64,000 nucleotides of DNA, taken from NCBI GenBank assembly GCA_044868695.1, contig JBIOWP010000107.1, forward strand, positions 4,966-68,965. Reading direction: 5' to 3'. Made by a program: the position numbers and the translations under genes. The notes below the pieces were generated by a model. It was not told where the DNA came from and ran no database searches. It saw only the letters and a list, made by a program, of their open reading frames with translations. This DNA is from a bacterium (GTDB lineage Bacteria > Sysuimicrobiota > Sysuimicrobiia > Sysuimicrobiales > Kaftiobacteriaceae). This document shows positions 1 through 64,000 of this stretch, piece after piece (within the stretch, counting starts at the first letter, position 1; every line of letters starts with the position of its first letter).

Positions 1-387
1 GTCACTGCTTACGATGCGGACGGACATGCGCCGGTTCTGCCGGAGCAGCGTGGCGAGGACGTCGTCGGCTTCATAGCCCGGTTCCAGGAACACCGGCACG
101 CCCAGCGCACGGACGAACTGCATCGCATACGGCATCTGTGCCTTGATCTCGTCCGGATGTTCGTAGTGGTTGATCTTGTAGTCGGGATCCAGGCGATGCT
201 TGACGAGCGGCGGGTCGGCGGTGAACGCGACCGCCGCGTGCGAGGGGCGGGCCGACCGCAGCAGGCTCCACATCATTGACGCAAACCCGTGGAGGCCGTT
301 CGTGGGGAGCCCGTCCGCATTGGTGAAATAGGGGATGGCGTTGGCCGCGCGGTAGAGCAGGCCGTCCCCGTCGACAAGGTAGAGCAC
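1..387 (-). CDS. 5'-3' exonuclease / flap endonuclease-like protein (PolA N-terminal-type domain), 3'-truncated by window edge
   Basis: Hand translation from GTG at 387: MLYLVDGDGLLYRAANAIPYFTNADGLPTNGLHGF...DPDYK...EPGYEADDVLATL...IVSSD, carrying the LVDG, YK and EADD motifs of the 5'-3' exonuclease family. Absent from the ORF track because it runs off the edge. Confidence 0.85.
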   Translation of the reverse strand, partial: MLYLVDGDGLLYRAANAIPYFTNADGLPTNGLHGFASMMWSLLRSARPSHAAVAFTADPPLVKHRLDPDYKINHYEHPDEIKAQMPYAMQFVRALGVPVFLEPGYEADDVLATLLRQNRRMSVRIVSSD

Positions 388-389
388 GG

Positions 390-1370
390 TTACAACGCGA
401 CCGGTCGCCCCGACCGCGCCGACACGCGCAGCGCGTCCAGCGCCCGCATGTTCGCGACGGCCTCCTGTGGGGGAAACCGCGGGGACGCGCCGTCGAGAAT
501 GCACGTCCCCATGTGATCGATCATCAGCATGTACTGGTTCGTCCCGGGAATCTCCACGCGCTCCTCGCGATCGCCGCGCCGGAGCAGCATCACCGCCGGA
601 TCCTCTTCCGGCTGGAACGGCCGGGGCAGGGTGATGGCGCCCTCGGCGCCGACCACTTCGCAGAACTGGCGGTATGGCGCCCGCACGCCGCAGTCGATCA
701 ACGCGGTGCCGGCCGGTGTGGTGAGCATCGCCGCCAGCCGGACGTCCACGTCCCGCTCGTACGTCCCCGACGCCCACACCGTGCGCGGTTCGCCCAGCAG
801 GAGGCGGCTGATGTTCACGCAGTAACATCCGACGTCGAGCAGCCCGCCGCCGCCCAGCGCGGCGTTGAGGCGGATGTCGTCGTCACTGCGGACGGTGAAC
901 GTGAACGCCGATCGGACCAGCGCGGGCGCGCCGACGGCGCCGGCGCGCACCAGCGCCCGCAGCTCGTCGATCTGTGGGTGGAAGCGGTACATGAACGCTT
1001 CCTGCAGCAGGATGCCCGCGCGGGCGCAAGTGTCCACCATCTGCTGCGCCTGGGCCGCATCCGGCGCGAGCGGTTTCTCGCACAGCACGTGCTTACCGGC
1101 CTGGGCCGCGCGTGCCGTCCACTCCGGATGCAGGCTGTTGGGCAGCGGGTTGTAGACGGCATCGATCTCCGGGTCGGCCAGAAGCGCCTCGTAGGAGTCA
1201 TACACCCGCGGGATACTGAACTGCGCGGCGACCTCGCGGGCCCGTGCCGCGTCACGGCTGGCAATGGCGGCGGCTGTCCCGGTGCGGCTGCGCAGGAGCG
1301 CGGGGATGACCCGCCGGACGCCGATGCGGGCGGCGCCCAGCATGCCCCACCGCAGCCGGCGGCCGGTCAT
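390..1370 (-). CDS. Gfo/Idh/MocA family oxidoreductase
   Basis: WGMLGAARIG Rossmann start, HVLCEKP, GGGLLDVGCY motifs; ATG at 1370 overlaps the upstream stop (ATGA). Confidence 0.9.
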   Translation of the reverse strand: MTGRRLRWGMLGAARIGVRRVIPALLRSRTGTAAAIASRDAARAREVAAQFSIPRVYDSYEALLADPEIDAVYNPLPNSLHPEWTARAAQAGKHVLCEKPLAPDAAQAQQMVDTCARAGILLQEAFMYRFHPQIDELRALVRAGAVGAPALVRSAFTFTVRSDDDIRLNAALGGGGLLDVGCYCVNISRLLLGEPRTVWASGTYERDVDVRLAAMLTTPAGTALIDCGVRAPYRQFCEVVGAEGAITLPRPFQPEEDPAVMLLRRGDREERVEIPGTNQYMLMIDHMGTCILDGASPRFPPQEAVANMRALDALRVSARSGRPVAL

Positions 1371-1984
1371 GGCACCCGGCGGTTCAACCACTCGAGCAGA
1401 CTCCGCACGAGGGCCGAGACCGCCGCACTTGCCACGGCCAGAATGCCGGCGGTCAGCGCGAGCCCGCCCCCCAGGAAAATGGGATCGCGGTTGAGCAGGC
1501 CGATCCCCAGGATCAGCACGGTCAGCGCCGGAGGTGTGTTCAGAAACGGCAGCGGGCTGAGCAAGACGATCCCCAGCAACAGCATGGCGATCGCGACGAC
1601 CCGCGTGAGGACGGCGTCCGGGATCCACAGCCGCCGCGGCTGCGTGAACTGTTCAATGCGCCGGAGAAACGGGATCCCCCGCTTCTGCAGCGCCTGCACC
1701 GCGCGTGCGCTTATCTGGTAGCGCCTGACCCGCGCCGGCAGCCACGGCCGCTGCAGACCGATCAACATCTGCGCCGCCAGGACAATGTACACCAGGCCGA
1801 CGAAGGCTGCGGATCCGGGAGGCAGCACCGGGATCATCGTGGGAAGCGCGAGGATGATCATGATGAGGCCGAAGCCGCGCTGTGCCACCCGGTCGGCCAG
1901 CTCGCCGACGGTAACGACGCGATCGCTCAGCGTTTCAGCGATGATCGTGGACAGTACCTCGCGCTCGGACGGGGTGGTCGCCAT
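1367..1984 (-). CDS. ExoD-like exopolysaccharide-synthesis family membrane protein
   Basis: RGFGLIMIILALP, QMLIG..RPWLP, PLPFLNTPPA and RDPIF motifs typical of ExoD family. Confidence 0.8.
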   Translation of the reverse strand: MATTPSEREVLSTIIAETLSDRVVTVGELADRVAQRGFGLIMIILALPTMIPVLPPGSAAFVGLVYIVLAAQMLIGLQRPWLPARVRRYQISARAVQALQKRGIPFLRRIEQFTQPRRLWIPDAVLTRVVAIAMLLLGIVLLSPLPFLNTPPALTVLILGIGLLNRDPIFLGGGLALTAGILAVASAAVSALVRSLLEWLNRRVP

Positions 1985-2115
1985 GGCCTGTCGGGTCGCG
2001 CAGGTCGCGCACCGGCCACCGGAAAGGTTCACCGCCGTGCCAACGGCCCCTGTTCACCCCATGCGACAAGGAGAGTGCGCCGCGTGCGCGGAAATGGTTG
2101 CGCGTGACGACGCCC

Positions 2116-2541
2116 ATGCCCTTCACCCCCTATGACCGCAAGTATCTCGCCGGCATCGTCCACCAGGTCTGGCGGGCGTGCCAGGTGTACGTCACGATGA
2201 CGATGGAGCGCGGCCCCCGCGACGCGCGGCCCGCGCTGGATGAGCTCGCCAAGTGGGCGGCCGGCCAGCGCCGCGACCTGGGCCCGCGCACCGCCGCTCC
2301 GCGCAGCCTGAGTCTGCCTGCGCTGCGGGCGGGCCGGGAGCTGCTCGATGACGTGGAGACGATCAGCCGGCGCGTGATGGACATGGTGGCGGTGCTGGAA
2401 CGGTCGTCGCTCCCGCCCGACCAGATCGAAGAGCAGACGCTGGGGATCATCGAGGGCGTCCTGCGGTGGACCAGCCTCATGGCGACCCAGCTGGGCATCA
2501 CCCGGAACCTGCGCCCCCACATGCTCTGGTTTGAACGCTGA
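2116..2541 (+). CDS. Hypothetical helical protein (141 aa)
   Basis: Clean ORF with GC3-biased codons filling the space before the SDR gene; no recognisable motif. Confidence 0.65.
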   Translation: MPFTPYDRKYLAGIVHQVWRACQVYVTMTMERGPRDARPALDELAKWAAGQRRDLGPRTAAPRSLSLPALRAGRELLDDVETISRRVMDMVAVLERSSLPPDQIEEQTLGIIEGVLRWTSLMATQLGITRNLRPHMLWFER

Positions 2542-2582
2542 CACGAAGCACGCGTCAGTGATCACACGGTTTTCAACCTGAG

Positions 2583-3293
2583 ATGCTGCTTTCCGACACC
2601 GTCGCCATGATCACCGGCGCCGCCGGCGGCCTGGGCCGTGAGACCGTCCGGGTCTTCCTCGAGGAGGGCGCGTCCGTCGTCGGCACCGATGTCGCTGAGA
2701 TGTCGATGGACGCGATGGGACTTGCCGCGGACGCGCGCGCGCGGTGCATGCTGGTGCGCTATGACGTGACGACCGAGCGCGGGGCGGCCGATCAGATGGC
2801 GGCGGCGCTGCGGCAGTTCGGGCGTGTCGACGCGCTGGTGAACATCGTCGGCGGATGGAAAGGCGGTGTTCCGCTGCACGAGACTCCCCTCGCGGAGTGG
2901 GAGGCGATGTTGTCCCTCAATCTGACGTCCGCCTTCCTGTGCTGCCGCGCGGCGCTGCCGCACATGCTGGAGCGCCAGTCGGGCCGCATCGTCAACATCT
3001 CATCGCGCACGGCCGTCCTGCCGGTGGGGCGCCAGGCGGCGTACAACGCGGCGAAGGCCGGCATCATCGCCCTGACGCAGACGCTCGCCGACGAGGTCAA
3101 GCACCAGGGGATCACCGTGAACTGTGTGTTGCCCAGCATCTTGGACACCGAGGCCAACCGGCGCGCGTTTCCCAAGGGCGACCCGGCGAAATGGGTGAAG
3201 CCGGCCGATCTGGCCCGGTTGCTGGCGTTTCTTGCGTCAGACGCCGCGTCGCAGGTGACCGGCGCCGCCATTCCCGTGTACGGCCGCTCCTAG
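2583..3293 (+). CDS. Short-chain dehydrogenase/reductase (classical SDR)
   Basis: TGAAGGLG, VNIVGG, NISS and YNAAK catalytic motif. Confidence 0.92.
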   Translation: MLLSDTVAMITGAAGGLGRETVRVFLEEGASVVGTDVAEMSMDAMGLAADARARCMLVRYDVTTERGAADQMAAALRQFGRVDALVNIVGGWKGGVPLHETPLAEWEAMLSLNLTSAFLCCRAALPHMLERQSGRIVNISSRTAVLPVGRQAAYNAAKAGIIALTQTLADEVKHQGITVNCVLPSILDTEANRRAFPKGDPAKWVKPADLARLLAFLASDAASQVTGAAIPVYGRS

Positions 3294-3333
3294 CCCGCCC
3301 GCGGGCGCGCAGGAGAAAAACGGAGGTGCCCAG

Positions 3334-4143
3334 ATGCCTGGAAACGGCCCCGTGGTCGCGGCCGAGAAGGTCTTCCGAGTGTTCGTGACACGCGGGTCAG
3401 GCGGGCAGCGGGCCTTCCTCGCGCTGCGCGACGTTTCGCTGACCATCGAGCCGGGGCGTTTCATCAGTCTGGTGGGCCCGTCCGGCTGCGGCAAATCCAC
3501 ACTCCTGAACATGATCGCCGGGCTGGTGCGGCCGACCGAAGGCGTGCTGCGCTACAAGGGCCGGGTGGTGGACGGTATCAACACCGACGTCGGCTACATC
3601 ACCCAGGATGACAACCTGCTGCCCTGGCGGACGCTAGTGGAAAACGTCGAACTCGCGCTGGAGTTCCGCGGCGCGCCGTCCGCCCGCCGGCGCGAACTGT
3701 CCGCCCGGTTCATCGAGATGGTGGGTCTGGGCGGCTTCGAGCATCACTACCCGCACGAACTGTCCGGCGGCATGCGCAAGCGCGCGGCGCTCATCCGCAC
3801 GCTGATCTACGATCCCGACGTCATCCTGATGGACGAACCCTTCGGCCCGCTCGACGCGCAGACGCGCGTCATCCTGCAGGACGAACTGCTCAAACTGTGG
3901 GGCGGCACGGGCAAGACCGTGGTGTTTGTCACGCACGATCTGGTCGAAGCGATCGCGCTGTCTGACGAGATCGCGCTGTTCAGCCGCGCGCCGGGCACGA
4001 TCAAGCGCGTCTACCGCGTGCCGCTGCCGCGGCCGCGCGACGTCTTCCGCATTCACGCGGATCCCAGCTTTCCAGAGTTCTACGACCGCCTGTGGCGGGA
4101 CTTAAAAGAAGAGATCACCGACGTGGCACTGGAGGTGAGCTAG
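3334..4143 (+). CDS. ABC transporter ATP-binding protein, NitT/TauT family
   Basis: Walker A GPSGCGKST, signature LSGGM, Walker B ILMDEPF, H-loop VTHD. Confidence 0.93.
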   Translation: MPGNGPVVAAEKVFRVFVTRGSGGQRAFLALRDVSLTIEPGRFISLVGPSGCGKSTLLNMIAGLVRPTEGVLRYKGRVVDGINTDVGYITQDDNLLPWRTLVENVELALEFRGAPSARRRELSARFIEMVGLGGFEHHYPHELSGGMRKRAALIRTLIYDPDVILMDEPFGPLDAQTRVILQDELLKLWGGTGKTVVFVTHDLVEAIALSDEIALFSRAPGTIKRVYRVPLPRPRDVFRIHADPSFPEFYDRLWRDLKEEITDVALEVS

Positions 4144-4145
4144 CC

Positions 4146-5015
4146 GTGGGAGTTCAGGAAGCCGCCGTCGGGCTGGCCGAGGGCCGCCACGCCGGGCTGG
4201 TCCGCGAGGTTGAGCGGTCCGAAGCGGCGCGCCGCCGCGCGGAGCGCCGGGCCACGACCCTCGGCCGCCTCGCGTTTGCCGCCGCCTTCCTGCTGGCGTG
4301 GGAAGCTGCGTCGGGCCGGATTGTCGACCAGTTCTTCGTCAGCCGGCCCAGCGCCATCGCCGCTTCGCTGTGGGCGATGGTGGTCCGCGAGCAGCTCTTC
4401 TACCACCTGCAGTTCACGATCACCGAGGCGCTGGTCGGCTATCTCATCGGTGCGGGCGCAGGCCTGATCCTCGGGTTCTCGCTGGGGCGGGCGGACCTCG
4501 TGTACCGGATCGTCGAGCCGTTCCTCGTGGCATTCTACGGCATCCCGCGGATCGCCCTGGCGCCGCTGTTCATCCTGTGGTTTGGGATTGGGATCACCTC
4601 GAAGATCGCGGTGGCCGCGGTGATGGTCTTCTTCATCGTGTTCATCAACACGATCGCCGGCATCCGGGCCGCGCCGCCCCAGTTGCTGCAGGTGGCGCGG
4701 GTCATGGGGGCCACCGAATGGGATCTGACGCGCAAGGTCGTGTTTCCCGCGGCCACCCCCTTTATCGTGGCGGCGCTGCAGATCACCGTGCCTCAGGCGA
4801 TGATCGGCGCGATCGTCGGCGAGTTCATCTCCAGCAACCGCGGCGTCGGCCATCTGATCAGCCGCGCGGCGGGGTGGCTGGATACGCCCGGGTTGTTCGC
4901 CGGGATCGTGGCGCTGCTGGTCGTGGTGCTGGTGATGAACCTGGGGATCACAGCGCTGGGACGGTACTTGATGCGGTGGAATCCGCGGCAGACGAATCTG
5001 CGTGACGTGCCGTAG
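4146..5015 (+). CDS. ABC transporter permease, NitT/TauT family
   Basis: Multiple TM segments, IPRIALAPLF and EAA-like LQVARVMGA loop, GAIVGEF; GTG start at 4146. Confidence 0.9.
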   Translation: MGVQEAAVGLAEGRHAGLVREVERSEAARRRAERRATTLGRLAFAAAFLLAWEAASGRIVDQFFVSRPSAIAASLWAMVVREQLFYHLQFTITEALVGYLIGAGAGLILGFSLGRADLVYRIVEPFLVAFYGIPRIALAPLFILWFGIGITSKIAVAAVMVFFIVFINTIAGIRAAPPQLLQVARVMGATEWDLTRKVVFPAATPFIVAALQITVPQAMIGAIVGEFISSNRGVGHLISRAAGWLDTPGLFAGIVALLVVVLVMNLGITALGRYLMRWNPRQTNLRDVP

Positions 5016-5034
5016 GCACGGGGGGAGGGGGACG

Positions 5035-6054
5035 ATGAAGGAGCGATGGGTTGTGCGGGTCGTGCTGATCGCCGGCGCGTTGATGGTGGCCGCCGCTGGA
5101 GTGGCGGCGCAGGCGCCCCGGGTCAAGATCCGGGAAGCTCACACCGGCACTCTGTTCATGGCGCCGGTCTATATCGCCGAGGCCGCCGGTTACATGGGGG
5201 AGGAAGCGATCGACCTCGAGCTCATCGAGGTCGAGAGCGGCGCCCTTGGGATTGCCGCGCTAGTGTCCGGGCAGGTGCAGTTCTTCGACGCCGACCCGTT
5301 CCAGGCGGTGGAGCTGCGCCGGCAGGGGCGGCAGATTCTGTTCATCTACAACCTGACCAAGCGGGTCACGCTCGACATGGTCATGCATCCCGAGGTGGCG
5401 CGCGCGAAGACTCTCAGCCGCACCACGCCCATTGGGCAGCGCTTCGCCGCGCTGCGGGGGATGAAGCTCGGCATCACCCGGCCGGGCGCGGCCACGGACG
5501 TCTACATGCGGTACTACCTCAAGCGCGCGGGCCTGAACCCCGACCGCGATGCGCAGCTCGTCGCCATCGGCGGCGGCGGTCCTCTCCTGGCCGCGCTGCG
5601 GACACGGCAGATCGATGCCTTCCACCTGTCCGCCCCCACGCCCTATCTGGCGGAGAAGGACGGCTACGGCGTCGTGGTGATCAAGGCCTCGGCCGGCGAC
5701 GTCCCCGAGCTCGACAACTTCATGTACACCGGGATCTCCGTCTACAACGTCTACGCCAACCAGAATCCCGACCTGCTGCGCCGCTGGGTCCGGGCGGTCA
5801 ACCGCGCGAACCAGCTGATGCGCAGCGACCTGGCCGCGGCGGTGGGGCACCTGCGGAAGTACTTCCCGCGCACCGACCCGGAGGTGCTGACACTCGCCTT
5901 GCGCGAGATCATCCCGGCGCTGTCCGAAAACGGCACCATCAGCGAGCAGATGATGGACAAGCATCTGCAGTTCATGCTCGACGACGGCCAGATCCCGTTC
6001 AAGCCGTCGGCGAAGGAAGGGATTCTCTGGACGAACCGCTTTATCGGACGGTAG
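5035..6054 (+). CDS. ABC transporter substrate-binding protein, NitT/TauT (SsuA/Thi5-like) family
   Basis: Signal peptide (MKERWVVRVVLIAGALMVAAAGVAAQA), LRGMKLGITRPG and AL..GQVQ/IDAF motifs; last gene of ABC trio. Confidence 0.85.
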   Translation: MKERWVVRVVLIAGALMVAAAGVAAQAPRVKIREAHTGTLFMAPVYIAEAAGYMGEEAIDLELIEVESGALGIAALVSGQVQFFDADPFQAVELRRQGRQILFIYNLTKRVTLDMVMHPEVARAKTLSRTTPIGQRFAALRGMKLGITRPGAATDVYMRYYLKRAGLNPDRDAQLVAIGGGGPLLAALRTRQIDAFHLSAPTPYLAEKDGYGVVVIKASAGDVPELDNFMYTGISVYNVYANQNPDLLRRWVRAVNRANQLMRSDLAAAVGHLRKYFPRTDPEVLTLALREIIPALSENGTISEQMMDKHLQFMLDDGQIPFKPSAKEGILWTNRFIGR

Positions 6055-6643
6055 CGGTGCGCGCTCGGAGGAGCTCCGTCCGGCGGAAGCAGCCGACGGT
6101 GTGGTCGTTGACGAGTCCCACGGCCTGCATGAACGCGTAGCAGATTGTGGGGCCGACGAAGCGGAATCCCCGCCGGCGGAGCTCCTTGCTCATCGCGACG
6201 GAGATCGCGGTCTGCGCCGGGATCTCGCCCAGCGTGCGGGGCCGGTTCGCCAGCGGCCGGCCGTCCACGAAGCGCCAGATGAACCGGTCAAACGACCCGA
6301 ACTCCCGCTGGACGTCGAGGAATCGTCGCGCGTTCGCGATCGCCGCGAGGATCTTGGCGCGGTTGCGGATGATGCCCGCGTCCGCCATCAACCGCGTCAC
6401 GCGTCGCGCGTCGTAGCGCGCCACGAGCCGGGGGTCGAATCGGGAGAAGGCGCGGCGAAAGTTCCGCCGCTTGCGCAGGATCGTGTCCCAGCTCAGCCCT
6501 GCCTGCATGCCCTCCAGGATGAGGAACTCGAAGAGGGTCCGGTCGCTGTGCTCCGGCTTCCCCCACTCTCGGTCGTGATACGCGCGCATCAACGGACTGC
6601 CGTCCGCCCACGCGCACCGCTTCTGTTGCTTTGGACGCCTCAC
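6041..6643 (-). CDS. tag: DNA-3-methyladenine glycosylase I
   Basis: RCAW, YHDREWG, LEGMQAGLSW, IIRNRAKI, FVGPTICYAFMQAVGLVNDH..C motifs. Confidence 0.95.
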   Translation of the reverse strand: MRRPKQQKRCAWADGSPLMRAYHDREWGKPEHSDRTLFEFLILEGMQAGLSWDTILRKRRNFRRAFSRFDPRLVARYDARRVTRLMADAGIIRNRAKILAAIANARRFLDVQREFGSFDRFIWRFVDGRPLANRPRTLGEIPAQTAISVAMSKELRRRGFRFVGPTICYAFMQAVGLVNDHTVGCFRRTELLRARTATVR

Positions 6644-6683
6644 GTATCCTCGGCTCCCTAATCCCTGCTCCCTGATCCCGTCC

Positions 6684-7574
6684 TCAGGGTTTGGGCGCCG
6701 CCACATGGTTGCGCAGCACGCCGATCCCCTCCACCTCGGCCTCCACGATGTCCCCGACATGCAGCCACCTGGGCGGGTCGAACCCCATCCCCACGCCCTC
6801 CGGCGTGCCCGTGGCCATGATGTCGCCGGGCTCGATGGTCATCCCGGCTGAGAGGGTTTCGATCAGCCGCGCCACGCTGAAGATCATGTTGGCGGTGGTG
6901 GAGTTCTGGCGCACCTCACCGTTGACGCGCATCCCCAGGCGCAGGCGCTGGGGATCGGGGATGGCCGATCGGGAGACGATCCACGGCCCCAGGGGAGCGA
7001 AGGTGTCCAGCGACTTGCCTTTGAACCACTGCTGGTGCCGGCGCTGGAGGTCGCGGGCGGTGACGTCGTTCATGATCGTGTACCCGAAGACGTAGTCCAA
7101 CGCCTTGGCGGCGGGAATATCCCGGCCCCGCCGCCCGAACACCACCGCCAGCTCCACTTCGTAGTCCAGCGACTGGGTGGCCCGGTGGTAGGTCACGGGC
7201 GCGTTCGGTCCGATCACCGTGGTGGGCGGCTTGGTGAAGAAGACCGGCACGTCGGGCGGTGCCACGCCGCCCTCCCGGGCATGCTCCGCATAGTTGCGGC
7301 CCATGCACATGATGTTCTTGCGGGGCCGCTGGATCGGGGCCAGCAGTCTGGCCCGGGCGAGCGGGATCGACGCGCGCTTGGCTTTCACCCAGGCCTCCGC
7401 CTCGGCCGCCAGCGCGCGCAGCGACGCCGCCGGCACCTCCGCGATCAGGCCGATCATGTCGCCCGGCACCCTAACTTTCTTTCGCCTGGCGACCGACTCC
7501 AGATCTACAACCCTGTCCTCCACGACAAACGCCAGGCGTGGCTCCCGTCCCGCCTGATAGGTGGCAACGCGCAC
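6684..7574 (-). CDS. Fumarylacetoacetate hydrolase family protein
   Basis: CMGRNYAEH, FFTKP, DYEVEL, NDVTARDLQ, GKSLDTF, GDIMATGTPEGVG; GGAGGAGG RBS before GTG at 7574. Confidence 0.93.
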   Translation of the reverse strand: MRVATYQAGREPRLAFVVEDRVVDLESVARRKKVRVPGDMIGLIAEVPAASLRALAAEAEAWVKAKRASIPLARARLLAPIQRPRKNIMCMGRNYAEHAREGGVAPPDVPVFFTKPPTTVIGPNAPVTYHRATQSLDYEVELAVVFGRRGRDIPAAKALDYVFGYTIMNDVTARDLQRRHQQWFKGKSLDTFAPLGPWIVSRSAIPDPQRLRLGMRVNGEVRQNSTTANMIFSVARLIETLSAGMTIEPGDIMATGTPEGVGMGFDPPRWLHVGDIVEAEVEGIGVLRNHVAAPKP

Positions 7575-7685
7575 GTCTGCGACCTCCTCCATCCAGTCGG
7601 TGGTTCGTGTTCGGCAGGGTGTGCTTCTGCGCATCACGAACGCTACCCTCTGGTTCCCCAGAACCGCGTTTTCAGGAGGCGAGGT

Positions 7686-8807
7686 ATGCCCAGGGTCCTG
7701 GTATTCGCCGGCACAACTGGTGGATTGTTTGTGTTCGAGAGCGACGCCAAGCGCGCGAAGTGGAAGAAACGCGGTCCGGTGCTCAAGGGCGTTTCGGTCA
7801 ACCACTTTGCCTGGGATCCGAAGGCGAAGACGCTGTACGCGACGACGGCGACCGACGGGGTGCTCGCCAGCCGGTCCTTCGGCCGGACGTGGACGCCGCT
7901 CAACGACGGCCTGCCGATCCGCAAAGTGTGGTCGGTGGCCGTCAACCCCAAAGACTCAGACGAGCTGTGGGCCGGGACGCACTTCAGCTATCTGTTCCAC
8001 AGCACCGACCGCGGCCGGACGTGGACGCTGCACCCCGGGTATCTTGAGGCCCCGGGGAAAGACAAGCGGTGGGGCGACTGGGCGTTCGGGACGATCGGCA
8101 ACTCCCTGCATGGGATTCATATCGATCCGAAGGACCCCAGACGGATGGTCATCGTCAGCAGCACCGATCACGGCGCCGTGCGGACCCAGGACGGCGGGCA
8201 GACCTGGGAGTATGCGCGAGCTGGCGTCTATGAATCGTGTCCAATCGCGGGCACGTCGGACCACTCGAAACCGGTGAGCGACGACGAGCGGCAGAAGAGT
8301 GTCGAGCAGCACCTCTCCTCGGTCCATTCCTGCACACACCGCGTCGGCGTCTCGCCGGTGGACGCGAACGTGCTCTACCGGCAGCAGCACTGCGGCGTGT
8401 ATCGCAGCGACGACTTCGGCGCGACCTGGCGCGATATCTCCGCCGGTCTGCCGGACCGCCACGGGTTTCCGCTGGCGGTGCACCCGAAGGACGTCAACAC
8501 GGCGTATGTCGTGCCGGCCTACCAGGGGAAGTGCCGGAAGCACAACTCCTGCATCCAGGGAGCGCTGGACGTGTACCGCACCCGTAACGGCGGGCGGTCG
8601 TGGCAGAAGCTCAGCGACGGCCTCCCGCAGAAGGTGCATACCGTCGTCCTGCGGCATGGCATGCATGCCGATCCGCTGCAGCCCTCCGGCGTGTACTTCG
8701 GGACGACGGCGGGCGACGTGTACGCCAGTGCGAACGAGGGCGATACCTGGGTGCGGCTGGCCAAAGGATTGCCGCGCGTCCAGGGTGTGGTGGCTGCGGT
8801 CGTCTAG
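7686..8807 (+). CDS. BNR/Asp-box repeat beta-propeller protein (WD40/YVTN/BNR-like), no signal peptide
   Basis: Repeated S-x-D/N-x-G-x-T/S-W boxes (SRSFGRTW, STDRGRTW, TQDGGQTW, SDDFGATW, TRNGGRSW, SANEGDTW); GGAGG RBS. Confidence 0.85.
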   Translation: MPRVLVFAGTTGGLFVFESDAKRAKWKKRGPVLKGVSVNHFAWDPKAKTLYATTATDGVLASRSFGRTWTPLNDGLPIRKVWSVAVNPKDSDELWAGTHFSYLFHSTDRGRTWTLHPGYLEAPGKDKRWGDWAFGTIGNSLHGIHIDPKDPRRMVIVSSTDHGAVRTQDGGQTWEYARAGVYESCPIAGTSDHSKPVSDDERQKSVEQHLSSVHSCTHRVGVSPVDANVLYRQQHCGVYRSDDFGATWRDISAGLPDRHGFPLAVHPKDVNTAYVVPAYQGKCRKHNSCIQGALDVYRTRNGGRSWQKLSDGLPQKVHTVVLRHGMHADPLQPSGVYFGTTAGDVYASANEGDTWVRLAKGLPRVQGVVAAVV

Positions 8808-9604
8808 GGGGTCGCGGGTTCGGGAGAGAGCAGCGACGGATCGCGCTCGAGCACCTGCACCGTGTCGCCCGTGGCCTGTGCGACGGTCTTGACCCGGAAG
8901 TCGCGGTACAACGCCGGCGCCAGAGGTTGGGCGACCTGCGTGAAGACCGTCACGGCCACTTCGCGCATCTCCGCGTCCACGTGGAGTTCCCCGCGCTTCT
9001 CGAAGAACTCCCGCCAGGCGCGGTGGTTGCCCGTGATCACGATGTGGGTCTCGGTCATGTTGGGCAGCACGCAGCGGGCCGCCTCGCGCGCGCGCTTGCG
9101 CCGCAGCGTCTTGTCTTCCAGGCCCTTCAGCTTGCCGGCGCCGATCTCCGTCAGCGTCTGGTAAGCTTCTTGAATCTTCACGTAGAGATCCTCGAAGACC
9201 GCTATTGCCGCCGGATCCGCGCGGAACAGCGGGGGAATCACAAACGGCGCGTCGTCTTCGCTGACGAACCGCTGGCTGAGCTGAGAGTAGCTGAAGTGGC
9301 GGTGGCGTACCATCTCGTGGGTGAACGAACGCGTCACGCCGGTGAGCATGACCGTGAACCCGGCGTGCTCGATGACGCTGTAGTGCTTCATCTCCAGGAT
9401 GTGCGAGAGATAGCCTTCGTTCGTGGCCGTCGCGGGGTTGGGTTTCCGCCAGGACTGGTAGCACGCGCGACCGGCAAACTCCACGAGCTTCCCGGCGTCG
9501 GATTCCGAATCGGTGGTCCATACCGCCCAGGGCGTGCCCTCGGACTCCTCCAGGGAGAACCGCGTCTCGGCGACTTTGACGACTTTCAACTGGGCGGTAC
9601 GCAC
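8804..9604 (-). CDS. thyX: Flavin-dependent thymidylate synthase
   Basis: ThyX motif THEMVRHRHFSYSQLSQR, GRACYQS, HYSVIEH, REAARCVLPN; GAGGT RBS before GTG at 9604. Confidence 0.96.
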   Translation of the reverse strand: MRTAQLKVVKVAETRFSLEESEGTPWAVWTTDSESDAGKLVEFAGRACYQSWRKPNPATATNEGYLSHILEMKHYSVIEHAGFTVMLTGVTRSFTHEMVRHRHFSYSQLSQRFVSEDDAPFVIPPLFRADPAAIAVFEDLYVKIQEAYQTLTEIGAGKLKGLEDKTLRRKRAREAARCVLPNMTETHIVITGNHRAWREFFEKRGELHVDAEMREVAVTVFTQVAQPLAPALYRDFRVKTVAQATGDTVQVLERDPSLLSPEPATP

Positions 9605-9787
9605 CAGACCGACCTCGGTGAAACGATTTTGACCCCAGGGAGGAGGTGCGGGCGAAGGAGGAGTGGTGTCCGTCTGTTGCTTCGTGGGGAGCCTGTCGTG
9701 GAGGCGTCCAAGATCAGACTCGTAGGCTCCTCCCCCCTGCGGGTCTTTGATGGTATTCAGCGCCGGGAGCAGGATTCCTGCCTCAGA

Positions 9788-9803
9788 TATCAACATGTTG
9801 TGG
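9788..9803. promoter_or_regulatory. Putative NrdR box upstream of thyX
   Basis: tatCAACATGTTGtgg: perfect 10-bp palindromic core matching the NrdR consensus acaCwAyATrTwGtgt. Confidence 0.65.
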
Positions 9804-9807
9804 ATAA
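9799..9807 (-). promoter_or_regulatory. Perfect DnaA box (TTATCCACA) overlapping the NrdR box
   Basis: + strand TGTGGATAA is the reverse complement of the canonical DnaA box. Confidence 0.6.
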
Positions 9808-9859
9808 GTTGGGGGTGGAGCCCCAGGGCCTGCGCCGAGCGGCCGTTCGCATCATCAAT

Positions 9860-9894
9860 GGGGTCAGACCCCTTTGACGAACGGGGTCAGACCC
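9860..9894. repeat. Doublet of REP-like palindromes GGGGTCAGACCC(C)
   Basis: Two copies at 9860-9872 and 9883-9894 in the thyX/Nudix divergent intergenic region. Confidence 0.75.
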
Positions 9895-9946
9895 GTCCTC
9901 GGCTGGCGGCCGGAGGATGGCCCGGCGGGGTGTCAAACTCAGCGTC

Positions 9947-10525
9947 ATGACTGAGCTGGCCGATCTCATCCGCCGCCGGCTGGCCGGCAGGACCCGCCGC
10001 ATGATCCGGGATCCGGCGTCGCGGCCGGCCGCCGTCCTCATTCCATTGCACGCCGACCGCGGAGAACCCGCCGTCCTGTTCACCAGGCGCACGGAAACCG
10101 TCGAGCACCACAAAGGTCAGATCTCTTTTCCCGGCGGCGCAGTGGACGACGCGGACCTCGACGCGCCGTCCACCGCGCTGCGGGAGACGGAAGAAGAGTT
10201 GGGAATCTCGCGGGACCGAGTCGAGATCCTGGGGCTGCTTGACGACGTTCTGGCCTCGGTCAGCGGATTTGTGATCACACCGGTCGTGGGGCTCATTCCC
10301 TCCTCCGCGCCGCTGCGCGTGAACGCGGCGGAGATTGCCGAAGTGCTCACGGTGCCGCTGCGCGTGTTTCGCGATCCGTCCGCCATGCGGATTGAACGCC
10401 GGGAGCGCGATGGCCGCGCGTATGACGTGTACTTCTACACCCACGGCCCCTATGAGATCTGGGGAGTGACGGGGTACATCATGAAAGCCTTTATTGATGC
10501 GGTGTTTGGGGAGATGCGTGCATGA
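9947..10525 (+). CDS. Nudix hydrolase, CoA pyrophosphatase (NudL/PCD1-like)
   Basis: AAVLIPL, HKGQISFPGG, Nudix box ALRETEEELG, IWGVTG. Confidence 0.92.
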   Translation: MTELADLIRRRLAGRTRRMIRDPASRPAAVLIPLHADRGEPAVLFTRRTETVEHHKGQISFPGGAVDDADLDAPSTALRETEEELGISRDRVEILGLLDDVLASVSGFVITPVVGLIPSSAPLRVNAAEIAEVLTVPLRVFRDPSAMRIERRERDGRAYDVYFYTHGPYEIWGVTGYIMKAFIDAVFGEMRA

Positions 10526-11208
10526 TCGCGGTGCTCGCTGACATCCACGGCAACCTATGGGCGCTGCAGGCCGTCCTGCAGGATCTGGACCGGCTGGGGC
10601 CCTCGCGGGTGATCGTGGCCGGTGACCTGGCGCTGGGCGGCCCGAGTCCCGCGGATTGTGTCGCGTTGATCCGCCGCCGCGGCTTTCCTGCGATTCGCGG
10701 CAACACCGATGAGTGGTTGACCAGGAAGCCGGGCGCGATCGCCGACGGGATCACATGGGCAGCGGCGCAGCTGTCCGACGCGGACCGGGCGTATCTCGCC
10801 GGGCTGCCGTTTCTGTGGCGGCTGTCCGATCCGGCGGGCGACCTCGTGGTCGTGCACGCAACGCCGTGGAGCATCGCCGATGTCGTGGCGCCCGACGCCC
10901 CCGCGCCGCTGGTCGACCGCGTGTTTACTGAAGCGGCGGCGTCAGCCGTCGTCTATGGGCACATCCACATCGCCTACATCCGCCAGGACGGTCGGCGACT
11001 GCTGGTCAATACCGGCAGCGTCGGGCTGCCCTTTGACGGAGACCGGCGGGCGTCGTATGCGATCCTGACGACGGAGTCCGGAGCCTGGCGGGCAACCCTG
11101 CGCCGGGTGGACTATGACCTGTCCGAGGTGCTGCAGGCTTCACGGGGAATCGGCAACCCCGAGGGGGACCGGTTCGCAAAGCGCCTGGAAACCGCCTCAT
11201 TTCGGTGA
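10522..11208 (+). CDS. Metallophosphoesterase (YfcE/calcineurin-like family)
   Basis: DIHGN, GDL, GNTD, HAT, GHIH, NTGSVG motifs. Confidence 0.9.
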   Translation: MIAVLADIHGNLWALQAVLQDLDRLGPSRVIVAGDLALGGPSPADCVALIRRRGFPAIRGNTDEWLTRKPGAIADGITWAAAQLSDADRAYLAGLPFLWRLSDPAGDLVVVHATPWSIADVVAPDAPAPLVDRVFTEAAASAVVYGHIHIAYIRQDGRRLLVNTGSVGLPFDGDRRASYAILTTESGAWRATLRRVDYDLSEVLQASRGIGNPEGDRFAKRLETASFR

Positions 11209-11387
11209 ATTTCGAAGAGATACCTGGATTTGGGCAAAAATTGGCAAAATTTGAGGCTCACCTCACCATTTCTCTAAAAATCGCCGTATTATTCGCGATT
11301 CCATGACTATGCGCTCCTCCGTTTGGCTGTTCCGGATGGGGGTGCCCCCTTGCTATACTGGGCATGACTCCCTCTGGAGGCTCCCAC

Positions 11388-11735
11388 ATGAAGCAGCAGG
11401 TCACCCCCAACCCGAACCCCAACCCCGTCTTCACCGTCAGCGTCGCCAGCAGCCTTGTGGGTGTCTCGCCCCAAACCCTGCGCAGGTGGGAGCGGTATGG
11501 CCTCGTGTGCCCCGTTCGGGAAGGTCGGTCGCGCCGGAGGCTCTACTCGTGGCCTGAGATCGAGCGGGCGCAGGAAATCCGCTACCTGGTGATCCGCAAG
11601 CGCGTGCCGCTCCGCGCCGTAAAGTTGCAGCTGCGTCCGGCGGTCGCGCGTAAAGCGACTGGGCTTCCCGCCAAGAGCGACGGCCGCACGGGCGCCCCGC
11701 TGATTCCCCGCCTCGCCCTGGGCATTCCGCGCTAG
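11388..11735 (+). CDS. MerR-family HTH regulator (HspR-like, no effector domain)
   Basis: PVFTVSVASSLVGVSPQTLRRWERYGLV..R....RLYS MerR HTH; extended -10 TGcTATACT at 11351-11359 and GGAGG RBS. Confidence 0.82.
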   Translation: MKQQVTPNPNPNPVFTVSVASSLVGVSPQTLRRWERYGLVCPVREGRSRRRLYSWPEIERAQEIRYLVIRKRVPLRAVKLQLRPAVARKATGLPAKSDGRTGAPLIPRLALGIPR

Positions 11736-11753
11736 TACCCGGTCAACTGCGTA

Positions 11754-11850
11754 AATCGTGAATCGCGAATCGTGAATCGCGACTGCATCTCCACTTTTGG
11801 CTTGACCGTAGTATTCTAAGAGTAGTACCGAATATCGATTCACGATTCAC
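11754..11850. repeat. Inverted pair of heptamer tandem arrays (AATCGYG x4 / CGATTCA x2) bracketing the iscS promoter
   Basis: AATCGTG-AATCGCG-AATCGTG-AATCGCG at 11754-11781; complementary CGATTCA x2 at 11836-11849; TTGACC lies between. Confidence 0.8.
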
Positions 11851-11868
11851 ATCTCCTGACGCACCGCG

Positions 11869-13038
11869 ATGAGTGCAGATCGCCGCATCTACCTGGACCA
11901 CGGTGCCACCACGCCCACCGATCCGCGGGTGGTGGAGGCGATGCTGCCGTTCTTTGCCGAGAAGTTCGGGAACGCCGGCAGCGTCCACGCGTTCGGGCAG
12001 GAGGCACGCGAGGCGGTGGACCGTGCGCGAGCGCTCGTCGCCACCGCCGTCGGCGCGAGTCCGCAGGAGATCGTCTTCACCAGCGGCGCCACTGAAGCGG
12101 ACAACTTCGCCATACTCGGCGCGGCGTGGGCCAACGAGTCGCGCGGACGGCACATCATCACCTCCGCGGTCGAGCATCACGCCGTGCTTGAGCCCTGCCG
12201 GTTCCTTGAGTCGCGGGGGTGGGAAGTGAGTTACCTTTGTGTGGACGGCGACGGGCGCGTGGATCCGGACGATGTGCGCCGCGCCATCCGCGGCGACACG
12301 ACCTTGATCTCAGTGATGCACGCCAACAACGAAATCGGAACCCTGGAACCGGTCGCGGAAGTCGGACGGATCGCCCGCGAACGCGGCATCCTGATGCACA
12401 GCGACGCCACGCAGTCGGTGGGCATCCTCCCGGTCAACGTGGACGCGCTGTCTGTGGATCTGCTGTCGATGTCCGCGCACAAGCGCTATGGCCCGAAGGG
12501 CGTCGGCGCACTGTACATCCGGAAGGGATCGAAGCTGGCGCGGGTGCAGCACGGCGGTTCGCATGAGCGCAACCGCCGGGCCGGGACGGAGAACGTGCCG
12601 GCGATCGTGGGGTTCGGAACTGCACTGGCCATCGCGCTCCCCGGCATGGATGGTGAGGCCGCCCGGCTGCGCCGCCTGCGCGACCGTCTCATCGACGGGC
12701 TCACCAGCCATCCCGGCGCTCGCCTCAATGGCCACCGCAGCGACCGGCTGCCGGGAAACGTGAACGTCTCATTCGAAGGGACCGACAGCGAGTCCATCCT
12801 GCTGGCGCTCGACCTGCGGGGCGTGGCGGCGAGCAGCGGGTCGGCCTGTACGTCGGGCAGCCTCGAGCCCTCGCACGTGCTCAGCGCCATCGGCCTGCCG
12901 CCCGAGGCCGCCGCCGGCACGGTCCGCCTGACGCTGGGACGCTGGAACACCGACCAGGAGGTCGACGACCTGCTGGCCATGGTTCCTGAGATTCTTCGCA
13001 GTCTCCGCGGAGTGCGTGCGGGCGCCCGTCCCAGCTGA
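11869..13038 (+). CDS. iscS: Cysteine desulfurase (IscS/NifS class I)
   Basis: YLDHGATT, FTSGATE, SAHKRYGPKG (PLP Lys), SSGSACTS catalytic Cys loop. Confidence 0.95.
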   Translation: MSADRRIYLDHGATTPTDPRVVEAMLPFFAEKFGNAGSVHAFGQEAREAVDRARALVATAVGASPQEIVFTSGATEADNFAILGAAWANESRGRHIITSAVEHHAVLEPCRFLESRGWEVSYLCVDGDGRVDPDDVRRAIRGDTTLISVMHANNEIGTLEPVAEVGRIARERGILMHSDATQSVGILPVNVDALSVDLLSMSAHKRYGPKGVGALYIRKGSKLARVQHGGSHERNRRAGTENVPAIVGFGTALAIALPGMDGEAARLRRLRDRLIDGLTSHPGARLNGHRSDRLPGNVNVSFEGTDSESILLALDLRGVAASSGSACTSGSLEPSHVLSAIGLPPEAAAGTVRLTLGRWNTDQEVDDLLAMVPEILRSLRGVRAGARPS

Positions 13039-13107
13039 GCCTGCGCGCTCCGGTGCCGGGCGCGGTCTGCGGTAGCACGGGAGTTCCGAATCGCGCGGCG
13101 AAAGCAG

Positions 13108-13470
13108 ATGGTCGTGACCGATTACCTCCCGATTTTCGTGCACTTCGCCCTGGCCGTCCTGCTGACAGGCGGACTCCTGGCGGCGCATGCGGTCCTGGGC
13201 GCCCGGCGCTCTCCGCTGCCGGGTAAGGTCGAGCCTTATGAATCGGGCGTCTGGCCGATCGGGTCGGCGCGCGAGCGCGTGCCCATCCGCTACTACCTCA
13301 TTGCGATGCTGTTCCTGCTGTTTGACGTCGAGGCGGTGTTCCTCTACCCGTGGGCAGTGGTCGCCCGCGAGCTGAAGGTGCTCGGGTTGATTGAGATGCT
13401 GGCGTTTGTGGGCGTGCTCGGCCTGGGGTTCCTCTACGCGTGGAAACGGGGGGCGCTGGAGTGGCAGTAA
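13108..13470 (+). CDS. nuoA: NADH-quinone oxidoreductase subunit A
   Basis: PYESG loop, [25 protein letters not shown]. Confidence 0.96.
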
Positions 13471-14003
13471 GAGAACCCCGCGGCACGCTCGTCTCCCGCG
13501 CGAAGTCGCCCGCCGAGGCAACGGAGGCCGATGTCCGCGCGCTGGAAGGCAGCCTCCTCACGACGACCGTGGAGCGCGTGGTGGGATGGGCGCGGAAGTC
13601 CTCGGTGTGGCCCACCCAGTTCGGGCTGGCCTGCTGCGCGATCGAGATGATGTCCACCGCCGCTGCGCGGTTCGACATCGCCCGCTTCGGCAGCGAGCTG
13701 TTCCGCGCGTCGCCGCGTCAGGCCGACCTGATGATCGTCTCAGGCCGCGTCTCGCAGAAGATGGCGCCCGTCATCAAGCACATCTACGAGCAGATGCTGG
13801 AGCCGAAGTGGGTCATCGCGATGGGGGACTGCGCGAGCTGCGGCGGCGTGTTCAACAACTACGCGCTGGTGCAGGGCGTGGACAAGCTCATTCCCGTCGA
13901 TGTCTACGTGGCCGGGTGCCCGCCGCGCCCGGAGGCGCTGCTGTACGGGTTCCTCAAACTGCAGGAGCTCATCGCCGCCTCGTCACGGCGGAGGGCGCGA
14001 TGA
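13461..14003 (+). CDS. nuoB: NADH-quinone oxidoreductase subunit B
   Basis: [30 protein letters not shown] (N2 cluster ligands); start uncertain (GTG 13461). Confidence 0.95.
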
Positions 14004-14512
14004 TGCATCCCGCAGAGGACCTGGTCCAACGGCTCGGCGAGGCCGTACTCGAGCGGGTGGCATTCCGTGACGAGCTCACCCTCGTGGTCGCGCGCGACCG
14101 CATCCTCCGTTCGCTTGAGGCCGCCCGGGATGCGGGCTTCCGCATGCTCACGGACCTAACGGCCGTCGACCGCCACCCCGCAGTCCCGCGGTTCGAGGTC
14201 GTGTACCTGCTGACATCGCTCGAACCGCGTGGCCGGGTGCGCCTGAAGGTGCAGGTCGCCGCCGACGACACGGTGGTTCCGTCGGCGACGGCGCTGTGGC
14301 CCGCCGCGAACTGGCTGGAGCGGGAAGTGTTCGACCTGTTCGGCATCCGCTTTGAGGGCCACCCAGACCTGCGGCGGATCCTGCTGCCGGATGAGTGGGA
14401 AGGGTATCCGCTGCGCAAAGATGCTCCGCTGGTCGAAGAACCCGTGGAATTTGTCGGCCACACGCCGAAGGTCCCCAGCCAGATCATCCCGAAGTCGCCG
14501 CCCCGCTCGTAG
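14000..14512 (+). CDS. nuoC: NADH-quinone oxidoreductase subunit C
   Basis: [39 protein letters not shown]. Confidence 0.95.
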
Positions 14513-14524
14513 GCGAAGCCGCAG

Positions 14525-15703
14525 ATGAGCGAACCCGTCCGCGAGACCCTCGTGCTCAACATGGGACCGCAGCACCCCGCGACCCACGGAGTGCTGCGGC
14601 TCCTGCTCGAGCTGGAAGGCGAAGTCATCCTCGGGACCGAGCCCGTCATCGGCTACCTGCACACCGGGTTCGAGAAAGAGATGGAGACCCGGACGTATCA
14701 TCAGAATATCGTCTTCCCGCCCCGCATCGAGTACCTCGCGACCTTCATCGAGGAACAGGCCTACGTCCTGGCGGTGGAAAAGTTGCTCGGGATCACCGCG
14801 CCCAAGCGCGCCGAGGGGATCCGGCTCATCCTCGCCGAGCTCTCGCGGATCGCCAGCCACCTCGTGTACCTGGGGACCGCGGCCATCGACCTCAACGTCA
14901 GCAGCGTCTTTATGTACTGTTTCCGCGACCGCGAGCAGCTGCTAGACATCTTTGAGATGGTGTCGGGCCAGCGGATGATGCACGGCTACTTCCGCATCGG
15001 CGGGCTGCAGTGGGATCTTCCCGAGGGCTTTGAGGCGCGGGTCCGCGCATTTCTGGACGAGCTGCCCGCGCATCTCGACGAATACGAGACGCTGCTCACC
15101 GATAACCTCATCTGGCGGAAACGGACCGAGGGGGTCGGGGTGCTAAGCGCCGAGGACGCGGTGCGCTACGGCTGCACGGGACCGGTGCTGCGCGGCTCGG
15201 GCGTGGCCTACGACGTCCGCAAAGCCTTTCCGTACGGCGGGTACGACGAAGTCGAGTTCGATGTGCCGCTCGGGACGAACGGCGACGCGTTCGACCGGTA
15301 CCGGGTCCGCATGGACGAGATGCGGCAGAGCCGGCGCATCATTCTGCAGGTGCTCGACCGCCTGCCCGGCGGCCCGGTGCTCGTGGAGGACCGTAAGGTC
15401 GCCCTGCCCCCGCGGCGGGAACTGGTCCGCAGCATGGAGGCGGTCATTCACCAGTTCAAACTGGTGAGCGAAGGGATTCACCCGCCCGTTGGCGAGGTCT
15501 ACGCCGCGGTGGAGTCCCCCCGCGGCGAGAAAGGGTACTACCTGGTCAGCGACGGGAGCAATCGCCCGCTTCGGGCGCGCGTGCGGTCTGCCTCGTTTAA
15601 TAACTTGCAGGCGCTGCCAGTCATGCTCTCCCGCGGCACGATTGCCGACGTCGTGGTGGCCATCGCGTCCATCGACATCGTGCTGGGGGACGTGGACCGA
15701 TGA
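14525..15703 (+). CDS. nuoD: NADH-quinone oxidoreductase subunit D
   Basis: LNMGPQHPATHGVLRL, GYLHTGFEK, ESPRGE, DIVLGDVDR. Confidence 0.97.
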   Translation: MSEPVRETLVLNMGPQHPATHGVLRLLLELEGEVILGTEPVIGYLHTGFEKEMETRTYHQNIVFPPRIEYLATFIEEQAYVLAVEKLLGITAPKRAEGIRLILAELSRIASHLVYLGTAAIDLNVSSVFMYCFRDREQLLDIFEMVSGQRMMHGYFRIGGLQWDLPEGFEARVRAFLDELPAHLDEYETLLTDNLIWRKRTEGVGVLSAEDAVRYGCTGPVLRGSGVAYDVRKAFPYGGYDEVEFDVPLGTNGDAFDRYRVRMDEMRQSRRIILQVLDRLPGGPVLVEDRKVALPPRRELVRSMEAVIHQFKLVSEGIHPPVGEVYAAVESPRGEKGYYLVSDGSNRPLRARVRSASFNNLQALPVMLSRGTIADVVVAIASIDIVLGDVDR

Positions 15704-17514
15704 CGAACGGGCTGTCAGAGAGCGCCAAAACGGAGATCCGGCGTCTAGTGGCGCAGTTCCCGCAGGCGCAGTCGGCCCTGCTGGGCGCGCTGTTTGTGGC
15801 ACAGCAGGAGGCCGGCTACCTGACGCCCGGCGCGCTCGCCGACGTAGCAGCGGTCATGGAGCTTCCGGTGAGCGAGGTCACCTCCGTCGCCTCGTTCTAC
15901 CACCTCCTCCGGTTCACACCCGGCGGCCGGCACGTCGTCCAGGTCTGCACGAACGTTCCCTGCCTGCTCGCCGGATGCGGACGGATACTCGACCATCTGC
16001 GGAACACCCTCGGCGTCGACGTCGGGGAGACCACGCCCGACGGCGTGTTCACGCTGCGGACGGCGGAGTGCCTGGCCGCCTGCGATGCCGCCCCGATGAT
16101 GATGGTCGGTGCTGAGCGGTTTGGCCCGTTGACCCCGGCACGAGTAGATGACGTCCTGAATGGCTACCGGCACGGTGCGGGGGGTCAGGTGTCAGGGGCC
16201 CCTCGCCCGACCCCCGAGCTCAGTTCCCCGGCCCCGCCGGCCGCAAGAGAGCCCTTCCTCCTCAAATACGTTCGCGAACCCGACCAGGCCGAGCTGGATG
16301 CCTACCGCGGGCGCGGCGGCTATGAAGGGCTGCGCCGCGCGCTCACGCTGAGCGCCGACGCGGTGACCGAGGAGGTGGACAAGTCCGGACTCCGCGGGCG
16401 GGGAGGCGCCGGCTTTGCGACGGGCAGGAAGTGGAAGTTCATCCCCAAGGATCCGGCAATCACCCGGTATGTGGTCATCAACGCCGACGAGGGCGAACCG
16501 GGAACGTTCAAGGACCGGACGCTACTGGAGGGCGATCCACACCGGATGATCGAGGGCATCGCGATCGCCAGTTACGCCGTCGGCGCCCACTATGCGTTCA
16601 TCTATCTCCGCAGGGAGTTCGATCAGGCGCGCGCGAAGCTGGAGCGCGCCCTGGCACAGGCGTATGCGGCGGGACTGCTGGGCCGGAATGTCCAGGGCAG
16701 CGGGTTCGACCTCGAGGTCGTGCTGGCCACCGGCGCCGGTGCCTACATCGCCGGTGAGGAGACCGCGCTGCTGGAATCGCTGGAGGGCCGGCGCGCGATG
16801 CCGCGGCTCAAGCCGCCGTATTATCCGGCCGTGAAGGGGCTGTACATGCAGCCGACCGTGGTCAACAACGTGGAGACCCTGTGCCACGTCGCGTGGATTC
16901 TCGCCAAGGGAGCCGAGTGGTACCGGCAGCAGGGGCCGCCGATCCTCATCTCGGTCAGCGGGCACGTGGCCCGCCCCGGCGTCTACGAAGTGCCGCTGGG
17001 CACGACCGTCCGGCAGGTGATCGACCGCGCCGGGGGCGTGCGGGATGGGCATCAGTTCAAAGCGTGCTTCCCCGGCGGCTCGTCGTCGGCCATCCTGCCG
17101 GCCGCATACCTGGACACGCCCATGGACTACGACGCGCTGGCCAAGCTCGACGTCTACGGCTCGATGCTGGGTTCGGGTGCGCTCATCGTGATGGACGACA
17201 CGACCTGCATGGTAGAGGTCGTCGCCCGCACTGTGGAGTTCTACCGCGACGAGTCCTGCGGGAAGTGCACTCCCTGCCGCGAGGGGACGATGTGGCTGGG
17301 CCAGGCGCTGCGGCGTCTGCTCGCCGGAGGGGGCCGGCCGGAAGATCTGCAGCTGCTGGAGAGCATTGCACGCGGCATGACCGGAACGTGCTTCTGCCCG
17401 CTGGGCGAGAGCGTGCCGCCGGCCATTTACTCGACGCTGCGGTTCTTCCGCCACGAGTACGAGCATCACGTGAAGACGGGACGGTGCGACGTGGGCGAGG
17501 CCATCCATGCCTAA
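15700..17514 (+). CDS. nuoEF: Fused NADH-quinone oxidoreductase subunits E and F
   Basis: N-terminal NuoE 2Fe-2S motif (CTNVPC...CLAAC) joined by a Pro-rich linker to NuoF (GRGGAGF, NADEGEPGTFKDR, GEETAL, ESCGKCTPC, CFCPLG) in one 604-aa ORF. Confidence 0.93.
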   Translation: MTNGLSESAKTEIRRLVAQFPQAQSALLGALFVAQQEAGYLTPGALADVAAVMELPVSEVTSVASFYHLLRFTPGGRHVVQVCTNVPCLLAGCGRILDHLRNTLGVDVGETTPDGVFTLRTAECLAACDAAPMMMVGAERFGPLTPARVDDVLNGYRHGAGGQVSGAPRPTPELSSPAPPAAREPFLLKYVREPDQAELDAYRGRGGYEGLRRALTLSADAVTEEVDKSGLRGRGGAGFATGRKWKFIPKDPAITRYVVINADEGEPGTFKDRTLLEGDPHRMIEGIAIASYAVGAHYAFIYLRREFDQARAKLERALAQAYAAGLLGRNVQGSGFDLEVVLATGAGAYIAGEETALLESLEGRRAMPRLKPPYYPAVKGLYMQPTVVNNVETLCHVAWILAKGAEWYRQQGPPILISVSGHVARPGVYEVPLGTTVRQVIDRAGGVRDGHQFKACFPGGSSSAILPAAYLDTPMDYDALAKLDVYGSMLGSGALIVMDDTTCMVEVVARTVEFYRDESCGKCTPCREGTMWLGQALRRLLAGGGRPEDLQLLESIARGMTGTCFCPLGESVPPAIYSTLRFFRHEYEHHVKTGRCDVGEAIHA

Positions 17515-19999
17515 TCCGCCTCCGTCCGTCATGCTGACGATCGACGGCACGGCGGTCACCGTCCCCAAGGGAACGACCGTCTACCAGGCCGCGAAGCGGG
17601 CCGGGGTCGAGATCCCCATCTTCTGCTACCACGACCGCATGCCGCCGCTGGGCGCGTGTCGCATGTGCCTGGTGAAGGTGGAGAAGATGGGGAAGCTGCA
17701 GACCTCCTGCACGCTGGAGGCAGCCGAGGGCATGGTCGTATCTACCACCACCCCCGAGGTCAAGGCCGGGCAGGAGGCCATTCTCGAGTTCCTGCTCATC
17801 AACCACCCGCTGGACTGTCCCATCTGCGACAAAGGCGGGGAGTGCCCGCTGCAGGATCAGACGTACAAGTATGGGCCGGGCCGCAGCCGCTTTGTCGAGA
17901 TGAAGCGCGACTTTGCCAAGCCGGTGTCGCTGGGCCGGGTGCTGGTGCTGGACCGCGAGCGCTGCATCCTCTGCTGGCGGTGTGTGCGCTTCGGGGAGAT
18001 CATCGCCGGCGACAATGCACTGAAGGGGTTCGAGCGCGGGTTCAGCAGCGAAATCAACACGCCGTTCACGCTGCCGGTGGAATCGAAGTTCATCGGGAAC
18101 ACCATCGCCATCTGTCCGGTGGGGGCGCTGACGGCGAAGACCTACCGGTTCGTCGCCCGGCCGTGGGACAATCAGTCTGTCCCCAGCGTCTGCACGCTGT
18201 GCGGGGTGGGCTGCGCCGTGGAGTTCGACGTCCGCGGCGGGGCGATCGCCCGGACCCGCGCCCGCGAGCAGCCGGCGATCAATGACATCTGGCTGTGCGA
18301 CCTGGGTTTCTTCGGCCATGGGTACGTGGCCCATCCTGACCGGCTGCGCACGCCGCTGGTGCGCCGCGACGGGCGGCTGGTCGAGGCGACGTGGGACGAG
18401 GCGCTCGACCTGGTGGCGCGGCGCCTGCGGGCCGCCCCGCCGCCACGCGTGGCCATGCTGGGTGGCGCGCGGCTGACTAATGAGGACGCATACGTGGCCG
18501 GCCGTTTCTTCCGCGGCATCGTGGGGACCAACCACCTGGACCACCGTGCCGATGCGTGGCCGGGGAGCGCGAGTCTGCTGGTCCCCTGGGGCATGACGGC
18601 GTCCATCGCCGATGTGGATGGAGCCGACGTCATCCTGCTGGCCGGCTGCGACATCACGGAAGAGTACCCCGTCCTCTGGCTTCGAATGAAGCGGGCCGCC
18701 GACCGCGGGGCGAAGATCGTGGTCGTCACGCCAAAGGCGCTGGAGATCGGCCGCGCCGTGGCGCACCACCTCGTGCACCGCTATGGGGAAGGCGCCGCGG
18801 TCATCCGGGCTCTCGCCCAACAGCGAACGGCTCAGGACGGCGCCGGCGGTGTGTCAGGGGAGGCCATCGCCGCCTCCGGGGCCGTGCTTGAGCATGCGGC
18901 GCGCCCGGTCGTCATGATCGGCCGCCTGGCTCTGGATGCCCCCGACGGCGCTGAGACCTACGCCGCGGTGCGCGACATCGCCGCGACATTGGGGTCGTCT
19001 GTCAATGTCCTGCGCGGCAAGAGCAACGCCTTCGGGGCATCGCTCGCGGGACTGCTGCCGTCGACGGGTCCCGGCGGGCGCCCGATCGCGGAGATGGCGC
19101 AGGACCTCCACGCGCTGTGGGGGAGGGCGGTTCCCGGCGACGCCGGGATGAGTGCGCCTGAGATCATCGAGGCCGCGGGAGGGGGCAGGCTTGATGTGCT
19201 GTACGTGGTGGCCTCCGATCCGGCCACGGACGTGCCCGACCGCGCGCGCTGGACTGAGGCCCGCGCGCGCCTCCCGTTCCTCGTGGTGCAGGACGCCTTT
19301 CTCTCGCAGACTGCCCAGGCGGCGGACGTGGTGCTGCCGGCGCTCGTCGCGCCGGAAAAAGACGGCACCGTCAGTAATCTCGAAGGACGCATCCAGCGGC
19401 TGCATGCCGCCGTGGCCGGCCCCGGGGAGGCGTGGGCCGACACCGCGATCTTCACTGCGCTGGCCGCCCGCCTGGGCCGCGCGGCGGTGGCCTACAGCGG
19501 GTGGGACGAAATTTTTGACGAGATGCGCAGCCTCATTCCTGGGCTCGCCATTGACGAACGCATCCAACTGCCGGGCCCCACCGGAGCCCGGAGCCCGGAG
19601 CCCGAAGCCCGTCCCGCCGGCGCTGCCGACGCCGACTACCCATTCATCCTCATCACGGGTGACGTGCTGTTCGACCGCGGGGCGATGACCTCACGCAGCA
19701 AAGCGATTGCCGACCTGGCCGGCGAGCCGTCGGCGCTGATCCATCCCGACGACGCGGTGCGCGCGCACGTCGCCGACGGCGACCCGGTGGTCCTTCGGTC
19801 GCGGCGCGGAGCTGTGGCGGTCCGGGCCAGGCTGTCGTCTGCGCTCCTCCCGGGCCAGGTGTTCGTCCCCCGCGGGTACGACGCCGCGCCGGCGAATGCG
19901 CTGGTTGACCTGGCAGAGCCGTTCACCCGGGTGCGCGTAAGCACGCTGGTGCCGGTCGCGGGGGGCTCCACGTCCCCCGGAGAAGGCGGCGCGCCGTGA
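17507..19999 (+). CDS. nuoG: NADH-quinone oxidoreductase subunit G
   Basis: CYH...GACRMC...TSC, HPLDCPICDKGGEC, CILCWRC...CPVGAL, CTLCGVGC; molybdopterin-oxidoreductase-like C-terminal region. Confidence 0.95.
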   Translation: MPNPPPSVMLTIDGTAVTVPKGTTVYQAAKRAGVEIPIFCYHDRMPPLGACRMCLVKVEKMGKLQTSCTLEAAEGMVVSTTTPEVKAGQEAILEFLLINHPLDCPICDKGGECPLQDQTYKYGPGRSRFVEMKRDFAKPVSLGRVLVLDRERCILCWRCVRFGEIIAGDNALKGFERGFSSEINTPFTLPVESKFIGNTIAICPVGALTAKTYRFVARPWDNQSVPSVCTLCGVGCAVEFDVRGGAIARTRAREQPAINDIWLCDLGFFGHGYVAHPDRLRTPLVRRDGRLVEATWDEALDLVARRLRAAPPPRVAMLGGARLTNEDAYVAGRFFRGIVGTNHLDHRADAWPGSASLLVPWGMTASIADVDGADVILLAGCDITEEYPVLWLRMKRAADRGAKIVVVTPKALEIGRAVAHHLVHRYGEGAAVIRALAQQRTAQDGAGGVSGEAIAASGAVLEHAARPVVMIGRLALDAPDGAETYAAVRDIAATLGSSVNVLRGKSNAFGASLAGLLPSTGPGGRPIAEMAQDLHALWGRAVPGDAGMSAPEIIEAAGGGRLDVLYVVASDPATDVPDRARWTEARARLPFLVVQDAFLSQTAQAADVVLPALVAPEKDGTVSNLEGRIQRLHAAVAGPGEAWADTAIFTALAARLGRAAVAYSGWDEIFDEMRSLIPGLAIDERIQLPGPTGARSPEPEARPAGAADADYPFILITGDVLFDRGAMTSRSKAIADLAGEPSALIHPDDAVRAHVADGDPVVLRSRRGAVAVRARLSSALLPGQVFVPRGYDAAPANALVDLAEPFTRVRVSTLVPVAGGSTSPGEGGAP

Positions 20000-20979
20000 C
20001 CGAGCTCGCCATCGCCGCCGTGAAGAGCGCCATCCTCTTATTCATCCTGCTGACGGCGTGTGCGTACATGACGCTGCTGGAACGGCGGCTGCTGGGCAAG
20101 TTTCAAGTCCGTTACGGCCCGAACCGCGTCGGTCCGTTCGGCCTGCTGCAGCCGCTGGCGGATGGGCTGAAACTCATCTTTAAGGAAAGTTTCATGCCCT
20201 CCGGAGTGGATGTCGTCGTCTACTGGCTGGCCCCCGCGCTCTCGATGATCACCGCGCTCTTTGTGTACTCGGTGATCCCGTTTGGTCCGGAGGTGACACT
20301 GTTCGGGACGCAAGTGCCGCTGCGGCTGGCCGATGTCAACGTGGGGATCCTGCTGATCCTCGCGACGTCGTCCATCGGCGTGTACGGTATCATCCTGGGC
20401 GGATGGTCATCGAATAACAAGTACTCGCTGTTGGGCAGCCTGCGCAGCAGCGCGCAGCTGATCAGTTACGAACTCGCCCTGGGGCTGGCGGTCATCTCGG
20501 TGGTGCTGACCGCCGGGTCGATGAGCCTGGTCGACATCGTACTCTCACAGCGCCGGATCTGGTTCGCCGCGGTGCAGCCGCTGGGGTTCGTCATCTTCAT
20601 GATCGCGGCGGTGGCGGAGACCAACCGCGCGCCGTTCGACCTGCCGGAGGCCGAGCAGGAGCTGATCGCCGGCTACCAGACCGAGTACGGAGGGTTCAAG
20701 TTCGCCATGTTCTACATCGGCGAATACATCGCCATCGTCACGATGAGCGCGCTGGCCACCACGCTCTTCTGGGGCGGGTGGCTGGGGCCGGTGCTGCCCG
20801 GTGTGGTGTGGTTTGCGCTGAAGACGTTCGTCTTCATCTTCATCTTCATCTGGCTGCGGGCCACGCTACCCCGGGTGAGGCACGACCAGCTGATGGCCCT
20901 GGGCTGGAAGGTCCTCATCCCCCTCGGCCTGCTCAACGTTGTCGCCACATCGGTCATTGTGATCGTGGGGCAGATCTGA
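19996..20979 (+). CDS. nuoH: NADH-quinone oxidoreductase subunit H
   Basis: ERRLLG..Q.R.GPNRVG, QPLADGLKL, AETNRAPFDLPEAE. Confidence 0.97.
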   Translation: MTELAIAAVKSAILLFILLTACAYMTLLERRLLGKFQVRYGPNRVGPFGLLQPLADGLKLIFKESFMPSGVDVVVYWLAPALSMITALFVYSVIPFGPEVTLFGTQVPLRLADVNVGILLILATSSIGVYGIILGGWSSNNKYSLLGSLRSSAQLISYELALGLAVISVVLTAGSMSLVDIVLSQRRIWFAAVQPLGFVIFMIAAVAETNRAPFDLPEAEQELIAGYQTEYGGFKFAMFYIGEYIAIVTMSALATTLFWGGWLGPVLPGVVWFALKTFVFIFIFIWLRATLPRVRHDQLMALGWKVLIPLGLLNVVATSVIVIVGQI

Positions 20980-21464
20980 TGGCGACGCTTGGACGGCAGG
21001 TCCGGCAAGGGCTGGCCATGCTGCGGGGCATGGCCATCACGTTCCGGTACTTGTTCCGCCCGCCGATCACCGTGCGCTATCCGGAGGAGAAGCGCGCCGC
21101 CGTCCAGCCGCGCTTCAAGGGCCGGCACTGGCTCACGCTGTACCAGGACGGCATGGAGCGGTGCGTGGGGTGCGAGCTGTGCGTGATCGTCTGCCCCTCG
21201 CAGGCCATCTACGTTCGCGCCGCGGAGAACACGCCGGAACACCAGGTCAGCAAGGGCGAACGCTACGCTGCCGACTTCCAGATCAACGAGCTGCGCTGCA
21301 TCTTCTGCGGGTTCTGTGAGGAGGCGTGTCCCACCGGCGCCATCGTGCTGGGGCGGGAGTACGAGCTGGCCAGCTACACCCGTCGGGAGATGGTCTACAC
21401 CAAGCCGACCCTCACGGAACCCTATCCGGGGGCGTCGGGGCGCGATCCGGCTCGAGAAGTCTGA
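20979..21464 (+). CDS. nuoI: NADH-quinone oxidoreductase subunit I
   Basis: [19 protein letters not shown] and [12 protein letters not shown] (two 4Fe-4S motifs). Confidence 0.96.
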
Positions 21465-21979
21465 TGGAAGTCATCGTCTTCGTCGTTGCGGCCATCGGCG
21501 CGCTCGCCGGCGGGCTCGGGGTCATCGGCAACCGCCTGCCGGTGCGCAGCGCCCTGTCGCTCCTGCTGGTGCTGGGCAGCCTGGCGGTGATGTATCTCCT
21601 GCTGGCCGCGCAGTTCATCGCCGTACTGCAGGTCATCGTGTATGCCGGCGCCATCGTCGTGCTGTTTCTCTTCGTCATCATGCTCCTGCACGGACAACTG
21701 GGGAAGCGATCGCCCGACAAGCTGCGCTGGCAGCTGCCGGCCGGGATTGTGCTGGCCGCCGTCTTCCTGTCCATCCTGCTGTTCACCATCCGGTACGGCA
21801 CCGGCCCGGCCGCGGCGCCCCTCCCTCCGGAGTTCGGGACCGCCCAGTCGGTGGGCCGCACCTTGTTCACATCGTTCCTGCTCCCGTTCGAAGCGGCGTC
21901 CGTGATTCTCATCGTGGGGATCATCGCCGCCGTCGTCATCGGCCGTCCCGTGGCGTCCTCGCAGGCGGACCGGCGATGA
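21464..21979 (+). CDS. nuoJ: NADH-quinone oxidoreductase subunit J
   Basis: [36 protein letters not shown]. Confidence 0.95.
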
Positions 21980-22281
21980 CCGTGCCCATCTCAGCATATC
22001 TCGCCCTGAGCGCGCTGCTGTTCACGCTGGGCACCGCCGGCGTGCTGCTGCGCCGGAATGCGCTCGTGGTGTTCATGTCCATCGAGCTGATGCTCAACGC
22101 GGTCAACCTCACGTTCGTCGCCTTCGCCCGCCAGCTCGCCGCCATGGGCGGCCAGGTTGCGGTGTTCTTCGTGGTCGTCGTGGCGGCCGTAGAAGTGGTC
22201 GTGGGGCTGGCGATCATCATCGCCATCTTCCGGACGCGCGACACCGTCGACGTCGACAACGTGGACCTTCTGCGCGGATAG
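21976..22281 (+). CDS. nuoK: NADH-quinone oxidoreductase subunit K
   Basis: [30 protein letters not shown]. Confidence 0.96.
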
Positions 22282-22289
22282 GAGGGCCG

Positions 22290-24137
22290 GTGGAACTCGC
22301 GCTGATCATCACATTCCCGCTCGCCGGCTGGCTGATCAACGGGCTGGTTGGCGGCCGTCTCCCCCGGTGGCTGGTGAGCACAGTCGCCAGCGGGACGGTG
22401 GCCCTGGCCTTTGCGGCCACCGTGGTCGCGGCGCGCGACCCGCGCGTCGCCGGCGACGGGCTCCGCGTGACGCTGGTGAACTGGATGGCGGCGGGGGACT
22501 TTGCCGTGACCGCCGGATTGCTCCTGGACCGGCTGTCCGCCATGATGGCGCTGGTCGTCACCGGCGTGGGATTCGTGATCCACGTCTATTCCACCGGGTA
22601 CATGGCGGGCGACCCCGCCTACGCGCGCTACTTTGCATACCTGAACCTCTTCATTGCGTCGATGCTGCTCCTCGTGCTGGGCAGCAACCTCCTGGTGTTG
22701 TTCGTCGGATGGGAACTGGTCGGATTGTGCTCGTTTCTGCTGATCGGGTTCTGGTTCGACCGGGAGCGCGCCGCGAATGCCGGCCGCAAAGCGTTCGTCG
22801 TCAATCGGATCGGCGATGCGGGGTTCCTGCTGGGCATCCTGCTGCTTGCGACCACCGCGGGCACACTGGAGTTTTCCGCCCTCGCGCAGGCCGCGGGCGG
22901 GCTGGCCCCGCCCGTGCTCACCGGGGCCACGCTGCTCCTGTTTGTCGGGGCCACCGGCAAATCGGCGCAGCTGCCGCTGTACGTGTGGCTGCCGGACGCC
23001 ATGGAAGGGCCGACGCCTGTGTCGGCGCTGATCCACGCCGCCACCATGGTCACCGCGGGCGTCTACATGATCGCCCGCCTTCACCCGCTGTTTCTCCGTG
23101 CCGACCTGACGCTGTCCGTGGTGGCGGCCGTCGGCGCCGCGACCGCGGTCTTTGCCGCGACCGCGGCGCTGGTGGAGTGGGATCTGAAGCGTGTGCTGGC
23201 CTACTCTACCATCAGTCAGCTGGGCTACATGTTCCTGGCGATGGGCGTCGGGGCGATGCCCGCCGGCCTGTTCCACCTGACGACCCACGCCTTCTTCAAG
23301 GCCCTGCTGTTCCTCGCGGCCGGCAGCGTCATGCATGCGATGCACGGGGTCGTCGACCTGCGCGCGCTGGGCGGGCTGGCCGGGCCGATGCGCTGGACGG
23401 CGCTGGGGTTCATCGTGGGTGCGCTCGCGCTGGCAGGGATCCCGCCGTTCGCCGGCTTCTTCAGCAAGGACCTGATCCTTGAACACGTCTTTGCCGCCGC
23501 GCAGCACGGCGGGGCGCCAGTGCTCTGGCTGGTCGGTCTGGCCACCGCGTATGTCACCGCGGTGTACATCACGCGCGCCGTGGTGCTGGCGTTCCTGCCG
23601 CCGGCGGCGCACCACGGTCAGCCCCACGAGGCTCCGCTGTCTATGGGCTGGCCGATGGCGGTGCTCGCCGCCCTCTCGGTCGCCGGGGGCGCCCTGGGCG
23701 GCCGGTTCGCCGGCGCACCGCTGCTCGGCAGCCTCGACGCGTTTTTTGGGATCGGGCCCGCGGGGGAATCTGTGCCCGCCCCGCTGCTGACTGGGCTTTC
23801 GGTCGCCGCCGGTGCGCTGGGCGTCGTCACCGGACTGTTCCTGTACCGCGGACGGCGCGGCGTGACCCTCGGTGCCGCCGGCCGCCTCCTCGAGCGACGG
23901 TGGTACGTCGAGGCGTTCTACGACGCCGCGATCGTCGCACCGGCGACCTCCCTGGCGCGCGCGCTCGCCGATGTCGTGGAAACCCGTGGCATCGATGGCG
24001 CGGTGAATGGGGTGGCCGCGCTGGTGGGCCGCGCAGGCCTCGCGCTGCGCCGGGCGCAGACGGGCTACGTGAGGAATTACGCGGCCGCCATTCTGGCGGG
24101 GACGATTCTCATGCTCGGGTACTGGCTGCTCAGGTGA
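22290..24137 (+). CDS. nuoL: NADH-quinone oxidoreductase subunit L
   Basis: GKSAQLPLYVWLPDAMEGPTPVSALIHAATMV, YSTISQLGYM, HAFFKALLF. Confidence 0.97.
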   Translation: MELALIITFPLAGWLINGLVGGRLPRWLVSTVASGTVALAFAATVVAARDPRVAGDGLRVTLVNWMAAGDFAVTAGLLLDRLSAMMALVVTGVGFVIHVYSTGYMAGDPAYARYFAYLNLFIASMLLLVLGSNLLVLFVGWELVGLCSFLLIGFWFDRERAANAGRKAFVVNRIGDAGFLLGILLLATTAGTLEFSALAQAAGGLAPPVLTGATLLLFVGATGKSAQLPLYVWLPDAMEGPTPVSALIHAATMVTAGVYMIARLHPLFLRADLTLSVVAAVGAATAVFAATAALVEWDLKRVLAYSTISQLGYMFLAMGVGAMPAGLFHLTTHAFFKALLFLAAGSVMHAMHGVVDLRALGGLAGPMRWTALGFIVGALALAGIPPFAGFFSKDLILEHVFAAAQHGGAPVLWLVGLATAYVTAVYITRAVVLAFLPPAAHHGQPHEAPLSMGWPMAVLAALSVAGGALGGRFAGAPLLGSLDAFFGIGPAGESVPAPLLTGLSVAAGALGVVTGLFLYRGRRGVTLGAAGRLLERRWYVEAFYDAAIVAPATSLARALADVVETRGIDGAVNGVAALVGRAGLALRRAQTGYVRNYAAAILAGTILMLGYWLLR

Positions 24138-24165
24138 TGCGGGAACCCGCAGGCGCGATCTTTAT

Positions 24166-24243
24166 GTCATTGCGAGGAGCGAAGCGACGAAGCAATCTCC
24201 TCGTACGAGGGGATCGCCACGGCCCTACGGGCCTCGCGATGAC
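24166..24243. repeat. 78-bp REP-like palindromic element between nuoL and nuoM
   Basis: Terminal inverted repeats GTCATTGCGAGG...CCTCGCGATGAC enclosing GAGCGAAGCGACGAAGCAATCTC and internal hairpin GGCCCTACGGGCC. Confidence 0.8.
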
Positions 24244-24255
24244 TGCCGGTGATCC

Positions 24256-25767
24256 ATGGTAGGCGTGCCGTTGCTCACGATCCTGATATTTCTACCGCTG
24301 GCGGTGGCCGGCATCGTGGCATTGCTGGATCGGCGGCACACTCACGCGCTGTACGGCGTGGGCATGGCCGGCATGGCCGGCGCGTTCGCGGTTTCGGCCG
24401 TCCTGTTCGCGCGCTTTGATCCCGCGTCCGCGGCGCTGCAGTTTGTGGAGCGCTCCGCGTGGATTCCCTCCGCGGGGATCAGCTATCAGGTCGGCATCGA
24501 CGGCATCTCGCTGCCGCTGGTGATGCTCACGACCGTCATCCTGCCGCTCGCGCTGCTGTCGGCGTGGGGATCGATCACCGACCGGGTCAAGGAGTTCGTC
24601 GTGAGCATGCTGGTGCTGGAGACGGCGCTGCTGGGGACCTTTCTCGCCGCGGACCTGGTGCTGTTCTACGTCTTCTGGGAGGCCGTCCTCATCCCGATGT
24701 ACTTCATCATCGGGGTGTGGGGCGGCCCGCGGCGCTCCTACGCCGCGATCAAGTTCATTCTCTATACCATGGCCGGCAGCGCGCTCATGCTGGTGGCGAT
24801 CCTGGTCCTCTACCTGCACAGCGGGCCGGCCGGGGAGCGGACATTTGACCTGGCCGTCCTGCGCGCGGTCCGGGTCGCGATGCCCCTGCAGGCGTGGTTG
24901 TTCGGCGCGTTCGCGCTGGCGTTCGCGATCAAGGTGCCGGTCTGGCCGCTGCACACCTGGCTCCCCGACGCGCACGTGGAGGCGCCCACCGCCGGCAGTG
25001 TGGTGCTCGCGGCGGTGCTGCTGAAGATGGGGACGTACGGATTCCTGCGCTTCCTCCTGCCGCTGTTCCCGCAGGCCTCTCATCAGTTTGCGCCGCTGCT
25101 CTCGACCCTGGCGATCATCGGCATCGTGTACGGCGGGATCGTCTCGTGGGCGCAGCGCGACGTGAAGCGGTTGGTTGCGATGAGCAGCGTGAGCCACCTC
25201 GGGCTGGTGACGCTGGGCGTGTTTGCGTTCACCGTCGAGGCCGTGCAGGGCAGCCTGCTGCAGATGGTCAATCACGGGCTCAGCACCGGCGGATTATTCT
25301 TGATCGTCGGCGTGCTGTACGATCGCACGCATTCTCGGCTCCTGGACGACTACGGCGGCGTAGCGGCGTTGATGCCGCGCTTCATGCCGCTGGCGCTGAT
25401 CGTGACGCTGTCGTCGATGGCGCTGCCGGGGACCAACGGGTTCGTCGGTGAGTTCCTCGTCCTGCTGGGAACGTTTACGGTGCGCCCCGCCTATGCCGCT
25501 GCGGCGGTGACCGGCGTGATCCTGTCGGCGATCTACCTGCTGTGGATGTACCAGCGCGTGATGCAGGGCCCGGTCGCGGTCCGGGACCCCGCGCGCATGG
25601 TGGACGTCTCCCGGCGCGAGCAGTGGCTGTTCATCCCGCTCGTCGCCCTGATCTTCTGGATCGGTCTGCACCCGGCCCCGCTGCTGTCGCGCAGCGAAGC
25701 GACGGTGAGAGCGTTGGTTGAAGACCTGCGGGAACGCGAGAGCGCGGGCGCGGTCACGGTACGATGA
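24256..25767 (+). CDS. nuoM: NADH-quinone oxidoreductase subunit M
   Basis: GIDGIS, FYVFWE, AIKVPVWPLHTWLPDAHVEAP, LLKMGTYG, GFVGE. Confidence 0.97.
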   Translation: MVGVPLLTILIFLPLAVAGIVALLDRRHTHALYGVGMAGMAGAFAVSAVLFARFDPASAALQFVERSAWIPSAGISYQVGIDGISLPLVMLTTVILPLALLSAWGSITDRVKEFVVSMLVLETALLGTFLAADLVLFYVFWEAVLIPMYFIIGVWGGPRRSYAAIKFILYTMAGSALMLVAILVLYLHSGPAGERTFDLAVLRAVRVAMPLQAWLFGAFALAFAIKVPVWPLHTWLPDAHVEAPTAGSVVLAAVLLKMGTYGFLRFLLPLFPQASHQFAPLLSTLAIIGIVYGGIVSWAQRDVKRLVAMSSVSHLGLVTLGVFAFTVEAVQGSLLQMVNHGLSTGGLFLIVGVLYDRTHSRLLDDYGGVAALMPRFMPLALIVTLSSMALPGTNGFVGEFLVLLGTFTVRPAYAAAAVTGVILSAIYLLWMYQRVMQGPVAVRDPARMVDVSRREQWLFIPLVALIFWIGLHPAPLLSRSEATVRALVEDLRERESAGAVTVR

Positions 25768-27194
25768 CCCTCCCCACCGTCGATCTTGCCCTGATCGCCC
25801 CCGAGCTGATCGTGACGGCCACGGCGCTGATGCTGATGGCGCTGGCGGCGGTCCTGCCCGCCGGTCACCGGAACGCGCTGCGCTGGCTGGCCGTCGCCGG
25901 GACCGGGGCGGCACTGGGAGCGGTGCTCGCGCTCGGTCCCGCGCGCGCGGACGCATTCGCCGGGATGTACACGCGCGATGCGCTGACCGAGGTGCTCCAG
26001 GTCACGGCACTGGTGACGGTGCTGCTCGCCGTGTGCCTGTCGGGGGAGTACGTCGAGCGCACGCAGTTCGCCGGCGAGTACTACGCGCTCGTCCTGGCAG
26101 CCGCGCTCGGCGCGATGCTGATGGCCGCCAGTGCGGACCTCCTCATGCTGTTCCTGGGGCTGGAGACGTTATCGATTCCCCTGTACGTGCTGGCGGCGTT
26201 CGCCCGCACGGATCGCCGCTCGCAGGAGGCCGGTCTCAAGTACTTCCTCCTGGGCGCGTTCAGCACGTCGTTCTTCCTGTACGGTATCGCGCTGCTCTTC
26301 GGCGCCTCCGGGTCGACCCAGCTGAGCACGCTGGCGGAGCACGCGCGGGCGCCCAAGATGATCTTTCAGGCCGGCGTGGCGCTGCTGACGATCGGCCTGG
26401 CGTTCAAAGCCGCGGTGGTCCCGTTTCACTCCTGGGCTCCGGATGTCTACGAAGGGGCGCCGCTGCCGGTGACGGCGTACATGGCCGTCATCGCCAAGGT
26501 CGGAGCGTTTGCCGCGCTGCTGCGCGTGTTCGTGGCCGCGCTAGCCCCCCAGGCGGCGCAGTGGACTCCGGTGCTGGCCGCCGTGAGCGTGCTGACGATG
26601 ATCGTGGGCAACGTGGCCGCCCTGCGACAGACCAGCATCAAGCGGATGCTCGCCTACTCGAGCATCGCACACGCCGGCTTCATCCTGACCGGCATCGTCG
26701 CCCGCACCGGAGCCGGCGCCGCCGCCGTGGCGTTCTATCTGCTGGCCTACGCGTTCATGACGCTCGGGGCGTTCGGGGTCGTGCTGATGCTGCAGCGGCG
26801 GGGGGAAGAGGCGGACCAGATTGCGCACCTGTCCGGAGTCGCGCAGCGCTCGCCGGCGCTGGGCGCGGCAATGGCGTTGTTCATGACGTCCCTGGCCGGA
26901 CTGCCTCCGACCGCCGGATTTCTGGCGAAATTCTACGTGTTCACGGCCGTGCTGGACGCCGGGCAGGTCGGCGTGGCGATCGCCGGCGTGCTGGCCAGTG
27001 TCGTGTCCGCGTATTACTACTTCCGGGTGGTGTACACGATGTTTACCGGGGAGCCCGACGCCGAGGTCGGGGCCGCGGGCGGGCGGTGGGTGGCGGCGGC
27101 TGTGGCCGTCACGGCGGCCGGCGTGGTCGCGCTGGGTATCGTGCCCGCGCGGGTCACCGCGTTCGTTCAACAGGTAGCGCAGGCCCTTAAGTGA
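25764..27194 (+). CDS. nuoN: NADH-quinone oxidoreductase subunit N
   Basis: SQEAGLKYFLLG, FKAAVVPFHSWAPDVYEGAP, KRMLAYSSIAHAG, SLAGLPP. Confidence 0.97.
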   Translation: MTLPTVDLALIAPELIVTATALMLMALAAVLPAGHRNALRWLAVAGTGAALGAVLALGPARADAFAGMYTRDALTEVLQVTALVTVLLAVCLSGEYVERTQFAGEYYALVLAAALGAMLMAASADLLMLFLGLETLSIPLYVLAAFARTDRRSQEAGLKYFLLGAFSTSFFLYGIALLFGASGSTQLSTLAEHARAPKMIFQAGVALLTIGLAFKAAVVPFHSWAPDVYEGAPLPVTAYMAVIAKVGAFAALLRVFVAALAPQAAQWTPVLAAVSVLTMIVGNVAALRQTSIKRMLAYSSIAHAGFILTGIVARTGAGAAAVAFYLLAYAFMTLGAFGVVLMLQRRGEEADQIAHLSGVAQRSPALGAAMALFMTSLAGLPPTAGFLAKFYVFTAVLDAGQVGVAIAGVLASVVSAYYYFRVVYTMFTGEPDAEVGAAGGRWVAAAVAVTAAGVVALGIVPARVTAFVQQVAQALK

Positions 27195-27195
27195 C

Positions 27196-27318
27196 GGGAC
27201 CAGGGACCTGGGACCGGGGACCGGAATCAAAGATCAATATGACTCCGCGGTTCAGTTTCTGTCGGTAGGTTCGACGTGAGCATCCACATCTGGTCCCTGG
27301 TCCCCGGTCCCCGGTCCC
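27196..27318. repeat. Inverted pair of GGGACCN heptamer arrays (copy 1)
   Basis: GGGACCA-GGGACCT-GGGACCG-GGGACCG at 27196, complementary (NGGTCCC) array ending 27318, unique spacer between. Confidence 0.85.
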
Positions 27319-27349
27319 GAAGTGTCGAAGCGCGGGGTACTCTCTCTCG

Positions 27350-28648
27350 ATGAGCACGGAGAGGTTCGACGCGATCGTCGTCGGGGCAGGGCCGGCCGGC
27401 AGCGCCGCGGCGTACACGATGGCCAAGGCTGGGCTCAGCGTGGTGCTGATCGAGCGCGGCGAATATCCCGGCGCGAAAAACGTGATGGGCGGCGTGATGT
27501 ACGGCCGCATGCTCGCCGACCTGATCCCCACCTTTGCGTCTGAAGCTCCGGTCGAACGGGTCGTAGTCGAAGAGCGGCTCTGGATCACCACCGATACCTC
27601 CGCGGTTTCCATCGGGCACAAGACTGCCTCCACCGGCGGTCTCCCGAACGCGTTCACCGTCCTCCGCGCGAAGTTCGATCGATGGTTTGCGTCCAAGGCC
27701 GAGGAAGCCGGCGCGTTCCTGGTGCCCGCCACCGTTGTCGACGACGTCCTTGTGGAGGACGGCAAGATCACAGGGGTGCGCACCGGCCGGGAAGACGGCG
27801 ACCTGCACGCCGACGTCGTGGTGCTGTGCGACGGGGTGCACTCCTTCCTGGCAAAGAAGGCCGGCCTACTGACCCGCGAGATCGCACCGCACGAGGTGGC
27901 GCTGGCGGTGAAGGAAATCATCGCCCTCCCTCCCGAGGTCATCCAGGAGCGGTTCAACGTAGGCGAAGGGGAGGGCGTCACCATCGAGCTGTACGGGGCC
28001 GTGACGCGGGGGATGGGCGGCTATGGGTTCATCTACACCAACCGGGATAGCCTCTCGGTCGGCATCGGGGCGCTGATGGCCCACTTCATGCGCACGAAGA
28101 TCACGCCCCATGCACTGCTGGAGGGCCTCAAGCAGCATCCGCTCGTGCGCCCGCTGCTGGCGGGCGGGCAGGTCGTTGAGTACCTGGCCCACGCCATCCC
28201 CGAAGGCGGCTACAAGGCGATGCCGAGGCTGTACGGCGACGGCGTGCTGATCGCCGGCGACGCGGCGATGATGGTCAACGGGCTGCACCGGGAGGGCAGC
28301 AACCTGGCCATGACCGCCGGCCGCCTGGCGGCAGAAACGGTCATCGACGCGAGGGCGCGCGGCGATTTCTCCGCCGCCTCGCTGGCATCCTACCGCCGCC
28401 GCCTGGAAGAGAGTTTCGTCCTCAAAGACCTCAGGAAGTACCAGCACCTGCCCGAGTTTGTGGACGCGCATCCCGAGCTCTTGCAGATCTACCCGGACCT
28501 CGTCACCCACGCGGTCCACGAGATGCTGACGGTGGACGGGACGCCGAAGCGGGACAAGCAGCGTAAGATCTGGAAGGATATCAGAGCGCGGCGCTCGGTG
28601 TGGCGGCTCGTGCGGGACGCGTATCAGGCGTGGAAAGCGATCAGGTGA
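27350..28648 (+). CDS. fixC: FixC-like ETF:quinone oxidoreductase flavoprotein
   Basis: VGAGPAG, ERGEYPGAKNVMGG, AHAIPEGG, AGDAA, EGSNLAM, ESFVLKDL. Confidence 0.9.
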   Translation: MSTERFDAIVVGAGPAGSAAAYTMAKAGLSVVLIERGEYPGAKNVMGGVMYGRMLADLIPTFASEAPVERVVVEERLWITTDTSAVSIGHKTASTGGLPNAFTVLRAKFDRWFASKAEEAGAFLVPATVVDDVLVEDGKITGVRTGREDGDLHADVVVLCDGVHSFLAKKAGLLTREIAPHEVALAVKEIIALPPEVIQERFNVGEGEGVTIELYGAVTRGMGGYGFIYTNRDSLSVGIGALMAHFMRTKITPHALLEGLKQHPLVRPLLAGGQVVEYLAHAIPEGGYKAMPRLYGDGVLIAGDAAMMVNGLHREGSNLAMTAGRLAAETVIDARARGDFSAASLASYRRRLEESFVLKDLRKYQHLPEFVDAHPELLQIYPDLVTHAVHEMLTVDGTPKRDKQRKIWKDIRARRSVWRLVRDAYQAWKAIR

Positions 28649-28652
28649 GCCG

Positions 28653-28961
28653 ATGCCCTCTGGACCGGTCCCCGCTTTGAAGCTCGAGGAGAAGCTCTTT
28701 CTCCTCACCTACAAGCACGACAAGCAGAGCCACATTACCATCCGCGACAACACCGTGTGCGCCGCGACCTGCGGCCCGCAGTGGAACCGGCCGTGCACGA
28801 CGTTCTGTCCCGCGAGCGTGTACAACTGGGATGGAGAGAAGATCACGGCCTCCTACGAGAACTGCGTTGAGTGCACATCCTGCCTCACCGGCTGCCCGTA
28901 CCGCAACATCGATTGGCGCCTCCCCCGCGGCGGCTACGGGGTCCAGTATCGAAACGGGTAG
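28653..28961 (+). CDS. fixX: FixX-like ferredoxin
   Basis: SHI, CPASVY, ENCVECTSC, WRLPRGGYGVQYRNG. Confidence 0.9.
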   Translation: MPSGPVPALKLEEKLFLLTYKHDKQSHITIRDNTVCAATCGPQWNRPCTTFCPASVYNWDGEKITASYENCVECTSCLTGCPYRNIDWRLPRGGYGVQYRNG

Positions 28962-28978
28962 CCGGTAACGGGAAACCG

Positions 28979-29707
28979 TCACACGTTGTCATTGCGGCGG
29001 AGAAGAAACCATGCCCCGAGGAAGAGGAGGAGCGTCGCGGGAATCTGCCCCATGGTGACCACCCAGAAGATGCGGTCCTCGCTGCGGAGCAGATCGAGGG
29101 CGATCCGGCCAGCGGACGTCAGCACGACCACCGTCCAGAACAGCTCTCCGGGGAACCGCCGCCGGCGCACGAGCGGGACGGTGACGGCGAGGATGCAGGC
29201 GGCGAAGATCATCTCGTAGATCTGGAGCGGGTGCCGCGGGCCGGGCACGCCGGGAAACGTGACCGCCCACGGCAGCGACGTCACGTCGCCATACAGTTCC
29301 CCGTTCATGAAGTTGCCAAAACGCACGAGGATGTTGCCCAGCGGCACGCTCCACACTGTCGCATCGGCCAGGCTCCACAGCGGCAACCCGCGGCGCTGCG
29401 ACGCCCACCACATCGCCGCGAATCCCCCGAGAATCGCTCCGTGCGAGGTCAGCCCGCCGTGGTCGATGCGCAGCGCCTCGACCAGTGAGCTGAACTGCGC
29501 GGGATGGGACAGGACGTAGCCGAGTCGCGCCCCGACGAACGCCATGATCACAAACGGGAGCGCCAGCCGGTCGATCTCCTCTGGCGGCACACCCACCTTT
29601 GGGGCGACCCGCATCGCGGCGACCGCCCCGCTGATGATCGTGGCGGCCATCATCACCCCGTACCACCGGATGGTCAGCGGGCCCAGTTCAAACAAGACGG
29701 GATCCAT
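28979..29707 (-). CDS. lgt: Prolipoprotein diacylglyceryl transferase
   Basis: IRWYG, GARLGYV, GGLTSHG, RFGNFMNGELYG, HPLQIYE; -10 TATACT 10 nt upstream of the ATG. Confidence 0.95.
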   Translation of the reverse strand: MDPVLFELGPLTIRWYGVMMAATIISGAVAAMRVAPKVGVPPEEIDRLALPFVIMAFVGARLGYVLSHPAQFSSLVEALRIDHGGLTSHGAILGGFAAMWWASQRRGLPLWSLADATVWSVPLGNILVRFGNFMNGELYGDVTSLPWAVTFPGVPGPRHPLQIYEMIFAACILAVTVPLVRRRRFPGELFWTVVVLTSAGRIALDLLRSEDRIFWVVTMGQIPATLLLFLGAWFLLRRNDNV

Positions 29708-29733
29708 GGCGGCCCGTAGTATACCATCTTCGA

Positions 29734-29790
29734 AAAGAAGGAGGGGACTGTCCCCTCCTGTCAATAGCTCACATGGGTCATCTTCGGGTG
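29734..29790. repeat. Dispersed ~57-bp element with GGAGGGGAC-T-GTCCCCTCC palindrome (copy 1)
   Basis: AAAGAAGGAGGGGACTGTCCCCTCCT..CAATAGC.CA.AT.GGTCAT...GGGTG shared with 43386-43442. Confidence 0.8.
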
Positions 29791-29837
29791 GCTCAAGCGA
29801 GTCGAACGGGCTGTGGGGCACGCGTTCTGTTGCGCAC

Positions 29838-30356
29838 ATGAAAATTGCTATTGGGTCCACCACCAGTGGGTCAAAGATCCGCGCCACCGAAACGGTGTGC
29901 GCGCGGGCGTACCCTGACGCCGTCGTCGTCGCGGTGCCGGTGACCTCGACCGTGCCCGCTCAGCCCACAAGCGACGAAGAAACCATCCGCGGTGCTCTCC
30001 ACCGGGCGCAGGAGGCGCGACGACTGGCCGATGCCGACCTCGGGATTGGTATCGAGGGCGGCGTGCATCGCGATCAGTGGGGGGTCTGGATGTGCGCCTG
30101 GGTGGCCGCAGTGGATCGGAACGGGCGCGAGGGCCTCAGCTGCGGCGTGCGCTTCCGGCTGCCGGACTGGATGGCGTCCCGGGCCCTGGCCGGAGAAGAG
30201 TTGGGCGCCATGGTCGACACGATGCTTGGGCACGGGGGCGCGCACGAGGAGCTGGGTGCGATCGGCCTGCTGACCCGGGGCCTCGTGGACCGGCAGGCGG
30301 CTCTCGAGCAGGCCGTCGCGGCGGCTTTGATCCCCTTTCTCCCGGGCGAGACGTGA
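29838..30356 (+). CDS. yjjX: Inosine/xanthosine triphosphatase (YjjX/DUF84 family)
   Basis: KIAIGST, VPAQP, ETIRGA..RA, GIEGG, GEELG, GAIGLLT.G.VDR. Confidence 0.88.
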   Translation: MKIAIGSTTSGSKIRATETVCARAYPDAVVVAVPVTSTVPAQPTSDEETIRGALHRAQEARRLADADLGIGIEGGVHRDQWGVWMCAWVAAVDRNGREGLSCGVRFRLPDWMASRALAGEELGAMVDTMLGHGGAHEELGAIGLLTRGLVDRQAALEQAVAAALIPFLPGET

Positions 30357-31531
30357 CCGAGCGCCTCTATCGCGACGATAGCTACCGCACGGAGTTCGAG
30401 GCCGGGACCGTAGAAGTGCGCCCCCGCGGTGACTCGTTCGGCATCATCTTGGACCGCACGGCCTTCTATCCCACCTCCGGCGGGCAGCCGCACGACACAG
30501 GAACCCTCAACGGCGTCCGGGTGGTCGACGTGATTGAAGACGACGAGGATCAAATCCTCCACATCGTCGATCAGCGAGTCGAGGGCAAGGTGACCGGGAC
30601 CATCGATTGGCCCAGGCGGTTTGATCACATGCAGCAGCACACCGGCCAGCACATCCTCTCCCAGGCGTTCCTTGCGGATCACGCGGGGCAAACGCGCGCC
30701 GTGCACCTCGGCGCCGATGTCTCGACCCTCGATCTGGACCTCATCGAGCTGAGCGCGGACGCTGCGGGACGCGCGGAGGATCTGGCCAACCGCGTGGTCC
30801 TCGAAGACCGGCCGGTGATCATCCGGGAGGTGGATGAGTCCGACCTCACCGGGCTGGGCCTGCGCCGTCCCGCCAAGAAGCGCGGCCGCATCCGCGTCGT
30901 CGAGGTGGAGGGATTCGACCGTTCGGCCTGCGGAGGGACGCACGTGCGGCGCACAGGGGAGATCGGCCTGATTACGATCCGCCGCTGGGAGCGGTTCAAA
31001 GGCGGGGTGCGCGTCGAGTTCCTCTGCGGCTGGCGCGCCCTGCGGGACTACCGTTGGAAGAACGCCCTCGTGCGCGATCTGGCGGGCTGGTTCTCGGTGA
31101 AAGACCAGGAGGTTCTCGAGGCGGTCGAGCGGCAGGGGGCGCAGCTGCGCGATCGGGACCGGCAGATCACGGAGCTGCGCGACCGCGTGATCGAGTTCGA
31201 GGCGCACCGGAGGCTGACGGAGGCGCGGGGCGGCACGCCGCATGTTGTGGCGGAAGTGGTCGCAGGGTGGACGTCCGAGATGGTCTCGGCGCTCGCCGGC
31301 CGGCTCGTTGCCACCTCATCCACCGTGGCCGTGCTGGGGACTGATGACGGCCGGCTGGTCATCGCCCGGTCGGCCGATCTCGATCTCGACGCCGCGAAGG
31401 TGCTTCGCCGCGTCGTCGAACGGCTGGGCGGCCGCGGCGGAGGGCGCCCGGCCTACGCGCAGGGCGCGGTGCCCCCCGGACAGGTCGCCGCCGCCGTCGA
31501 CGCGGCGCGTGCCGAGGTCGGGGATGCCTGA
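30353..31531 (+). CDS. Alanyl-tRNA editing protein (AlaX-type) with C-terminal DHHA1 domain
   Basis: TAFYPTSGGQPHDTG, HMQQHTGQHILS (HxxxH), ACGGTH (CxxxH), GGRGGG. Confidence 0.9.
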   Translation: MTERLYRDDSYRTEFEAGTVEVRPRGDSFGIILDRTAFYPTSGGQPHDTGTLNGVRVVDVIEDDEDQILHIVDQRVEGKVTGTIDWPRRFDHMQQHTGQHILSQAFLADHAGQTRAVHLGADVSTLDLDLIELSADAAGRAEDLANRVVLEDRPVIIREVDESDLTGLGLRRPAKKRGRIRVVEVEGFDRSACGGTHVRRTGEIGLITIRRWERFKGGVRVEFLCGWRALRDYRWKNALVRDLAGWFSVKDQEVLEAVERQGAQLRDRDRQITELRDRVIEFEAHRRLTEARGGTPHVVAEVVAGWTSEMVSALAGRLVATSSTVAVLGTDDGRLVIARSADLDLDAAKVLRRVVERLGGRGGGRPAYAQGAVPPGQVAAAVDAARAEVGDA

Positions 31532-32405
31532 ATTGCCGTTCATTCAAGTGCTGGTCGAAAACCTCGCCCGCGAGGTCGAAGGGCGCACGATCGTCTCGCT
31601 GCGCGTCAGCAGCCCCGCCATCGTCAAAACATTCGATCCCCCACTCACCGCGGTCGCCGGCCGCCGCATCGAGCGGATCCGGCGGACGGGCAAATTGATC
31701 GTCTGTGACCTCTCAGGAGACCTGCTCTTGACCATCCACCTGATGAGGGACGGCCGGCTGCAGCTGGGATCGCCGCGGCCCCGCGCTCCCGGCGGCCGCA
31801 GGGGGCCGGCGCCCAAGCCGATGGCACTCGGGCTGACGCTGGACGACGGACGCGAACTGCGTCTCAATGAGGCCGGCCCGAAGAAGCGCGCAGGCGTCTA
31901 CGTGCTGCGGGCCCAGCACGCGGCATCCGCCGAGCCGCTGGCCGGCCTCGGGCCTGATCCGCTTGGAGAGGAGTTCACCATCGAGGTTCTGGCGAAGGCC
32001 CTGGTGGGCCAGAGCCTCCAGGTGAAGCGCGCGATCACCCAGCAGCGCATCGTGGCCGGCATCGGCAACGCGTTCGGAGACGAAATCCTCTGGGAGGCCA
32101 GGCTGTCTCCGTTTGCCGCGGCGGGACGCCTCTCGCGGGGCGAGGTCGAGCGGCTGCACGGCGCAATCCGCAGCGTCTTCGCCGGGGCGCTGGAGCAGCA
32201 CCGGCGTCATTTCGGGACTGGCCTGCCCACGCGCGAACCGGTCGACCTGCTCCGGGTGCACCGGCACGGGGGCGAGCCGTGCCCCCGCTGCGGGACCCGG
32301 ATCGAGACAGTCTACTATGCGGAAAAGGAAACCTACTACTGCCCGGCCTGCCAGACTGGGGGAAAGGTCTATGCGGACCGCAGACTTTCCCGGCTGCTGA
32401 AGTGA
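31524..32405 (+). CDS. Fpg/Nei family DNA glycosylase/AP lyase
   Basis: N-terminal PELP, RTGK, HL, GIGNAFGDEIL H2TH motif, C4 zinc finger CPRC...YYCPACQ. Confidence 0.92.
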   Translation: MPELPFIQVLVENLAREVEGRTIVSLRVSSPAIVKTFDPPLTAVAGRRIERIRRTGKLIVCDLSGDLLLTIHLMRDGRLQLGSPRPRAPGGRRGPAPKPMALGLTLDDGRELRLNEAGPKKRAGVYVLRAQHAASAEPLAGLGPDPLGEEFTIEVLAKALVGQSLQVKRAITQQRIVAGIGNAFGDEILWEARLSPFAAAGRLSRGEVERLHGAIRSVFAGALEQHRRHFGTGLPTREPVDLLRVHRHGGEPCPRCGTRIETVYYAEKETYYCPACQTGGKVYADRRLSRLLK

Positions 32406-32415
32406 GAACGTACGC

Positions 32416-33198
32416 ATGATCACGCTGCTCAGCGATTTCGGAAGTGCGAGTCCATACCCCGCGCAGATGAAGGCGGTGCTGGCCTCCTCCTGCAACGCCG
32501 TCATCATTGACATCACGCATGACGTCCCGCGCCACGACGTCCGCGCCGGTGCGTACCTGCTGTCTGCTGTCGTCCGCACGGCGCCGGCGGGAACGGTGCA
32601 CCTCGCGGTCGTCGACCCCGGCGTGGGCACGGCGCGGAAGCCGCTCATCATTTCCTCAGGCGGCCAGTGGTTCGTGGGGCCGGACAACGGGCTCCTGTTA
32701 CCGGCGGCAAAGCGCCTGGGCGCTCCACGGGTCTACGAGATAACCGCGGATGCTCCGGATGCGGTGTCCCCCACATTTCACGGCCGCGATCTCTTCGCGC
32801 CGGCGGCGGCGGCTCTGGCGCGCGGGGCCCCCGCGGACGCGCTCGGCCGCCCGCTCGCGCAGTTCGTTCATCTGGATCTGGGGACCGGGCGCCGAGAGGG
32901 CGGTGCGCTGGTCGGCGAAGTGATTTATGTGGATGCGTTCGGCAACCTCATCACGAACATCCCGGCGGGGGCGCTGGATGCCGGCGGCGGGACGCTCACG
33001 CTGGTTGCGGGCCGCCGCCGTGTCAGAGCGGCCGTGGCCCGGACGTATGGCGATGTCGCTCCCGGCCGTTTCGCCGTCGTGGCGGGCAGCGACGGCCTGC
33101 TGGAGGTGGCGGTGCGGAACGGCAGCGCGGCGGACCATCTTGCTGCCGGAAGCGGCGTGACGCTTCGAATTATCCCGAGCATTCCGCGCAGACGGTAG
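32416..33198 (+). CDS. SAM hydroxide adenosyltransferase (DUF62 family)
   Basis: TLLSDFG, VVDPGVGTAR, GPDNG, TFHGRD, DAFGNLITN; Asp/Arg/His triad residues present. Confidence 0.88.
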   Translation: MITLLSDFGSASPYPAQMKAVLASSCNAVIIDITHDVPRHDVRAGAYLLSAVVRTAPAGTVHLAVVDPGVGTARKPLIISSGGQWFVGPDNGLLLPAAKRLGAPRVYEITADAPDAVSPTFHGRDLFAPAAAALARGAPADALGRPLAQFVHLDLGTGRREGGALVGEVIYVDAFGNLITNIPAGALDAGGGTLTLVAGRRRVRAAVARTYGDVAPGRFAVVAGSDGLLEVAVRNGSAADHLAAGSGVTLRIIPSIPRRR

Positions 33199-33223
33199 GA
33201 ACATCTCCGACCCCGAACACGTT
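33198..33223 (+). promoter_or_regulatory. Putative ECF sigma promoter upstream of ccdA (GGAAC-N17-CGTT)
   Basis: GGAAC at 33198-33202, CGTT at 33220-33223. Confidence 0.45.
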
Positions 33224-33283
33224 ATCGCTAGTGTAAACTGTCTGACGGCGGGAATAGAGCAGGAGGAAGGACGAGGAGTCGCG

Positions 33284-34012
33284 ATGCCTGAGGTCAATGT
33301 CCCGCTCGCATTCGCCGCCGGTTTGTTGGGCTTTCTCTCTCCCTGCATCGTCCCGCTGATTCCCGGCTACCTCTCCTTCGTGTCCGGGGTGTCGCTGTCT
33401 GGGATGGCCGGCACCACGCGAGGCGAGCACCGCGCACGGGTGCTGAGCTCGACGCTCAGCTTCGTGCTCGGATTCGCGGCGATTTTTGCGGCGCTGGGAG
33501 CGTCGGCGAGCTACCTAGGGAGTTTCATCCTTGTGAACCGGATCTGGCTGGGGCGGGCGGGCGGGATCATCGTCGTCCTGCTCGGGCTGTCTGTGCTGGG
33601 GATCCTCAAGATTCCCTGGCTCTCACGCGAACGGCGGCTGCACCTTCCCCAGGGACGCGGCGGCGTGCTGGGGGCGTTCCCGGTCGGGATGGCGTTCGCC
33701 TTCGCATGGACGCCCTGCATCGGCCCGGTGCTGGCGGCAATCCTGACGCTGGCGGCGACGACGCAGCGGACGCTGGACGGAGCCGTGCTGCTGCTCGCCT
33801 ACGCGCTGGGTCTGGGAATCCCGTTTCTCATCACGGCAGTGCTGATGACCGGCGCCGTCGACGCCCTGGGCTGGGTCCGCGCACACGGCCGTGCGATCGA
33901 AGTCAGCAGCGGCGTGTTCCTGGTCGCCATGGGGGCCGCTTTGGCATTGGACTTGATCTTTCGTTTCAATACCTGGATCCTCCGGCTGTTTCCGTTCCGG
34001 CCGGTGATCTGA
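33284..34012 (+). CDS. ccdA: Cytochrome c biogenesis / thiol-disulfide transporter CcdA
   Basis: FLSPCIVPLIPGYL and FAWTPCIGPVL (two PC motifs), YALGLGIPF. Confidence 0.93.
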   Translation: MPEVNVPLAFAAGLLGFLSPCIVPLIPGYLSFVSGVSLSGMAGTTRGEHRARVLSSTLSFVLGFAAIFAALGASASYLGSFILVNRIWLGRAGGIIVVLLGLSVLGILKIPWLSRERRLHLPQGRGGVLGAFPVGMAFAFAWTPCIGPVLAAILTLAATTQRTLDGAVLLLAYALGLGIPFLITAVLMTGAVDALGWVRAHGRAIEVSSGVFLVAMGAALALDLIFRFNTWILRLFPFRPVI

Positions 34013-34027
34013 CCACTGGAGCGTGAC

Positions 34028-35350
34028 ATGCGAGCCATTCTGACGGCGATTCTGCTTCTCGCGCTGGCGGTTGCACCCGCGGCGAGCCCGGCCCAGTCGA
34101 CCGACTCCTCGCTGGTGCTTGAGGCTCTGCAGGCCCTGGAGTCGCATTACGTCGATGCGGTCGACACCATCAAGACGCTGAACGCCGCGATCGTCGGGCT
34201 GCGCGCGGAGCTCTCCGCGGTGGGGATCCCGGCGGACCTGCCGGCGATTCCCTCCTACGCCACCGATACTGACGCGCGCCGCCAGTTCGGCGAACGGTTC
34301 ACCGCCGCCGTGGCGGCCGCCGCCGGCCAGCGAACCCGGACCCAGCTGGCCTACGCGGCGATCCGCGGCATGACGGATGCGTTCAGCGATTCGCACACCG
34401 GCTTTTTGACGCCCGACCAGAACCTCGAGCGCCGGCAGCGCCAGCGCGGCCAGGCCGGATTTACCGGTGTCGGCGTCGTGCTGATGCCCAAGGACGACAA
34501 GTTCTTCGTGTGGACCCTCATCCCGGGAGGGCCGGCCGAAGCCGCCGGCGTGCACGAGTTTGACCGCATTCAGCGGATCAACGATATTTCCACCGGCGGA
34601 ATGAGCGTGGATCAGGTCTCCGGGATGATCAGAGGCCCGGCCGGAACGCCCGTGACGCTGACCCTGCAGCGCGCGGGGGTCGCGGAGCCGCTGGTCGTCA
34701 CCATTGTGCGCGCCCCCATCCTGGTGCCGTCCATTTTCAAGACCGAGCTCCTCGACGGCGGGGTCGGCTACATCCGCCTGTATCAGTTCGTAGAGCGCAC
34801 CGGCCGCGACATGCGCGCGGCCCTGACCGGGCTGCAGGCCCAGGGCATGCGGGCGCTGGTCCTCGACCTGCGCGGCAACAGCGGGGGCTACCTCCATGAA
34901 CTTAACACGGTGCTCAACACGCTGCTCCCGTTTGGGGTGCCGGTGTACACGGAGATGCGGCAGGGCGGGTCGGTGCGGGTCGTGCGCACGGTGCAGACCC
35001 CCCTGGTGTCGCCTACCCTTCCGGTGGTCGTGCTGGTTGACGAAGGCAGCGCGTCGGCCGCTGAGCTGCTGGCCGCGGCGATCAAGGAGAACCACCGCGG
35101 CTCGCTGGTCGGCGTAAAGACGTCCGGCGCCGTCGAGGCGAGCGTGATGATCGATCTGTCCGACGGATCGTCGTTGAGCATCACCACCTTCCGCCTGGCC
35201 ACCGGACGCGGCGTGCGGCTAGAAGGGGCGGGGGTGGAACCCGATGTGGCGGCCGCGCTCACGACGGCCGACCTCGAGGGCGGCACGGACCGCCAGCTGC
35301 TGGCGGCGGTCCGACTGGCGCGGCAGGTGATCGCAGAACCGGCGCAGTGA
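34028..35350 (+). CDS. S41 family C-terminal processing peptidase with PDZ domain, secreted
   Basis: Signal peptide, D.HTGF, GVG PDZ entry, LDLRGNSGG, SASAAE, GVEPD. Confidence 0.88.
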   Translation: MRAILTAILLLALAVAPAASPAQSTDSSLVLEALQALESHYVDAVDTIKTLNAAIVGLRAELSAVGIPADLPAIPSYATDTDARRQFGERFTAAVAAAAGQRTRTQLAYAAIRGMTDAFSDSHTGFLTPDQNLERRQRQRGQAGFTGVGVVLMPKDDKFFVWTLIPGGPAEAAGVHEFDRIQRINDISTGGMSVDQVSGMIRGPAGTPVTLTLQRAGVAEPLVVTIVRAPILVPSIFKTELLDGGVGYIRLYQFVERTGRDMRAALTGLQAQGMRALVLDLRGNSGGYLHELNTVLNTLLPFGVPVYTEMRQGGSVRVVRTVQTPLVSPTLPVVVLVDEGSASAAELLAAAIKENHRGSLVGVKTSGAVEASVMIDLSDGSSLSITTFRLATGRGVRLEGAGVEPDVAAALTTADLEGGTDRQLLAAVRLARQVIAEPAQ

Positions 35351-35431
35351 CGCAGGGAAACGGAAAATACGACCGCGAAGAAGGAAGAGGGTAAGGGGCA
35401 GGTCCTCCTATCCTCTTCCTTCGTTGTTCTT

Positions 35432-36607
35432 ATGGACACCGTGGCGTCCCAGATTGAACACCGGCGCGCGACCATCGTCGGCATGCTGGCGAGCCTCGTG
35501 CGTGCACCCAGCCCCAATCCGCCCGGCGACACCCGCCAGGTGGCGGAGTTGATCGCCGCGCGGCTGCGAGAGGCCGCGGTCGATTTCCAGGTCCTGGCCG
35601 ATGAGCCGCGCAAGCCCAATGTCATCGCGCGGATCGGGCGGGGGCGGCCCGAGCTGCTTTTCACGTCTCACATGGACACGGTGCCGCCGGGCGACCGCCG
35701 CGCCTGGCGCTACGACCCGCACGGGGCGGAGATCGTGGGGACGCGCATGTACGGCCGCGGGGCGGCGGACGCGAAGGCATCGCTGGTCGCTATGCTGGCG
35801 GCCGTGGAAGCAATGGTCGACGTGGTGCCGATGCGCGGGACGCTGGTGTTCACCGCCGTCAGCGACGAAGAAGTCGGCGGCGTGAAAGGAACCGAATTCC
35901 TAGTGGACCGGGGTCTGCTCCATCCCGACCAGGTCGTCGTCGGCGAGATCACCTGCAACCGGCTGGCCGTGGCTGAGAAAGGGCTGCTGTGGGTGCGGAT
36001 CGTCACCCACGGCCGGGCGGCGCACGCCAGCACCCCCTGGGAAGGCAGCAGCGCCATCGACCATATGCTGCGAGTGCTCCTGGCCATCGAGGAGCGCGTC
36101 GGCGCGCGGCTGCGCGCGCTGGACCACCCGCTGGTCCCGCCGCCGTCGCTGAGCATCGGGACGATCCGGGGCGGGGTGGCAACCAATATCGTCCCGGACT
36201 GGTGTGAGGCGACCATCGACCGGCGGACCCTGCCGAACGAGAACATCCAGGCGGCCCTGGCGGAGATCGAACACGTGGTGGCAGACCTGCGCGAGGGAGA
36301 GCCGGCGCTGCAGGCGGACGTTGAAATGATCCAGTCCGGCGCGCCCATTGAGACGCCCGCGGACGCGCCGATCGTCCGGGTCGCCCAGGACGTGGCGCGC
36401 GCGCTGAAGCTGCCGGCGGATCCCGTCGGGTATCAGCAGTCCAGCGATGGCCGGTTCTTCGCAGAGCGGGGCACGCCCACGATCATCTTCGGACCCGGGG
36501 ATCCCGGAATCGCGCACACCCCCAACGAGTCGATCGATCTCGACGACGTGATGACGGCGGCGAAGTTCTACACGCTGCTGGGACAGCAGCTGCTGACGAG
36601 TCCGTAA
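35432..36607 (+). CDS. M20 family metallopeptidase/deacylase (ArgE/DapE-like)
   Basis: SHMDTVP, GRGAADAK, DEEVGG, VVGE, GRAAHAS, FGPG..AH.PNE. Confidence 0.9.
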   Translation: MDTVASQIEHRRATIVGMLASLVRAPSPNPPGDTRQVAELIAARLREAAVDFQVLADEPRKPNVIARIGRGRPELLFTSHMDTVPPGDRRAWRYDPHGAEIVGTRMYGRGAADAKASLVAMLAAVEAMVDVVPMRGTLVFTAVSDEEVGGVKGTEFLVDRGLLHPDQVVVGEITCNRLAVAEKGLLWVRIVTHGRAAHASTPWEGSSAIDHMLRVLLAIEERVGARLRALDHPLVPPPSLSIGTIRGGVATNIVPDWCEATIDRRTLPNENIQAALAEIEHVVADLREGEPALQADVEMIQSGAPIETPADAPIVRVAQDVARALKLPADPVGYQQSSDGRFFAERGTPTIIFGPGDPGIAHTPNESIDLDDVMTAAKFYTLLGQQLLTSP

Positions 36608-36633
36608 CCGGTTCGTCCCGGAAAGGGCAGGCG

Positions 36634-37842
36634 ATGGAGTTCGACCTGGCAGATCACCAGATCGCCGCGCAGCGTCTCGTGCGCGAGTTTGCGCACGGCG
36701 AGGTTGCCCCGCGGATCCGCGAGCTCGACCGCGCGCAGCAGTTCGACCGCTCGATCCTTCGCACGATGGGCGACCTGGGCATCCTCGGCCTGTGCGTCCC
36801 TGAGCGGTACGGCGGGGCAGGGATGGACTACGTGAGCCTCGGGCTGGCGTGCGAAGAGCTGGAATACGTCGATACCTCCCTGCGCGTGATCATGTCGGTG
36901 CACCTGGGGCTCAACAGCCTCAGCCTGCTATCGTGGGGGACGGAGGAGCAGCGGCGGCGGTTCCTCGTCCCGCAGGCGCGCGGGGAGAAGATTGCCGCCT
37001 ATGGGCTGACTGAGCCCGCGGCCGGCAGCGATGCCGTGGGGATTCAGGCGACGGCCGTGCGCGACGGCCGCCAGTACGTGCTCAACGGCGAGAAGACCTG
37101 GATGTCCCTGGCCGACATCGCCGATCACTTCCTGGTCTTCGCCTGGACCGACCCCGTCAAGCAGAAGCAGCGGGACCACGCCGGGCTCTCGGCGTTCGTC
37201 GTCACCCGCGACCTGAAAGGCGTCACCACCTCCACGCTTCACGGCAAGTTGGGCATCCGCGCCGGCAACACCGGATCCATCGTGATGGACGGCGTCCGCG
37301 TGAGCGAAGACCACCGCCTCGGTCAGGAGGGAGAAGGGTTCCGCATCGCCATGTTCGCGCTGGACCAGGGCCGGTACACGGTGGCGTCGGGCGCCGCGGG
37401 ATTGATCCGCGCCTGCCTGGACAGCAGCGTCCGCTACGCGCGGGACCGGCGTACGTTCGGGAAGCCGATCGGAGAGCACCAGCTGGTCAAGGAGATGATC
37501 GCCCGGATGACCCGGGACTATGAGGTCAGCCGCCTGCTGTACCTGCGCGCCGGGTGGATGAAGAACCGGGGTCTGCGCAACACGCGTGAGACGTCACTGG
37601 CCAAGTGGTACGCGACGGTAGCGTCGGAGCAGGCGGCCGGGGACGCGGTGGAAGTCCACGGTGCGTATGGCTATTCGGACGAATACCCGGTCGAACGGTT
37701 CTACCGCAATGCGAAGGGCGCGGTCATTTATGAGGGCACTCGCGAAATCCACACCCTGCTGCAGGCCGACTACGCGCTGGGACTCCGGGAGGACCGGTCC
37801 ACCCGCGTGACGCTGCCCGCATGGCCGTTTGAATCCAAATGA
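36634..37842 (+). CDS. Acyl-CoA dehydrogenase
   Basis: [48 protein letters not shown]. Confidence 0.93.
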   Translation: MEFDLADHQIAAQRLVREFAHGEVAPRIRELDRAQQFDRSILRTMGDLGILGLCVPERYGGAGMDYVSLGLACEELEYVDTSLRVIMSVHLGLNSLSLLSWGTEEQRRRFLVPQARGEKIAAYGLTEPAAGSDAVGIQATAVRDGRQYVLNGEKTWMSLADIADHFLVFAWTDPVKQKQRDHAGLSAFVVTRDLKGVTTSTLHGKLGIRAGNTGSIVMDGVRVSEDHRLGQEGEGFRIAMFALDQGRYTVASGAAGLIRACLDSSVRYARDRRTFGKPIGEHQLVKEMIARMTRDYEVSRLLYLRAGWMKNRGLRNTRETSLAKWYATVASEQAAGDAVEVHGAYGYSDEYPVERFYRNAKGAVIYEGTREIHTLLQADYALGLREDRSTRVTLPAWPFESK

Positions 37843-38882
37843 CGGCGCCCTTCGAATGCGAAGTCCGGTTTCTCATCGACGACATTCACGCGTTTCGCCA
37901 GCGCATCGCCGCACTCGGCGGCCGCGCGCGTTTTGAGTACGCGTTCACCGATCACTACTTCCGCGCCGGCGGCGGCGCGTCCGATCCCCGAGCGCGGGCC
38001 CTGCGCATCCGGGAACACCACCGGCCGGCCCAGCCGTGCGAGATCCTGCTCACCTGGATCGACCTCGTGCAGGTCAGCGGGATGTCGTTCAAGCGCTCGA
38101 GATTTCCGGAGGGGAAGGTCCGCCTGTACACCGGTACGCTAGAGGAATGCCGGGCCGTGATGGGCGGGCTGGGCTACGAATCCTGGCTGGTGGTGCACAA
38201 GACCGCGGGTGCGCTCTATGAGATCCCAGGTCTCGGCGAGCTGGTGGCCGAGCAGGTGGACGGCGTGGGCTGGATGTGCGAGGTCGAAGTCGCGGGGGAG
38301 GACCCGGCGGCTGCCGCCCGGGCGATCCGGCGGAAGCTGGAGGCACTGGCGGTGCCCCCGGAAACGGTCATGTCCGAACCGCTGGCCGCGGTCGTGGCCG
38401 CGCGCGCCCGGCCGGCGGCGCAGCGGGTGTACTTCTGCGGGGCAATCCGCGGCGGCCGGTCGCTGCAGCCCCTCTACGCCTCGCTTGTCGGTGCCCTCCA
38501 GCGGTGGGGCTACCTGGTATTGACCACGCACGTGGCCGCGCCCGATGTGCTCGAGCAGGAGTGGCGCCCGGATGTGCGCGCGTCGGATATCTATGAACGC
38601 GACATGCAGTGGCTGTCGGAGTGCGACTTCGTCGTCGCGGAAGTCTCCGTCCCGTCGCTGGGGGTCGGCGTCGAGATCGCCACCGCGCAGCAGTTGGGGA
38701 AGCCGGTCTTCTGTCTGTGCCGGACCGATGTGGCCCTGTCGGCGCTGATCGAGGGCAACACTGCGCTGCGGGTGATCCGCTATGGAGATGAAGCAGAGTT
38801 GATGGATCTTCTCGAGAGGGAACTCCGGGACCGGGGACCGGGGACCGGGGACCAGAACTTGGCACGGAGATCGGCGCGCTGA
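37839..38882 (+). CDS. Fusion of CYTH (TTM) domain and DNPH1/Rcl-type 2'-deoxynucleoside 5'-monophosphate N-hydrolase domain
   Basis: N-half: ECEVR (ExExK-like), DHYF, LRIR, GVGWMCEVE. C-half: VYFCGAIRGGR, LTTHV, IYERDMQWL..CD.VVAEVS.PSLGVGVEI. Confidence 0.85.
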   Translation: MTAPFECEVRFLIDDIHAFRQRIAALGGRARFEYAFTDHYFRAGGGASDPRARALRIREHHRPAQPCEILLTWIDLVQVSGMSFKRSRFPEGKVRLYTGTLEECRAVMGGLGYESWLVVHKTAGALYEIPGLGELVAEQVDGVGWMCEVEVAGEDPAAAARAIRRKLEALAVPPETVMSEPLAAVVAARARPAAQRVYFCGAIRGGRSLQPLYASLVGALQRWGYLVLTTHVAAPDVLEQEWRPDVRASDIYERDMQWLSECDFVVAEVSVPSLGVGVEIATAQQLGKPVFCLCRTDVALSALIEGNTALRVIRYGDEAELMDLLERELRDRGPGTGDQNLARRSAR

Positions 38883-38931
38883 GGGGAAAATCGATGCACT
38901 CACGGGTCCCTGGTCCCTGGTCCCAGGTCCC
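38827..38931. repeat. Inverted pair of GGGACCN heptamer arrays (copy 2), overlapping the 3' end of the CYTH-Rcl gene
   Basis: GGGACCG x3-GGGACCA at 38827; GGGTCCC-TGGTCCC x2-AGGTCCC ending 38931. Confidence 0.85.
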
Positions 38932-38942
38932 GTAGCTGGAGG

Positions 38943-40655
38943 TTGTGCGTGCTGCCGTGGGAGCGTCTGCGCGACAAGCTCCTCGCCCTGGAGGGCAAAC
39001 CATTTCAGGCGTACCAGGGACTCGAGGGCGCCTACCGCTTCGACCGTTTCACACTGCACCTGGAACGCATCACCGTTGAGCCCCCGGGTGTCCCGTCGCC
39101 GCTGCGCGTGCGCGTCGATCAGGCTGAAGCGCGGTTCCCGCCCTCGATGTGGGCGACGCCGGCGGGGAAGATCGCCTTGGAAGATTTCGCGGCCCGGCGG
39201 TGGCTGGATGCCATCCGCAAAGTTGCCCGCGCCCGCGGCGGCCGGCCGGGGTTCACCATCGATGTCGGCGGCCAGCAGATTCTGGAGCGCACGGCGTGCC
39301 GGATCGGCGAGGAGTACGTGGAGATCCGCGGCGCGCTGTTCCTTCCCTCTGAGGGCCGCAAGGTCGCGGCGAAAGCCGCGCAGACGGTCTTCTTCGAAGA
39401 CCTCCCCCAGCTGGTCGATGCCGCGCTGATCTTCCCGAACCTCAACCCCGCGGCTGCGCAGCGCCAGCAGGAAGTGGCCGAAGATGCCGACGCCCTGCGC
39501 GTCGCCCTGACCTCCCGGTCTCTGGTGACCTTCCTCGCCGATGGGGCCGTGCTGCCGCGCGAGGGCGGTTCTGACCGGCCGGTGCTGTCCCGGTTGGTGC
39601 CGCTGCAGGCGCCGCCCGAGCTGAAGGTGACGGTGGACCTCCCTCACCGCGGGGCCGTGGCCGGCATGGGGATTCCCCGCGGGGTCACGGTCATCATCGG
39701 GAACACGTTTTCCGGGCGCAGCACCCTGCTGCGCGCGATCGCGTCCTCCGTCTACATGCACGTCCCCGGCGATGGGCGCGAATTCTGCGCGACGGTCCCG
39801 GATGCGGTCCTGGTACGGGTCGAGGAAGGCCGGCGTGTGGAAGCGGTAAATCTCGCCCCGTTCCTCCACGAACTGCCCGGCGGGGAAGATCCCGCCCGCT
39901 GCAGGCAGGAGCATGCCGGCGACGTCGTGTCGCAGGCCGCCGGCATCATTGAGGCGCTGGAGGCGGGGTGCTCGCTCCTGCTGATTGACGAAGACACGTC
40001 GGCCCCAGGGCTGCTCGCCCGCGATCCGCTATGGCGGCAGCTTGCTCCGGAGGCGCGCCAGCCTGTGACCTCCCTCGCCGAGGCGGTGCGGCCGTTGTAC
40101 GAGGAGCACGGCGTGTCGACCATCCTGGTGTCCAGCCGCGGCGCGGAGTATGTGCCCGTCGCCGACACGGTCATCGCCCTGGAGTCCTTCCGGCCCCGCG
40201 TCGCCACCGCTGAGGCCCGCCACGCGGTGGCACCGCACGCGGGCGTGCGCGCGGATGGGAAAGGCCGGTTCGGCGGAGTGCACCACCGCGTCCCGCTGCC
40301 GGAGAGCCTAGCGTCGTTGAGGGGCCGCAAGATGCGCAGTGAGCCGCACGGCGGTCACACCCCGCGCGGCATGATCCTTGGACGTGACGGCGTGGACCTG
40401 TCGGCCGCTGAACAGCTGATTGATCCCGCGCAGGCTCGGGCGATTGCCGCGGCGCTGGTCTTTGCCGCCGACCGCGGGCTCGCGGACGGGATGCGCACCC
40501 TCCGGGAGATCCTCGGGTCAATCGAGTTGGACATCGCCCAGCACGGCCTCGAGGTCCTGGTGCCCGACGCCGTGCCCGGCGACCTGGCCCTGCCTCGCCG
40601 GCAGGAACTCGCGGCGGCGTTCAACCGGCTGCGCACCTTGCACGTGAAAACCTAA
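38943..40655 (+). CDS. Uncharacterised ABC-class ATPase domain protein (COG3044-like), degenerate Walker A
   Basis: [55 protein letters not shown]...EQL; Walker A reads GNTFSGRST. Confidence 0.85.
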
Positions 40656-40740
40656 GTCCCGTCGTGTACCGCAGGCAGGAATTGCGTTGCTCGGCGCGAA
40701 TCGCGCGAGAACCCAGCGAAGCTCGTGGAGGCGACAGACC

Positions 40741-42099
40741 ATGGAGAGCGTGAAGTACCTGCTTGACGAATCGCAGATTCCCAAATCCTGGTACAACATC
40801 TGCTCGGATCTGCCCGTGCCGCTTCCGCCGGTGCTGCATCCGGGCACCAAGCAGCCGGTGGGCCCGGACGATCTCGCGCCGCTGTTCCCGATGGACCTGA
40901 TCCTGCAGGAGGTCAGCACTGAGCGCGAGATCCCCATCCCCGAGCCGGTGCGCGAGGTGTACAAGTTGTGGCGGCCCACGCCGCTGCATCGCGCACGGCG
41001 GCTCGAACGGGCGCTCGACACCCCGGCGCACATCTACTACAAGTACGAAGGCACCAGCCCGGCCGGTAGTCATAAGCCGAACACCGCGGTCGCGCAGGCG
41101 TTCTACAACAAACAGGCGGGCGTGCGGCGGCTGAGCACGGAGACCGGAGCCGGACAGTGGGGCAGCGCGCTGGCGCTGGCCTGCCGGATGTTCGGGCTCG
41201 AGTGCACCGTGTACATGGTCAAGGTGAGCTACGACCAGAAGCCGTACCGCAAGACCATGATGCAGACCTGGGGCGCTGAAGTCATCCCCAGCCCGAGTTC
41301 CCGTACCAACGCCGGCCGCGCCATCGCGGCCAAAGACCCGCGCTCGCCGGGCAGCCTGGGCATCGCCATCAGCGAGGCCGTCGAGGACGCCGCGACGCAC
41401 GATGACACGAAGTACTCTCTGGGCAGTGTCCTCAACCACGTCCTCCTACACCAGACCGTCATCGGGGTGGAAGCCCGCAAGCAGATGGAGATGGCCGGCG
41501 AGTATCCCGATGTTGTCATCGGGTGCATCGGGGGCGGGAGCAACATGTCGGGGCTCACGTTCCCGTTCCTGGCCGACAAGTTCAAGGGCAAGAAAGTGCG
41601 GATCGTGGCGGTGGAGCCCGAGGCGTGCCCGTCGCTGACCCGCGGCCGGTACCTCTATGACTTTGGGGACACTGCGGCAACCACGCCACTCATCAAGATG
41701 TACACGCTCGGCCACAGTTTTGTGCCGCCGGCGATCCACGCGGGTGGGCTGCGCTACCACGGCGATGCGCCCCTCGCCTGCCTGCTGTATCATCACAAGT
41801 ACATCGAGGCCGCCGCCTACTCGCAGCGGTCCGTCTTTGAAGCCGCGGTGCAGTTCGCGCAGACCGAGGGGATCATTCCGGCGCCGGAATCCGCGCACGC
41901 GATCCGCAAGGCCGTCGATGAGGCGCTCCAGTGCAAGCGCGACGGCACGGCCCGGGTGATCCTGTTCAATCTCAGCGGACACGGGCACTTTGACCTGAAG
42001 GCCTACGAGGATTTCCTGGCCGGCAGGCTGGAGGACTTCGTCTACCCGCAGCAGCAGGTGGAGCAGGCGATGAAGGAACTGGCGGCGATTCAGCCCTAG
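40741..42099 (+). CDS. trpB2: TrpB2-type tryptophan synthase beta-like PLP enzyme (stand-alone)
   Basis: [29 protein letters not shown] (PLP Lys), [21 protein letters not shown]; no trpA adjacent. Confidence 0.93.
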
Positions 42100-42110
42100 C
42101 CGAATTCTTA

Positions 42111-42124
42111 TTGACGGAGGTCAA
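42111..42124. promoter_or_regulatory. Palindromic operator-like site TTGAC-N4-GTCAA overlapping a -35 element upstream of the FTR1 gene
   Basis: TTGACGGAGGTCAA, perfect 5-bp inverted arms in an AT-richer intergenic patch. Confidence 0.5.
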
Positions 42125-42180
42125 GAATTACGGTAGCCTAGGGCGCGGGTTTCACTCCGCAACACCTTGGGGAGGGGCGC

Positions 42181-43011
42181 ATGGCGGCATCGTTGTTGAT
42201 CACCCTGCGAGAGGGGCTCGAAGCCGCTCTCATCGTGGGGATCATTCTCGCGTATCTGGCAAAGACCGGGAACCGGGACAAGTCAAGGATGGTCTGGCTC
42301 GGCACCGGCCTCGCCGTCGTCATGAGCATCGTCGCCGGGGCCGGCATCTTCTTCAGTGCCGGTGGGCTCGCGGGCCGGGCGGAGGCGATGTTCGAGGGTA
42401 CGGCGATGCTGACCGCCGCCGGGGTCCTGACCTACATGATCTTCTGGATGCGCCGGCAGGCGATCAACATCCGCGCCCACCTGCAGTCGCAGGTCAACAT
42501 GGCGCTGGAGACTGGATCGCTCGGGGCGCTGGCGTTCCTGGCGTTCGTGGCGGTGGGGCGCGAAGGCATCGAGACGGCGCTGTTCATGTTCGCGGCCGTC
42601 CGGACCGCAACCCCGATGGCGGCCACAGTCGGTGGGCTGTTGGGTTTGTTGGCGGCGTTTGTGTTGGGATATCTCCTCTATCGAGGCACATACCGCCTCA
42701 ACCTGCGCGCGTTCTTCAACGTCACCAGCATCCTGCTGCTGCTGTTCGCGGCGGGTCTGCTGGCCCACGGCACCCATGAGTTCCACGAGGCGGCTGTCAT
42801 TCCGCCGATCATCGAGCACGTGTGGGACACGAACTCGGTACTCCACGAAGCCTCACCGCTCGGGAGCCTGCTGAAGGCCGTCTTCGGCTACAACGGCAAC
42901 CCCTCGCTGGTGGAGGTTCTGGTCTACGCGGCCTACCTGGTCCTCGTCGGCTGGGCATACTTCCGGCCGCCCACCCCAAAGGAGCTGGCTCCGGAACGCG
43001 CGAAAGCCTGA
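42181..43011 (+). CDS. FTR1/EfeU family iron permease
   Basis: Two RExxE motifs (LREGLEA, REGIET), 7 predicted TM segments, FGYNGNPS. Confidence 0.92.
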   Translation: MAASLLITLREGLEAALIVGIILAYLAKTGNRDKSRMVWLGTGLAVVMSIVAGAGIFFSAGGLAGRAEAMFEGTAMLTAAGVLTYMIFWMRRQAINIRAHLQSQVNMALETGSLGALAFLAFVAVGREGIETALFMFAAVRTATPMAATVGGLLGLLAAFVLGYLLYRGTYRLNLRAFFNVTSILLLLFAAGLLAHGTHEFHEAAVIPPIIEHVWDTNSVLHEASPLGSLLKAVFGYNGNPSLVEVLVYAAYLVLVGWAYFRPPTPKELAPERAKA

Positions 43012-43017
43012 CACGGC

Positions 43018-43308
43018 ATGCGTACAGCTCACGGACTGGACTTGAGGTCGCTCGCGCTCAGCCTCGTCGCCTCCTGGTGATGACTGGTCGCCCCCGTGGT
43101 GAGCCTCCTCGGGTTAGGAGGCGCGACGCTGCAGGTTTTCTTTGAGTCGGCCAGGCCGTATCTGCTGGTCCTGACCGGATTCTCGCTGGCCTATTCGTTC
43201 TACCTCGTGTATCGCCGGCCGTTTCGCCCCCGACCCGCCGTCGCGCGACTGTGGATCACGACTGTAGTATCCGTCATCCTCGTGTCCATTCCGTTCTTCC
43301 GGGACTGA
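43018..43308 (+). CDS. MerT-like small membrane protein with two in-frame TGA codons at the CC metal-binding motif: candidate tandem-selenocysteine (UU) protein, 96 aa
   Basis: MRTAHGLDLRSLALSLVASW-TGA-TGA-LVAPVVSLLGLGGATLQVFFESARPYLLVLTGFSLAYSFYLVYRR...; aligns by eye with the MerT pattern ASxCC..P....LG..G.......PY; starts 6 nt after the FTR1 stop; SECIS-like hairpin follows. Confidence 0.72.
43087..43127 (+). other. Candidate bacterial SECIS element
   Basis: Upper stem GCCTCCT (43103-09)/AGGAGGC (43116-22), loop CGGGTT; lower stem GTCGC (43087-91)/GCGAC (43123-27); apical loop 26 nt after the second TGA. Confidence 0.6.
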
Positions 43309-43385
43309 CCCGCGGTCCACCCCTTCACAGTTTTCGCGGTTTCCACCAATGGCGTAAGACGAGCCTGACATAGGAGAGTACTGCC

Positions 43386-43442
43386 AAAGAAGGAGGGGAC
43401 TGTCCCCTCCTTGCAATAGCCCATATTGGTCATTGATGGGTG
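43386..43442. repeat. Dispersed ~57-bp element with GGAGGGGAC-T-GTCCCCTCC palindrome (copy 2)
   Basis: Shares a 26-nt identical core plus downstream similarity with 29734-29790. Confidence 0.8.
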
Positions 43443-43459
43443 ATTTGTTTGGGTCATCT

Positions 43460-44286
43460 GTGACGACTGAAGAGATCATGTCGCTCGCGCTGGAGATGTC
43501 CGGGTTTCTCCGGATTCCGGAGGATTCCGCCATTTTCGTCCCAGGCAAGGGCATCCAGAAGGTGCTCTTCGGTGTGGACGTCGGGGCGGCGGAGCTGCAG
43601 ATGGCGAAAGCGCTGGGTGTCGACCTGGTGATCGCCCACCACCCGCCCGCCACGGGCACCGACACCTGGAAGATCTTCCTGCGGCACGTCGAGTTTATGA
43701 CCGCTGCCGGGGTGCCCGAGGACGCGGCGCTGGCGGCCGTGGCGGAGAAAATCGAAGGGCTGAAGCTTCGCGGGCAGGTCGCCAACTACGACCACGTGCC
43801 CTCGGCCGCGAAATTGATTGGCATCCCGTTCATGAACATCCACGCGCCGCTCGATGAACTGGGCCGGCGGCGCCTGCGCGAGCAGGTGGACGGCGTGCTG
43901 GCCCGGGGCCGGGCCACGGCCGGAGATCTGGTGGACGCGCTCGCCGCGCTTCCCGAGATGCGCGCCGCGCCGACCACCGTCCAGGCGGTCCTCGGCGACG
44001 CGGCCGACCCCGTGCGCCGCGTCGTCGTGGGCCACGGCGCCTATACGAACGGCGGCTATCCGGTCGCCCGGGCGTGCTTCGCGCACGGGGTAGACGCCGT
44101 CGTGTACATACACATCGACTTCGCGGAACTCCAGCACCTCCGGGCCGAGCGCCGCGGTAACCTCATCGTTGCGGCCATCTGGCCGGCGATTCGCTGGGTT
44201 TTACCCCCTTTCTTCGCGAGCTCCGGAAGCGCGGACTGGACGTGATGACCTTCAGCGGCGTGATTGAACCAGTCCCCAGTCCCTAG
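43460..44286 (+). pseudogene. NIF3-like dinuclear-metal protein homologue with an apparent single-base frameshift near 44172
   Basis: GVDVG, DLVIAHHP, MNIHAPLDELG, VYIH. Adding one G at GCGGCCATC restores a natural-looking tail NLIVAGHLAGDSLGFTPFLRELRKRGLDVMTFSGVIEP ending TAG at 44286. Could be a sequencing error. Confidence 0.65.
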
Positions 44287-44298
44287 TCCCAAGTCCCT
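44271..44298. repeat. Heptamer tandem array AGTCCCN x4 (unpaired, GGGACT variant on minus strand)
   Basis: AGTCCCC-AGTCCCT-AGTCCCA-AGTCCCT. Confidence 0.8.
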
Positions 44299-44353
44299 GC
44301 CTGATGGTCCCGTCACTAGGCACTAGTTGCCCGTCACTGCTAGAATCGTTGTA

Positions 44354-45064
44354 ATGCCTCCCACAGGCTGGCTTCTCGACCTCCGCGACGGCCCCACGCC
44401 GTATCCGGACGCCTGGGCGCTGCAGAAGGCGCTGGTGACCGCGCGCCAGCTCGGACAAATCACCGACGGCCTTGTGCTCCTGGAGCACGAACCCGTGTTT
44501 ACCGCTGGCCGCTCCGCGCGGGCCGAACACCTCCTGTTCCCCAGGGAGGCGCTGGCCGCGCGGGGTTTCGGGGTGTACGACATCGAACGCGGCGGCAGCG
44601 TCACCTACCACGGGCCGGGCCAGCTGGTCGGGTATCCCATCCTCGATCTGCGCGCCTACAGCGATGACGTCGTACAGTACGTGCGGTCATTGGAAGACAC
44701 GGTCATCCGGACCCTCGCGGGCTTCGGCATTGCCGCGCAGCGTGTCCGAGGGTACCCGGGAGTCTGGGTGGGCGATGAGAAGATCGGCGCGGTGGGCGTG
44801 GCCGTCAAGCGCAAGGTGACGATGCACGGGTTTGCGCTGAATGTAGATCCGGACCTGCAGCACTTTGCCTACATCAATCCCTGCGGCCTCGGGCGGCCGG
44901 TGACGTCGCTGGCGCGTGTCCTCGGGCGCCCGGTCACGGTGGACGAGGTGCGGGAGGTCTACACGTGCCGGTTCACCGACGTCTTCGGTCTGTCCCTCGC
45001 CCCCATTTCCCGCGGCGAGCTCGAGCGGTCCCTGGCAATCTCCGCTGTTCCCGTGCGCGCGTGA
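44354..45064 (+). CDS. lipB: Lipoyl(octanoyl) transferase
   Basis: LLEHEPVFTAGR, ERGGSVTYHGPGQLVGYPI, GVW, KIGAVG, MHGFALN, INPCG; TAGAAT 7 nt before the ATG. Confidence 0.95.
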   Translation: MPPTGWLLDLRDGPTPYPDAWALQKALVTARQLGQITDGLVLLEHEPVFTAGRSARAEHLLFPREALAARGFGVYDIERGGSVTYHGPGQLVGYPILDLRAYSDDVVQYVRSLEDTVIRTLAGFGIAAQRVRGYPGVWVGDEKIGAVGVAVKRKVTMHGFALNVDPDLQHFAYINPCGLGRPVTSLARVLGRPVTVDEVREVYTCRFTDVFGLSLAPISRGELERSLAISAVPVRA

Positions 45065-45066
45065 CC

Positions 45067-46212
45067 ATGAGCCGCCGGCGGTTCGAGACCCGCGCGATCC
45101 ATGAGGGGCAGCCGCCGGATCCCGCGACCGGCGCGGTCATGACGCCGATCTATCAGACCGCGACATACGCGCAGTCCGAGCCCGCGGTCCACAAGGGATA
45201 CGACTACAGCCGCACCGCGAATCCGACCCGCACCGCGCTGGAAACATGCCTGGCGTCGCTGGAAGAGGGGGCGCACGGGCTCGCGTTTGCCTCGGGGATG
45301 GCGGCGATCACCACAGCGTCATATCTGCTCAACCCCGGCGACCGGGTGCTGGCCCCGGACGACGTGTACGGCGGAACCTACCGGTTGTTCGTCCGCGTCC
45401 TCCAGCGCTACGGCATCGCGCCGTCGTTCGTGGACATGACCGACCTGACGCGGGTCGAGGCGGCGCTGGGCACCCACCCGCGCCTGGTGCTGGTCGAGAC
45501 GCCGACCAACCCGTACCTCAAGATCCTCGACATTGCGCGCATCGCCGAGCTCGCGCATACCCACGACGCGCTCGTGCTCGTGGACAATACGTTTGCGTCT
45601 CCCTATTTCCAGCGGCCGCTGACCCTGAGTGCGGATATCGTCGTCCACTCGACAACCAAGTACCTGGGCGGGCACAGCGACGTGATCGGCGGCGCCGCGG
45701 TGACCAACAGCAGGGAGATCGCTGAAACGCTGCGGTTCCACCAGAATGCCGCCGGCGCGGTGCCGGGACCGTTCGACTCCTGGCTCGTCCTGCGCGGGAT
45801 CAAGACGCTGGCGGTGCGGATGGAACGCCACGCCGCCAACGCGATGCAGGTGGCGCAGTTCCTAAACGGCCATCCCGCCGTGGCCCGGACGTTCTACCCC
45901 GGTCTCCCCGGCCACCCCGGCTACGACCTCGCCCGGCGGCAGATGACGGGATTCGGCGGGATGGTGTCGTTCGTTCTGAAGGGGGGAGGCCGCGCGGCCA
46001 GGGCCGTGGCTTCCTCGACGCGGGTCTTCCTCCTGGCGGAGAGCCTGGGCGGCGTGGAATCGCTTCTCGACCATCCGGCCAGCATGACGCACGCCTCGCT
46101 CGCCGGCTCCCCGATGCAGGTTGACGAAGGGCTGATCCGCCTCTCGGTGGGGATTGAGCACATCGACGACCTCATTGACGATTTGAAGCAGGCGCTCGAC
46201 AACGCGAGATGA
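45067..46212 (+). CDS. Cystathionine gamma-lyase/synthase family PLP enzyme
   Basis: TRAIHEG, PIYQTATY, YSRTANPT, FASGMAA, ETPTNP, HSTTKYLGGHSD, AESLGGVES, IRLSVGIE. Confidence 0.93.
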   Translation: MSRRRFETRAIHEGQPPDPATGAVMTPIYQTATYAQSEPAVHKGYDYSRTANPTRTALETCLASLEEGAHGLAFASGMAAITTASYLLNPGDRVLAPDDVYGGTYRLFVRVLQRYGIAPSFVDMTDLTRVEAALGTHPRLVLVETPTNPYLKILDIARIAELAHTHDALVLVDNTFASPYFQRPLTLSADIVVHSTTKYLGGHSDVIGGAAVTNSREIAETLRFHQNAAGAVPGPFDSWLVLRGIKTLAVRMERHAANAMQVAQFLNGHPAVARTFYPGLPGHPGYDLARRQMTGFGGMVSFVLKGGGRAARAVASSTRVFLLAESLGGVESLLDHPASMTHASLAGSPMQVDEGLIRLSVGIEHIDDLIDDLKQALDNAR

Positions 46213-46484
46213 CGACCGTCTACGTCCCAACTCCGCTCCGCCGCACGACGGGCGGCCAGGGCAAGGTCCAGCTTGCCGGCCGCACCGTGCGGGAGTTGCT
46301 TGACGCGCTGGAGCGCCGCCATCCCGGCATCCGGCAGCAGGTGTTCGATGAGCGCGGCGAGGTACGCAGCTTCATCAATGTCTTCGTCAACGGCACCGAG
46401 ATCCGGCAACTGCAGGGGCTGGCGACGCCCGTGAAAGAGACGGACGAGGTGTCGATCATCCCCGCGATGGCGGGCGGGTTGTGA
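46209..46484 (+). CDS. Ubiquitin-like sulfur carrier (MoaD/ThiS/CysO family) ending GG-L
   Basis: VYVPTPLRR.TGG, INVFVNG..IR.LQGL.T, IIPAMAGG followed by one extra Leu before TGA. Confidence 0.9.
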   Translation: MTTVYVPTPLRRTTGGQGKVQLAGRTVRELLDALERRHPGIRQQVFDERGEVRSFINVFVNGTEIRQLQGLATPVKETDEVSIIPAMAGGL

Positions 46485-47917
46485 AGCGCACGGCGGGCAA
46501 GGTCAGGCCACGGCCCCGCCGCGCGGCGCCAACCGCCGCCAGGGACGAAATCTTCGACAGTGTCCTCGATGTGGTCGGCAAGACCTCGCTCGTGCGCCTG
46601 CACAAGGTCACCCGCGGCCTGCGCGCCGATGTCGTGGCGAAGCTCGAGTACCTCAATCCCGGCGGTTCGGTCAAAGACCGGATCGGCCCGACGATCCTCG
46701 ATGATGCGGAGCAGCGCGGGCTACTGCGGCCCGGCGGAACGATCGTGGAAGCCACCTCCGGGAATACCGGCGTCGGCCTGGCCATCGCCGCGGCGGTCCG
46801 CGGGTACCGGACCATCTTCGTCATGCCGGACAAGATGTCGGAGGAGAAGATCCGGCTGCTGCGCGCGTTCGGCGCCCGCGTCGTCATTACGCCGACCGCG
46901 GTGGCGCCCGACGATCCACGAAGCTACTACAGCGTGAGCCGGCGCATCGCCGAGGAGACCCCGAACAGCTTCTACGCCAACCAGTACGCCAATCCGGCGA
47001 ACCCGCAGGCGCACTATCGCACGACCGGTCCGGAGATCTGGCGCCAGACCGGCGGCCGGCTCGACCTCTTCATTGCCACGATGGGGACCGGCGGGACAAT
47101 TTCCGGCGCCGGCAAGTTTCTCAAGGAGCGGCGCTCGGCGCTGCGCGTCATCGGGGTCGATCCGCTGGGGTCGGTCTTTTACGAATACTTCAAGACCGGA
47201 AAGCTCCCCGAGCCGCGGACATATAAGGTGGAGGGGATCGGTGAAGACTTTCTCCCCGAGACGATGGATTTCTCCGTCGTGGACGAGGTCGTGCAGATCT
47301 CCGACCGCGAGGCGTTCATGATGACGCGGCGGCTGGTGCGCGAAGAAGGACTGTTCTGCGGCGGCAGCAGCGGCGCGGCGGTGGCGGGCGCGATCAAGTA
47401 TCTGCGCACTCTGCCCGACGGCGGCGCGGGCCTGCGGGCGGTCGTGGTGCTCCCCGATTCCGGATCGCGCTACCTCTCCAAGATCTTCTCCGACGACTGG
47501 ATGCGGGAGCATGGATTCTTGGAGATCGAACTAGGCACCGTCGGGGAGCTGGTGCAGACCAAGTCCATCCCGCTGGTGTCGGCCAGCCGCACCGATGCGG
47601 TCAGCGACGTCGTCGCCAAGATGAAGCAGTACGACGTGTCGCAGCTGCCGGTGCTGGAAGACGAGCGCCTGGTCGGTATGATCAGCGAAGTGGACCTGCT
47701 CACGCACCTGCTGGATGGCTCTCACCGCCCCTCGGATCCAATCCAGCCCATCATTGATCCCGCGCCCCCGGTGGTGGCCCCCGACAGCCCGATCGACGTC
47801 CTGGCCGACGTCTTCCTCTCCGCCAACGCGGCGGTCGTTGTGGATCACGGCGCGGTGGTGGGGATCGTCACCAAGATCGACGTCATCGACCACCTGGCCA
47901 AACGCCTGGGCCGCTGA
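46481..47917 (+). CDS. cbs: Cystathionine beta-synthase (PLP domain plus C-terminal CBS pair)
   Basis: KLEYLNPGGSVKDR, EATSGNTG, KVEGIGED, PDSGSRYLSKIFSDDW, tandem CBS domains. Confidence 0.9.
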   Translation: MKRTAGKVRPRPRRAAPTAARDEIFDSVLDVVGKTSLVRLHKVTRGLRADVVAKLEYLNPGGSVKDRIGPTILDDAEQRGLLRPGGTIVEATSGNTGVGLAIAAAVRGYRTIFVMPDKMSEEKIRLLRAFGARVVITPTAVAPDDPRSYYSVSRRIAEETPNSFYANQYANPANPQAHYRTTGPEIWRQTGGRLDLFIATMGTGGTISGAGKFLKERRSALRVIGVDPLGSVFYEYFKTGKLPEPRTYKVEGIGEDFLPETMDFSVVDEVVQISDREAFMMTRRLVREEGLFCGGSSGAAVAGAIKYLRTLPDGGAGLRAVVVLPDSGSRYLSKIFSDDWMREHGFLEIELGTVGELVQTKSIPLVSASRTDAVSDVVAKMKQYDVSQLPVLEDERLVGMISEVDLLTHLLDGSHRPSDPIQPIIDPAPPVVAPDSPIDVLADVFLSANAAVVVDHGAVVGIVTKIDVIDHLAKRLGR

Positions 47918-47922
47918 CCGGG

Positions 47923-48777
47923 ATGAGAGACAACACGCGCGCCGGCGGGGCGCTGCGGCTTTCAACCGGGCAGTCGTTGCCCGATTTGCGGATCGTCCCC
48001 CGCGCCGAGGTCCATTTGCACGAGGAGACCGATCCGGCCCGCGTGCAGCGGCTGGTCGCGCGCATGCGAGCGGACGGCATCCTGCGCAATCCGCCGATTG
48101 CCGCGCCGCTGCCGGAAGGCGGGTACGTCGTTCTCGACGGAGCCAACCGCAGCACTGCCCTGATGGCGTTTGAGGCGCCGCTGCTGCTCGTCCAGGTTGT
48201 CGACTATCATGATCCCGCGGTCAGGCTCGATGTCTGGCATCACCTGCTGACCGAGCCGGTGGACCTCGGGGCCCTGCTGCGGTCCAAGGGACTGATCTTG
48301 AAGGACATGAGTGTGTCTGAAGCGGCGCAGGCACTGGCCCAGCGCGCGATCGCATGCTACCTGCTGGGTCCTGCCGGAGCCCGGTCAGTGGCCGCCGCAC
48401 CGGCCCAGCCGTCCGCGGCGGTTCTCTCGGCGGTTGTGGACGCCTACAAGGCGACAACCCGCATTTACCGCGTGATGGACACAGACTTGGATACGCTCGC
48501 CCGCGCGTATGGGTCCGTCTCGGCGGTGGTGGTCTTCCCGACCTTCACCAAACGCGACATTCTTGAGATTGCGCGGTCGCCAGTCAAGCTGCCCGCCGGC
48601 ATTACGCGGCATCTCATCCCCGGGCGCGCGCTGCGCGTGAATCTGCCGCTCGAGGTCCTGACCTCGCCGGGCGACGCCGAGCAAAAGAACCGCTGGCTGG
48701 TCGAGGAGATTCACCAGCGGCTGCTCGAGAACCGCGTCCGGTACTACCCGGAAGACTCCTTCCTGTTTGATGAGTGA
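47923..48777 (+). CDS. ParB/Srx-fold protein resembling free L-serine kinases SbnI/SerK
   Basis: LHEE (catalytic Glu position), DGILRNP, VLDGANR, WHH, LPAGITRHLIPGRAL.VNLPL..L and C-terminal VRYY.E, a pattern I recall from S. aureus SbnI. Confidence 0.72.
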   Translation: MRDNTRAGGALRLSTGQSLPDLRIVPRAEVHLHEETDPARVQRLVARMRADGILRNPPIAAPLPEGGYVVLDGANRSTALMAFEAPLLLVQVVDYHDPAVRLDVWHHLLTEPVDLGALLRSKGLILKDMSVSEAAQALAQRAIACYLLGPAGARSVAAAPAQPSAAVLSAVVDAYKATTRIYRVMDTDLDTLARAYGSVSAVVVFPTFTKRDILEIARSPVKLPAGITRHLIPGRALRVNLPLEVLTSPGDAEQKNRWLVEEIHQRLLENRVRYYPEDSFLFDE

Positions 48778-49666
48778 GCTGCTCAACGCCATCGGCAATA
48801 CGCCGCTGCTGCGCCTAACCCGCGTCACGCGGGATCTGCCGCTGGCGGTTGAAGTGCACGTCAAAGCCGAGTGGTTCAACCCCGGGGGATCGGTGAAGGA
48901 CCGTCCGGTGCGCCGGATCATCCTCGACGCGGAGCGCGACGGCCGCCTGTCGCGCGACCGGACCATCCTCGATTCGTCATCCGGAAACGCCGGCATCGCC
49001 TACGCCATGATCGGAGCGGCCCGGGGCTATCGCGTGCGTCTGGTCGTGCCAGGCAACGTCAGCGAGGAACGCAAGCACATCCTGCGCGCGTACGGCGCGG
49101 AGGTGGAATACTCCGATCCGCTAGAAGGGTCGGACGGCGCGATCGTCGTCGCCCGCCGCCTGCACGAGGAGGGCCGCGGCCAGTTCTTCTACGGCGACCA
49201 GTACAGCAATCCCAGCAATCCCCGCGCGCACTACGAGACGACCGGTCCTGAGGTGTTCGCGCAAACCGAGTCGCGCATCACCCATTTTGTGGCCGCGCTG
49301 GGCACCAGCGGGACGATCGTCGGGGCCGGGCGCCGGCTGCGGGAACTGCAGCCGGGCGTGCAGATTGTGGCGGTCGAGCCGGACACGGCCCTGCACGGCA
49401 TCGAGGGATTGAAGCACATGGCCAGCGCGATCGTTCCGGGAATCTATGACCGCTCCGTCCACCACCGCACGATTCCGATGAGCACGGAGGCCGCCTACGA
49501 GATGGCCAGGCGCCTGGCGCGCGAGGAGGGGCTCCTGGTCGGCCAGTCATCCGGCGCCGCGGTGGCGGGCGCTCTGCAGGTGGCCCGTGAGCTTGAGGAG
49601 GGTGTAATCGTCGCGGTCTGCCCTGACGGCGGCGACCGCTACTTGTCGACCGCCCTCTGGAGATAA
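48770..49666 (+). CDS. cysM: PLP-dependent cysteine synthase family enzyme (CysM / O-phosphoserine sulfhydrylase-like)
   Basis: IGNTPL, KAEWFNPGGSVKDR, DSSSGNAG, GTSGT, EGLKHM, CPDGGDRYLS; directly upstream of mec. Confidence 0.82.
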   Translation: MSELLNAIGNTPLLRLTRVTRDLPLAVEVHVKAEWFNPGGSVKDRPVRRIILDAERDGRLSRDRTILDSSSGNAGIAYAMIGAARGYRVRLVVPGNVSEERKHILRAYGAEVEYSDPLEGSDGAIVVARRLHEEGRGQFFYGDQYSNPSNPRAHYETTGPEVFAQTESRITHFVAALGTSGTIVGAGRRLRELQPGVQIVAVEPDTALHGIEGLKHMASAIVPGIYDRSVHHRTIPMSTEAAYEMARRLAREEGLLVGQSSGAAVAGALQVARELEEGVIVAVCPDGGDRYLSTALWR

Positions 49667-49702
49667 AATCGAGCGTTTTCTGTCGTATAATGGGGGACAA
49701 CG

Positions 49703-50101
49703 GTGCTGGAACTGAGTCGGGACCAGGCTGCGGCGCTTGTTGCGCACGCCAACGAGGAGTTTCCCAACGAGTGCTGCGGTCTGCTGGCCGGGCGCAACGG
49801 CCGGGTGGAGCGGGTCTACCGGGGCACTAACGTCGATTACAGCCCCTATACGTACCTGATGGATCCCAAAGAGCAACTGGCCGCGTTCAAGGACATGGAA
49901 GCGGCCGGGCTGGACCTGGTAGGGATCTATCACTCGCACACCCACACGGCTGCGTACCCGTCCAAGACCGACGTGGCGAAGGCGTTCTACCCAGATGTAC
50001 TCTACATGATCGTATCGCTGGCGAGGCGGGAGACTCCAGAGATCCGGGCATTCCGGTTCTTGGACGCAGAGATCGTCGAAGAGGACGTGATCATTCGATG
50101 A
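49703..50101 (+). CDS. mec: Mec/JAB (MPN+) metallopeptidase
   Basis: PNECCGLL, IYHSHTH...YPS.TD JAMM motif (E...HxH.....S..D). Confidence 0.9.
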   Translation: MLELSRDQAAALVAHANEEFPNECCGLLAGRNGRVERVYRGTNVDYSPYTYLMDPKEQLAAFKDMEAAGLDLVGIYHSHTHTAAYPSKTDVAKAFYPDVLYMIVSLARRETPEIRAFRFLDAEIVEEDVIIR

Positions 50102-50523
50102 AAGTGTCCACCCGCGCGGAGTACGGACTGCGGGCGTTGATCGACCTCGCCAGCCACTACGGCGAAGGTCCGGTGCAGACGCATCAGATTGCGGCCCGCC
50201 AGGGGCTGCCGGAACCCTACCTCAATCAGCTGATGAGTTCCCTCCGGCGCGCAGGCCTGGTGGCCAGCAAGCGCGGACCCGCGGGCGGGCACGTGCTGGC
50301 GCGCGCCCCCGAGGCCATCACCCTCCGCGAGGCCTTCGACGTCCTGGAGGGGTCGACGGCGCCGTGGTGGTGCGTCGAGTCCGATGATCCCGACTGCGTG
50401 TATGCCCACGGCTGCGGGCTGCGGCCGGTGTGGCAGGCGATCAACCAGGCGGTGGAGCGCGTCCTGGGCGAGATGTCGCTCGCGGATATCTCACGCGTGA
50501 GGCAGCCTGCCGGACGCACCTGA
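50098..50523 (+). CDS. Rrf2 family transcriptional regulator (CymR/IscR-like)
   Basis: STRAEYGLRAL, YLNQLM..LRRAGLV.S.RG..GG..LA; Cys cluster WWCVESDDPDCVYAHGC. Confidence 0.92.
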   Translation: MKVSTRAEYGLRALIDLASHYGEGPVQTHQIAARQGLPEPYLNQLMSSLRRAGLVASKRGPAGGHVLARAPEAITLREAFDVLEGSTAPWWCVESDDPDCVYAHGCGLRPVWQAINQAVERVLGEMSLADISRVRQPAGRT

Positions 50524-50544
50524 CCTCGGCAGGCTGCACAGGGG

Positions 50545-50579
50545 CAGGCCAGGGGGCGCCCCTGGCCTGTGTTGTTTTT
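50545..50579 (+). terminator. Rho-independent terminator after rrf2
   Basis: 11-bp stem CAGGCCAGGGG/CCCCTGGCCTG, 3-nt loop, followed by TGTTGTTTTT. Confidence 0.75.
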
Positions 50580-50594
50580 GGGCGGGTGGTTCAG

Positions 50595-50622
50595 GGGAAT
50601 GCGGGCACGGCCCGGGAGCGTT
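50595..50622 (+). promoter_or_regulatory. Autoregulatory SigH/SigR-type promoter GGGAAT-N18-CGTT
   Basis: GGAAT at 50596-50600 and CGTT at 50619-50622, 8 nt upstream of the sigma GTG. Confidence 0.65.
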
Positions 50623-50630
50623 AAGTCGGG

Positions 50631-51278
50631 GTGTCCGCGATGGGAGCAACGACCGTGGTGCCTCTTGAGGCCTCTGTGGCCGCCGACGACCGGGAACGGT
50701 TCCAGGCGCTGGCCGAACAGCACCTCGATGGGCTGTTCAGGGCCGCCCTGCGCCTGACCCGCAACCGCACGAAGGCGGAAGATCTCCTGCAGGAAACCTT
50801 CCTCCGCGCGTGGCGCTCGTTCCACACCTTCAAACCCGGCACCAACGCGCGCGCCTGGCTCTACAGAATTCTGATGAACGCGTACATCGATGGGTACCGG
50901 AAGACGACTCGCGAGCCGGAAGTCGTCGACCAGGAAGGCGTCGACGAGTTTTACCTGTACACGAAAGTGCAGGAGAGCGATGACTTCCGGCGCGCCGGGA
51001 ATCCCGAGGAAGTGCTCTTGTCCCGGCTCATGGACGCGGACGTCAAGGGTGCGCTCGACAACCTCCCCGACGCCTTCCGCGAGGTCGTCATCCTGGCCGA
51101 CATCGAAGGCTTCTCCTACAAGGAAATCGCCGAGATGCTCGCGATTCCCATCGGCACCGTGATGTCGAGGCTGCATCGTGGCCGGCGGCAGCTGCAGGTC
51201 AAACTCTGGGACTACGCCAAGCGGGCGCACTATGTCGGTGCCGACCAGGCGCCTCCGGCGGGGGGTGCCGGCCGATGA
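50631..51278 (+). CDS. ECF sigma factor, SigH/SigR-like
   Basis: AEDLLQETFLRAW..F..FKPGTNARAWLYRIL.N, GFSYKEIAEML.IPIGTVMSRLHRGR. Confidence 0.92.
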   Translation: MSAMGATTVVPLEASVAADDRERFQALAEQHLDGLFRAALRLTRNRTKAEDLLQETFLRAWRSFHTFKPGTNARAWLYRILMNAYIDGYRKTTREPEVVDQEGVDEFYLYTKVQESDDFRRAGNPEEVLLSRLMDADVKGALDNLPDAFREVVILADIEGFSYKEIAEMLAIPIGTVMSRLHRGRRQLQVKLWDYAKRAHYVGADQAPPAGGAGR

Positions 51279-51505
51279 CGGACATCGATTGCGAGCAGGT
51301 CCTCCAGATGGTCTGGCAGTTCCTCGACGGAGAGATCGACGAGGCCCACTATGTGGAAATCGAAGCCCACATCGCGGGCTGCTCGCAGTGCGGGCCGCGC
51401 TATGAGTTCCAGCGCCGGCTGATGGTGCTGATCGAGCGCAAGTGCAGCGAGGGCCCGGTGCCTGTGGAGCTCAAACGCCGGCTGTTTCGGCTGCTCGAGG
51501 AATAG
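51275..51505 (+). CDS. Zinc-binding anti-sigma factor (RshA/RsrA-like)
   Basis: N-terminal Cys (DCEQV), FLDGE, HIAGCSQC (HxxxCxxC ZAS motif); overlaps the sigma stop. Confidence 0.9.
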   Translation: MTDIDCEQVLQMVWQFLDGEIDEAHYVEIEAHIAGCSQCGPRYEFQRRLMVLIERKCSEGPVPVELKRRLFRLLEE

Positions 51506-51543
51506 ATCAGCATCGCTAGGGTTGCGGAGGGCAGGAGGTCTCA

Positions 51544-52188
51544 ATGTCTGCCCTCCGCATCTTGCTCGTTGACGACCACCGCGTCGTGGCCGCCGCGCTG
51601 GTCCGCCTTCTGCACGACATCCCTGATGTCGAGGTCGTCGGCGTCGCCGCCACCGGTCCCGACGCGATCGCCCTCACCCGCACCCTCCACCCCTCCCTCG
51701 TGCTGATGGACATCGGGCTGCCCGGTATGGACGGGGTCGAAGCGACGTGGACCATCCGTCGCCAGTTCCCGGACGTGCAGGTCCTGATCCTCACAATGTT
51801 CGACCAGGACGCCTTCGCCATCGAGGCGCTGCGCGCCGGCGCCGCGGGCTACCTGCTGAAGACTGTGGCGCCGGAAGACCTGGCCCGCGCGATCCACACG
51901 GTCTGCAGCGGCGAGGGGCTGATCTACTCCGGCGGGCCCGCCGCCGGGCTGGGCCGGGCCGTTTCCGCCCGAGGCCGGCTGGGCGACCCCTACGCGCTGT
52001 CCCGCCGAGAACTGCAGATCCTGCAGCTCGTGGCGGCAGGATTTGATGCCGCGGATATTGCCCGCCAGCTGCTCCTCAGCCCCCACACCGTCCGGAACCA
52101 CCTGAAATCCACCTATCGGAAGCTGGGCGTCCGCGGCCGCGTCGAGGCGGCCGCCTATGCCGTCAGGCGGGGCCTCATTAAGACGTAA
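51544..52188 (+). CDS. NarL/LuxR family response regulator (no cognate kinase nearby)
   Basis: LLVDDH, LMDIGLPGMDG (phospho-Asp), LT, GYLLK, LSRRELQIL...TVRNHL...KLGV. Confidence 0.93.
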   Translation: MSALRILLVDDHRVVAAALVRLLHDIPDVEVVGVAATGPDAIALTRTLHPSLVLMDIGLPGMDGVEATWTIRRQFPDVQVLILTMFDQDAFAIEALRAGAAGYLLKTVAPEDLARAIHTVCSGEGLIYSGGPAAGLGRAVSARGRLGDPYALSRRELQILQLVAAGFDAADIARQLLLSPHTVRNHLKSTYRKLGVRGRVEAAAYAVRRGLIKT

Positions 52189-52204
52189 CTGCGGAACGTA
52201 GGAT

Positions 52205-52220
52205 TGACTCGACTGAGTCA
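52205..52220. promoter_or_regulatory. Palindrome TGACTC-N4-GAGTCA upstream of the LytTR gene
   Basis: Perfect 6-bp inverted arms overlapping TTGACT (-35-like). Confidence 0.45.
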
Positions 52221-52288
52221 TCCATGGCTAGCCCATTCGGGTCTGGGCGAGTTTCCGGTGGATGGTCCATTCTCTAAAACGAGGCATC

Positions 52289-52678
52289 ATGCCTGAGGAC
52301 CTGACGTTGATCACCGGAGTGGCCGAGCCGATCGCGGGTTCAGAGCCCGCCCTGGACCGCCTGCCGGTCCGCCTGGACGGGGAAATCCGCCTGCTGCCGG
52401 TAGGGAACGTCCTCTACTGCTACGCCGACGGCGACCGGACGATGCTGGTCACCCGGGCCGGGGAACTGCGCAGCCACCTCTGCCTGACCCGGCTGGCGGA
52501 GCGGCTGGAGCCCTTTCGCTTCTTCCGCTGCCACCGGGCGTACCTTGTAAACCTCGACCACGTCTGCAGCGTCATCCCCTGGACCCGCAACGCCTTCAGC
52601 CTAACCCTGGAAGGTGGGAAGGAGATTCCGCTCAGCAAACACCGCCTTCCGGCTCTGAAAGAACTTCTTGGCTGGTAG
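52289..52678 (+). CDS. Stand-alone LytTR DNA-binding domain protein
   Basis: RLPVR....I.LL....V.Y, L.RL.ERL.P.RFFRCHRAYLVNL, IPLSK; no receiver domain. Confidence 0.88.
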   Translation: MPEDLTLITGVAEPIAGSEPALDRLPVRLDGEIRLLPVGNVLYCYADGDRTMLVTRAGELRSHLCLTRLAERLEPFRFFRCHRAYLVNLDHVCSVIPWTRNAFSLTLEGGKEIPLSKHRLPALKELLGW

Positions 52679-52707
52679 ACTCGACAGACTCGACAGATCC
52701 GATAGAC
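52677..52707. repeat. Nonamer tandem repeat AGACTCGAC x2 plus degenerate copies between convergent genes
   Basis: AGACTCGAC-AGACTCGAC-AGATCCGAT-AGAC. Confidence 0.65.
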
Positions 52708-52713
52708 AGTCAG

Positions 52714-53733
52714 TTAGTGTGCCTTGGCTGCCGCCTTTTCTTTGTGTTCCATAATCGAGGAGGAGTGGCCGGGGAAGGCTGAGGCGCTGGGGTTGATGTA
52801 GGTGACCGCGTTGTTCACGGCGGTGGCGGCCTCGCCGAACCCTGTCACGATGAGCTTGAGCTTGCCGGGGTAGGTCGCGATGTCGCCCGCCGCGTACACG
52901 CCGGGGACGTTGGCCTCCATCTTGCTGTTGACCACGATCGAGTCGTCCTTGATCTCCAGGCCCCACTCGCGGATCGGACCCAGGTTGCTGACCAGCCCCA
53001 GGAAGGCCAGGACGGCGTCGACGGGCAGCACCTCGTCGCCCTGGGTCTTGTTGTTGAAGACTACCGCCTCGCGGACCTGCGTGTCCCCGCGGATGCCGCG
53101 TAGCTCGTAAAACACCTTGACCTTGATCGGCGAGGCAAACAGCTTCTTCACGCTGTCCTCGTGGGCACGAAAGCCATCGCGGCGGTGAATCAAGGTGATC
53201 TGCTTCGCGTAGTCCACCAGGCCGAGCGCCCAGTCCAGCGCGGAGTCTCCGCCGCCGATGACCAGCAGCCGCTTCCCCCGGAAATCTTCCTTCTGGCGCA
53301 CAGCGAAGTACAATCCCTTGCCGATCCACTGATCGAGTTCCGCCCGCTTGAACGTCTTGGGGGTAAAGGCGCCGATCCCGGCGGTGATGAGGGTCACCCG
53401 TGTTCGATGCTCGCCCAGGTCCGTGCCCAGCCGGATCGTTCCGTCGGGCAGACGGTCGAGCGTGTGGACGTTCTCGTTCAACTGCACCGTTGGATGGTAG
53501 GTCATCCCCTGCTCGACCAGATTTGTCACGAGGTCCTTCCCCAGGATCTTGGGGAAGCCGGCGACGTCGTAGATGAACTTGTCGGGGTACAGAGCGGTTA
53601 CCTGACCGCCCAGGTCCGGCTGGCTGTCGATCAGCTTGGTGCGCAGCCCCCGAAACCCCGCATAATACGCGGCGAACAGCCCGGTCGGTCCGGCGCCGAT
53701 GATGGTGACGTCGTACAGATCTGCCTGTGTCAT
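52714..53733 (-). CDS. Ferredoxin/flavodoxin-NADP+ reductase (YumC/TrxB-like, no CxxC)
   Basis: IIGAGPTG, GGQVTALYPDKFIYDVAGFP, GGGDSALDWA, HRR..FRAH, YAAGDI..YPGK.KLI..GFGE; TGaTATAAT 7 nt before the ATG. Confidence 0.92.
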   Translation of the reverse strand: MTQADLYDVTIIGAGPTGLFAAYYAGFRGLRTKLIDSQPDLGGQVTALYPDKFIYDVAGFPKILGKDLVTNLVEQGMTYHPTVQLNENVHTLDRLPDGTIRLGTDLGEHRTRVTLITAGIGAFTPKTFKRAELDQWIGKGLYFAVRQKEDFRGKRLLVIGGGDSALDWALGLVDYAKQITLIHRRDGFRAHEDSVKKLFASPIKVKVFYELRGIRGDTQVREAVVFNNKTQGDEVLPVDAVLAFLGLVSNLGPIREWGLEIKDDSIVVNSKMEANVPGVYAAGDIATYPGKLKLIVTGFGEAATAVNNAVTYINPSASAFPGHSSSIMEHKEKAAAKAH

Positions 53734-53869
53734 CGCTCGGATTATATCATTCCCAAAATTCGGCCGGGCAGGGCGCCGGCGGTCTGGCGCGAAGATACCC
53801 CCGCTTCCGAGCGCATGGTAAAATCGAATCTGTAGTCTACAAGTCAAGAATCGTGCGCAGGAGGCAGGC

Positions 53870-55063
53870 ATGACTCTGACAGCCCGCCCGGGCCCGCTTC
53901 TGGCCAAGGATCAGATCGAGCGGTACTCCCGCCAGACGATCCTTGAAGAGATCGGCGTCGCGGGGCAGCGCAAACTCTTGGACAGCAGGGTGCTGATCGT
54001 CGGCGCCGGAGGACTGGGCAGCCCGTCGGCCATCTACCTCGCCGCGGCCGGGATCGGCACGCTGGGTATCGTGGACGGCGACCGCGTCGATCTCTCCAAC
54101 CTCCACCGCCAGGTGATGCACTTCACGCACGACATCGGCAGGCCGAAGACCCAGTCCGCGCGGCGGACGCTGGAGGACATCAATCCCGACGTCACCGTCG
54201 TCCCGCACCAGACGGTCCTGACCAGCGAGAACGCGATGGACATCATTTCAGACTATGACCTCGTCATCAACGGCAGCGACAACTTCCCGACGCGCTATCT
54301 GGTCAACGACGCGACCGTCATGTTGCGCAAGCCGCTCGTCGACGCCAGCATTCTGAAGTGGGAGGGGCAGGCCACCGTCTTCCTGCCGGGCCACGGCTGC
54401 TACCGCTGCCTGTTTCCCACGCCGCCGCCTCCGGGGACGGTGCCCAGCTGCGCCGAGGGCGGAATCGTCGGCGCGCTCGCGGGCTTCATGGGAACGCTGC
54501 AGGCGGTGGAGGCCATCAAGATCCTCGTCGGCAAGGGTGAGACGCTGGCCAACCGCCTGTTCATCTACGACGCGCTGATCGGCGAGATCCGCACGCTGCG
54601 CTGGAACCGGAATCCGGATTGCCCGGTGTGCGGCGACCACCCGACGGTCACCCAGCTCATCGATTACGAGGCCTTCTGCGGCGTGCCCGGTCGCGAGCCG
54701 TCGCATGCGCCCGCGGTCGCCGTGGCGCGCACGCCGGAGGTGTCCGTGGCCGAGGCGAAGGCGATGCTGGACCGCGGCGAGGCCCAACTGGTTGATGTGC
54801 GGGAAGTCTGGGAGTGGGTGACCGCCCGCATTCCCGGCGCCGCGCTGATTCCGATGGGCGAGCTGGCCCAGCGCATCTCGGAAATCCCCAAGGATCGCAC
54901 CGTGATCATTCACTGCGCCACCGGGCAGCGCAGCGCTACTGTGACGGATGCGCTGCGCGACGCCGGATATGCCCAGACGTTCAACCTGGCCGGTGGGATC
55001 GTGGCGTGGATGAACGAACAACTACCGGTGGAAGCGGGGCCGCCCGAGAAACACCAACCGTGA
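53870..55063 (+). CDS. moeB: MoeB/ThiF-family adenylyltransferase fused to rhodanese (MoeZ-like)
   Basis: RYSRQ, VGAGGLGSP, SNLHRQ, GSDNFPTRY, CYRC, PSCAEGG, CPVC, rhodanese DVRE..E and HCATGQRS. Confidence 0.93.
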   Translation: MTLTARPGPLLAKDQIERYSRQTILEEIGVAGQRKLLDSRVLIVGAGGLGSPSAIYLAAAGIGTLGIVDGDRVDLSNLHRQVMHFTHDIGRPKTQSARRTLEDINPDVTVVPHQTVLTSENAMDIISDYDLVINGSDNFPTRYLVNDATVMLRKPLVDASILKWEGQATVFLPGHGCYRCLFPTPPPPGTVPSCAEGGIVGALAGFMGTLQAVEAIKILVGKGETLANRLFIYDALIGEIRTLRWNRNPDCPVCGDHPTVTQLIDYEAFCGVPGREPSHAPAVAVARTPEVSVAEAKAMLDRGEAQLVDVREVWEWVTARIPGAALIPMGELAQRISEIPKDRTVIIHCATGQRSATVTDALRDAGYAQTFNLAGGIVAWMNEQLPVEAGPPEKHQP

Positions 55064-55206
55064 CCAGGGACCGGGCACCAGGGACCAGAAACCAGCCTCA
55101 TACATTTCTCATGCGCGGCGAAGGAGTCGGCTCGTGACGTCTGACGGGCAAAGCGCCCAAACGACAGCTGTTTCCACCAGGTCTCGGGTCCCTGGTCCCC
55201 GGTCCC
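55062..55206. repeat. Inverted pair of GGGACCN heptamer arrays (copy 3, degenerate)
   Basis: GACCAGGGACCGGGCACCAGGGACCAG after the moeB stop; GGGTCCC-TGGTCCC-CGGTCCC before the next gene. Confidence 0.8.
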
Positions 55207-55214
55207 AGTCAGTT

Positions 55215-56252
55215 ATGCGTCAGGCGATCCTGCGCGAGCCGCGGCAAATTGAGCTCATCACCCGTCCCGTTCCCATGCCGGGGCCGGGGGAAGTGCTGCT
55301 GCGCGTGCGCGCCGCGCTCACCTGCGGGACCGATCTGAAGACCTACCGCCGCGGGCATCCGAAGGTGCCGTTCGGCCCATTCGGCCATGAGTGCGCCGGC
55401 GACGTTGCCGCGGTGGGCCGCGGGGTCCATCACATCCGTGAGGGCGACGCGGTGGCGCCGACGCCCACGGCACCCTGCGGCGTCTGCTCGTCCTGCCGGC
55501 GCGGCCGCGAGAACCTCTGCGAAAGCCAGTTTGAAGGCATCGTGCTCGGCGCGTACGCGGACTACCTCCTGGTGTCCGCGAGGGTCGCGGCCAGACACCT
55601 GCTCCGCAAGCCTGAGGGCCTGTCGTACATTGAGGCCGCGTTCCTGGAGCCGCTCTCGTGTGTCATCCACGCGTGGGAGCGCCTGCGCCCCCGTCCGGTC
55701 GAGCAGGTCGCCGTGGCCGGGCTGGGTGCAATCGGACTGCTGCACATCAAAATGGCGAAAGCCGCGGGAGCGCGCGTCATTGCGGTCGGCCGCCGCCAGG
55801 AGCGCCTCGACCTCGCGGCGCGGCTGGGCGCCGACGCGGTCGTGGACACGCAGCAGCCGGGGGTCGCCGAGCAAGTCCACGAGCTTACCGGCGGTCTCGG
55901 GCCCGATCTGGTCATCGAGTGCACGGGGAGCCCCGCGCTGTGGGTGGAGTCCCCGCGGTGGGCCGCTCCGGGCGGCCGCGTCGTCTTGTTCGCCGGCCTG
56001 GCGGCCGGCACGCAGGTCGCGTTCGACGCGACCCGGCTGCACTATGAGGAAGTGGATATCATCAACACGTTCCACTACAGGCCGCGTGACGTGGACGAGG
56101 CCCACCACCTGCTCGCGACCGGCGGCGTGGATGTGCGGCCGCTGGTGAGCGGGGTCAAGGAACTCACCAACATCATCGACGTGTTCGCTTCGCTCGACCG
56201 CGGCAACGGAGTGAAGTACGCTATTCTTCCCGAGGCGACGGCGTGGGCGTAG
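55215..56252 (+). CDS. Zn-dependent MDR dehydrogenase (1 of 2)
   Basis: CGTD, GHE, CGVCSSC...NLC, EPL, GLGAIG. Confidence 0.9.
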   Translation: MRQAILREPRQIELITRPVPMPGPGEVLLRVRAALTCGTDLKTYRRGHPKVPFGPFGHECAGDVAAVGRGVHHIREGDAVAPTPTAPCGVCSSCRRGRENLCESQFEGIVLGAYADYLLVSARVAARHLLRKPEGLSYIEAAFLEPLSCVIHAWERLRPRPVEQVAVAGLGAIGLLHIKMAKAAGARVIAVGRRQERLDLAARLGADAVVDTQQPGVAEQVHELTGGLGPDLVIECTGSPALWVESPRWAAPGGRVVLFAGLAAGTQVAFDATRLHYEEVDIINTFHYRPRDVDEAHHLLATGGVDVRPLVSGVKELTNIIDVFASLDRGNGVKYAILPEATAWA

Positions 56253-57301
56253 AAAGTCTGCGCGCGGCCGCGGCCACCAGCACCCGCGCCGTTGTCTATC
56301 ACACCTCCGACGACCTCCGCCTGGAAGATGTGCCCCTGCCCGGCATCAAGGCAGGCGAGCTCCTTGTACGCATCCGGGCCTGCGGCCTGTGCCCCGGCGA
56401 GGCAATGGGCTGGTACATGGCGCGCAAGGCGCCGCTGGTTCCCGGCCACGAGCCGGTGGCCGAAGTCGTACAGGCCGGCGCGCAGGTGACCGGGTTTGCG
56501 CCCGGCGACCGTATCTTCGTCCATCACCACGCGCCCTGCCTGACCTGCCGGTCCTGCCGGCGCGGGGACTACGTGCACTGTCCCACTTTTCGCCGGACGA
56601 AGCTCGTGCCGGGCGGCCTGTCGGAGTTTGCAATCGTCCCGGAAGAGATCGTGCGCGGCGACGTGCTGCGAATTCCCGACGGGCTGTCCGATGAGGCCGC
56701 GACGTTTGTCGAGCCCCTGGCATGTGTGGTGAAGGCAGTCCGCCGCGCGGGCATGGCTCCCGGCGACCGGGTGCTGGTCATCGGTCTGGGCGTCATGGGG
56801 ATGCTGCACGTGATGTTGGCCCGCAGGCTGGGAGTGGACCTCCTCATCGGCGCCGACCGCGTGCCGTCTAGGCTGGCCCGTGCCGCAGGCAGCGGCGCGC
56901 ACGCCGTCGTTGATGTAACACGCGAGTCGCTGGACGAAGCGGTGCGGGCCCGCACCGATGGGCAGGGCGCCGACGTTGTCATCGTCGGACCGGGAACGGT
57001 CGAGGCGATGGACCTCGGATTTCGCTGCGTCGCCCCCGGAGGCACGCTGGTGCTGTTTACGCCTACGCCGCCCGGCGTGGTCTGGCCGTTCAACGCTCAC
57101 GATGCGTACTTCCGTGAAATCCAGATCGTGCCGAGCTACTCTGCGGGTCCGCCGCAGACGGAGGAAGCGCTGCAGTGGCTGGCGGACGGCCTGCCGGTAG
57201 AGACGCTTGTCACGCACCGGTACTCTCTGGATGGCGCCGCAGAGGGGTATCGCCTGGTGCGCGAAGCTACTGAGGCTCTGAAAGTCGTGGTCAGGCCGTG
57301 A
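56243..57301 (+). CDS. Zn-dependent MDR dehydrogenase (2 of 2)
   Basis: CPGE, GHE, HHAPCLTCRSC...VHC, EPLAC, GLGVMG. Confidence 0.9.
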   Translation: MGVESLRAAAATSTRAVVYHTSDDLRLEDVPLPGIKAGELLVRIRACGLCPGEAMGWYMARKAPLVPGHEPVAEVVQAGAQVTGFAPGDRIFVHHHAPCLTCRSCRRGDYVHCPTFRRTKLVPGGLSEFAIVPEEIVRGDVLRIPDGLSDEAATFVEPLACVVKAVRRAGMAPGDRVLVIGLGVMGMLHVMLARRLGVDLLIGADRVPSRLARAAGSGAHAVVDVTRESLDEAVRARTDGQGADVVIVGPGTVEAMDLGFRCVAPGGTLVLFTPTPPGVVWPFNAHDAYFREIQIVPSYSAGPPQTEEALQWLADGLPVETLVTHRYSLDGAAEGYRLVREATEALKVVVRP

Positions 57302-57912
57302 ACGAGCACCCCGAGGACAGCAGCTGCGAATTGCCCGGCGCCGCGCCGCAGGACGGGCGTCGGCACCGGCGGTTCGACGGAGCGGCGTGGGACGGCGTCA
57401 CGCCCCAGGTGTACAAGCTCGGCGGAGCCGCGGCCCCGGGGGCCGGCTGGCGGGACGTCATTCGCCACACGCTGCTCGGCGGTGCGGGCGAGCCCGCGGC
57501 GTTTCAGCTGCGCTACTTCGAGATCGCGCCCGGCGGATACTCGAGTCTGGAAAAGCATAGGCACGTGCACTCGATTGTCGTACTGCGCGGTGCCGGCACC
57601 GTGATCGTCGGCCGCGACGTGTTCGACGTGGGGCCGCTCGACCTGGTGTACGTTCCCCCGGAGGCACCCCACCAGTTCGTGAACGCGGGATCCGAGCCGT
57701 TCGGGTTCCTGTGCCCGGTGGACGCCGACCGCGACCCGCCGCAACCCCTCACCGCAGAGGAACTGCGCGCCTTGCTGGACGATCCCAAGGTCCGCCAGGC
57801 CGTGCGGATTGGAGAAACTACGGGACCAGGGACCAGGGACCTGGGACCTGAGGCGGTTGCTGAGAAGAGTCGTTACTGGTCCCCGGTCCCGGGTCCCCGG
57901 TCCCGCATTTGA
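57298..57912 (+). CDS. Cupin domain protein (resembles MTXu-5-P methylsulfurylase-type cupins), C-terminus repeat-derived
   Basis: LRYFEIAPGGYSSLEKH.HVH, DLVYVPPEAPHQF, EPFGFLC.VDADRD.PQ. Confidence 0.8.
   Translation: MNEHPEDSSCELPGAAPQDGRRHRRFDGAAWDGVTPQVYKLGGAAAPGAGWRDVIRHTLLGGAGEPAAFQLRYFEIAPGGYSSLEKHRHVHSIVVLRGAGTVIVGRDVFDVGPLDLVYVPPEAPHQFVNAGSEPFGFLCPVDADRDPPQPLTAEELRALLDDPKVRQAVRIGETTGPGTRDLGPEAVAEKSRYWSPVPGPRSRI
57822..57904. repeat. Inverted pair of GGGACCN heptamer arrays (copy 4), inside the cupin 3' end
   Basis: GGGACCA x2-GGGACCT x2 and complementary NGGTCCC x4. Confidence 0.85.
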
Positions 57913-57919
57913 GGCGTGT

Positions 57920-57948
57920 TTGACTTGGCGTCTCACGGCGCGTAGAAT
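57920..57948 (+). promoter_or_regulatory. Sigma70-type promoter for hesB-nifU
   Basis: TTGACT (57920-25), 17 nt, TAGAAT (57943-48), GGAGG RBS downstream. Confidence 0.75.
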
Positions 57949-57969
57949 GTGCGTGGAGGTCTTCTCTCG

Positions 57970-58359
57970 ATGATCACCATCACCGATCAGGCCGCGACGA
58001 AACTCAAGGAGCTCCTGCTGACACAGGAGCAGCCCGACCTCTACCTCCGGCTGTTCATCCAGCCCGGCGGGTGCGAGGGGTTTTCGTACGGCATGGGGTT
58101 CGATGCCGAGCGTCGCGATGACGACCAGATCTTTGAGCGCGGCGGGGTGAAGGTGCTGGTGGACGCCACCAGCCTTCAGTACCTGAGCGGCGCGCAGATC
58201 GATTACGCGAAGTCGACCTTCGGCGAAGGCTTCACTGTCCGCAACCCCAACGCGGTGTCCACGTGCGGGTGCGGGCACTCGTTCAAGACGCGCCATGCCG
58301 AGGGCCGGCCCGAGCCGTGCGACGACGCGACGGCGCAAACACAGACGACTCAAGCTTAG
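57970..58359 (+). CDS. HesB/IscA/ErpA family Fe-S A-type carrier
   Basis: ITITDQA, LRL..QPGGCEGFSY, VDATS..YL.G..IDY, NPNA.STCGCG.SF. Confidence 0.95.
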   Translation: MITITDQAATKLKELLLTQEQPDLYLRLFIQPGGCEGFSYGMGFDAERRDDDQIFERGGVKVLVDATSLQYLSGAQIDYAKSTFGEGFTVRNPNAVSTCGCGHSFKTRHAEGRPEPCDDATAQTQTTQA

Positions 58360-58369
58360 GAGCGCAGCG

Positions 58370-58627
58370 ATGGCACAGCAGGTGCAGACCCAAGAGGGCG
58401 GTCTTCGGGAGCGGGTGGAGCAGGTGCTGGATTCCATCCGGCCCTACATCCAGGGCGACGGCGGCGACATTGAGCTCCTCGACGTTACCGACGGGGTCGT
58501 CCAGATTCGCCTGGCCGGGGCCTGCGTCGGGTGCATGCACTCGATGATGACCCTCCAGGTCGGCGTCGAGCGCATGCTCAAGGAAGCCCTGCCCGAGATC
58601 AAGGCCGTCGAAGCGATGCCCTTCTAA
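58370..58627 (+). CDS. NifU-like (Nfu) Fe-S scaffold domain protein
   Basis: IRPYIQGDGGDIEL, RLAGACVGC (CxxC), TLQ.GVER.L. Confidence 0.93.
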   Translation: MAQQVQTQEGGLRERVEQVLDSIRPYIQGDGGDIELLDVTDGVVQIRLAGACVGCMHSMMTLQVGVERMLKEALPEIKAVEAMPF

Positions 58628-58638
58628 CACGAAACAAC

Positions 58639-58798
58639 GGGACCTGGGACCTGGGACCAGGCAAGATCGAGAACCGACAGAAGATGGAGGCTTCCGCCGC
58701 ACGGGCGGGAGCCTTTTGTTATCCTTGAAGACACAGGCGTGAGGCTGGGCGGAGGCTGTTAGTGCTGTTCCGGTCCCCGGTCCCGGGTCCCCGGTCCC
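58639..58798. repeat. Inverted pair of GGGACCN heptamer arrays (copy 5) enclosing a terminator
   Basis: GGGACCT x2-GGGACCA at 58639; CGGTCCC/GGGTCCC array ending 58798. Confidence 0.85.
58688..58720 (+). terminator. Rho-independent terminator after nifU
   Basis: Stem AGGCTTCCGCC/GGCGGGAGCCT, loop GCACG, followed by TTTGTT. Confidence 0.75.
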
Positions 58799-58813
58799 GC
58801 GGTTGAGCGTGCG

Positions 58814-60274
58814 ATGTCCGTCTCCTGGTCACATATCCTAAGGAAGGTCGACGACTACCGGTGGGAGATCCCGACCTCCTACAAGCCCGGTATGCGCGTG
58901 CCGGGGCTCGTGTTCGCAGACGAGCGCATGCTGCGGCAGATCGCCGGAGAGCAGGCCCTCGACCAGGTCGCAAACGTCGCCATGCTGCCGGGCATCGTCG
59001 GACACTCGCTCGCGATGCCGGATATTCACTGGGGCTACGGATTTCCGGTTGGTGGTGTGGCGGCATTTCGCGCTGATGATGGCATCATCAGCCCTGGCGG
59101 GATCGGTTTTGACGTAAATTGTGGGGTCCGTCTCATTCGCACGAATCTCACTGAGTCCGATGTGAAGCCGAAACTCCAGCCCCTGGTCGATGCGCTGTTC
59201 GTGAACGTCCCCTCCGGCGTCGGGTCCACCGGCCGCGTGAAAGTCGGCATGGGCGAGATCGACGACGTGCTCAAGGGCGGCGCGCGGTGGGCGGTGCAGA
59301 AGAGTTTCGGCTGGCCCGAGGATCTCGAGGTGATCGAGTCCCACGGCAGCCTGCCACAGGCCGATCCACACACGGTCAGCGACTCGGCCAAACAGCGCGG
59401 CCGCGGTCAGATCGGAACGCTGGGGTCCGGCAACCACTTCCTGGAAGTGCAGATTGTGGACGAGGTCTTCGATCGTACGGCGGCGCGTGCGATGGGGATC
59501 GAGGAGGAAGGGCAGGTCGTGATCCTCATTCACGTGGGTTCGCGCGGGCTGGGCCACCAGGTGTGCACCGACTACCTGCGCACGGCCGAGCGCGCGGCCC
59601 GCGAGCATGGGATCGACCTGGCCGACCGGCAGCTCGCGTGCATGCCCTTCCAGTCGCCGGAAGGGCAGAGCTATTTCGGCGCCATGAGCGCCGCGGCAAA
59701 CTTCGCCTGGGCGAATCGCCAGATGATCACCCACTGGGTGCGGGAGTCGTTCAGCCGGGTGCTCGGCCAGAGCGCCGAGCGGATGGGCATGGCGCTCGTG
59801 TACGATGTCGCCCACAACATCGGGAAGATCGAGGAGTACTCTGTCGATGGGGAGACGCAGCGCCTCATCGTCCACCGGAAAGGCGCCACGCGCGCCTTCC
59901 CGCCCGGTCATCCCGACGTCCCGGAGAAATACCGCGCCGTCGGCCAGCCGGTGCTCGTGCCCGGCGACATGGGCCGCTATTCCTTCATCGCCGTCGGGAC
60001 AGGGGAGGCGATGCGGATTTCCTTCGGCTCCACCTGTCACGGCGCCGGCCGGGTGATGGGACGCAAACAGGCCGTCCGGGCCTTGGCGGGCGTGGACATC
60101 GCCGAGCAGCTGCGCAGGCAGGGGATCCTGGTGCGCGCCCAGGACCGAGGGCTGCTCGCCGAGGAGGCCCCCGCCGCATACAAAGATGTGGCTGACGTCG
60201 TCGGCATCTGCCATGCAGTCGGCATCAGCCGCCGCGTTGCGCGCACGAGACCGCTTGGCGTGGTGAAGGGCTGA
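58814..60274 (+). CDS. rtcB: RtcB RNA 2',3'-cyclic phosphate ligase
   Basis: MPDIHWGYGFPVGG, GFDVNCG, GSGNHFLE, HVGSRG, DVAHN, HRKGATR, STCHGAGR, EEAP.AYK. Confidence 0.96.
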   Translation: MSVSWSHILRKVDDYRWEIPTSYKPGMRVPGLVFADERMLRQIAGEQALDQVANVAMLPGIVGHSLAMPDIHWGYGFPVGGVAAFRADDGIISPGGIGFDVNCGVRLIRTNLTESDVKPKLQPLVDALFVNVPSGVGSTGRVKVGMGEIDDVLKGGARWAVQKSFGWPEDLEVIESHGSLPQADPHTVSDSAKQRGRGQIGTLGSGNHFLEVQIVDEVFDRTAARAMGIEEEGQVVILIHVGSRGLGHQVCTDYLRTAERAAREHGIDLADRQLACMPFQSPEGQSYFGAMSAAANFAWANRQMITHWVRESFSRVLGQSAERMGMALVYDVAHNIGKIEEYSVDGETQRLIVHRKGATRAFPPGHPDVPEKYRAVGQPVLVPGDMGRYSFIAVGTGEAMRISFGSTCHGAGRVMGRKQAVRALAGVDIAEQLRRQGILVRAQDRGLLAEEAPAAYKDVADVVGICHAVGISRRVARTRPLGVVKG

Positions 60275-60276
60275 CC

Positions 60277-61197
60277 ATGGAGGATTTTCCCCTGAAAGGG
60301 GTATGGTTCTACGATCGCTATACGGCGGCTGAGGTTCATGCGCACCGCTGCGGGCCGATCATCGCACGCGCCCGCACGCAGTATCAGGACGTCGTGATCC
60401 AGGAATTCGACCACCTCGGCCGTTGTCTGGTGGTCGACGGCAAAATCCAATCCGCCGAAATCGACGAGTACATCTATCATGAGCTCCTCGTCCATCCGGC
60501 GATGATCGCCCACCCGAACCCCCGCCGGGTGCTGGTCTGCGGGGGCGGCGAGGGCGCACCGCTGCGGGAGATCCTCCGGCATCTGACGGTGGAGTCCGTC
60601 GTCATGATGGACATCGACCGGGAGCTCGTGGCGCTGTGCCGGGAACACCTGTCGTCCTGGCACGCCGGCGCCTTCGATGACCCCCGCGTGCAGGTGCGCC
60701 ACGGGGACGCCCGGGCGTACGTGGAACAGAGTCGCGACCGCTTCGATGTTGTGATCAACGACATCACCGATCCCATCGAAGGCGGCCCCAGCAAGATGCT
60801 GTTCACCCGGCAGTTCTACGCTGCCGTCGCCAAGGTCCTCAATCCCGACGGCATCTTTGTCACGCAGGCCATCGGCGTCCACTACGACGCGGTCGACCGG
60901 CTGCACGCCGCCATCCACCGGACGGTCCGCGAGGTCTTCCCGCATGCGCGCTCCTACTGCGACTACGTCATGTCATTCGACTACCCGTGGGCCTTCGTGG
61001 CGGGATCGCGTCAGACGGTGTGGGACCGCCTGAGCGCGCCGGAGGTGGACCGCCGCCTCCACGCGCGGAGTATCACCCTGCGCTTTTACGACGGCGAGAC
61101 GCACATGCGCGTGATGAACCTGCCCAAGCCCCTGCGGAAACTCATCGCGGACGAAAAGACAATCATTACCGACGAAGAACCACTCATCGTCGAGTGA
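60277..61197 (+). CDS. speE: Polyamine aminopropyltransferase (spermidine synthase family)
   Basis: [14 protein letters not shown]...[28 protein letters not shown]. Confidence 0.92.
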
Positions 61198-62351
61198 CAG
61201 TGCGGATAGAATTCACTGAGGACCAACGCATACTGCACCGCACGGTGCGCGATTTCGCTGCCGCGGAACTTAAGCCCGGCGCGGCGGCCCGGGACCGCGA
61301 CGGGAAGTTCCCCCTGCCGCTGGTGCCGAAGCTCGCGTCACTCGGCCTGCTGGGCCTGGTGGTCCCCCAGGAGTTCGGCGGGGCCGGGCTCGACCTGGTC
61401 GGCGCGATGCTGGCCATTGAGGCGGTCTCCTGGGGCGACGCGTCCGTCGGCCTTACCGTCGCCTCCCACAACTCCCTCTGCACCGGCCATCTCCTGCAAT
61501 TTGGCAGCGCCGAGCAGAAACAGCGTTATCTCCCTCGCCTCGCGCGGGGCGAAGCGCTGGGCGCCTGGTGTCTCACCGAGCCGGCCGCGGGCAGCGACGC
61601 CGGGGCGATCCAGACGCGGGCCGTCCGCACGGGCCAGGGCTGGGTGCTGAACGGTTCAAAGGTATTCGTCACGCAGGGCAGCGTGGCCGGGGTATATGTT
61701 GTGTTGGCCGTGACCGACCCCCAGACCGCTCCGCACCGCATTTCGGCGTTCGTCGTCGAGCGGGACAACCGCGGGCTTCGCGTCGGCAAGAAAGAAGACA
61801 AGCTCGGGCTTCGCGCCAGCGACACCGCAGAGGTCGTGTTCGAGGACTGTGCGGTTCCCGCTGCCGCCCTGATCGGGGCCGACGGGGAAGGATTCGCCCA
61901 GGCGATGCGCGTGCTCGAGCGCGGACGCATCGGCATCGGCGCCATGGCGGTCGGGATCGGGCGCGCCGCGCTGGACGACAGCGTCGCTTACGGCACGCAG
62001 CGAAAGACCTTCGGGAAGGCGGTCACCGACCACCAGGCGATCCAGTTCATGCTGGCCGACATGGCCATGGAGCTCGACGCCGCGTGGCTGCTGGTGCTGC
62101 GGGCCGCGCAGCTGGTCGACCTCGGACAGCCGTTTCGCCGCGAAGCCTCGATGGCCAAGCTCTACGCGTCGGAGGCGGCCGCGCGTGCCACGGCCAAAGC
62201 CGTCCAGATCCACGGTGGGTATGGTTTCATCAAGGACTATCCGGTCGAGCGCTACTATCGCGATGTGAAGCTGACGGAGATCGGCGAGGGAACATCTGAG
62301 ATTCAACGAATCATCATTGCCAAATCCTTGCTAGAGGAACAGCGGGACTAG
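61194..62351 (+). CDS. Acyl-CoA dehydrogenase
   Basis: [55 protein letters not shown]. Confidence 0.93.
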
Positions 62352-62370
62352 GGACTTGGGACTCGGGACT
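62344..62370. repeat. Heptamer tandem array GGGACTN x4 (unpaired in window)
   Basis: GGGACTA-GGGACTT-GGGACTC-GGGACT spanning the acyl-CoA dehydrogenase stop and the next start. Confidence 0.8.
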
Positions 62371-64000
62371 GGTAAGAAATCTCACCCATTCCTCGCGCGT
62401 CTCGATGGCGGCGTGTTGCTCGCCGACGGCGCGATGGGCACGCTGCTGTATGCCCGCGGCGTGGCGTTCGACCAGTGCTTTGACGAGCTAAACCTCAGCC
62501 GTCCCGACGTGGTCCGCCAGATCCACCTGGACTACATCGACAGCGGGGCCGGCCTGATCGAAACCAACACCTTCGGCGCCAACCGGTTCAAGCTCGCCCA
62601 GCACAACCTGGCGCACCGCCTGGCCGAGATTAACCGCGCCGGCGCGGCCCTCGCCCGCGAGGCGGTCGGAAACCGCGAGGTGTTCGTGGCCGGGTCGATG
62701 GGCCCGATCGGCCGGCCCATGGCGCCCCTCGGCACCGTCGCCGCGGAGGAAGTGCGCGACGCGTACGCGGAGCAGGCGGCCGCGCTGGTCGAGGGCGGGG
62801 CGGACGTGCTGATTTTGGAAACGTTCACCGATCTTAGTGAACTGTTGGAGGCTGTTCGCGGAGTACGGTCCGCGGCCACCGTGCCGGTCATAGCGCAGAT
62901 GACCTTTACACAGGAAGGCAAGACACTGCTGGGCCACGCGCCGGCTGAGATCGTACGGGCCCTGGAGCGGCTCAAGGTGGAAGTCGTCGGCGCGAACTGC
63001 AGCGTGGGCTCCCAGGGCATCCTGGAGGTCATGCAGCAGATGGCGGATGCGGCGACGTCCGCGAAGCTCTCTGCGATGCCCAACGCCGGCTTCCCCGCGT
63101 TCGTCGGCGGCCGCTACATCTACTTCTCGACCCCGCCGTACATGGCAGGCTATTCTAGACAACTGGCCGCGCTGGGCGTGCGCGTCATCGGCGGATGCTG
63201 CGGGACAACCCCCGAGCACATTGCGGCCATGCGCGAGGCGCTGGCAAGGCCGGCGGCCGGGCCGGGCCTGTCAATTCCTGGGGACCTGCGCCCATCGCGC
63301 CCGGCACCTGAGCCGGAGACCGCTCCGGCGCCTGCCGTCCGGCCTCAAGCACCGACCACGCTGGCCCAGAAGCTCGGCAAGGCGTTTGTGATTTCCGTCG
63401 AGATCGATCCGCCCCGGGGCGTGCACGATCGCCGGGAGCTGGACGGGTGCCGCCGCTTGAAGGAAAGCGGCGTGGATGTCATCGACGTCGCCGACAACCC
63501 GATGGCGAGGCTGCGGATGAGCCCGTGGGCGATGTGCTCACGCATCCAGTCCGAGGTCGGCATCGAGACGGTGCTGCACTTTACGACGCGCGATCGCAAC
63601 CTGGTCCGGCTGCAGTCCGACCTCCTGGCTGTACACGCCCTGGGCGTGCGCAACGTGCTCGTCCTGCGCGGGGATCCCCCACAGATGGGCGACTACCCGA
63701 ATGCGACCGCGGTGTCCGATGTCAAACCTTCAGGGCTCGTCCGGCTGATAAAGGACTTCAACCAGGGCCGCGATGTAGCGGGTAACGCCATCGGGACGCC
63801 GACTGCGTTCACCGTCGGCGTCGCGCTCAACCTGGCCGCCCCCGATCTGAGCAAGGAAGCGAAGGCTCTGGAACGCAAGGTGGAGGCCGGGGCCGACTTC
63901 ATCTGCACGATGCCTATCTACGAGCCCGAGGCGCTGGATCGGTTCGCCCGCCTGACGAGGCTGCCGGTGCCGGCGCTGGTGGGGGTACTGCCCCTGGTCA
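62356..64000 (+). CDS. Bifunctional homocysteine S-methyltransferase / methylenetetrahydrofolate reductase (YitJ-like), 3'-truncated
   Basis: Hand translation: DGAMGTLL, IETNTFGANR, LETF, GANCSVG, MPNAGFP, GGCCGTTPEHI (Zn ligands), then MTHFR domain (SVEIDPP, DNPMARLR, RDRN, LRGDPP). Only in-frame start before the conserved region is TTG at 62356. Absent from the ORF track. Confidence 0.9.
   Translation, partial: MGLGTGKKSHPFLARLDGGVLLADGAMGTLLYARGVAFDQCFDELNLSRPDVVRQIHLDYIDSGAGLIETNTFGANRFKLAQHNLAHRLAEINRAGAALAREAVGNREVFVAGSMGPIGRPMAPLGTVAAEEVRDAYAEQAAALVEGGADVLILETFTDLSELLEAVRGVRSAATVPVIAQMTFTQEGKTLLGHAPAEIVRALERLKVEVVGANCSVGSQGILEVMQQMADAATSAKLSAMPNAGFPAFVGGRYIYFSTPPYMAGYSRQLAALGVRVIGGCCGTTPEHIAAMREALARPAAGPGLSIPGDLRPSRPAPEPETAPAPAVRPQAPTTLAQKLGKAFVISVEIDPPRGVHDRRELDGCRRLKESGVDVIDVADNPMARLRMSPWAMCSRIQSEVGIETVLHFTTRDRNLVRLQSDLLAVHALGVRNVLVLRGDPPQMGDYPNATAVSDVKPSGLVRLIKDFNQGRDVAGNAIGTPTAFTVGVALNLAAPDLSKEAKALERKVEAGADFICTMPIYEPEALDRFARLTRLPVPALVGVLPLV

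Follow-up and report, generated by a model that had tools for sequence, protein, structure and literature searches.

A MerT-like gene of soil bacteria with tandem in-frame UGA codons at its metal site and a single SECIS-like hairpin: a candidate Sec-Sec selenoprotein

Introduction

In the stretch of bacterial DNA analysed here (64,000 nucleotides, called the window throughout), an ATG-initiated reading frame whose product resembles the membrane transporter MerT runs into two consecutive TGA codons and continues in the same frame beyond them. This raises the question of whether the locus holds a broken gene, a shorter gene with a start downstream of the two TGAs, or one intact gene in which both UGAs are read as amino acids and, in the last case, which amino acid is inserted and by what means. 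In the usual view of bacterial decoding, every selenocysteine (Sec) codon requires a separate SECIS element directly downstream and at a tight spacing. We know of no experimental precedent for one bacterial SECIS serving two adjacent UGAs, and full-text searches turned up nothing relevant either. Here we describe the gene, its relatives, the hairpin that follows the UGAs and the neighbouring genes, and weigh the ways in which the two UGAs might be passed.

Results and discussion

One reading frame with two consecutive UGA codons

From the ATG at 43018-43020 the frame runs through 20 sense codons (MRTAHGLDLRSLALSLVASW), then TGA at 43078-43080 and TGA at 43081-43083, and, after a further 74 sense codons, reaches its stop, TGA 43306-43308. 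Direct reading of the sequence matched all coordinates that the initial annotation had given for the ATG and the in-frame tandem TGA. The annotation was also right that the open reading frame list holds the 70-aa tail only (the mechanical list has just 43096-43308, from GTG 43096), and that the read-through protein is free of Cys once the two TGA positions are set aside.

43018..43308, + strand: MerT-like membrane protein gene (hereafter the UU gene); 96 codons plus stop; codons 21 and 22 are UGA UGA (proposed Sec-Sec)
43078..43083, + strand: tandem in-frame UGA-UGA; invariant in 16 of 16 distinct sequences

In the locus of a near-identical strain (L027), TGA is the stop of 15 of the 22 called genes; TGA thus serves as a normal stop nearby, and the genetic code is not reassigned. 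As an error check we used Logan contigs that cover 42950-43350 and come from four soil-metagenome runs belonging to two studies. The contigs of all four runs are identical to the window at 43078-43083, so that the TGC or TGT that might have surfaced in independent data did not appear. The concordance of four independent assemblies means that TGA-TGA is not a sequencing error. One of the four contigs is a strain variant in which three other positions are changed.

Relatives of the gene and conservation of the tandem UGA

When the read-through protein was searched against 5.8 billion clustered proteins, 23 close homologues with 65-99% identity were found, every one of which is catalogued as a hypothetical protein of 69-74 aa; these lengths indicate that all of them were called from just 3' of the UGAs. 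We then worked with the DNA of 28 related loci, obtained by exact look-up and by scans of genome and metagenome collections, which together with the window make up 16 distinct DNA sequences at a pairwise dS of ~0.8. The relatives come from soil metagenome contigs and MAGs and represent at least six species-level lineages. The MAG records are titled 'Bacillati bacterium ANGP1' (three species), 'Armatimonadota bacterium SAR42' or 'bacterium'. The family names NP-7 and 13-1-40CM-64 (PMC11962464) lead us to infer, by this route alone, that the lineage belongs to the phylum CSP1-3 (Sysuimicrobiota).

The hexamer TGATGA is found in frame and at the same position in all 28 related loci as well as in the window, and the N-terminus of the relatives is likewise conserved and ATG-initiated (MRTAHGLDLRSLALSLLASG or M(R/S)xxIDLRS...). 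As far as sequence comparison can tell, this conservation of TGATGA is far beyond chance. Across the 16 distinct sequences there is no TGC or TGT codon at any position in the gene, and no Cys-containing orthologue above ~50% identity was found in either of the protein libraries searched, so that the UU pair appears to be fixed in the clade. A tblastn search against PLSDB gave zero matches to plasmid copies, and the window stretch was found in none of the RNA runs. The second UGA is followed by C in 14 of the 16 sequences.

A pseudogene, or an artefact of assembly or sequencing, would find some support in the divergent lineage L024/L025, which carries two compensating frameshifts further downstream. 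However, the hexamer is invariant at a dS of ~0.8, dN/dS is low on both sides of it (see below), and the four independent assemblies agree; we regard this explanation as effectively refuted.

Selection on both sides of the UGAs

Substitution rates were estimated by the Nei-Gojobori method on the 16 distinct sequences, with the following results.

Codons 4-20 (the 17 codons 5' of the UGAs): dS 0.82, dN/dS 0.17
Codons 23-39 (hairpin span): dS 0.29, dN/dS 0.23
Codons 40-96: dS 0.81, dN/dS 0.22

Taken over all regions 3' of the UGAs, dN/dS is 0.22-0.24. The proposal that the frame is coding on both sides of the UGAs fits these values, as codons 4-20 are under purifying selection (0.17) of the same strength as that on the body (0.22). 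A dN/dS of 0.17 in the leader indicates that the leader is translated in the same frame, under a constraint no weaker than that on the body of the protein.

These data bear directly on the simplest alternative to recoding, in which translation terminates at UGA-UGA and the real product is a tail of 70-74 aa made from a start just 3' of the UGAs, with or without a 20-aa leader peptide. It is what the gene callers imply with their proteins of 69-74 aa for 23 of 23 close homologues, and possible starts do exist: codon 27 of the window is GTG, and every sequence has CUG, UUG or GUG as its codon 23. In 7 of the 16 distinct sequences (L004, L006, L009 and L011-L014), however, no ATG, GTG or TTG follows the UGAs until codon 50, 52 or 75. 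The homologues therefore do not begin after the TGAs, which would have spoken against the initial proposal, and since a start at codon 50-75 lies past the most conserved block, SLLGLGGAALQVFFESARPY, a separate downstream reading frame cannot explain the conservation. Nor does a tail-only product account for the 17 upstream codons, which are in the same frame and under equal purifying selection, or for the homology to MerT, which is unbroken through the site; a cut there would split transmembrane helix 1 at the metal site. We thus consider a tail-only product highly improbable.

Two further ways of passing the UGAs were considered and rejected. Frameshifting is rejected because the conserved frame is identical 5' and 3' of the UGAs, and ribosomal bypassing is not supported, as the take-off codon (GGG, GGC, GGT or TGG) never equals the landing codon (CTG, TTG or GTG).

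Homology to MerT and the predicted protein

Among NCBIfam models, the read-through protein matches merT_RC607 (NF033560) best, with an E value of 1.1e-9 and residues 14-87 aligned to positions 12-87 of the 97-position profile; further matches are MerTP (E 4e-7) and the MerT/CopZ selenoprotein model NF045683 (E 2.6e-4). The curated cut-offs are all missed: 10.5 vs 32.9 bits for Pfam MerT (PF02411), 38.6 vs 130 for NF033560, 16.7 vs 150 for NF010314 and 20.5 vs 375 bits for NF045683, and the clade passes no model of NCBIfam release 20. With phmmer, run exhaustively against 1.84 billion cluster representatives, we obtained 119 hits with E <= 1e-3. With the exception of the clade's own representative, these hits (118 of 119) are MerT-like proteins of ~90-200 aa that share at most ~50% identity with the query and align across the UGA site. 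Judged by these searches, the homology to MerT is significant despite the sub-cut-off scores (E 1e-9; 118 further MerT-like hits).

According to the initial annotation, the two TGAs occupy the positions of the metal-binding Cys pair. A homologue search in which TGA was read as Cys agrees, as both UGAs align with the invariant CC of 17 MerT-like homologues, 16 of which match Pfam MerT; the remaining invariant columns of this alignment are S19, G32, R46 and Y65. In MerT, the metal-site pair takes Hg(II) from outside. One MerT-like protein (P0071) that starts right after the CC site was suspected of being a truncated selenoprotein, but its DNA reads TGC TGC at this site, and its start is simply miscalled.

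The AlphaFold model (AF2) of the protein is of low confidence (pLDDT 62) and places helices at residues 9-42, 47-66 and 72-94. From the very basic stretch RRPFRPRP after helix 2 we infer, by the positive-inside rule, a MerT topology with the N-terminus inside and the loop between helices 2 and 3 in the cytoplasm. MerT of the Tn501 type has a further Cys pair in this cytoplasmic loop, but neither the protein nor any clade member does, and the 96-residue protein has no fused HMA/CopZ domain. Some of the CC homologues likewise have no second Cys pair.

A single SECIS-like hairpin downstream of the UGAs

The hairpin that the initial annotation had placed adjacent to the UGAs is present.

43099..43127, + strand: SECIS-like hairpin; 7-bp upper stem GCCUCCU/AGGAGGC (43103-09/43116-22), loop CGGGUU (43110-15), 2-bp lower helix (43099-100/43126-27)

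The apical loop, which reads CGGGYU across the clade, starts 29 nt past the first UGA (UGA1) and 26 nt past the second (UGA2), and the base of the hairpin lies 18-22 nt from UGA1 and 15-19 nt from UGA2. In the 13 distinct rows of the hairpin alignment, 117 of 117 pair cells hold standard pairs, a result that none of 500 column shuffles matched. One pair of the lower helix covaries, being C-G in 7 rows and U-A in 6, and this forces a coupled amino-acid change from V28/T37 to A28/A37; in three pairs of the upper stem a one-sided change to G-U keeps the pairing. The divergent sequence L024 keeps its stem pairing as well, even though the peptide encoded there changes from SLLGLGG to SFLGPGG. Codons 29-35 read AGC CTC CTC GGG YTA GGA GGC throughout, apart from a single C-to-T change which still pairs as G-U, and the rare codons YTA and GGA are thereby fixed within the hairpin of a GC-rich gene. 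Synonymous change is suppressed across the hairpin, as is evident from the dS for codons 23-39 when compared to the value of 0.81 elsewhere.

The MFE of the 33-nt element ranges from -10.5 to -15.8 kcal/mol across the sequences. The bSECIS model asks for a loop of 3-9 nt, a G within loop positions 1 and 2 and then a G or U, a distance of 16-37 nt between UGA and loop, and an MFE of -7.5 kcal/mol or lower (PMC13188914 Fig. 2). All four constraints are satisfied by the hairpin, which has a 6-nt loop whose positions 2 and 3 are both G. No SECIS or other family in Rfam matches it. Most stem positions are invariant, and the lone covarying pair may represent a single event on the tree. A longer lower stem of 5 bp (GTCGC/GCGAC) pairs in the window, but across the relatives only 69% of its cells pair and its outermost pair forms in just 1 of 13 rows; the covarying helix of 2 bp is thus preferred.

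How both UGAs might be decoded

The comparative evidence establishes that recoding of both UGAs would be required for making the conserved protein. Sec as the inserted residue, the use of one hairpin for both codons, and a role in metal handling are all three inferred.

A search for the machinery of Sec insertion was negative within its scope. ARAGORN scans of the window and of 25 loci gave no tRNA-Sec, there was no six-frame motif match for SelB, SelD or SelA in the 64-kb window or in any fetched locus, and the supplementary tables of the CSP1-3 paper have no entries for selA, selB or selD. Two scans for other selenoprotein genes, which looked for a TGA with a hairpin and a coding signal in the window and the loci, gave just the UU gene and off-frame noise; one candidate, at 11304, was rejected because it is intergenic.

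As the sel machinery of the genome is unconfirmed, it is conceivable that no dedicated machinery is involved, and that near-cognate tRNAs (Trp, Cys, Arg) rarely pass UGA-UGA, perhaps aided by the hairpin; the double stop would then be a strong attenuator of a protein required only in traces. UGA followed by C is a leaky context in E. coli, and the prevailing C after the second UGA would suit such read-through. On the other hand, two consecutive stops multiply rates that are already low, the insertion of Trp-Trp or of a mixture of residues would abolish the only motif that is invariant in the family, and the hairpin has the loop and the spacing of a SECIS, which is more than a mere roadblock. 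Near-cognate read-through is therefore left with only a small chance.

Another possibility is that the hairpin and a SelB-like factor do recode the UGAs, but that Cys is inserted, be it by a tRNA(Cys) that resembles tRNA(Sec) and has the anticodon UCA, or through mischarging with Cys at low selenium; the product would then be an ordinary CC MerT. tRNA(Cys) species of this kind, tRNA(Sec)-like and with a UCA anticodon, have been described in soil and sediment bacteria. The comparative evidence is equally compatible with Cys insertion, since it reveals merely that recoding takes place at a Cys position, and from sequence we cannot exclude it. Yet TGC or TGT would yield the same protein without two costly recodings, and in 16 distinct sequences neither site has reverted to a Cys codon. 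We consider insertion of Cys very unlikely for these reasons.

The case for Sec is the stronger one. The initial annotation had held Sec recoding to be more economical than two chance nonsense mutations landing on the two Cys codons, and it is now backed by the conservation of the UGAs, by selection on their two sides, by the homology and by the hairpin. We believe, with good though not complete confidence, that 43018-43308 is a gene for a Sec-Sec selenoprotein decoded with one SECIS; selA, selB, selC and selD of this genome are unverified.

For Sec-Sec decoding we propose the following sequence of events. The single in-ORF hairpin at 43099-43127 would recruit SelB-GTP-Sec-tRNA(Sec) and enable decoding of UGA1. 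After translocation by one codon, the base of the hairpin would still be 15-19 nt from the codon in the A site and folded outside the mRNA entry channel, so that a second SelB complex on the same hairpin could decode UGA2. The spacer in E. coli fdhF is ~11 nt; as the spacing in the UU gene is wider than this, the hairpin could stay folded as each of the two UGAs occupies the A site. The result would be a 96-residue, three-helix protein of the MerT superfamily in which two adjacent Sec residues replace the Cys-Cys of helix 1. Such a protein would carry a membrane-embedded vicinal diselenol(ate) or diselenide, with which it could bind a thiophilic metal ion and pass it to the other side, in the way that MerT passes Hg(II).

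Several considerations count against Sec-Sec. Besides the lack of a known precedent, of an Rfam match and of sel genes in the window and the fetched loci, the clade offers no example of Sec/Cys interchange, as it has no Cys-containing orthologue at over 50% identity. In E. coli the efficiency of decoding UGA as Sec is a few percent and, if this figure is applicable here, such an efficiency at each of the two UGAs would result in a very low yield. A vicinal diselenide, in addition, would be hard to keep reduced.

Genomic neighbourhood and possible function

The genes and elements around the UU gene are as follows.

42181..43011, + strand: efeU (FTR1-family iron permease); Pfam FTR1 E 8e-58, NCBIfam EfeU E 1e-81, above the curated cut-off
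43390..43412, + strand: 10-bp GC-rich hairpin (AAGGAGGGGA-CTG-TCCCCTCCTT), read from the sequence; without a T-run
Gene order in the window and most relatives: trpB-like, efeU, UU gene, NIF3-like, lipB, cystathionine gamma-synthase, ThiS/CysO-like, CBS
L003 and L009: ZupT-like ZIP permease in the efeU slot (NCBIfam E 6e-14)
L024: ChaN-type haem/iron uptake protein 3' of the UU gene
L002, L007 and L008: secG, UU gene, small secreted protein, tRNA-Leu

In the window the UU gene starts 6 nt past the stop of efeU, and this short gap makes it probable that the two genes form one transcription unit; the corresponding gap measures 5-12 nt in three lineages but widens to 89-138 nt in other ones. The GC-rich hairpin at 43390..43412 may mark the end of this efeU/UU-gene unit; it was missed by the terminator scan because it has no T tail.

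In no type of neighbourhood that was inspected did we find merR, merP or merA (or an HMA gene) within 3-10 kb of the UU gene. These neighbours argue against classical mercury resistance, and a MerT-like function would be assigned by homology only. Because the neighbours are genes of iron and zinc uptake and not mer genes, the substrate is left open. Our best guess at a working function is the handling of a thiophilic trace metal, putatively linked to cation uptake and with a substrate that is unidentified.

On balance we lean, if only slightly, towards a wider interpretation, namely that this lineage routinely decodes UGA-UGA as Sec-Sec with one SECIS at an unusually large distance (15-22 nt), that the product places a vicinal diselenol in a transmembrane helix, and that UU is fixed, with no Cys orthologue among ~15 billion catalogued proteins. 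As the gene keeps company with Fe/Zn uptake genes and not with those of mercury resistance, the protein may then serve a selenium-dependent trafficking of a trace metal (or of Se/S) in aerobic soil bacteria, and not detoxification.

If Sec-Sec decoding from one hairpin is true, a single element can be loaded by the SelB/SECIS system more than once, and the gene offers a natural template for engineering proteins with multiple Sec residues. One can hardly imagine a more thiophilic metal site in nature than a vicinal diselenol within a membrane helix, and such a site could help to explain how trace amounts of Hg, Cu(I), Ag or Cd are taken up or kept out by bacteria of the soil; a soil lineage that is abundant but uncultured would, in addition, turn out to require selenium. 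For annotation the consequence is more immediate, as the public catalogue records all 23 close homologues as hypothetical fragments.

Comparison with known systems

The closest known relative is MerT itself (PF02411; in Gram-positives NF033560, merT_RC607), to which the UU protein is alike in length (96 vs 97) and in its three predicted helices. The two share the S-x-[CC/UU]-x-x-P of helix 1, and G32, R46-P47 and Y65-R66 are conserved. They differ in that MerT has Cys-Cys where the UU protein has the proposed Sec-Sec, and the UU protein scores far below the cut-offs of the family; MerT of the Tn501 type, moreover, has a second Cys pair which the UU protein does not. The genomic setting is different as well: unlike the MerT gene of a mer operon, the UU gene has no merR, merP or merA near it, and has efeU or a ZupT-like gene beside it.

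A likeness of a purely chemical kind exists to mammalian thioredoxin reductase, a soluble eukaryotic enzyme with a 3'-UTR SECIS, whose C-terminal Gly-Cys-Sec-Gly forms a vicinal selenenylsulfide. In both cases the chalcogens are adjacent, an eight-membered ring is possible and soft metals would be bound avidly, but thioredoxin reductase has Cys-Sec where the UU protein would have Sec-Sec.

With the bSECIS consensus (bSECISearch; the prototype is E. coli fdhF), the hairpin of the UU gene shares a stem-loop within the reading frame, a loop of 6 nt, an upper stem of 7 bp and a stable fold (MFE -13.5 kcal/mol). What sets the UU gene apart from this consensus is that one element follows two UGAs.

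Selenoproteins of the MerT family are known. The statement of the initial annotation that CU variants of MerT exist is documented by a catalogued MerT-family selenoprotein group with a CU motif (Haft, bioRxiv 10.1101/2022.07.06.499078), and a catalogued 'putative mercuric transport protein' with a C/SxxU motif and one Sec corresponds to the MerT/CopZ fusion NF045683 (PMC13188914 Table 1). These proteins share with the UU protein the MerT fold, selenium at the metal-binding site and a presumed handling of soft metals. They have, however, one Sec, located either beside a Cys or in a fused HMA domain, whereas in the UU protein both positions of helix 1 would be Sec.

Bacterial proteins with two Sec residues are also known, in the form of the UxxU metal-binding protein NF041115, FmdB-family UxxU, TsoB (UxxxxU) and MbdU (PMC13188914 Table 1). 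As is proposed for the UU gene, their recoded UGAs number more than one over a short distance and the site is presumed to bind metal, but the Sec residues are 2-4 residues apart or in separate motifs, while those of the UU gene would be adjacent. The initial annotation was not aware of any bacterial protein described as having adjacent Sec-Sec decoded with one SECIS, and the inventory of May 2026, which covers 119 prokaryotic selenoprotein families, indeed has no UU motif (PMC13188914); pipelines that find selenoproteins, as well as NCBIfam, consequently have no model for UU. Against this background of known MerT-family selenoproteins and known selenoproteins with two spaced Sec residues, we suggest that the new element is most likely the combination found here, a selenoprotein of the MerT superfamily with adjacent Sec-Sec and a single SECIS.

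Genes flanking the UU gene

The UU gene, which encodes a MerT-like membrane protein with a tandem in-frame TGA-TGA, lies downstream of the FTR1-family iron permease gene efeU. Directly 5' of efeU is a gene for a TrpB-like enzyme, which is kept in nearly all relatives. In two of the fetched loci (L003 and L009) a ZupT-like permease gene occupies the syntenic position of efeU; the "metal importer" slot 5' of the UU gene is thus filled by different families.

Window 40687-42099: TrpB-like (TrpB2-type) PLP enzyme (NCBIfam NF009057, E 1e-226)
L003 4663-5448 and L009 1589-2374: ZupT-like ZIP metal permease, 261 aa (NCBIfam E 6e-14; Pfam Zip weak)

The stop codon of efeU (TGA, 43009-11) is in frame with the UU gene and lies just two codons 5' of its ATG (window 43009-43020). 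This arrangement is seen in the window and in locus L004 and is absent in locus L001; judged from these sequences, the shared frame is therefore probably a matter of chance.

On the 3' side of the UU gene there is a perfect 10-bp hairpin without a T tail:

Window 43390-43412: AAGGAGGGGA-CTG-TCCCCTCCTT

This hairpin may be a terminator; alternatively, it may sequester the Shine-Dalgarno-like AAGGAGG 5' of the NIF3-like gene.

Sulfur-related genes in the window

Further 3' of the UU gene (window 46209-50500, corresponding to 13114-17428 of the near-identical strain locus L027), genes for cysteine biosynthesis of the protein-thiocarboxylate type form a compact cluster, which is preceded by a cystathionine gamma-synthase-family gene. 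Its members include:

ThiS/CysO-like carrier, 91 aa
PALP+CBS enzyme
SbnI/SerK-like protein, O-phosphoserine synthesis (NCBIfam E 5e-20)
Second PALP enzyme
Prok-JAB (Mec-like) peptidase
Rrf2 regulator

Elsewhere (window 11364-13038) lie two adjoining genes whose identification rests solely on their translated sequences and not on a family search:

Window 11364-11735: MerR-type HTH protein
Window 11869-13038: NifS/IscS-like cysteine desulfurase

Cysteine desulfurases of this class are also able to act as selenocysteine lyases.

A divergent UU-gene copy and a classical mer gene set

A divergent copy of the UU gene is found at 2504-2839 of locus L024, and L025 is identical there. The N-terminus, the TGA-TGA and the SECIS-like hairpin are all retained; the stretch corresponding to residues 45-72 is shifted to the +1 frame, and the sequence then returns to frame 0, which implies two compensating frameshifts. 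Accordingly, this is either a decaying copy or the same assembly error repeated in two metagenomes.

A classical merR, merT and HMA gene set is present on the metagenome contig L026 (2450-3630), where it adjoins Mu-like phage portal and Mu F genes; this merT carries the family's Cys-Cys, and its annotated start is placed 3' of that site.

Follow-up and report, generated by a model that had tools for sequence, protein, structure and literature searches.

Can a single RNA hairpin inside an open reading frame bring about the insertion of two consecutive selenocysteines? The question is raised by a gene in the window (the whole stretch of 64,000 nucleotides that was analysed) in which two TGA codons follow each other in frame and are themselves followed, after a short linker, by a stem-loop with a G-containing loop. 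In the bacterial model, one SECIS element at a fixed short distance serves one UGA; here, a conserved natural pair of UGAs appears to share one hairpin. Such an arrangement makes two properties of the decoding machinery testable, namely the tolerance of the SelB–SECIS–ribosome assembly to a 3-nt shift and the speed with which SelB is reloaded on the same RNA, and it suggests that a family of membrane transporters contains a Sec-Sec metal-binding site so far uncatalogued. On the comparative evidence set out below, it is quite likely that the hairpin is a bacterial SECIS serving two adjacent UGA codons of a MerT-like gene.

The gene and its tandem TGA codons

From the ATG at 43018, the reading frame runs through 20 codons to a TGA at 43078-80 and a second TGA at 43081-83, and from there through 74 further codons to the stop at 43306-08. 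Three features define the setting of the hairpin:

42181-43011, plus strand: efeU/FTR1 iron permease gene (NCBIfam EfeU 274 bits, cut-off 255; Pfam FTR1 E=8e-58)
43018-43308, plus strand: MerT-like membrane-protein gene of 96 codons, defined by translation, with its own stop TGA at 43306-08
43078-43083, plus strand: tandem in-frame TGA TGA, interpreted as Sec21-Sec22, invariant in 27 loci (20 distinct sequences) and aligned with Cys-Cys

Read through both TGAs, the gene translates into MRTAHGLDLRSLALSLVASW-U-U-LVAPVVSLLGLGG...FFRD. This 96-aa product matches the NCBIfam model merT_RC607 with E=1.1e-9, at 38.6 bits against a cut-off of 130, and MerTP with 5e-7, far under the curated cut-off. 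The match to MerT_CopZ_Se (NF045683) has E=1.9e-4 (21 bits, cut-off 375), and the Pfam MerT score is 10.2 bits, the cut-off being 32.9. The product is homologous to MerT (E=1e-9; CC-type relatives E 1e-8 to 1e-6), yet it constitutes a separate subfamily. Sequence and profile searches of the PDB returned chance transmembrane matches only. The TGA stop of efeU ends 6 nt ahead of the ATG of the MerT-like gene, so that the two genes are probably co-transcribed.

TGA is also the ordinary stop codon of 14 of the 21 neighbouring genes, the MerT-like gene and efeU included, and a genome-wide reassignment of TGA is ruled out on this ground. A scan by the bSECIS rules, which covered the window plus some 250 kb of related loci, gave no other credible gene with an in-frame TGA, all hits being in the wrong frame or at the end of a gene. 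A tRNA-Sec was not found by ARAGORN in the window and 29 loci.

Homologues and probable recoding of the TGA pair

The protein search returned 23 close relatives, all of them called as proteins of 69-74 aa. These public gene calls start just past the TGAs and cover the tail of the gene alone (P0003-P0025), a systematic mis-annotation of the public records that the present reading corrects. At the DNA level, the relatives correspond to 27 loci, among which 20 sequences are distinct; they stem from independent assemblies, which comprise MAGs of the candidate phylum ANGP1, a MAG labelled Armatimonadota, other MAGs and soil metagenomes. A tblastn search against plasmids gave no match.

The TGA-TGA pair is found in 20 of 20 distinct sequences, where it follows a conserved N-terminus (MRTAHGLDLRSLALSLLASG-UU-LIAP). 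Both positions are always TGA, with no CU or UC variant among the 20. For the 14 codons ahead of the TGAs, pS is 0.52 and pN 0.13, and for the gene body the values are 0.53 and 0.18 (Nei-Gojobori); since the regime before the TGAs equals that of the gene body, the N-terminus is evidently translated in this frame. The tail could conceivably be a separate C-terminal ORF, and this is ruled out because 7 of the 19 full-length sequences contain no in-frame ATG, GTG or TTG for at least 28 codons past the TGAs. When 1.84 billion representative proteins were searched, the relatives that came next proved to be MerT-like proteins of full length, and the motif S-x-U-U aligns residue for residue with the invariant S-x-C-C of 14 MerT-like Cys homologues.

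The hairpin in the window sequence

Downstream of the second TGA, the upper part of the hairpin and its spacing are described by four features:

43084-43098, plus strand: linker of 15 nt from the second TGA to the base of the hairpin, of invariant length and gap-free in alignment A3
43103-43109, plus strand: GCCUCCU, 5' arm of the upper stem, without variation in any sequence and lying within the longest invariant run (13 nt)
43110-43115, plus strand: apical loop CGGGUU with G at positions 2-4; CGGGYU in the family, where loop position 5 alone varies (U/C)
43116-43122, plus strand: 3' arm of the upper stem, AGGAGGC, invariant except for A to G in one homologue (L022), which keeps a U-G pair

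The preliminary description of this DNA had pointed to a perfect 7-bp stem, GCCTCCT/AGGAGGC, closing a CGGGTT loop with G at position 2, and had placed the loop 26 nt past the second TGA and 29 nt past the first. Both the stem-loop (at 43103-22) and the two distances are confirmed. It had also drawn attention to the Leu codon TTA at 43114-16, which is in frame with the ATG at 43018 and takes in the two last bases of the loop and the first base of the 3' arm. The codon is indeed rare: among 657 Leu codons in the 21 neighbouring genes, TTA accounts for 0.2% and CTA for 2.3%. In the same genes, GGA makes up 11% of the Gly codons.

Judged from one sequence, the hairpin does not rise above chance and is weak evidence; it stands out only against its homologues. 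It is correctly described, yet it carries little weight by itself, because equally good hairpins are frequent in this GC-rich window, with its GC content of 67%, and its folding energy is unexceptional (z = +0.66). The latter value comes from folding a 58-nt segment, as the preliminary description had proposed, and comparing it with dinucleotide shuffles: the centroid keeps the 7-bp stem, and that stem only, and the segment is not more stable than its shuffled versions. A hairpin that follows the bSECIS rules occurs after 14.7% of the 1576 TGA trinucleotides of the whole window (66-70% GC), and one that is equally or more stable (<= -11.2 kcal/mol) occurs after 4.8% of them. Perfect 7-bp hairpins number 103 per strand in the window, or about 1 per 620 nt. 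After the terminal TGA of the MerT-like gene and after the TGA of efeU, no such hairpin is present.

Rfam gave no match on the hairpin, either with E up to 10 on 40000-46000 or with the gathering score on the whole window. An intrinsic (Rho-independent) terminator is ruled out, as the hairpin was not flagged in the terminator scan and its stem is followed by GCGACGCTGCAGG ahead of any T, with no T run.

Conservation at the nucleotide level

The hairpin and the TGA-TGA pair are kept at fixed spacing in 20 of 20 distinct homologues, and the distance from UGA to hairpin is free of indels across the 18 sequences aligned in A3. No other DNA of the MerT-like gene is conserved as strongly as the segment GAGCCTCCTCGGGYTRGGAGGCGC. 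With 13 and 8 nt, the two hairpin halves make up the longest stretches of this gene in which no nucleotide varies, and TGATGA comes next.

This conservation exceeds what the protein demands. Codons +8 to +14 (AGC CTC CTC GGG YTR GGA GGC) are 4- to 6-fold degenerate and are devoid of synonymous diversity except at the Leu codon. Synonymously invariant columns thus make up 6 of the 7 hairpin codons as against 3 of 43 conserved codons elsewhere (permutation p ~4e-5), the mean synonymous diversity of conserved residues outside the hairpin being 0.44. Correspondingly, pS is 0.097 in the hairpin codons and about 0.53 on both sides (Nei-Gojobori). In the linker, codons +2/+3 (CTG ATC) are nearly free of synonymous change, pS is 0.23 for codons +2 to +7, and the base after the second TGA is C or G.

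The one variable codon is informative as well. Among the 20 sequences, Leu is encoded by TTA in 8, by CTA in 11 and by CTG in 1; the variable first base lies in the loop, and the third base closes the stem, so that the CTG variant (L022) turns the U-A pair into U-G and pairing is kept. Apart from this A to G change the upper stem never varies, and it can therefore provide no covariation. Codon preference cannot explain the codons of the hairpin, since TTA or CTA and GGA are used here despite their low shares of the Leu and Gly codons in neighbouring genes.

In three CC-type homologues (L024, L032, L033), a small sample, a comparable hairpin is absent, the best candidate reaching -1.6 kcal/mol as against -11.2 kcal/mol, and LLGLGGA-like peptides are encoded through different codons. 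The comparison with CC-type homologues, which had been named in advance as a way to refute the hairpin, therefore speaks for it. The substitution pattern as a whole shows that the hairpin is under selection as a nucleotide sequence. The constraint on the RNA that had been surmised from the rare TTA codon is thereby borne out, both by the suppression of synonymous change in the hairpin codons and by the pairing that survives the change from U-A to U-G.

The proposed lower helix

Below the upper stem, the structure is less certain. In the preliminary description, the stem-loop was set on a 5-bp lower stem, GTCGC/GCGAC, which does exist in the window sequence and is not conserved. Its 5' arm and the two sides of the helix now proposed in its place are as follows:

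43087-43091, plus strand: 5' arm GTCGC of the originally described lower stem, complementary to 43123-27 in the window sequence only
43099-43101, plus strand: 5' side of the proposed lower helix, G-U-G, pairing with 43127, 43126 and 43124, with an A43102/G43123 mismatch above
43123-43127, plus strand: 3' side of the proposed lower helix, in which G forms the mismatch, C pairs with 43101, the next G is bulged, and A and C pair with 43100 and 43099

For the lower stem 43087-91/43123-27, 72% of the cells are paired and no compensatory change is seen. In the corresponding helix 10-14/46-50 of the alignment, C12-G48 fails to pair in 7 of 15 distinct sequences and only 1 of 15, that of the window, forms G10-C50; this stem was rejected. 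Another lower helix, of columns 19-21/50-52, was likewise rejected, with no compensatory change and 6 broken cells.

The proposed helix consists of pairs 22-50, 23-49 and 24-47 of alignment A3, all of them 100% paired. Pair 43100-43126 (23-49) takes the form UA in 8 distinct sequences and CG in the other 7, without exception, and all four bases occur among the homologues at the bulge position 43125. On a maximum-likelihood tree built without these columns, the pair undergoes 3 concerted switches, and no significance can be claimed for it because only 1 of the 3 falls on well-supported branches. The search for covariation that had been recommended at the outset yielded this one tentative pair and had nothing to act upon in the invariant upper stem. 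Both sites of the covarying pair are non-synonymous (Val/Ala and Thr/Ala), and the 3-bp extension contributes only 1-2 kcal/mol. RNAalifold favours a small separate hairpin upstream, in columns 11-14/22-25, that uses the same bases as the lower helix. This hairpin is possible; it was set aside as it excludes the covarying pair and would be unwound once a ribosome is on the UGAs. Given the weak tree support, the non-synonymous sites, the small gain in energy and the competing RNAalifold hairpin, the lower helix is tentative, and the upper stem-loop is the secure part of the structure.

Comparison with bacterial SECIS elements

The bSECIS consensus of Zhang and Gladyshev (as given in PMC13188914, Fig. 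2) comprises a loop of 3-9 nt and an upper stem of 4-16 bp. Within the loop, position 1 or 2 (or both) is a G, as a rule with G or U after it; the UGA-to-loop distance is 16-37 nt and the free energy <= -7.5 kcal/mol (PMC13188914). With a loop of 6 nt and an upper stem of 7 Watson-Crick pairs, the hairpin falls within the size ranges. Its loop sequence, CGGGUU (CGGGYU across homologues), conforms to the rule for G, and the spacing of 26 and 29 nt lies within the 16-37 nt interval for both UGAs. The free energy is below the limit however it is computed, at -11.2 kcal/mol for the stem only, -12.6 kcal/mol for the centroid and -13.0 kcal/mol for the 29-nt element. As to position, the hairpin begins 15-19 nt past the second TGA, and UU at residues 21-22 is aligned with CC; as to orthologues, it is kept in the 20 UU sequences and missing in the 3 CC homologues, a small sample. 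The idea put forward from the window sequence, that one bSECIS-type hairpin lies in range of both UGAs, thus agrees with the published model and holds for TGA-TGA and hairpin together in 20 of 20 distinct sequences.

Among characterized elements, the hairpin resembles those of the E. coli fdhF/fdnG type, with which it shares an intra-ORF stem-loop 3' of the UGA, a small G-containing loop, a GC-rich stem of 7 bp and a UGA aligned with Cys. It differs from them in that a single hairpin follows two adjacent UGAs and in that the proposed bulge is on the 3' side, with a base that is not conserved. Moreover, its upper stem begins 19-22 nt past the UGAs, which is farther than in the minimal SECIS element of fdhF (11 nt). 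The SECIS probably extends over 43099-43127, with the 7-bp upper stem, the CGGGUU loop and a short lower helix that contains a mismatch and a bulge.

Alternative readings

Several other explanations of the hairpin deserve consideration. It might be a by-product of the peptide SLLGLGG and of local codon preference, without any function as RNA, in which case the UGAs would be read in some other way or the gene would be inactivated. The peptide SLLGLGGA is indeed invariant in the UU sequences and similar in the Cys homologues, about 5% of the TGAs in the window precede a hairpin of such quality, and the upper stem is without covariation. Codon preference, however, predicts the opposite of what is found: the codons used, TTA/CTA and GGA, have local shares of 0.2% and 2.3% among Leu codons and 11% among Gly codons. 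Nor does it account for the lack of synonymous diversity in 6 of 7 hairpin codons, where the mean elsewhere is 0.44 (p ~4e-5), or for the Cys homologues, which encode the same peptide motif with other codons and have no hairpin. An inactivated gene, for its part, would not keep pN/pS at 0.25-0.34 both before and after the stops across 20 lineages, and we regard this explanation as highly improbable. Hardly less improbable is a palindrome that acts otherwise than as a SECIS, whether as a DNA operator or as an RNA hairpin for mRNA stability, pausing or translation (e.g., with CCUCC as an anti-SD masking the internal AGGAGG), the UGAs being recoded independently. A 7-bp inverted repeat with a 6-bp spacer has the shape of a typical operator, the 3' arm holds a perfect AGGAGG, and the binding of SelB to the hairpin is a prediction. 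Against an operator stands the distance to the UGAs, which is fixed while the flanking genes differ (FTR1, ZIP-like or secG upstream, various genes downstream); a change from U-A to U-G and a bulged, covarying lower helix also suit RNA and not duplex DNA. An internal start after AGGAGG is ruled out by the lack of a conserved start codon, the codon 7 nt downstream being CTG, CTC, CTT or GCC. Furthermore, two tandem stops are not efficiently passed without a dedicated recoding signal, and there is no other conserved structure in range.

A third reading accepts the SECIS and assigns it to one UGA only, the other being decoded by near-cognate read-through or by another element, or translation usually stopping there. 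For fdhF of E. coli, the spacing of UGA and SECIS is tightly constrained; if it were as tight here, the 3-nt offset might disfavour one of the two codons. Both TGAs are nevertheless invariant in 20 of 20 distinct sequences with neither CU nor UC variants, both UGAs lie within the 16-37 nt of the consensus model, and no second hairpin with a G-containing loop is in range of the first TGA. Near-cognate read-through of a stop codon would also be too inefficient to sustain a conserved protein. Assignment to a single UGA is accordingly unlikely, and a SECIS shared by both UGAs is the reading that is preferred here.

Proposed mechanism

If the hairpin is a shared SECIS, decoding could proceed along the lines of the standard bacterial mechanism. 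SelB-GTP-Sec-tRNA(Sec) would dock on the apical loop and upper stem, and Sec would be delivered when a UGA occupies the A site. The ribosome would stand at the UGA of 43078-80 and then at that of 43081-83, which places the base of the helix (43099) 18 and 15 nt past the A-site codon, respectively. With this geometry, the hairpin would probably be outside the mRNA channel at both UGAs and stay folded. Being still outside the channel in both positions, the same hairpin could recruit SelB twice in succession, the second complex arriving after one translocation. A search for a second hairpin with a G-containing loop in range of the first TGA, by fold and alignment analysis of the region, found none. 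The predicted product carries Sec21-Sec22 where MerT-type transporters have the metal-binding Cys-Cys of the first transmembrane helix.

Altogether, it appears fairly probable that one SECIS supports two consecutive SelB-dependent decodings, with SelB reloading within one translocation step, and that a MerT-like protein thereby acquires, in its first transmembrane helix, a metal site formed by vicinal Sec-Sec (diselenol/diselenide). The protein would belong to a soil lineage in which its gene stands beside Fe/Zn-type permeases (FTR1, ZIP-like) and not in a mercury operon.

Relation to known selenoproteins

The type of SECIS element and the protein superfamily are known; a tandem Sec-Sec site served from one hairpin is not in the catalogues examined. 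The insertion of more than one Sec per mRNA with the help of a common RNA element has a parallel in eukaryotic selenoprotein P, in which several UGAs are decoded with SECIS elements of the 3'-UTR, via SBP2 and eEFSec. The eukaryotic SECIS acts remotely, whereas the hairpin described here is at a fixed short distance inside the ORF.

In prokaryotes, the double selenoproteins listed in Table 1 of PMC13188914 have the motif UxxU, the motif UxxxxU or two sites apart from each other. Two UxxU proteins, the metal-binding NF041115 and one of the FmdB family (PMC13188914), are similar to the present case in having two UGAs a few codons apart and a soft-metal site; they differ in that here there are zero codons between the UGAs. 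None of the 119 families and subfamilies of prokaryotic selenoproteins in the 2026 table (PMC13188914) shows the UU motif. A full-text literature search, among papers sharing at least two query terms, likewise found no mention of adjacent selenocysteines or of consecutive or tandem UGAs.

Selenoproteins of the MerT family have been reported before. A 'putative mercuric transport protein' with the motif C/SxxU and 1 Sec is assigned to PF02411 (Table 1 of PMC13188914), a small set with a CU motif has been described (Haft preprint, 10.1101/2022.07.06.499078), and NCBIfam includes a model of a MerT/CopZ fusion-like selenoprotein, NF045683. The gene studied here resembles them in that its product has a first transmembrane helix of MerT type, with selenium predicted at the metal-binding site, and in that its public annotation is cut at the UGA. 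It is distinguished by its motif, UU instead of CU or C/SxxU, by a length of 96 aa without a CopZ/HMA fusion, and by scores far under the curated cut-offs of NF045683, NF033560 and PF02411.

The genomic surroundings differ, too, in that no merR, merP or merA is found near the MerT-like UU gene. Instead, the neighbours are PALP, FTR1, LplA, sulfur-carrier genes and genes of ABC-ATPase-like and NIF3-like type. Directly upstream, the ANGP1-type loci have FTR1/EfeU, two loci (L021, L007) a weak ZIP-like permease and three (L002, L004, L028) secG. Two of the CC homologues (L024, L033), by comparison, are located in mer-like clusters, beside mercuric-reductase-like or MerR/HMA genes.

Context and Annotation of the UU MerT-like Genes

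In public annotation, the UU MerT-like family (the small membrane-protein gene at window 43018-43308 (+), whose tandem TGAs are read as Sec21-Sec22, and its homologues) is represented only by the 69-74-aa tail located 3' of the TGAs (protein calls P0003-P0025). The pseudo-starts of these calls are GTG, CTG or TTG and are not conserved, and several loci apparently carry no gene call at all.

The first two codons past the second TGA, CTG ATC (window 43084-43089), show almost no synonymous change (16/17 and 19/19, respectively), and the base directly 3' of this TGA is always C or G. Both features may reflect a context effect on UGA decoding that is separate from the candidate SECIS hairpin.

A 5'-truncated copy of the gene is found at 1400-1710 of the fetched locus L025, with homology beginning at the hairpin; the N-terminus and both TGAs are absent. 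The 5' arm of its hairpin reads CTCCTCCT, with which a stem of 6 bp still forms. Upstream lies a divergent gene on the opposite strand. The copy may be a remnant or the product of a chimeric contig.

Neighbouring Genes

The gene 5' of the UU MerT-like gene differs between lineages, and three upstream contexts were found (L coordinates are those within each fetched locus):

Window 42181-43011: lone FTR1/EfeU permease, upstream neighbour in the ANGP1-type loci (ANGP1, a candidate phylum)
L021 2941-3808 and L007 1694-2528: ZIP-like permease, which carries HNxxEG motifs and scores 23 bits against Pfam Zip, less than the cut-off
L028 9699-9923: secG, upstream neighbour in L002, L004 and L028

Divalent-metal permeases account for two of the three contexts, and a mer operon for none. 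Neither EfeO nor EfeB is encoded near the FTR1/EfeU permease gene in the ANGP1-type loci.

Downstream, the following features were identified:

L002 6345-6430, L004 6614-6699 and L028 10693-10778: tRNA-Leu(GAG), within about 500 nt of the UU MerT-like gene in the secG-context lineage
Window 43380-43406: second inverted repeat, AAGGAGGGGA-CTGT-CCCCTCCTT, in the spacer to the NIF3-like gene (start about 43433-43460)
Window about 44350-50500 and L029 11259-17428: sulfur-carrier type cluster

The inverted repeat could form a hairpin that resembles a terminator or masks an RBS. The cluster, which comprises LplA-like, Cys/Met PLP enzyme, ThiS-like, PALP-CBS, PALP, JAB protease and Rrf2 regulator genes, has the appearance of a cysteine or thiocarboxylate pathway that depends on CysO/ThiS, and it could conceivably be tied to the handling of selenium or sulfur. 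The tRNA-Leu(GAG) gene may mark an integration hotspot, since in L028 mobile-element-like genes, one of them for a serine recombinase, follow it.

Follow-up and report, generated by a model that had tools for sequence, protein, structure and literature searches.

The locus studied here raises the question of where a carrier protein-dependent cysteine pathway obtains its activated serine. It belongs to an uncultured soil bacterium of the phylum CSP1-3 (Sysuimicrobiota), and we analyzed it within a stretch of 64,000 nucleotides, called the window below. Directly ahead of a cysM-like gene, an open reading frame encodes a protein of 284 amino acids that we call SerKl (SbnI/SerK-like). We consider it likely that SerKl is a free L-serine kinase that feeds a CysO-dependent CysM, and that it represents an extensive bacterial branch of the SbnI/SerK superfamily that has so far gone unannotated. 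The features on which the argument draws are the following.

40687-42099, plus strand: TrpB2, a TrpB-like PLP enzyme (NF009057, 752 bits, cut-off 366; tblastn match 40741-42093)
44327-45064, plus strand: LipB octanoyltransferase, first gene of the operon (NF010925, 195.7 bits, cut-off 155)
45067-46212, plus strand: cystathionine gamma-lyase/gamma-synthase family enzyme (CGL), MetB-like (Cys_Met_Meta_PP, E 8e-147; NF005871, 569 bits, cut-off 513)
46209-46484, plus strand: CysO-like sulfur carrier of the ThiS/MoaD fold (ThiS, E 3e-16; SAMP1 model, 71.7 bits)
46481-47917, plus strand: cystathionine beta-synthase-like PLP enzyme (CBS) with two CBS domains (PALP and CBS domains; TIGR01137, 508.1 bits, cut-off 510.25)
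47923-48777, plus strand: SerKl, putative free L-serine kinase, 284 aa (SbnI/SerK homology, fold, and residues)
48770-49666, plus strand: CysM-like PLP beta-replacement enzyme, cysteine synthase B type (PALP, E 4e-68; TIGR01138 cysM, 366 bits, cut-off 394)
49703-50101, plus strand: Mec-like JAMM/MPN+ metalloprotease (Prok-JAB, E 3e-27; desampylase model, E 3e-29)
50098-50523, plus strand: Rrf2-family regulator, CymR/IscR-like, last gene of the operon (Rrf2, E 4e-38; CymR model, E 1.6e-29, below cut-off)
50544-50580, plus strand: intrinsic-terminator-like hairpin at the operon end (12-bp stem with 9 GC pairs, then a T run)
53870-55063, plus strand: MoeZ-like E1 adenylyltransferase with a C-terminal rhodanese domain (ThiF, E 3.5e-81; Rhodanese, E 1e-20; MoeZ model, E 1.6e-127)

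The operon runs in the order lipB, CGL, cysO, CBS, serK-like, cysM, mec, and rrf2, with genes that overlap or nearly abut. The start of cysO overlaps the stop of the CGL gene and its stop overlaps the start of the CBS gene, mec and rrf2 meet in an ATGA overlap, and the TGA stop of serKl (48775-48777) lies inside the start region of cysM (...TTG ATG AGT GAG...). The overlap between serKl and cysM amounts to 8 nt if cysM starts at the ATG at 48770 (ATGAGTGA) or to 11 nt if it starts at the TTG at 48767, and the two genes are translationally coupled. A first-pass annotation, made from the sequence alone, had pointed out this overlap and a mec gene behind the CysM-like gene; both are borne out, the latter by the Prok-JAB/Mec gene, whose translation carries the E...HSH...S..D motif. 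Beyond that annotation, we noticed the CBS, CGL, LipB, and Rrf2 genes in the operon, TrpB2 upstream of it, and a SerKl family that is large and bacterial. The CBS/CGL pair is a transsulfuration pair, and the Rrf2 regulator encoded in the operon probably governs its expression. Outside the operon, the TrpB2 gene lies 5.8 kb upstream of serKl, and the MoeZ gene, for the activation and sulfuration of CysO, lies 4 kb downstream. Among the open reading frames scanned between 31 and 64 kb there were no serine- or cysteine-activation genes, and no Rfam riboswitch or leader family reached its gathering score anywhere in the window. The stretch was present in DNA soil metagenome runs only, and no RNA runs containing it were found.

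All four components of the Mec-CysO-CysM (Rv1334-1336) plus MoeZ system of M. tuberculosis are found in the window, in the form of a ThiS-type carrier with Gly-Gly, a CysM-type enzyme, a JAMM protease, and an E1 with rhodanese. However, the mycobacterial cluster contains no kinase, and O-phospho-L-serine (OPS) is supplied there by SerC, whereas the set in the window includes a putative kinase gene that is coupled in translation to cysM. The window system also differs in that its CysO ends in ...AMAGG-L, with one extra residue past Gly-Gly, in that CBS, CGL, LipB, and Rrf2 share the operon, and in that its CysM is nearer to the enteric CysM.

What kind of protein is SerKl? Its reading frame contains VHLHEE, DGILRNPP, VLDGANR, LPAGITRHLIPGRAL, and RVRYYPE, that is, every motif from which a ParB/Srx fold had been read in the first pass, and it is a two-domain ParB/Srx-fold protein. 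Pfam returned no family for SerKl at E ≤ 0.01, while the NCBIfam models of SbnI and SerK matched with E values of 5e-20 and 1.7e-11, respectively. A phmmer search of the PDB found SbnI at 1e-15, and a profile of the SerKl family aligned with SbnI from end to end at 2.7e-25. The AF2 model of SerKl has a pLDDT of 91.2, and the best nine Foldseek matches to it in the PDB are all SbnI (5uje, 6nr6, 5ujd) or SerK (5x0b/e/g/j/k, 1vk1), covering both domains over 230 to 266 aligned columns with a target TM of 0.73 to 0.83, E values of 2e-18 to 4e-15, and 17 to 22% identity. No other PDB structures match over both domains; those of ParB, Noc, and Srx align to the N-domain only (∼80 columns, E about 1e-4, with ParB ranging from about 1e-3 to 1e-4). 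SerKl has the architecture of the SbnI/SerK superfamily, an N-terminal ParB/Srx fold followed by the specific C-terminal domain. [quoted passage not shown] The NCBIfam, PDB, and Foldseek searches agree with the initial assignment to SbnI/SerK-like proteins, the closest structures not being nonkinase ParB/Srx proteins, and the homology is far beyond chance. At the same time, identity is only 17 to 22% and the scores stay far below the model cut-offs, at 71.9 bits for the SbnI equivalog NF033589 (cut-off 350 bits) and 43.8 bits for the archaeal SerK equivalog NF053625 (cut-off 380 bits), so that the substrate of SerKl is extrapolated from its relatives.

The residues expected of the superfamily, the Glu of H-E and the Asp of D-G-x-x-R, are both present in SerKl. 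In the family-profile alignment, E34 falls on the HE motif of SbnI and on E30 of SerK, to which the mutations named in PDB titles ("E30A" and "E30Q") refer; D72-G-x-x-R76 falls on DGVHR/DGHHR of SbnI/SerK, and T228-R229 on their TRH/TRF motif. The catalytic base Glu of SbnI is reportedly E20, and D58 is likewise reported to have a role there (Verstraete 2018). E34 is kept in all 146 aligned family representatives and D72 in all but one of 149. The positions conserved at ≥99% in 150 cluster representatives (H33, E34, D72, G73, R76, W105, R183, G226, R235, R273, Y275, and E277) are nearly all common to SbnI. The His of DG-x-H-R in SbnI and SerK is replaced by Asn or Thr in the SerKl family.

At 50% identity, the SerKl family falls into about 1,100 clusters, almost all of them unannotated. 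In the phylogenetic tree, archaeal SerK branches off with support of 100/100, apart from all bacterial members, and SbnI lies inside the bacterial family. SbnI (S. aureus and S. pseudintermedius; PDB 5UJE, 5UJD, and 6NR6; NF033589) is the best match in both sequence and structure, and has in common with SerKl the full-length two-domain architecture, including the C-terminal RxYxE, as well as the catalytic Glu, the Asp, and the TR(H/F) motif. The likeness extends to genomic context, with the SbnI gene adjoining that of the OPS-using PALP enzyme SbnA and serKl adjoining cysM. However, the two are only ∼22% identical, with DGVHR in SbnI and DGANR in SerKl, and SbnI is encoded alongside SbnA and SbnB in the staphyloferrin B cluster, whereas SerKl is found beside CBS, CysM, Mec, and CysO without sbn genes. 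The client product is diaminopropionate for SbnI and would be cysteine for SerKl, in which there is no sign of the heme/DNA regulatory role reported for SbnI. Archaeal SerK (T. kodakarensis TK0378 and P. furiosus PF0380; PDB 5X0B etc. and 1VK1) has the same fold, with a target TM of up to 0.83, but only 17% identity, and the RxYxE segment at the C-terminus is missing from it, as are several invariants of the SerKl family. It is also ADP-dependent, and its partner is a sulfide-using cysteine synthase with no carrier protein system. ATP-dependent SerK has reportedly been described as well. In physiology, archaeal SerK follows the logic proposed for SerKl, given that T. kodakarensis makes cysteine from serine via OPS by means of SerK (PMC5120207).

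By analogy with these proteins, SerKl would convert L-serine to OPS, and the phosphate donor would probably be ATP, as in SbnI; both the reaction and the donor are predictions, the reaction having indirect support from genomic context. The CysM-like PLP enzyme would then condense OPS with the thiocarboxylate of CysO, itself charged by MoeZ, and Mec would release cysteine, also trimming the residue or residues past the Gly-Gly of CysO. OPS made by SerKl may also be used by the nearby TrpB2 and possibly by the CBS-like enzyme. In the first-pass annotation, such a route was proposed to bypass both CysE and SerC-derived phosphoserine. In a host with SerA and SerC, SerKl would seem redundant, since OPS would already be at hand.

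The conservation of the CysO, CysM, Mec, and MoeZ surroundings, suggested in the first pass as something to check, was indeed found across phyla. Throughout CSP1-3 the genes keep the same order, which is altered in Anaerolineae: cysM directly follows serKl in 36 CSP1-3-type loci, lipB is kept upstream in CSP1-3 loci, and nine Anaerolineae loci combine SerKl with CysO, MoeZ, and CysM in another arrangement. At least one CysO-pathway gene accompanies SerKl in 49 of 80 genome loci, and the CysO-CysM-Mec-MoeZ set stays together in at least 45 loci. No obvious OPS-using neighbor is seen in some 30 of the 80. Gene fusions join SerKl to CysO (P0125), to Mec (P0156), and, in at least five full-length clusters, to SerA/PGDH (3-phosphoglycerate dehydrogenase). 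TrpB2 is an OPS-using PLP enzyme of the beta-replacement type, and in many lineages its gene immediately precedes that of a SerKl homolog. This is the case in six genome loci of Chloroflexota and, in a contig scan with a narrow alignment biased to the LDGATR subfamily, in 30 of the 49 metagenome loci that were informative. TrpB2 is reported to be an OPS-dependent tryptophan synthase (Busch 2014, cited in PMC12790993). The fusions to CysO, Mec, and SerA together with the adjacency of TrpB2 indicate that the contexts of the SerKl family point to O-phosphoserine.

The CysM-like enzyme is predicted to prefer OPS and to use the CysO thiocarboxylate. It is 40% identical to CysM of M. tuberculosis, and the Lys of its GLKHM motif occupies the column of Arg220 (ALRNM), which is reported to be the phosphate ligand for O-phosphoserine in that enzyme (Agren 2008). 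The first-pass annotation had drawn attention to a basic residue at this site, and this part stands: the Lys aligns with Arg220, and the column is basic in all 44 SerKl-linked CysM proteins (43 Lys and 1 Arg). As a marker of phosphate selection, however, we rejected it, because the O-acetylserine (OAS)-dependent CysM enzymes of E. coli and Salmonella carry Arg in the same column (GIRRW), so that the Lys is real yet not diagnostic of phosphoserine selectivity. The enzyme is also closer to CysM of E. coli (246 bits) than to that of M. tuberculosis (183 bits), and its best PDB sequence matches are the Salmonella and E. coli proteins. CysM of C. jejuni uses OAS and not OPS (PMC9855970).

The alternative that survives best, although we regard it as improbable, is that SerKl interconverts serine and phosphoserine mainly in the reverse direction or for another purpose, either in place of SerB, turning OPS into serine for the CBS-like enzyme, or in channeling serine into catabolism via SerC and SerA, along the lines proposed for T. 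kodakarensis SerK and for DUF1015 ("SerBK"). PGDH is fused to or encoded beside many family members, a class-V aminotransferase gene precedes one of them, SerK serves serine catabolism too (PMC5120207), and a family with an SbnI-like fold replaces SerB genetically (GapMind 2026, PMC13759103). However, the formation of serine and ATP from OPS and ADP is thermodynamically unfavorable (K about 4e-4, quoted in PMC13759103), serKl in the window is coupled to cysM rather than to SerA or SerC, tblastn found no PGDH gene in the window, and the links to CysO, Mec, and TrpB2 all lead toward OPS consumers.

Slightly less probable still is a kinase for another acceptor, such as homoserine, threonine, the C-terminal carboxylate of CysO, or, in the manner of sulfiredoxin, a persulfide or sulfinate. 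Sulfiredoxin, also of the ParB/Srx fold, phosphorylates a protein sulfinate, and the gamma-family enzyme (CGL/CGS) of the operon could in principle take O-phosphohomoserine; the replaced His of DGxHR and the fusions to CysO and Mec would fit such a role as well. Against this, SerKl has its complete two-domain architecture in common with the serine kinase SbnI, as well as nearly every invariant residue, TR(H/F) and RxYxE in the C-domain among them, and half of the SerKl family is paired with TrpB2, where there is no carrier protein. We did not adopt direct activation of CysO by SerKl as our principal interpretation, because a MoeZ E1 is available for this step and because relatives of CysO either carry tails past GG or are fused in frame to CBS too. 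CysO fusions thus look promiscuous, and they are tolerated because Mec cleaves after Gly-Gly. A role mainly as regulator or nucleotide-binding switch, after the second function of SbnI (named [quoted passage not shown] by NCBI) or the CTP switch of ParB, is very unlikely, since Pfam finds no HTH or other DNA-binding domain in SerKl, the operon already has its own Rrf2 regulator, the invariant Glu and Asp favor catalysis, and the fusion partners are enzymes and not DNA-binding modules.

The serine kinase reading places SerKl in a sparsely populated class. To our knowledge, the only free serine kinases described so far are SerK, from a handful of archaea, and SbnI, from a single siderophore pathway of staphylococci. 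Makino et al. (2016) reported no clear bacterial SerK homologs (PMC5120207), and a more recent study proposed DUF1015 ("SerBK"; GapMind 2026), an uncharacterized bacterial family with an SbnI-like structure that is tied to serA/serC, as a serine kinase (PMC13759103). That family is distinct from SerKl, the genetic evidence for it concerns the replacement of SerB in serine synthesis and not cysteine synthesis, and no link to CysO/CysM is reported there. The combination had been put forward as one not known to be described, and our literature search found no published description of SerKl in a CysO/CysM/Mec setting; in the literature searched, no link between TrpB2 and a serine kinase was found either. 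Every part of the proposed pathway has a known relative, and the advance is one of wiring and annotation, not of new chemistry.

If SerKl is such a kinase, a function could be assigned to about a thousand proteins from Sysuimicrobiota, Chloroflexota, Latescibacterota, Ignavibacteriota, and further phyla that now bear the labels "hypothetical" or "ParB N-terminal domain." The mycobacterial-type carrier protein pathway to cysteine would acquire a phosphoserine supply of its own, and so would TrpB2 enzymes, whose biochemistry implies one. Pathway-gap tools, where they judge cysteine synthesis by the presence of CysE or SerC, would be altered in their treatment of uncultured phyla. More tentatively, and with somewhat less than even confidence, we propose that the SerKl family is a general O-phosphoserine supply module, with SbnI as a divergent offshoot, that has been recruited repeatedly beside CysM, TrpB2, SbnA, and perhaps a CBS-like enzyme. 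Whole phyla (CSP1-3/Sysuimicrobiota and many Chloroflexota) would then activate serine by phosphorylation instead of acetylation and make cysteine independently of CysE, and the puzzling dependence of TrpB2 on OPS would find a physiological explanation.

The ORF at 47923-48777 (+) encodes a 284-amino-acid protein, here called SerKl (SbnI/SerK-like), a putative free L-serine kinase. Its translation contains all the motifs listed in the first-pass annotation, which had also described an overlap with the start of a CysM-like gene followed by mec. Both arrangements were recovered: the TGA stop (48775-48777) lies inside the start of the next gene, which encodes a CysM-type PLP enzyme (PALP, E = 4e-68; TIGR01138, 366 bits), and a Prok-JAB/Mec gene comes after it. 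The start region of the CysM gene reads TTG ATG AGT GAG; the ATG at 48770 (ATGAGTGA) gives a product beginning MSELLNAIGNTPL..., in agreement with the N terminus of E. coli CysM, and the TTG at 48767 is an alternative start. The sequencing runs in which the stretch occurs are DNA soil metagenomes; none is an RNA run. The operon and MoeZ are arranged as follows.

44317-44346: promoter-like site
44327-45064 (+): LipB (octanoyltransferase); 2-nt gap to the CGL/CGS gene
45067-46212: cystathionine gamma-lyase/gamma-synthase (CGL/CGS)-family enzyme; ATGA overlap with the CysO gene
46209-46484: CysO, a ThiS/MoaD-fold sulfur carrier; GTGA overlap with the CBS-like gene
46481-47917: CBS-like enzyme; 5-nt gap to the SerKl gene
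47923-48777 (+): SerKl; 8-nt overlap with the CysM gene
48770-49666: CysM; 36-nt gap to the Mec gene
49703-50101: Mec, a JAMM protease; ATGA overlap with the Rrf2 gene
50098-50523: Rrf2 regulator, followed by the terminator
50544-50570: terminator, a GC-rich 12-bp hairpin and T run
53870-55063: MoeZ (ThiF and rhodanese domains)

In loci from CSP1-3, the phylum equated with Sysuimicrobiota, the cysteine operon consistently starts with LipB. The interval separating the operon from MoeZ contains an ECF σ factor with a zf-HC2 anti-σ factor, a response regulator, a LytTR protein, and a thioredoxin-reductase-like gene, a region that looks like a thiol-redox regulatory neighborhood. Here (50631-51505, 51544-52678, and 52714-53907 [-]), the anti-σ factor is a ZAS of the RsrA-like type, the response regulator is LuxR-type, and the thioredoxin-reductase-like gene is divergent from moeZ.

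SerKl matched no Pfam family. In NCBIfam it matched only SbnI, with 72 bits (E = 5e-20) against a cut-off of 350, and archaeal SerK, with 44 bits (E = 1.7e-11) against a cut-off of 380. Searching PDB sequences with the single protein retrieved SbnI at 1e-15 and SerK at 2e-6, and a 34-sequence family profile retrieved SbnI at 2.7e-25 over residues 18 to 282 and SerK at 1.7e-11. The AlphaFold2 model built from the 34-sequence family alignment (mean pLDDT, 91.2) was then compared with the PDB using Foldseek. The nine best matches were exclusively SbnI (5uje, 6nr6, and 5ujd) or SerK (1vk1, the P. furiosus orthologue, and T. kodakarensis 5x0b/e/g/j/k), with E values of 2e-18 to 4e-15 and target-normalized TM scores of 0.73 to 0.83 across both domains. 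ParB, Noc, and sulfiredoxin came next (E ∼1e-4), covering only the ∼80-residue N-domain, and therefore the best structural match is not a non-kinase ParB/Srx protein, the outcome that the first-pass annotation had named as fatal to its proposal.

In the profile alignment, E34 of SerKl corresponds to the Glu of the SbnI HE motif and to SerK E30, the residue altered in PDB entries titled “E30A” and “E30Q.” Likewise, D72-G-A-N-R76 aligns with DGVHR in SbnI and DGHHR in SerK, T228-R229-H230 with TRF and TRH, respectively, and R273-x-Y275-x-E277 with RcYtE in SbnI. Among 150 representatives of 50%-identity clusters (33 to 58% identical to SerKl), H33, E34, R40, P57, D72, G73, R76, Q91, W105, H107, R183, G226, R235, R273, Y275, and E277 are 98 to 100% conserved. 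Nearly all of these are also present in SbnI; the family differs from both SbnI and SerK in that the His of DGxHR is replaced by Asn (92 representatives) or Thr (51).

The first-pass annotation had further pointed to a basic residue in the partner synthase at the position of the phosphate-selecting Arg of mycobacterial CysM. The Lys of GLKHM does align with Arg220 of ALRNM in M. tuberculosis CysM (40% identical to the window protein; reference sequence identical to PDB 3dwg), and this column holds Lys in 43 and Arg in 1 of 44 SerKl-linked CysM proteins. However, the residue does not discriminate between substrates, since Salmonella and E. coli CysM, which use O-acetylserine, also carry Arg there (GIRRW). 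These enteric enzymes are the top PDB sequence matches of the window CysM (246 bits, versus 183 bits for the M. tuberculosis protein), and C. jejuni CysM does not use O-phospho-L-serine (OPS) (PMC9855970). Judged by sequence, the Lys is compatible with anion binding without telling the substrates apart, and we infer OPS specificity from context.

Gene context was surveyed in 80 genome loci with SerKl homologues. CysM is the gene right after SerKl in 36 CSP1-3-type loci, usually in the order LipB-CGL-CysO-CBS-SerKl-CysM-Mec-Rrf2 or the shorter LipB-CysO-SerKl-CysM-Mec-Rrf2. SerKl, CysO, MoeZ, and CysM occur together in altered order in 9 Anaerolineae loci, and Mec, CysO, or MoeZ lies near SerKl in 4 more. 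That the association is kept despite changed gene order argues for a functional link. Fusions comprise ThiS/CysO~SerKl (P0125), Prok-JAB/Mec~SerKl (P0156), and 3-phosphoglycerate dehydrogenase (SerA)~SerKl (five or more full-length clusters as well as fragments). P0156 directly follows a Fer4_11/NrfD/molybdopterin oxidoreductase three-gene set (L081:695-7317), whose resemblance to polysulfide/thiosulfate reductases suggests a connection with a source of sulfide. Two Sysuimicrobiota loci from hot springs (L006:9783-13131 and L007:9777-13362) have an insertion of ∼3.4 kb between cysM and mec. In some Anaerolineae (L073:671-1810 and L075:3296-4711), a suf operon for Fe-S cluster assembly (SufB/D, SufU, Rieske protein, DUF59-like), not a PLP enzyme, precedes the SerKl homologue.

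A scan of 1.84 billion representatives yielded 1,135 SerKl-family clusters at an E value of ≤1e-3, 664 at ≤1e-10, and 201 at ≤1e-30, with public records naming the homologues “hypothetical protein” or “ParB N-terminal domain-containing protein.” The genome loci belong to CSP1-3/Sysuimicrobiota, often labeled Armatimonadota or ANGP1, and to Chloroflexota (Anaerolineae, Ardenticatenales), Latescibacterota, Ignavibacteriota/Kapaibacteria, Gemmatimonadota, and Bacteroidota. A maximum-likelihood phylogeny separates archaeal SerK from every bacterial sequence (100/100) and places window SerKl in a CSP1-3 clade whose members are all linked to CysM and CysO. Staphylococcal SbnI sits within the bacterial family beside a SerA-fused clade (90/85), on a long branch that calls for caution. 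Makino et al. (2016) did not find clear bacterial SerK homologues (PMC5120207), and a 2025 ParB-fold survey and GapMind 2026 (PMC13759103) mention SerK and SbnI as isolated examples only. No account of a serine kinase in a CysO/CysM/Mec cluster or beside TrpB2 turned up in full-text searches, nor did a paper combining “TrpB2” with “serine kinase,” in line with the first-pass annotation, in which the kinase-CysM/Mec combination was not known to have been described.

Neighbor clustering of “orphan” loci revealed that in six from Chloroflexota (L064, L065, L069, L070, L076, and L078) the gene immediately upstream of SerKl encodes a TrpB-like PLP enzyme (NF009057, 743 bits). A further 80 loci were sampled from metagenomes, with a bias to the LDGATR subfamily. 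Of these, 49 had 1.5 kb or more of sequence upstream, and in 30 of those 49 (within L092-L159) TrpB2 was the immediately preceding gene on the same strand. The window has a TrpB2 gene at 40687-42099 (+), 5.8 kb upstream of SerKl on the same strand, as do five related CSP1-3 loci. TrpB2 is reportedly an O-phosphoserine-dependent tryptophan synthase (Busch et al., 2014, as cited in PMC12790993).

One SerA~SerKl fusion is preceded by TrpB2 and another by a class-V aminotransferase. Such SerA fusions, together with the SerBK precedent in GapMind, would suit a SerB-like or catabolic role, which we consider unlikely given that the reverse reaction is thermodynamically unfavorable and the window copy is coupled to CysM. 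Action on another acceptor, CysO included, is improbable as well, considering that the invariant residues are almost all shared with SbnI, that MoeZ is present, and that SerKl pairs with TrpB2. A regulatory role is very improbable, as SerKl lacks a DNA-binding domain and has invariant catalytic residues, and as the operon encodes an Rrf2 regulator of its own. CysM, TrpB2, SerA, and, for SbnI, SbnA all touch phosphoserine, and it is this that argues most strongly for the family making or handling OPS.

A known relative exists for every component of the SerKl-CysO/CysM/Mec system. As a free serine kinase, SerKl would phosphorylate L-serine, with ATP assumed as the donor by analogy with SbnI, and CysM would convert OPS to an aminoacrylate open to attack by CysO-thiocarboxylate, itself produced by MoeZ. 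After an S-to-N shift, Mec would hydrolyze CysO-Cys to release cysteine. Mec would also trim CysO, and it would have to process it because every CysO of the window clade has residues beyond Gly-Gly: the window protein ends in GG-L, and its relatives carry tails of 1 to 20 residues or are fused in frame to CBS. About eleven related loci have such a CysO~CBS-like fusion (L009:6340-7986 [+], a single ORF reading ...IIPAMAGG-AEEIYDSV...; also L003, L010-L012, L014, L016, L019, L021, and L029), a hint that the CBS-like enzyme, too, may act together with CysO. It may also draw on OPS. CBS and CGL would add a transsulfuration route.
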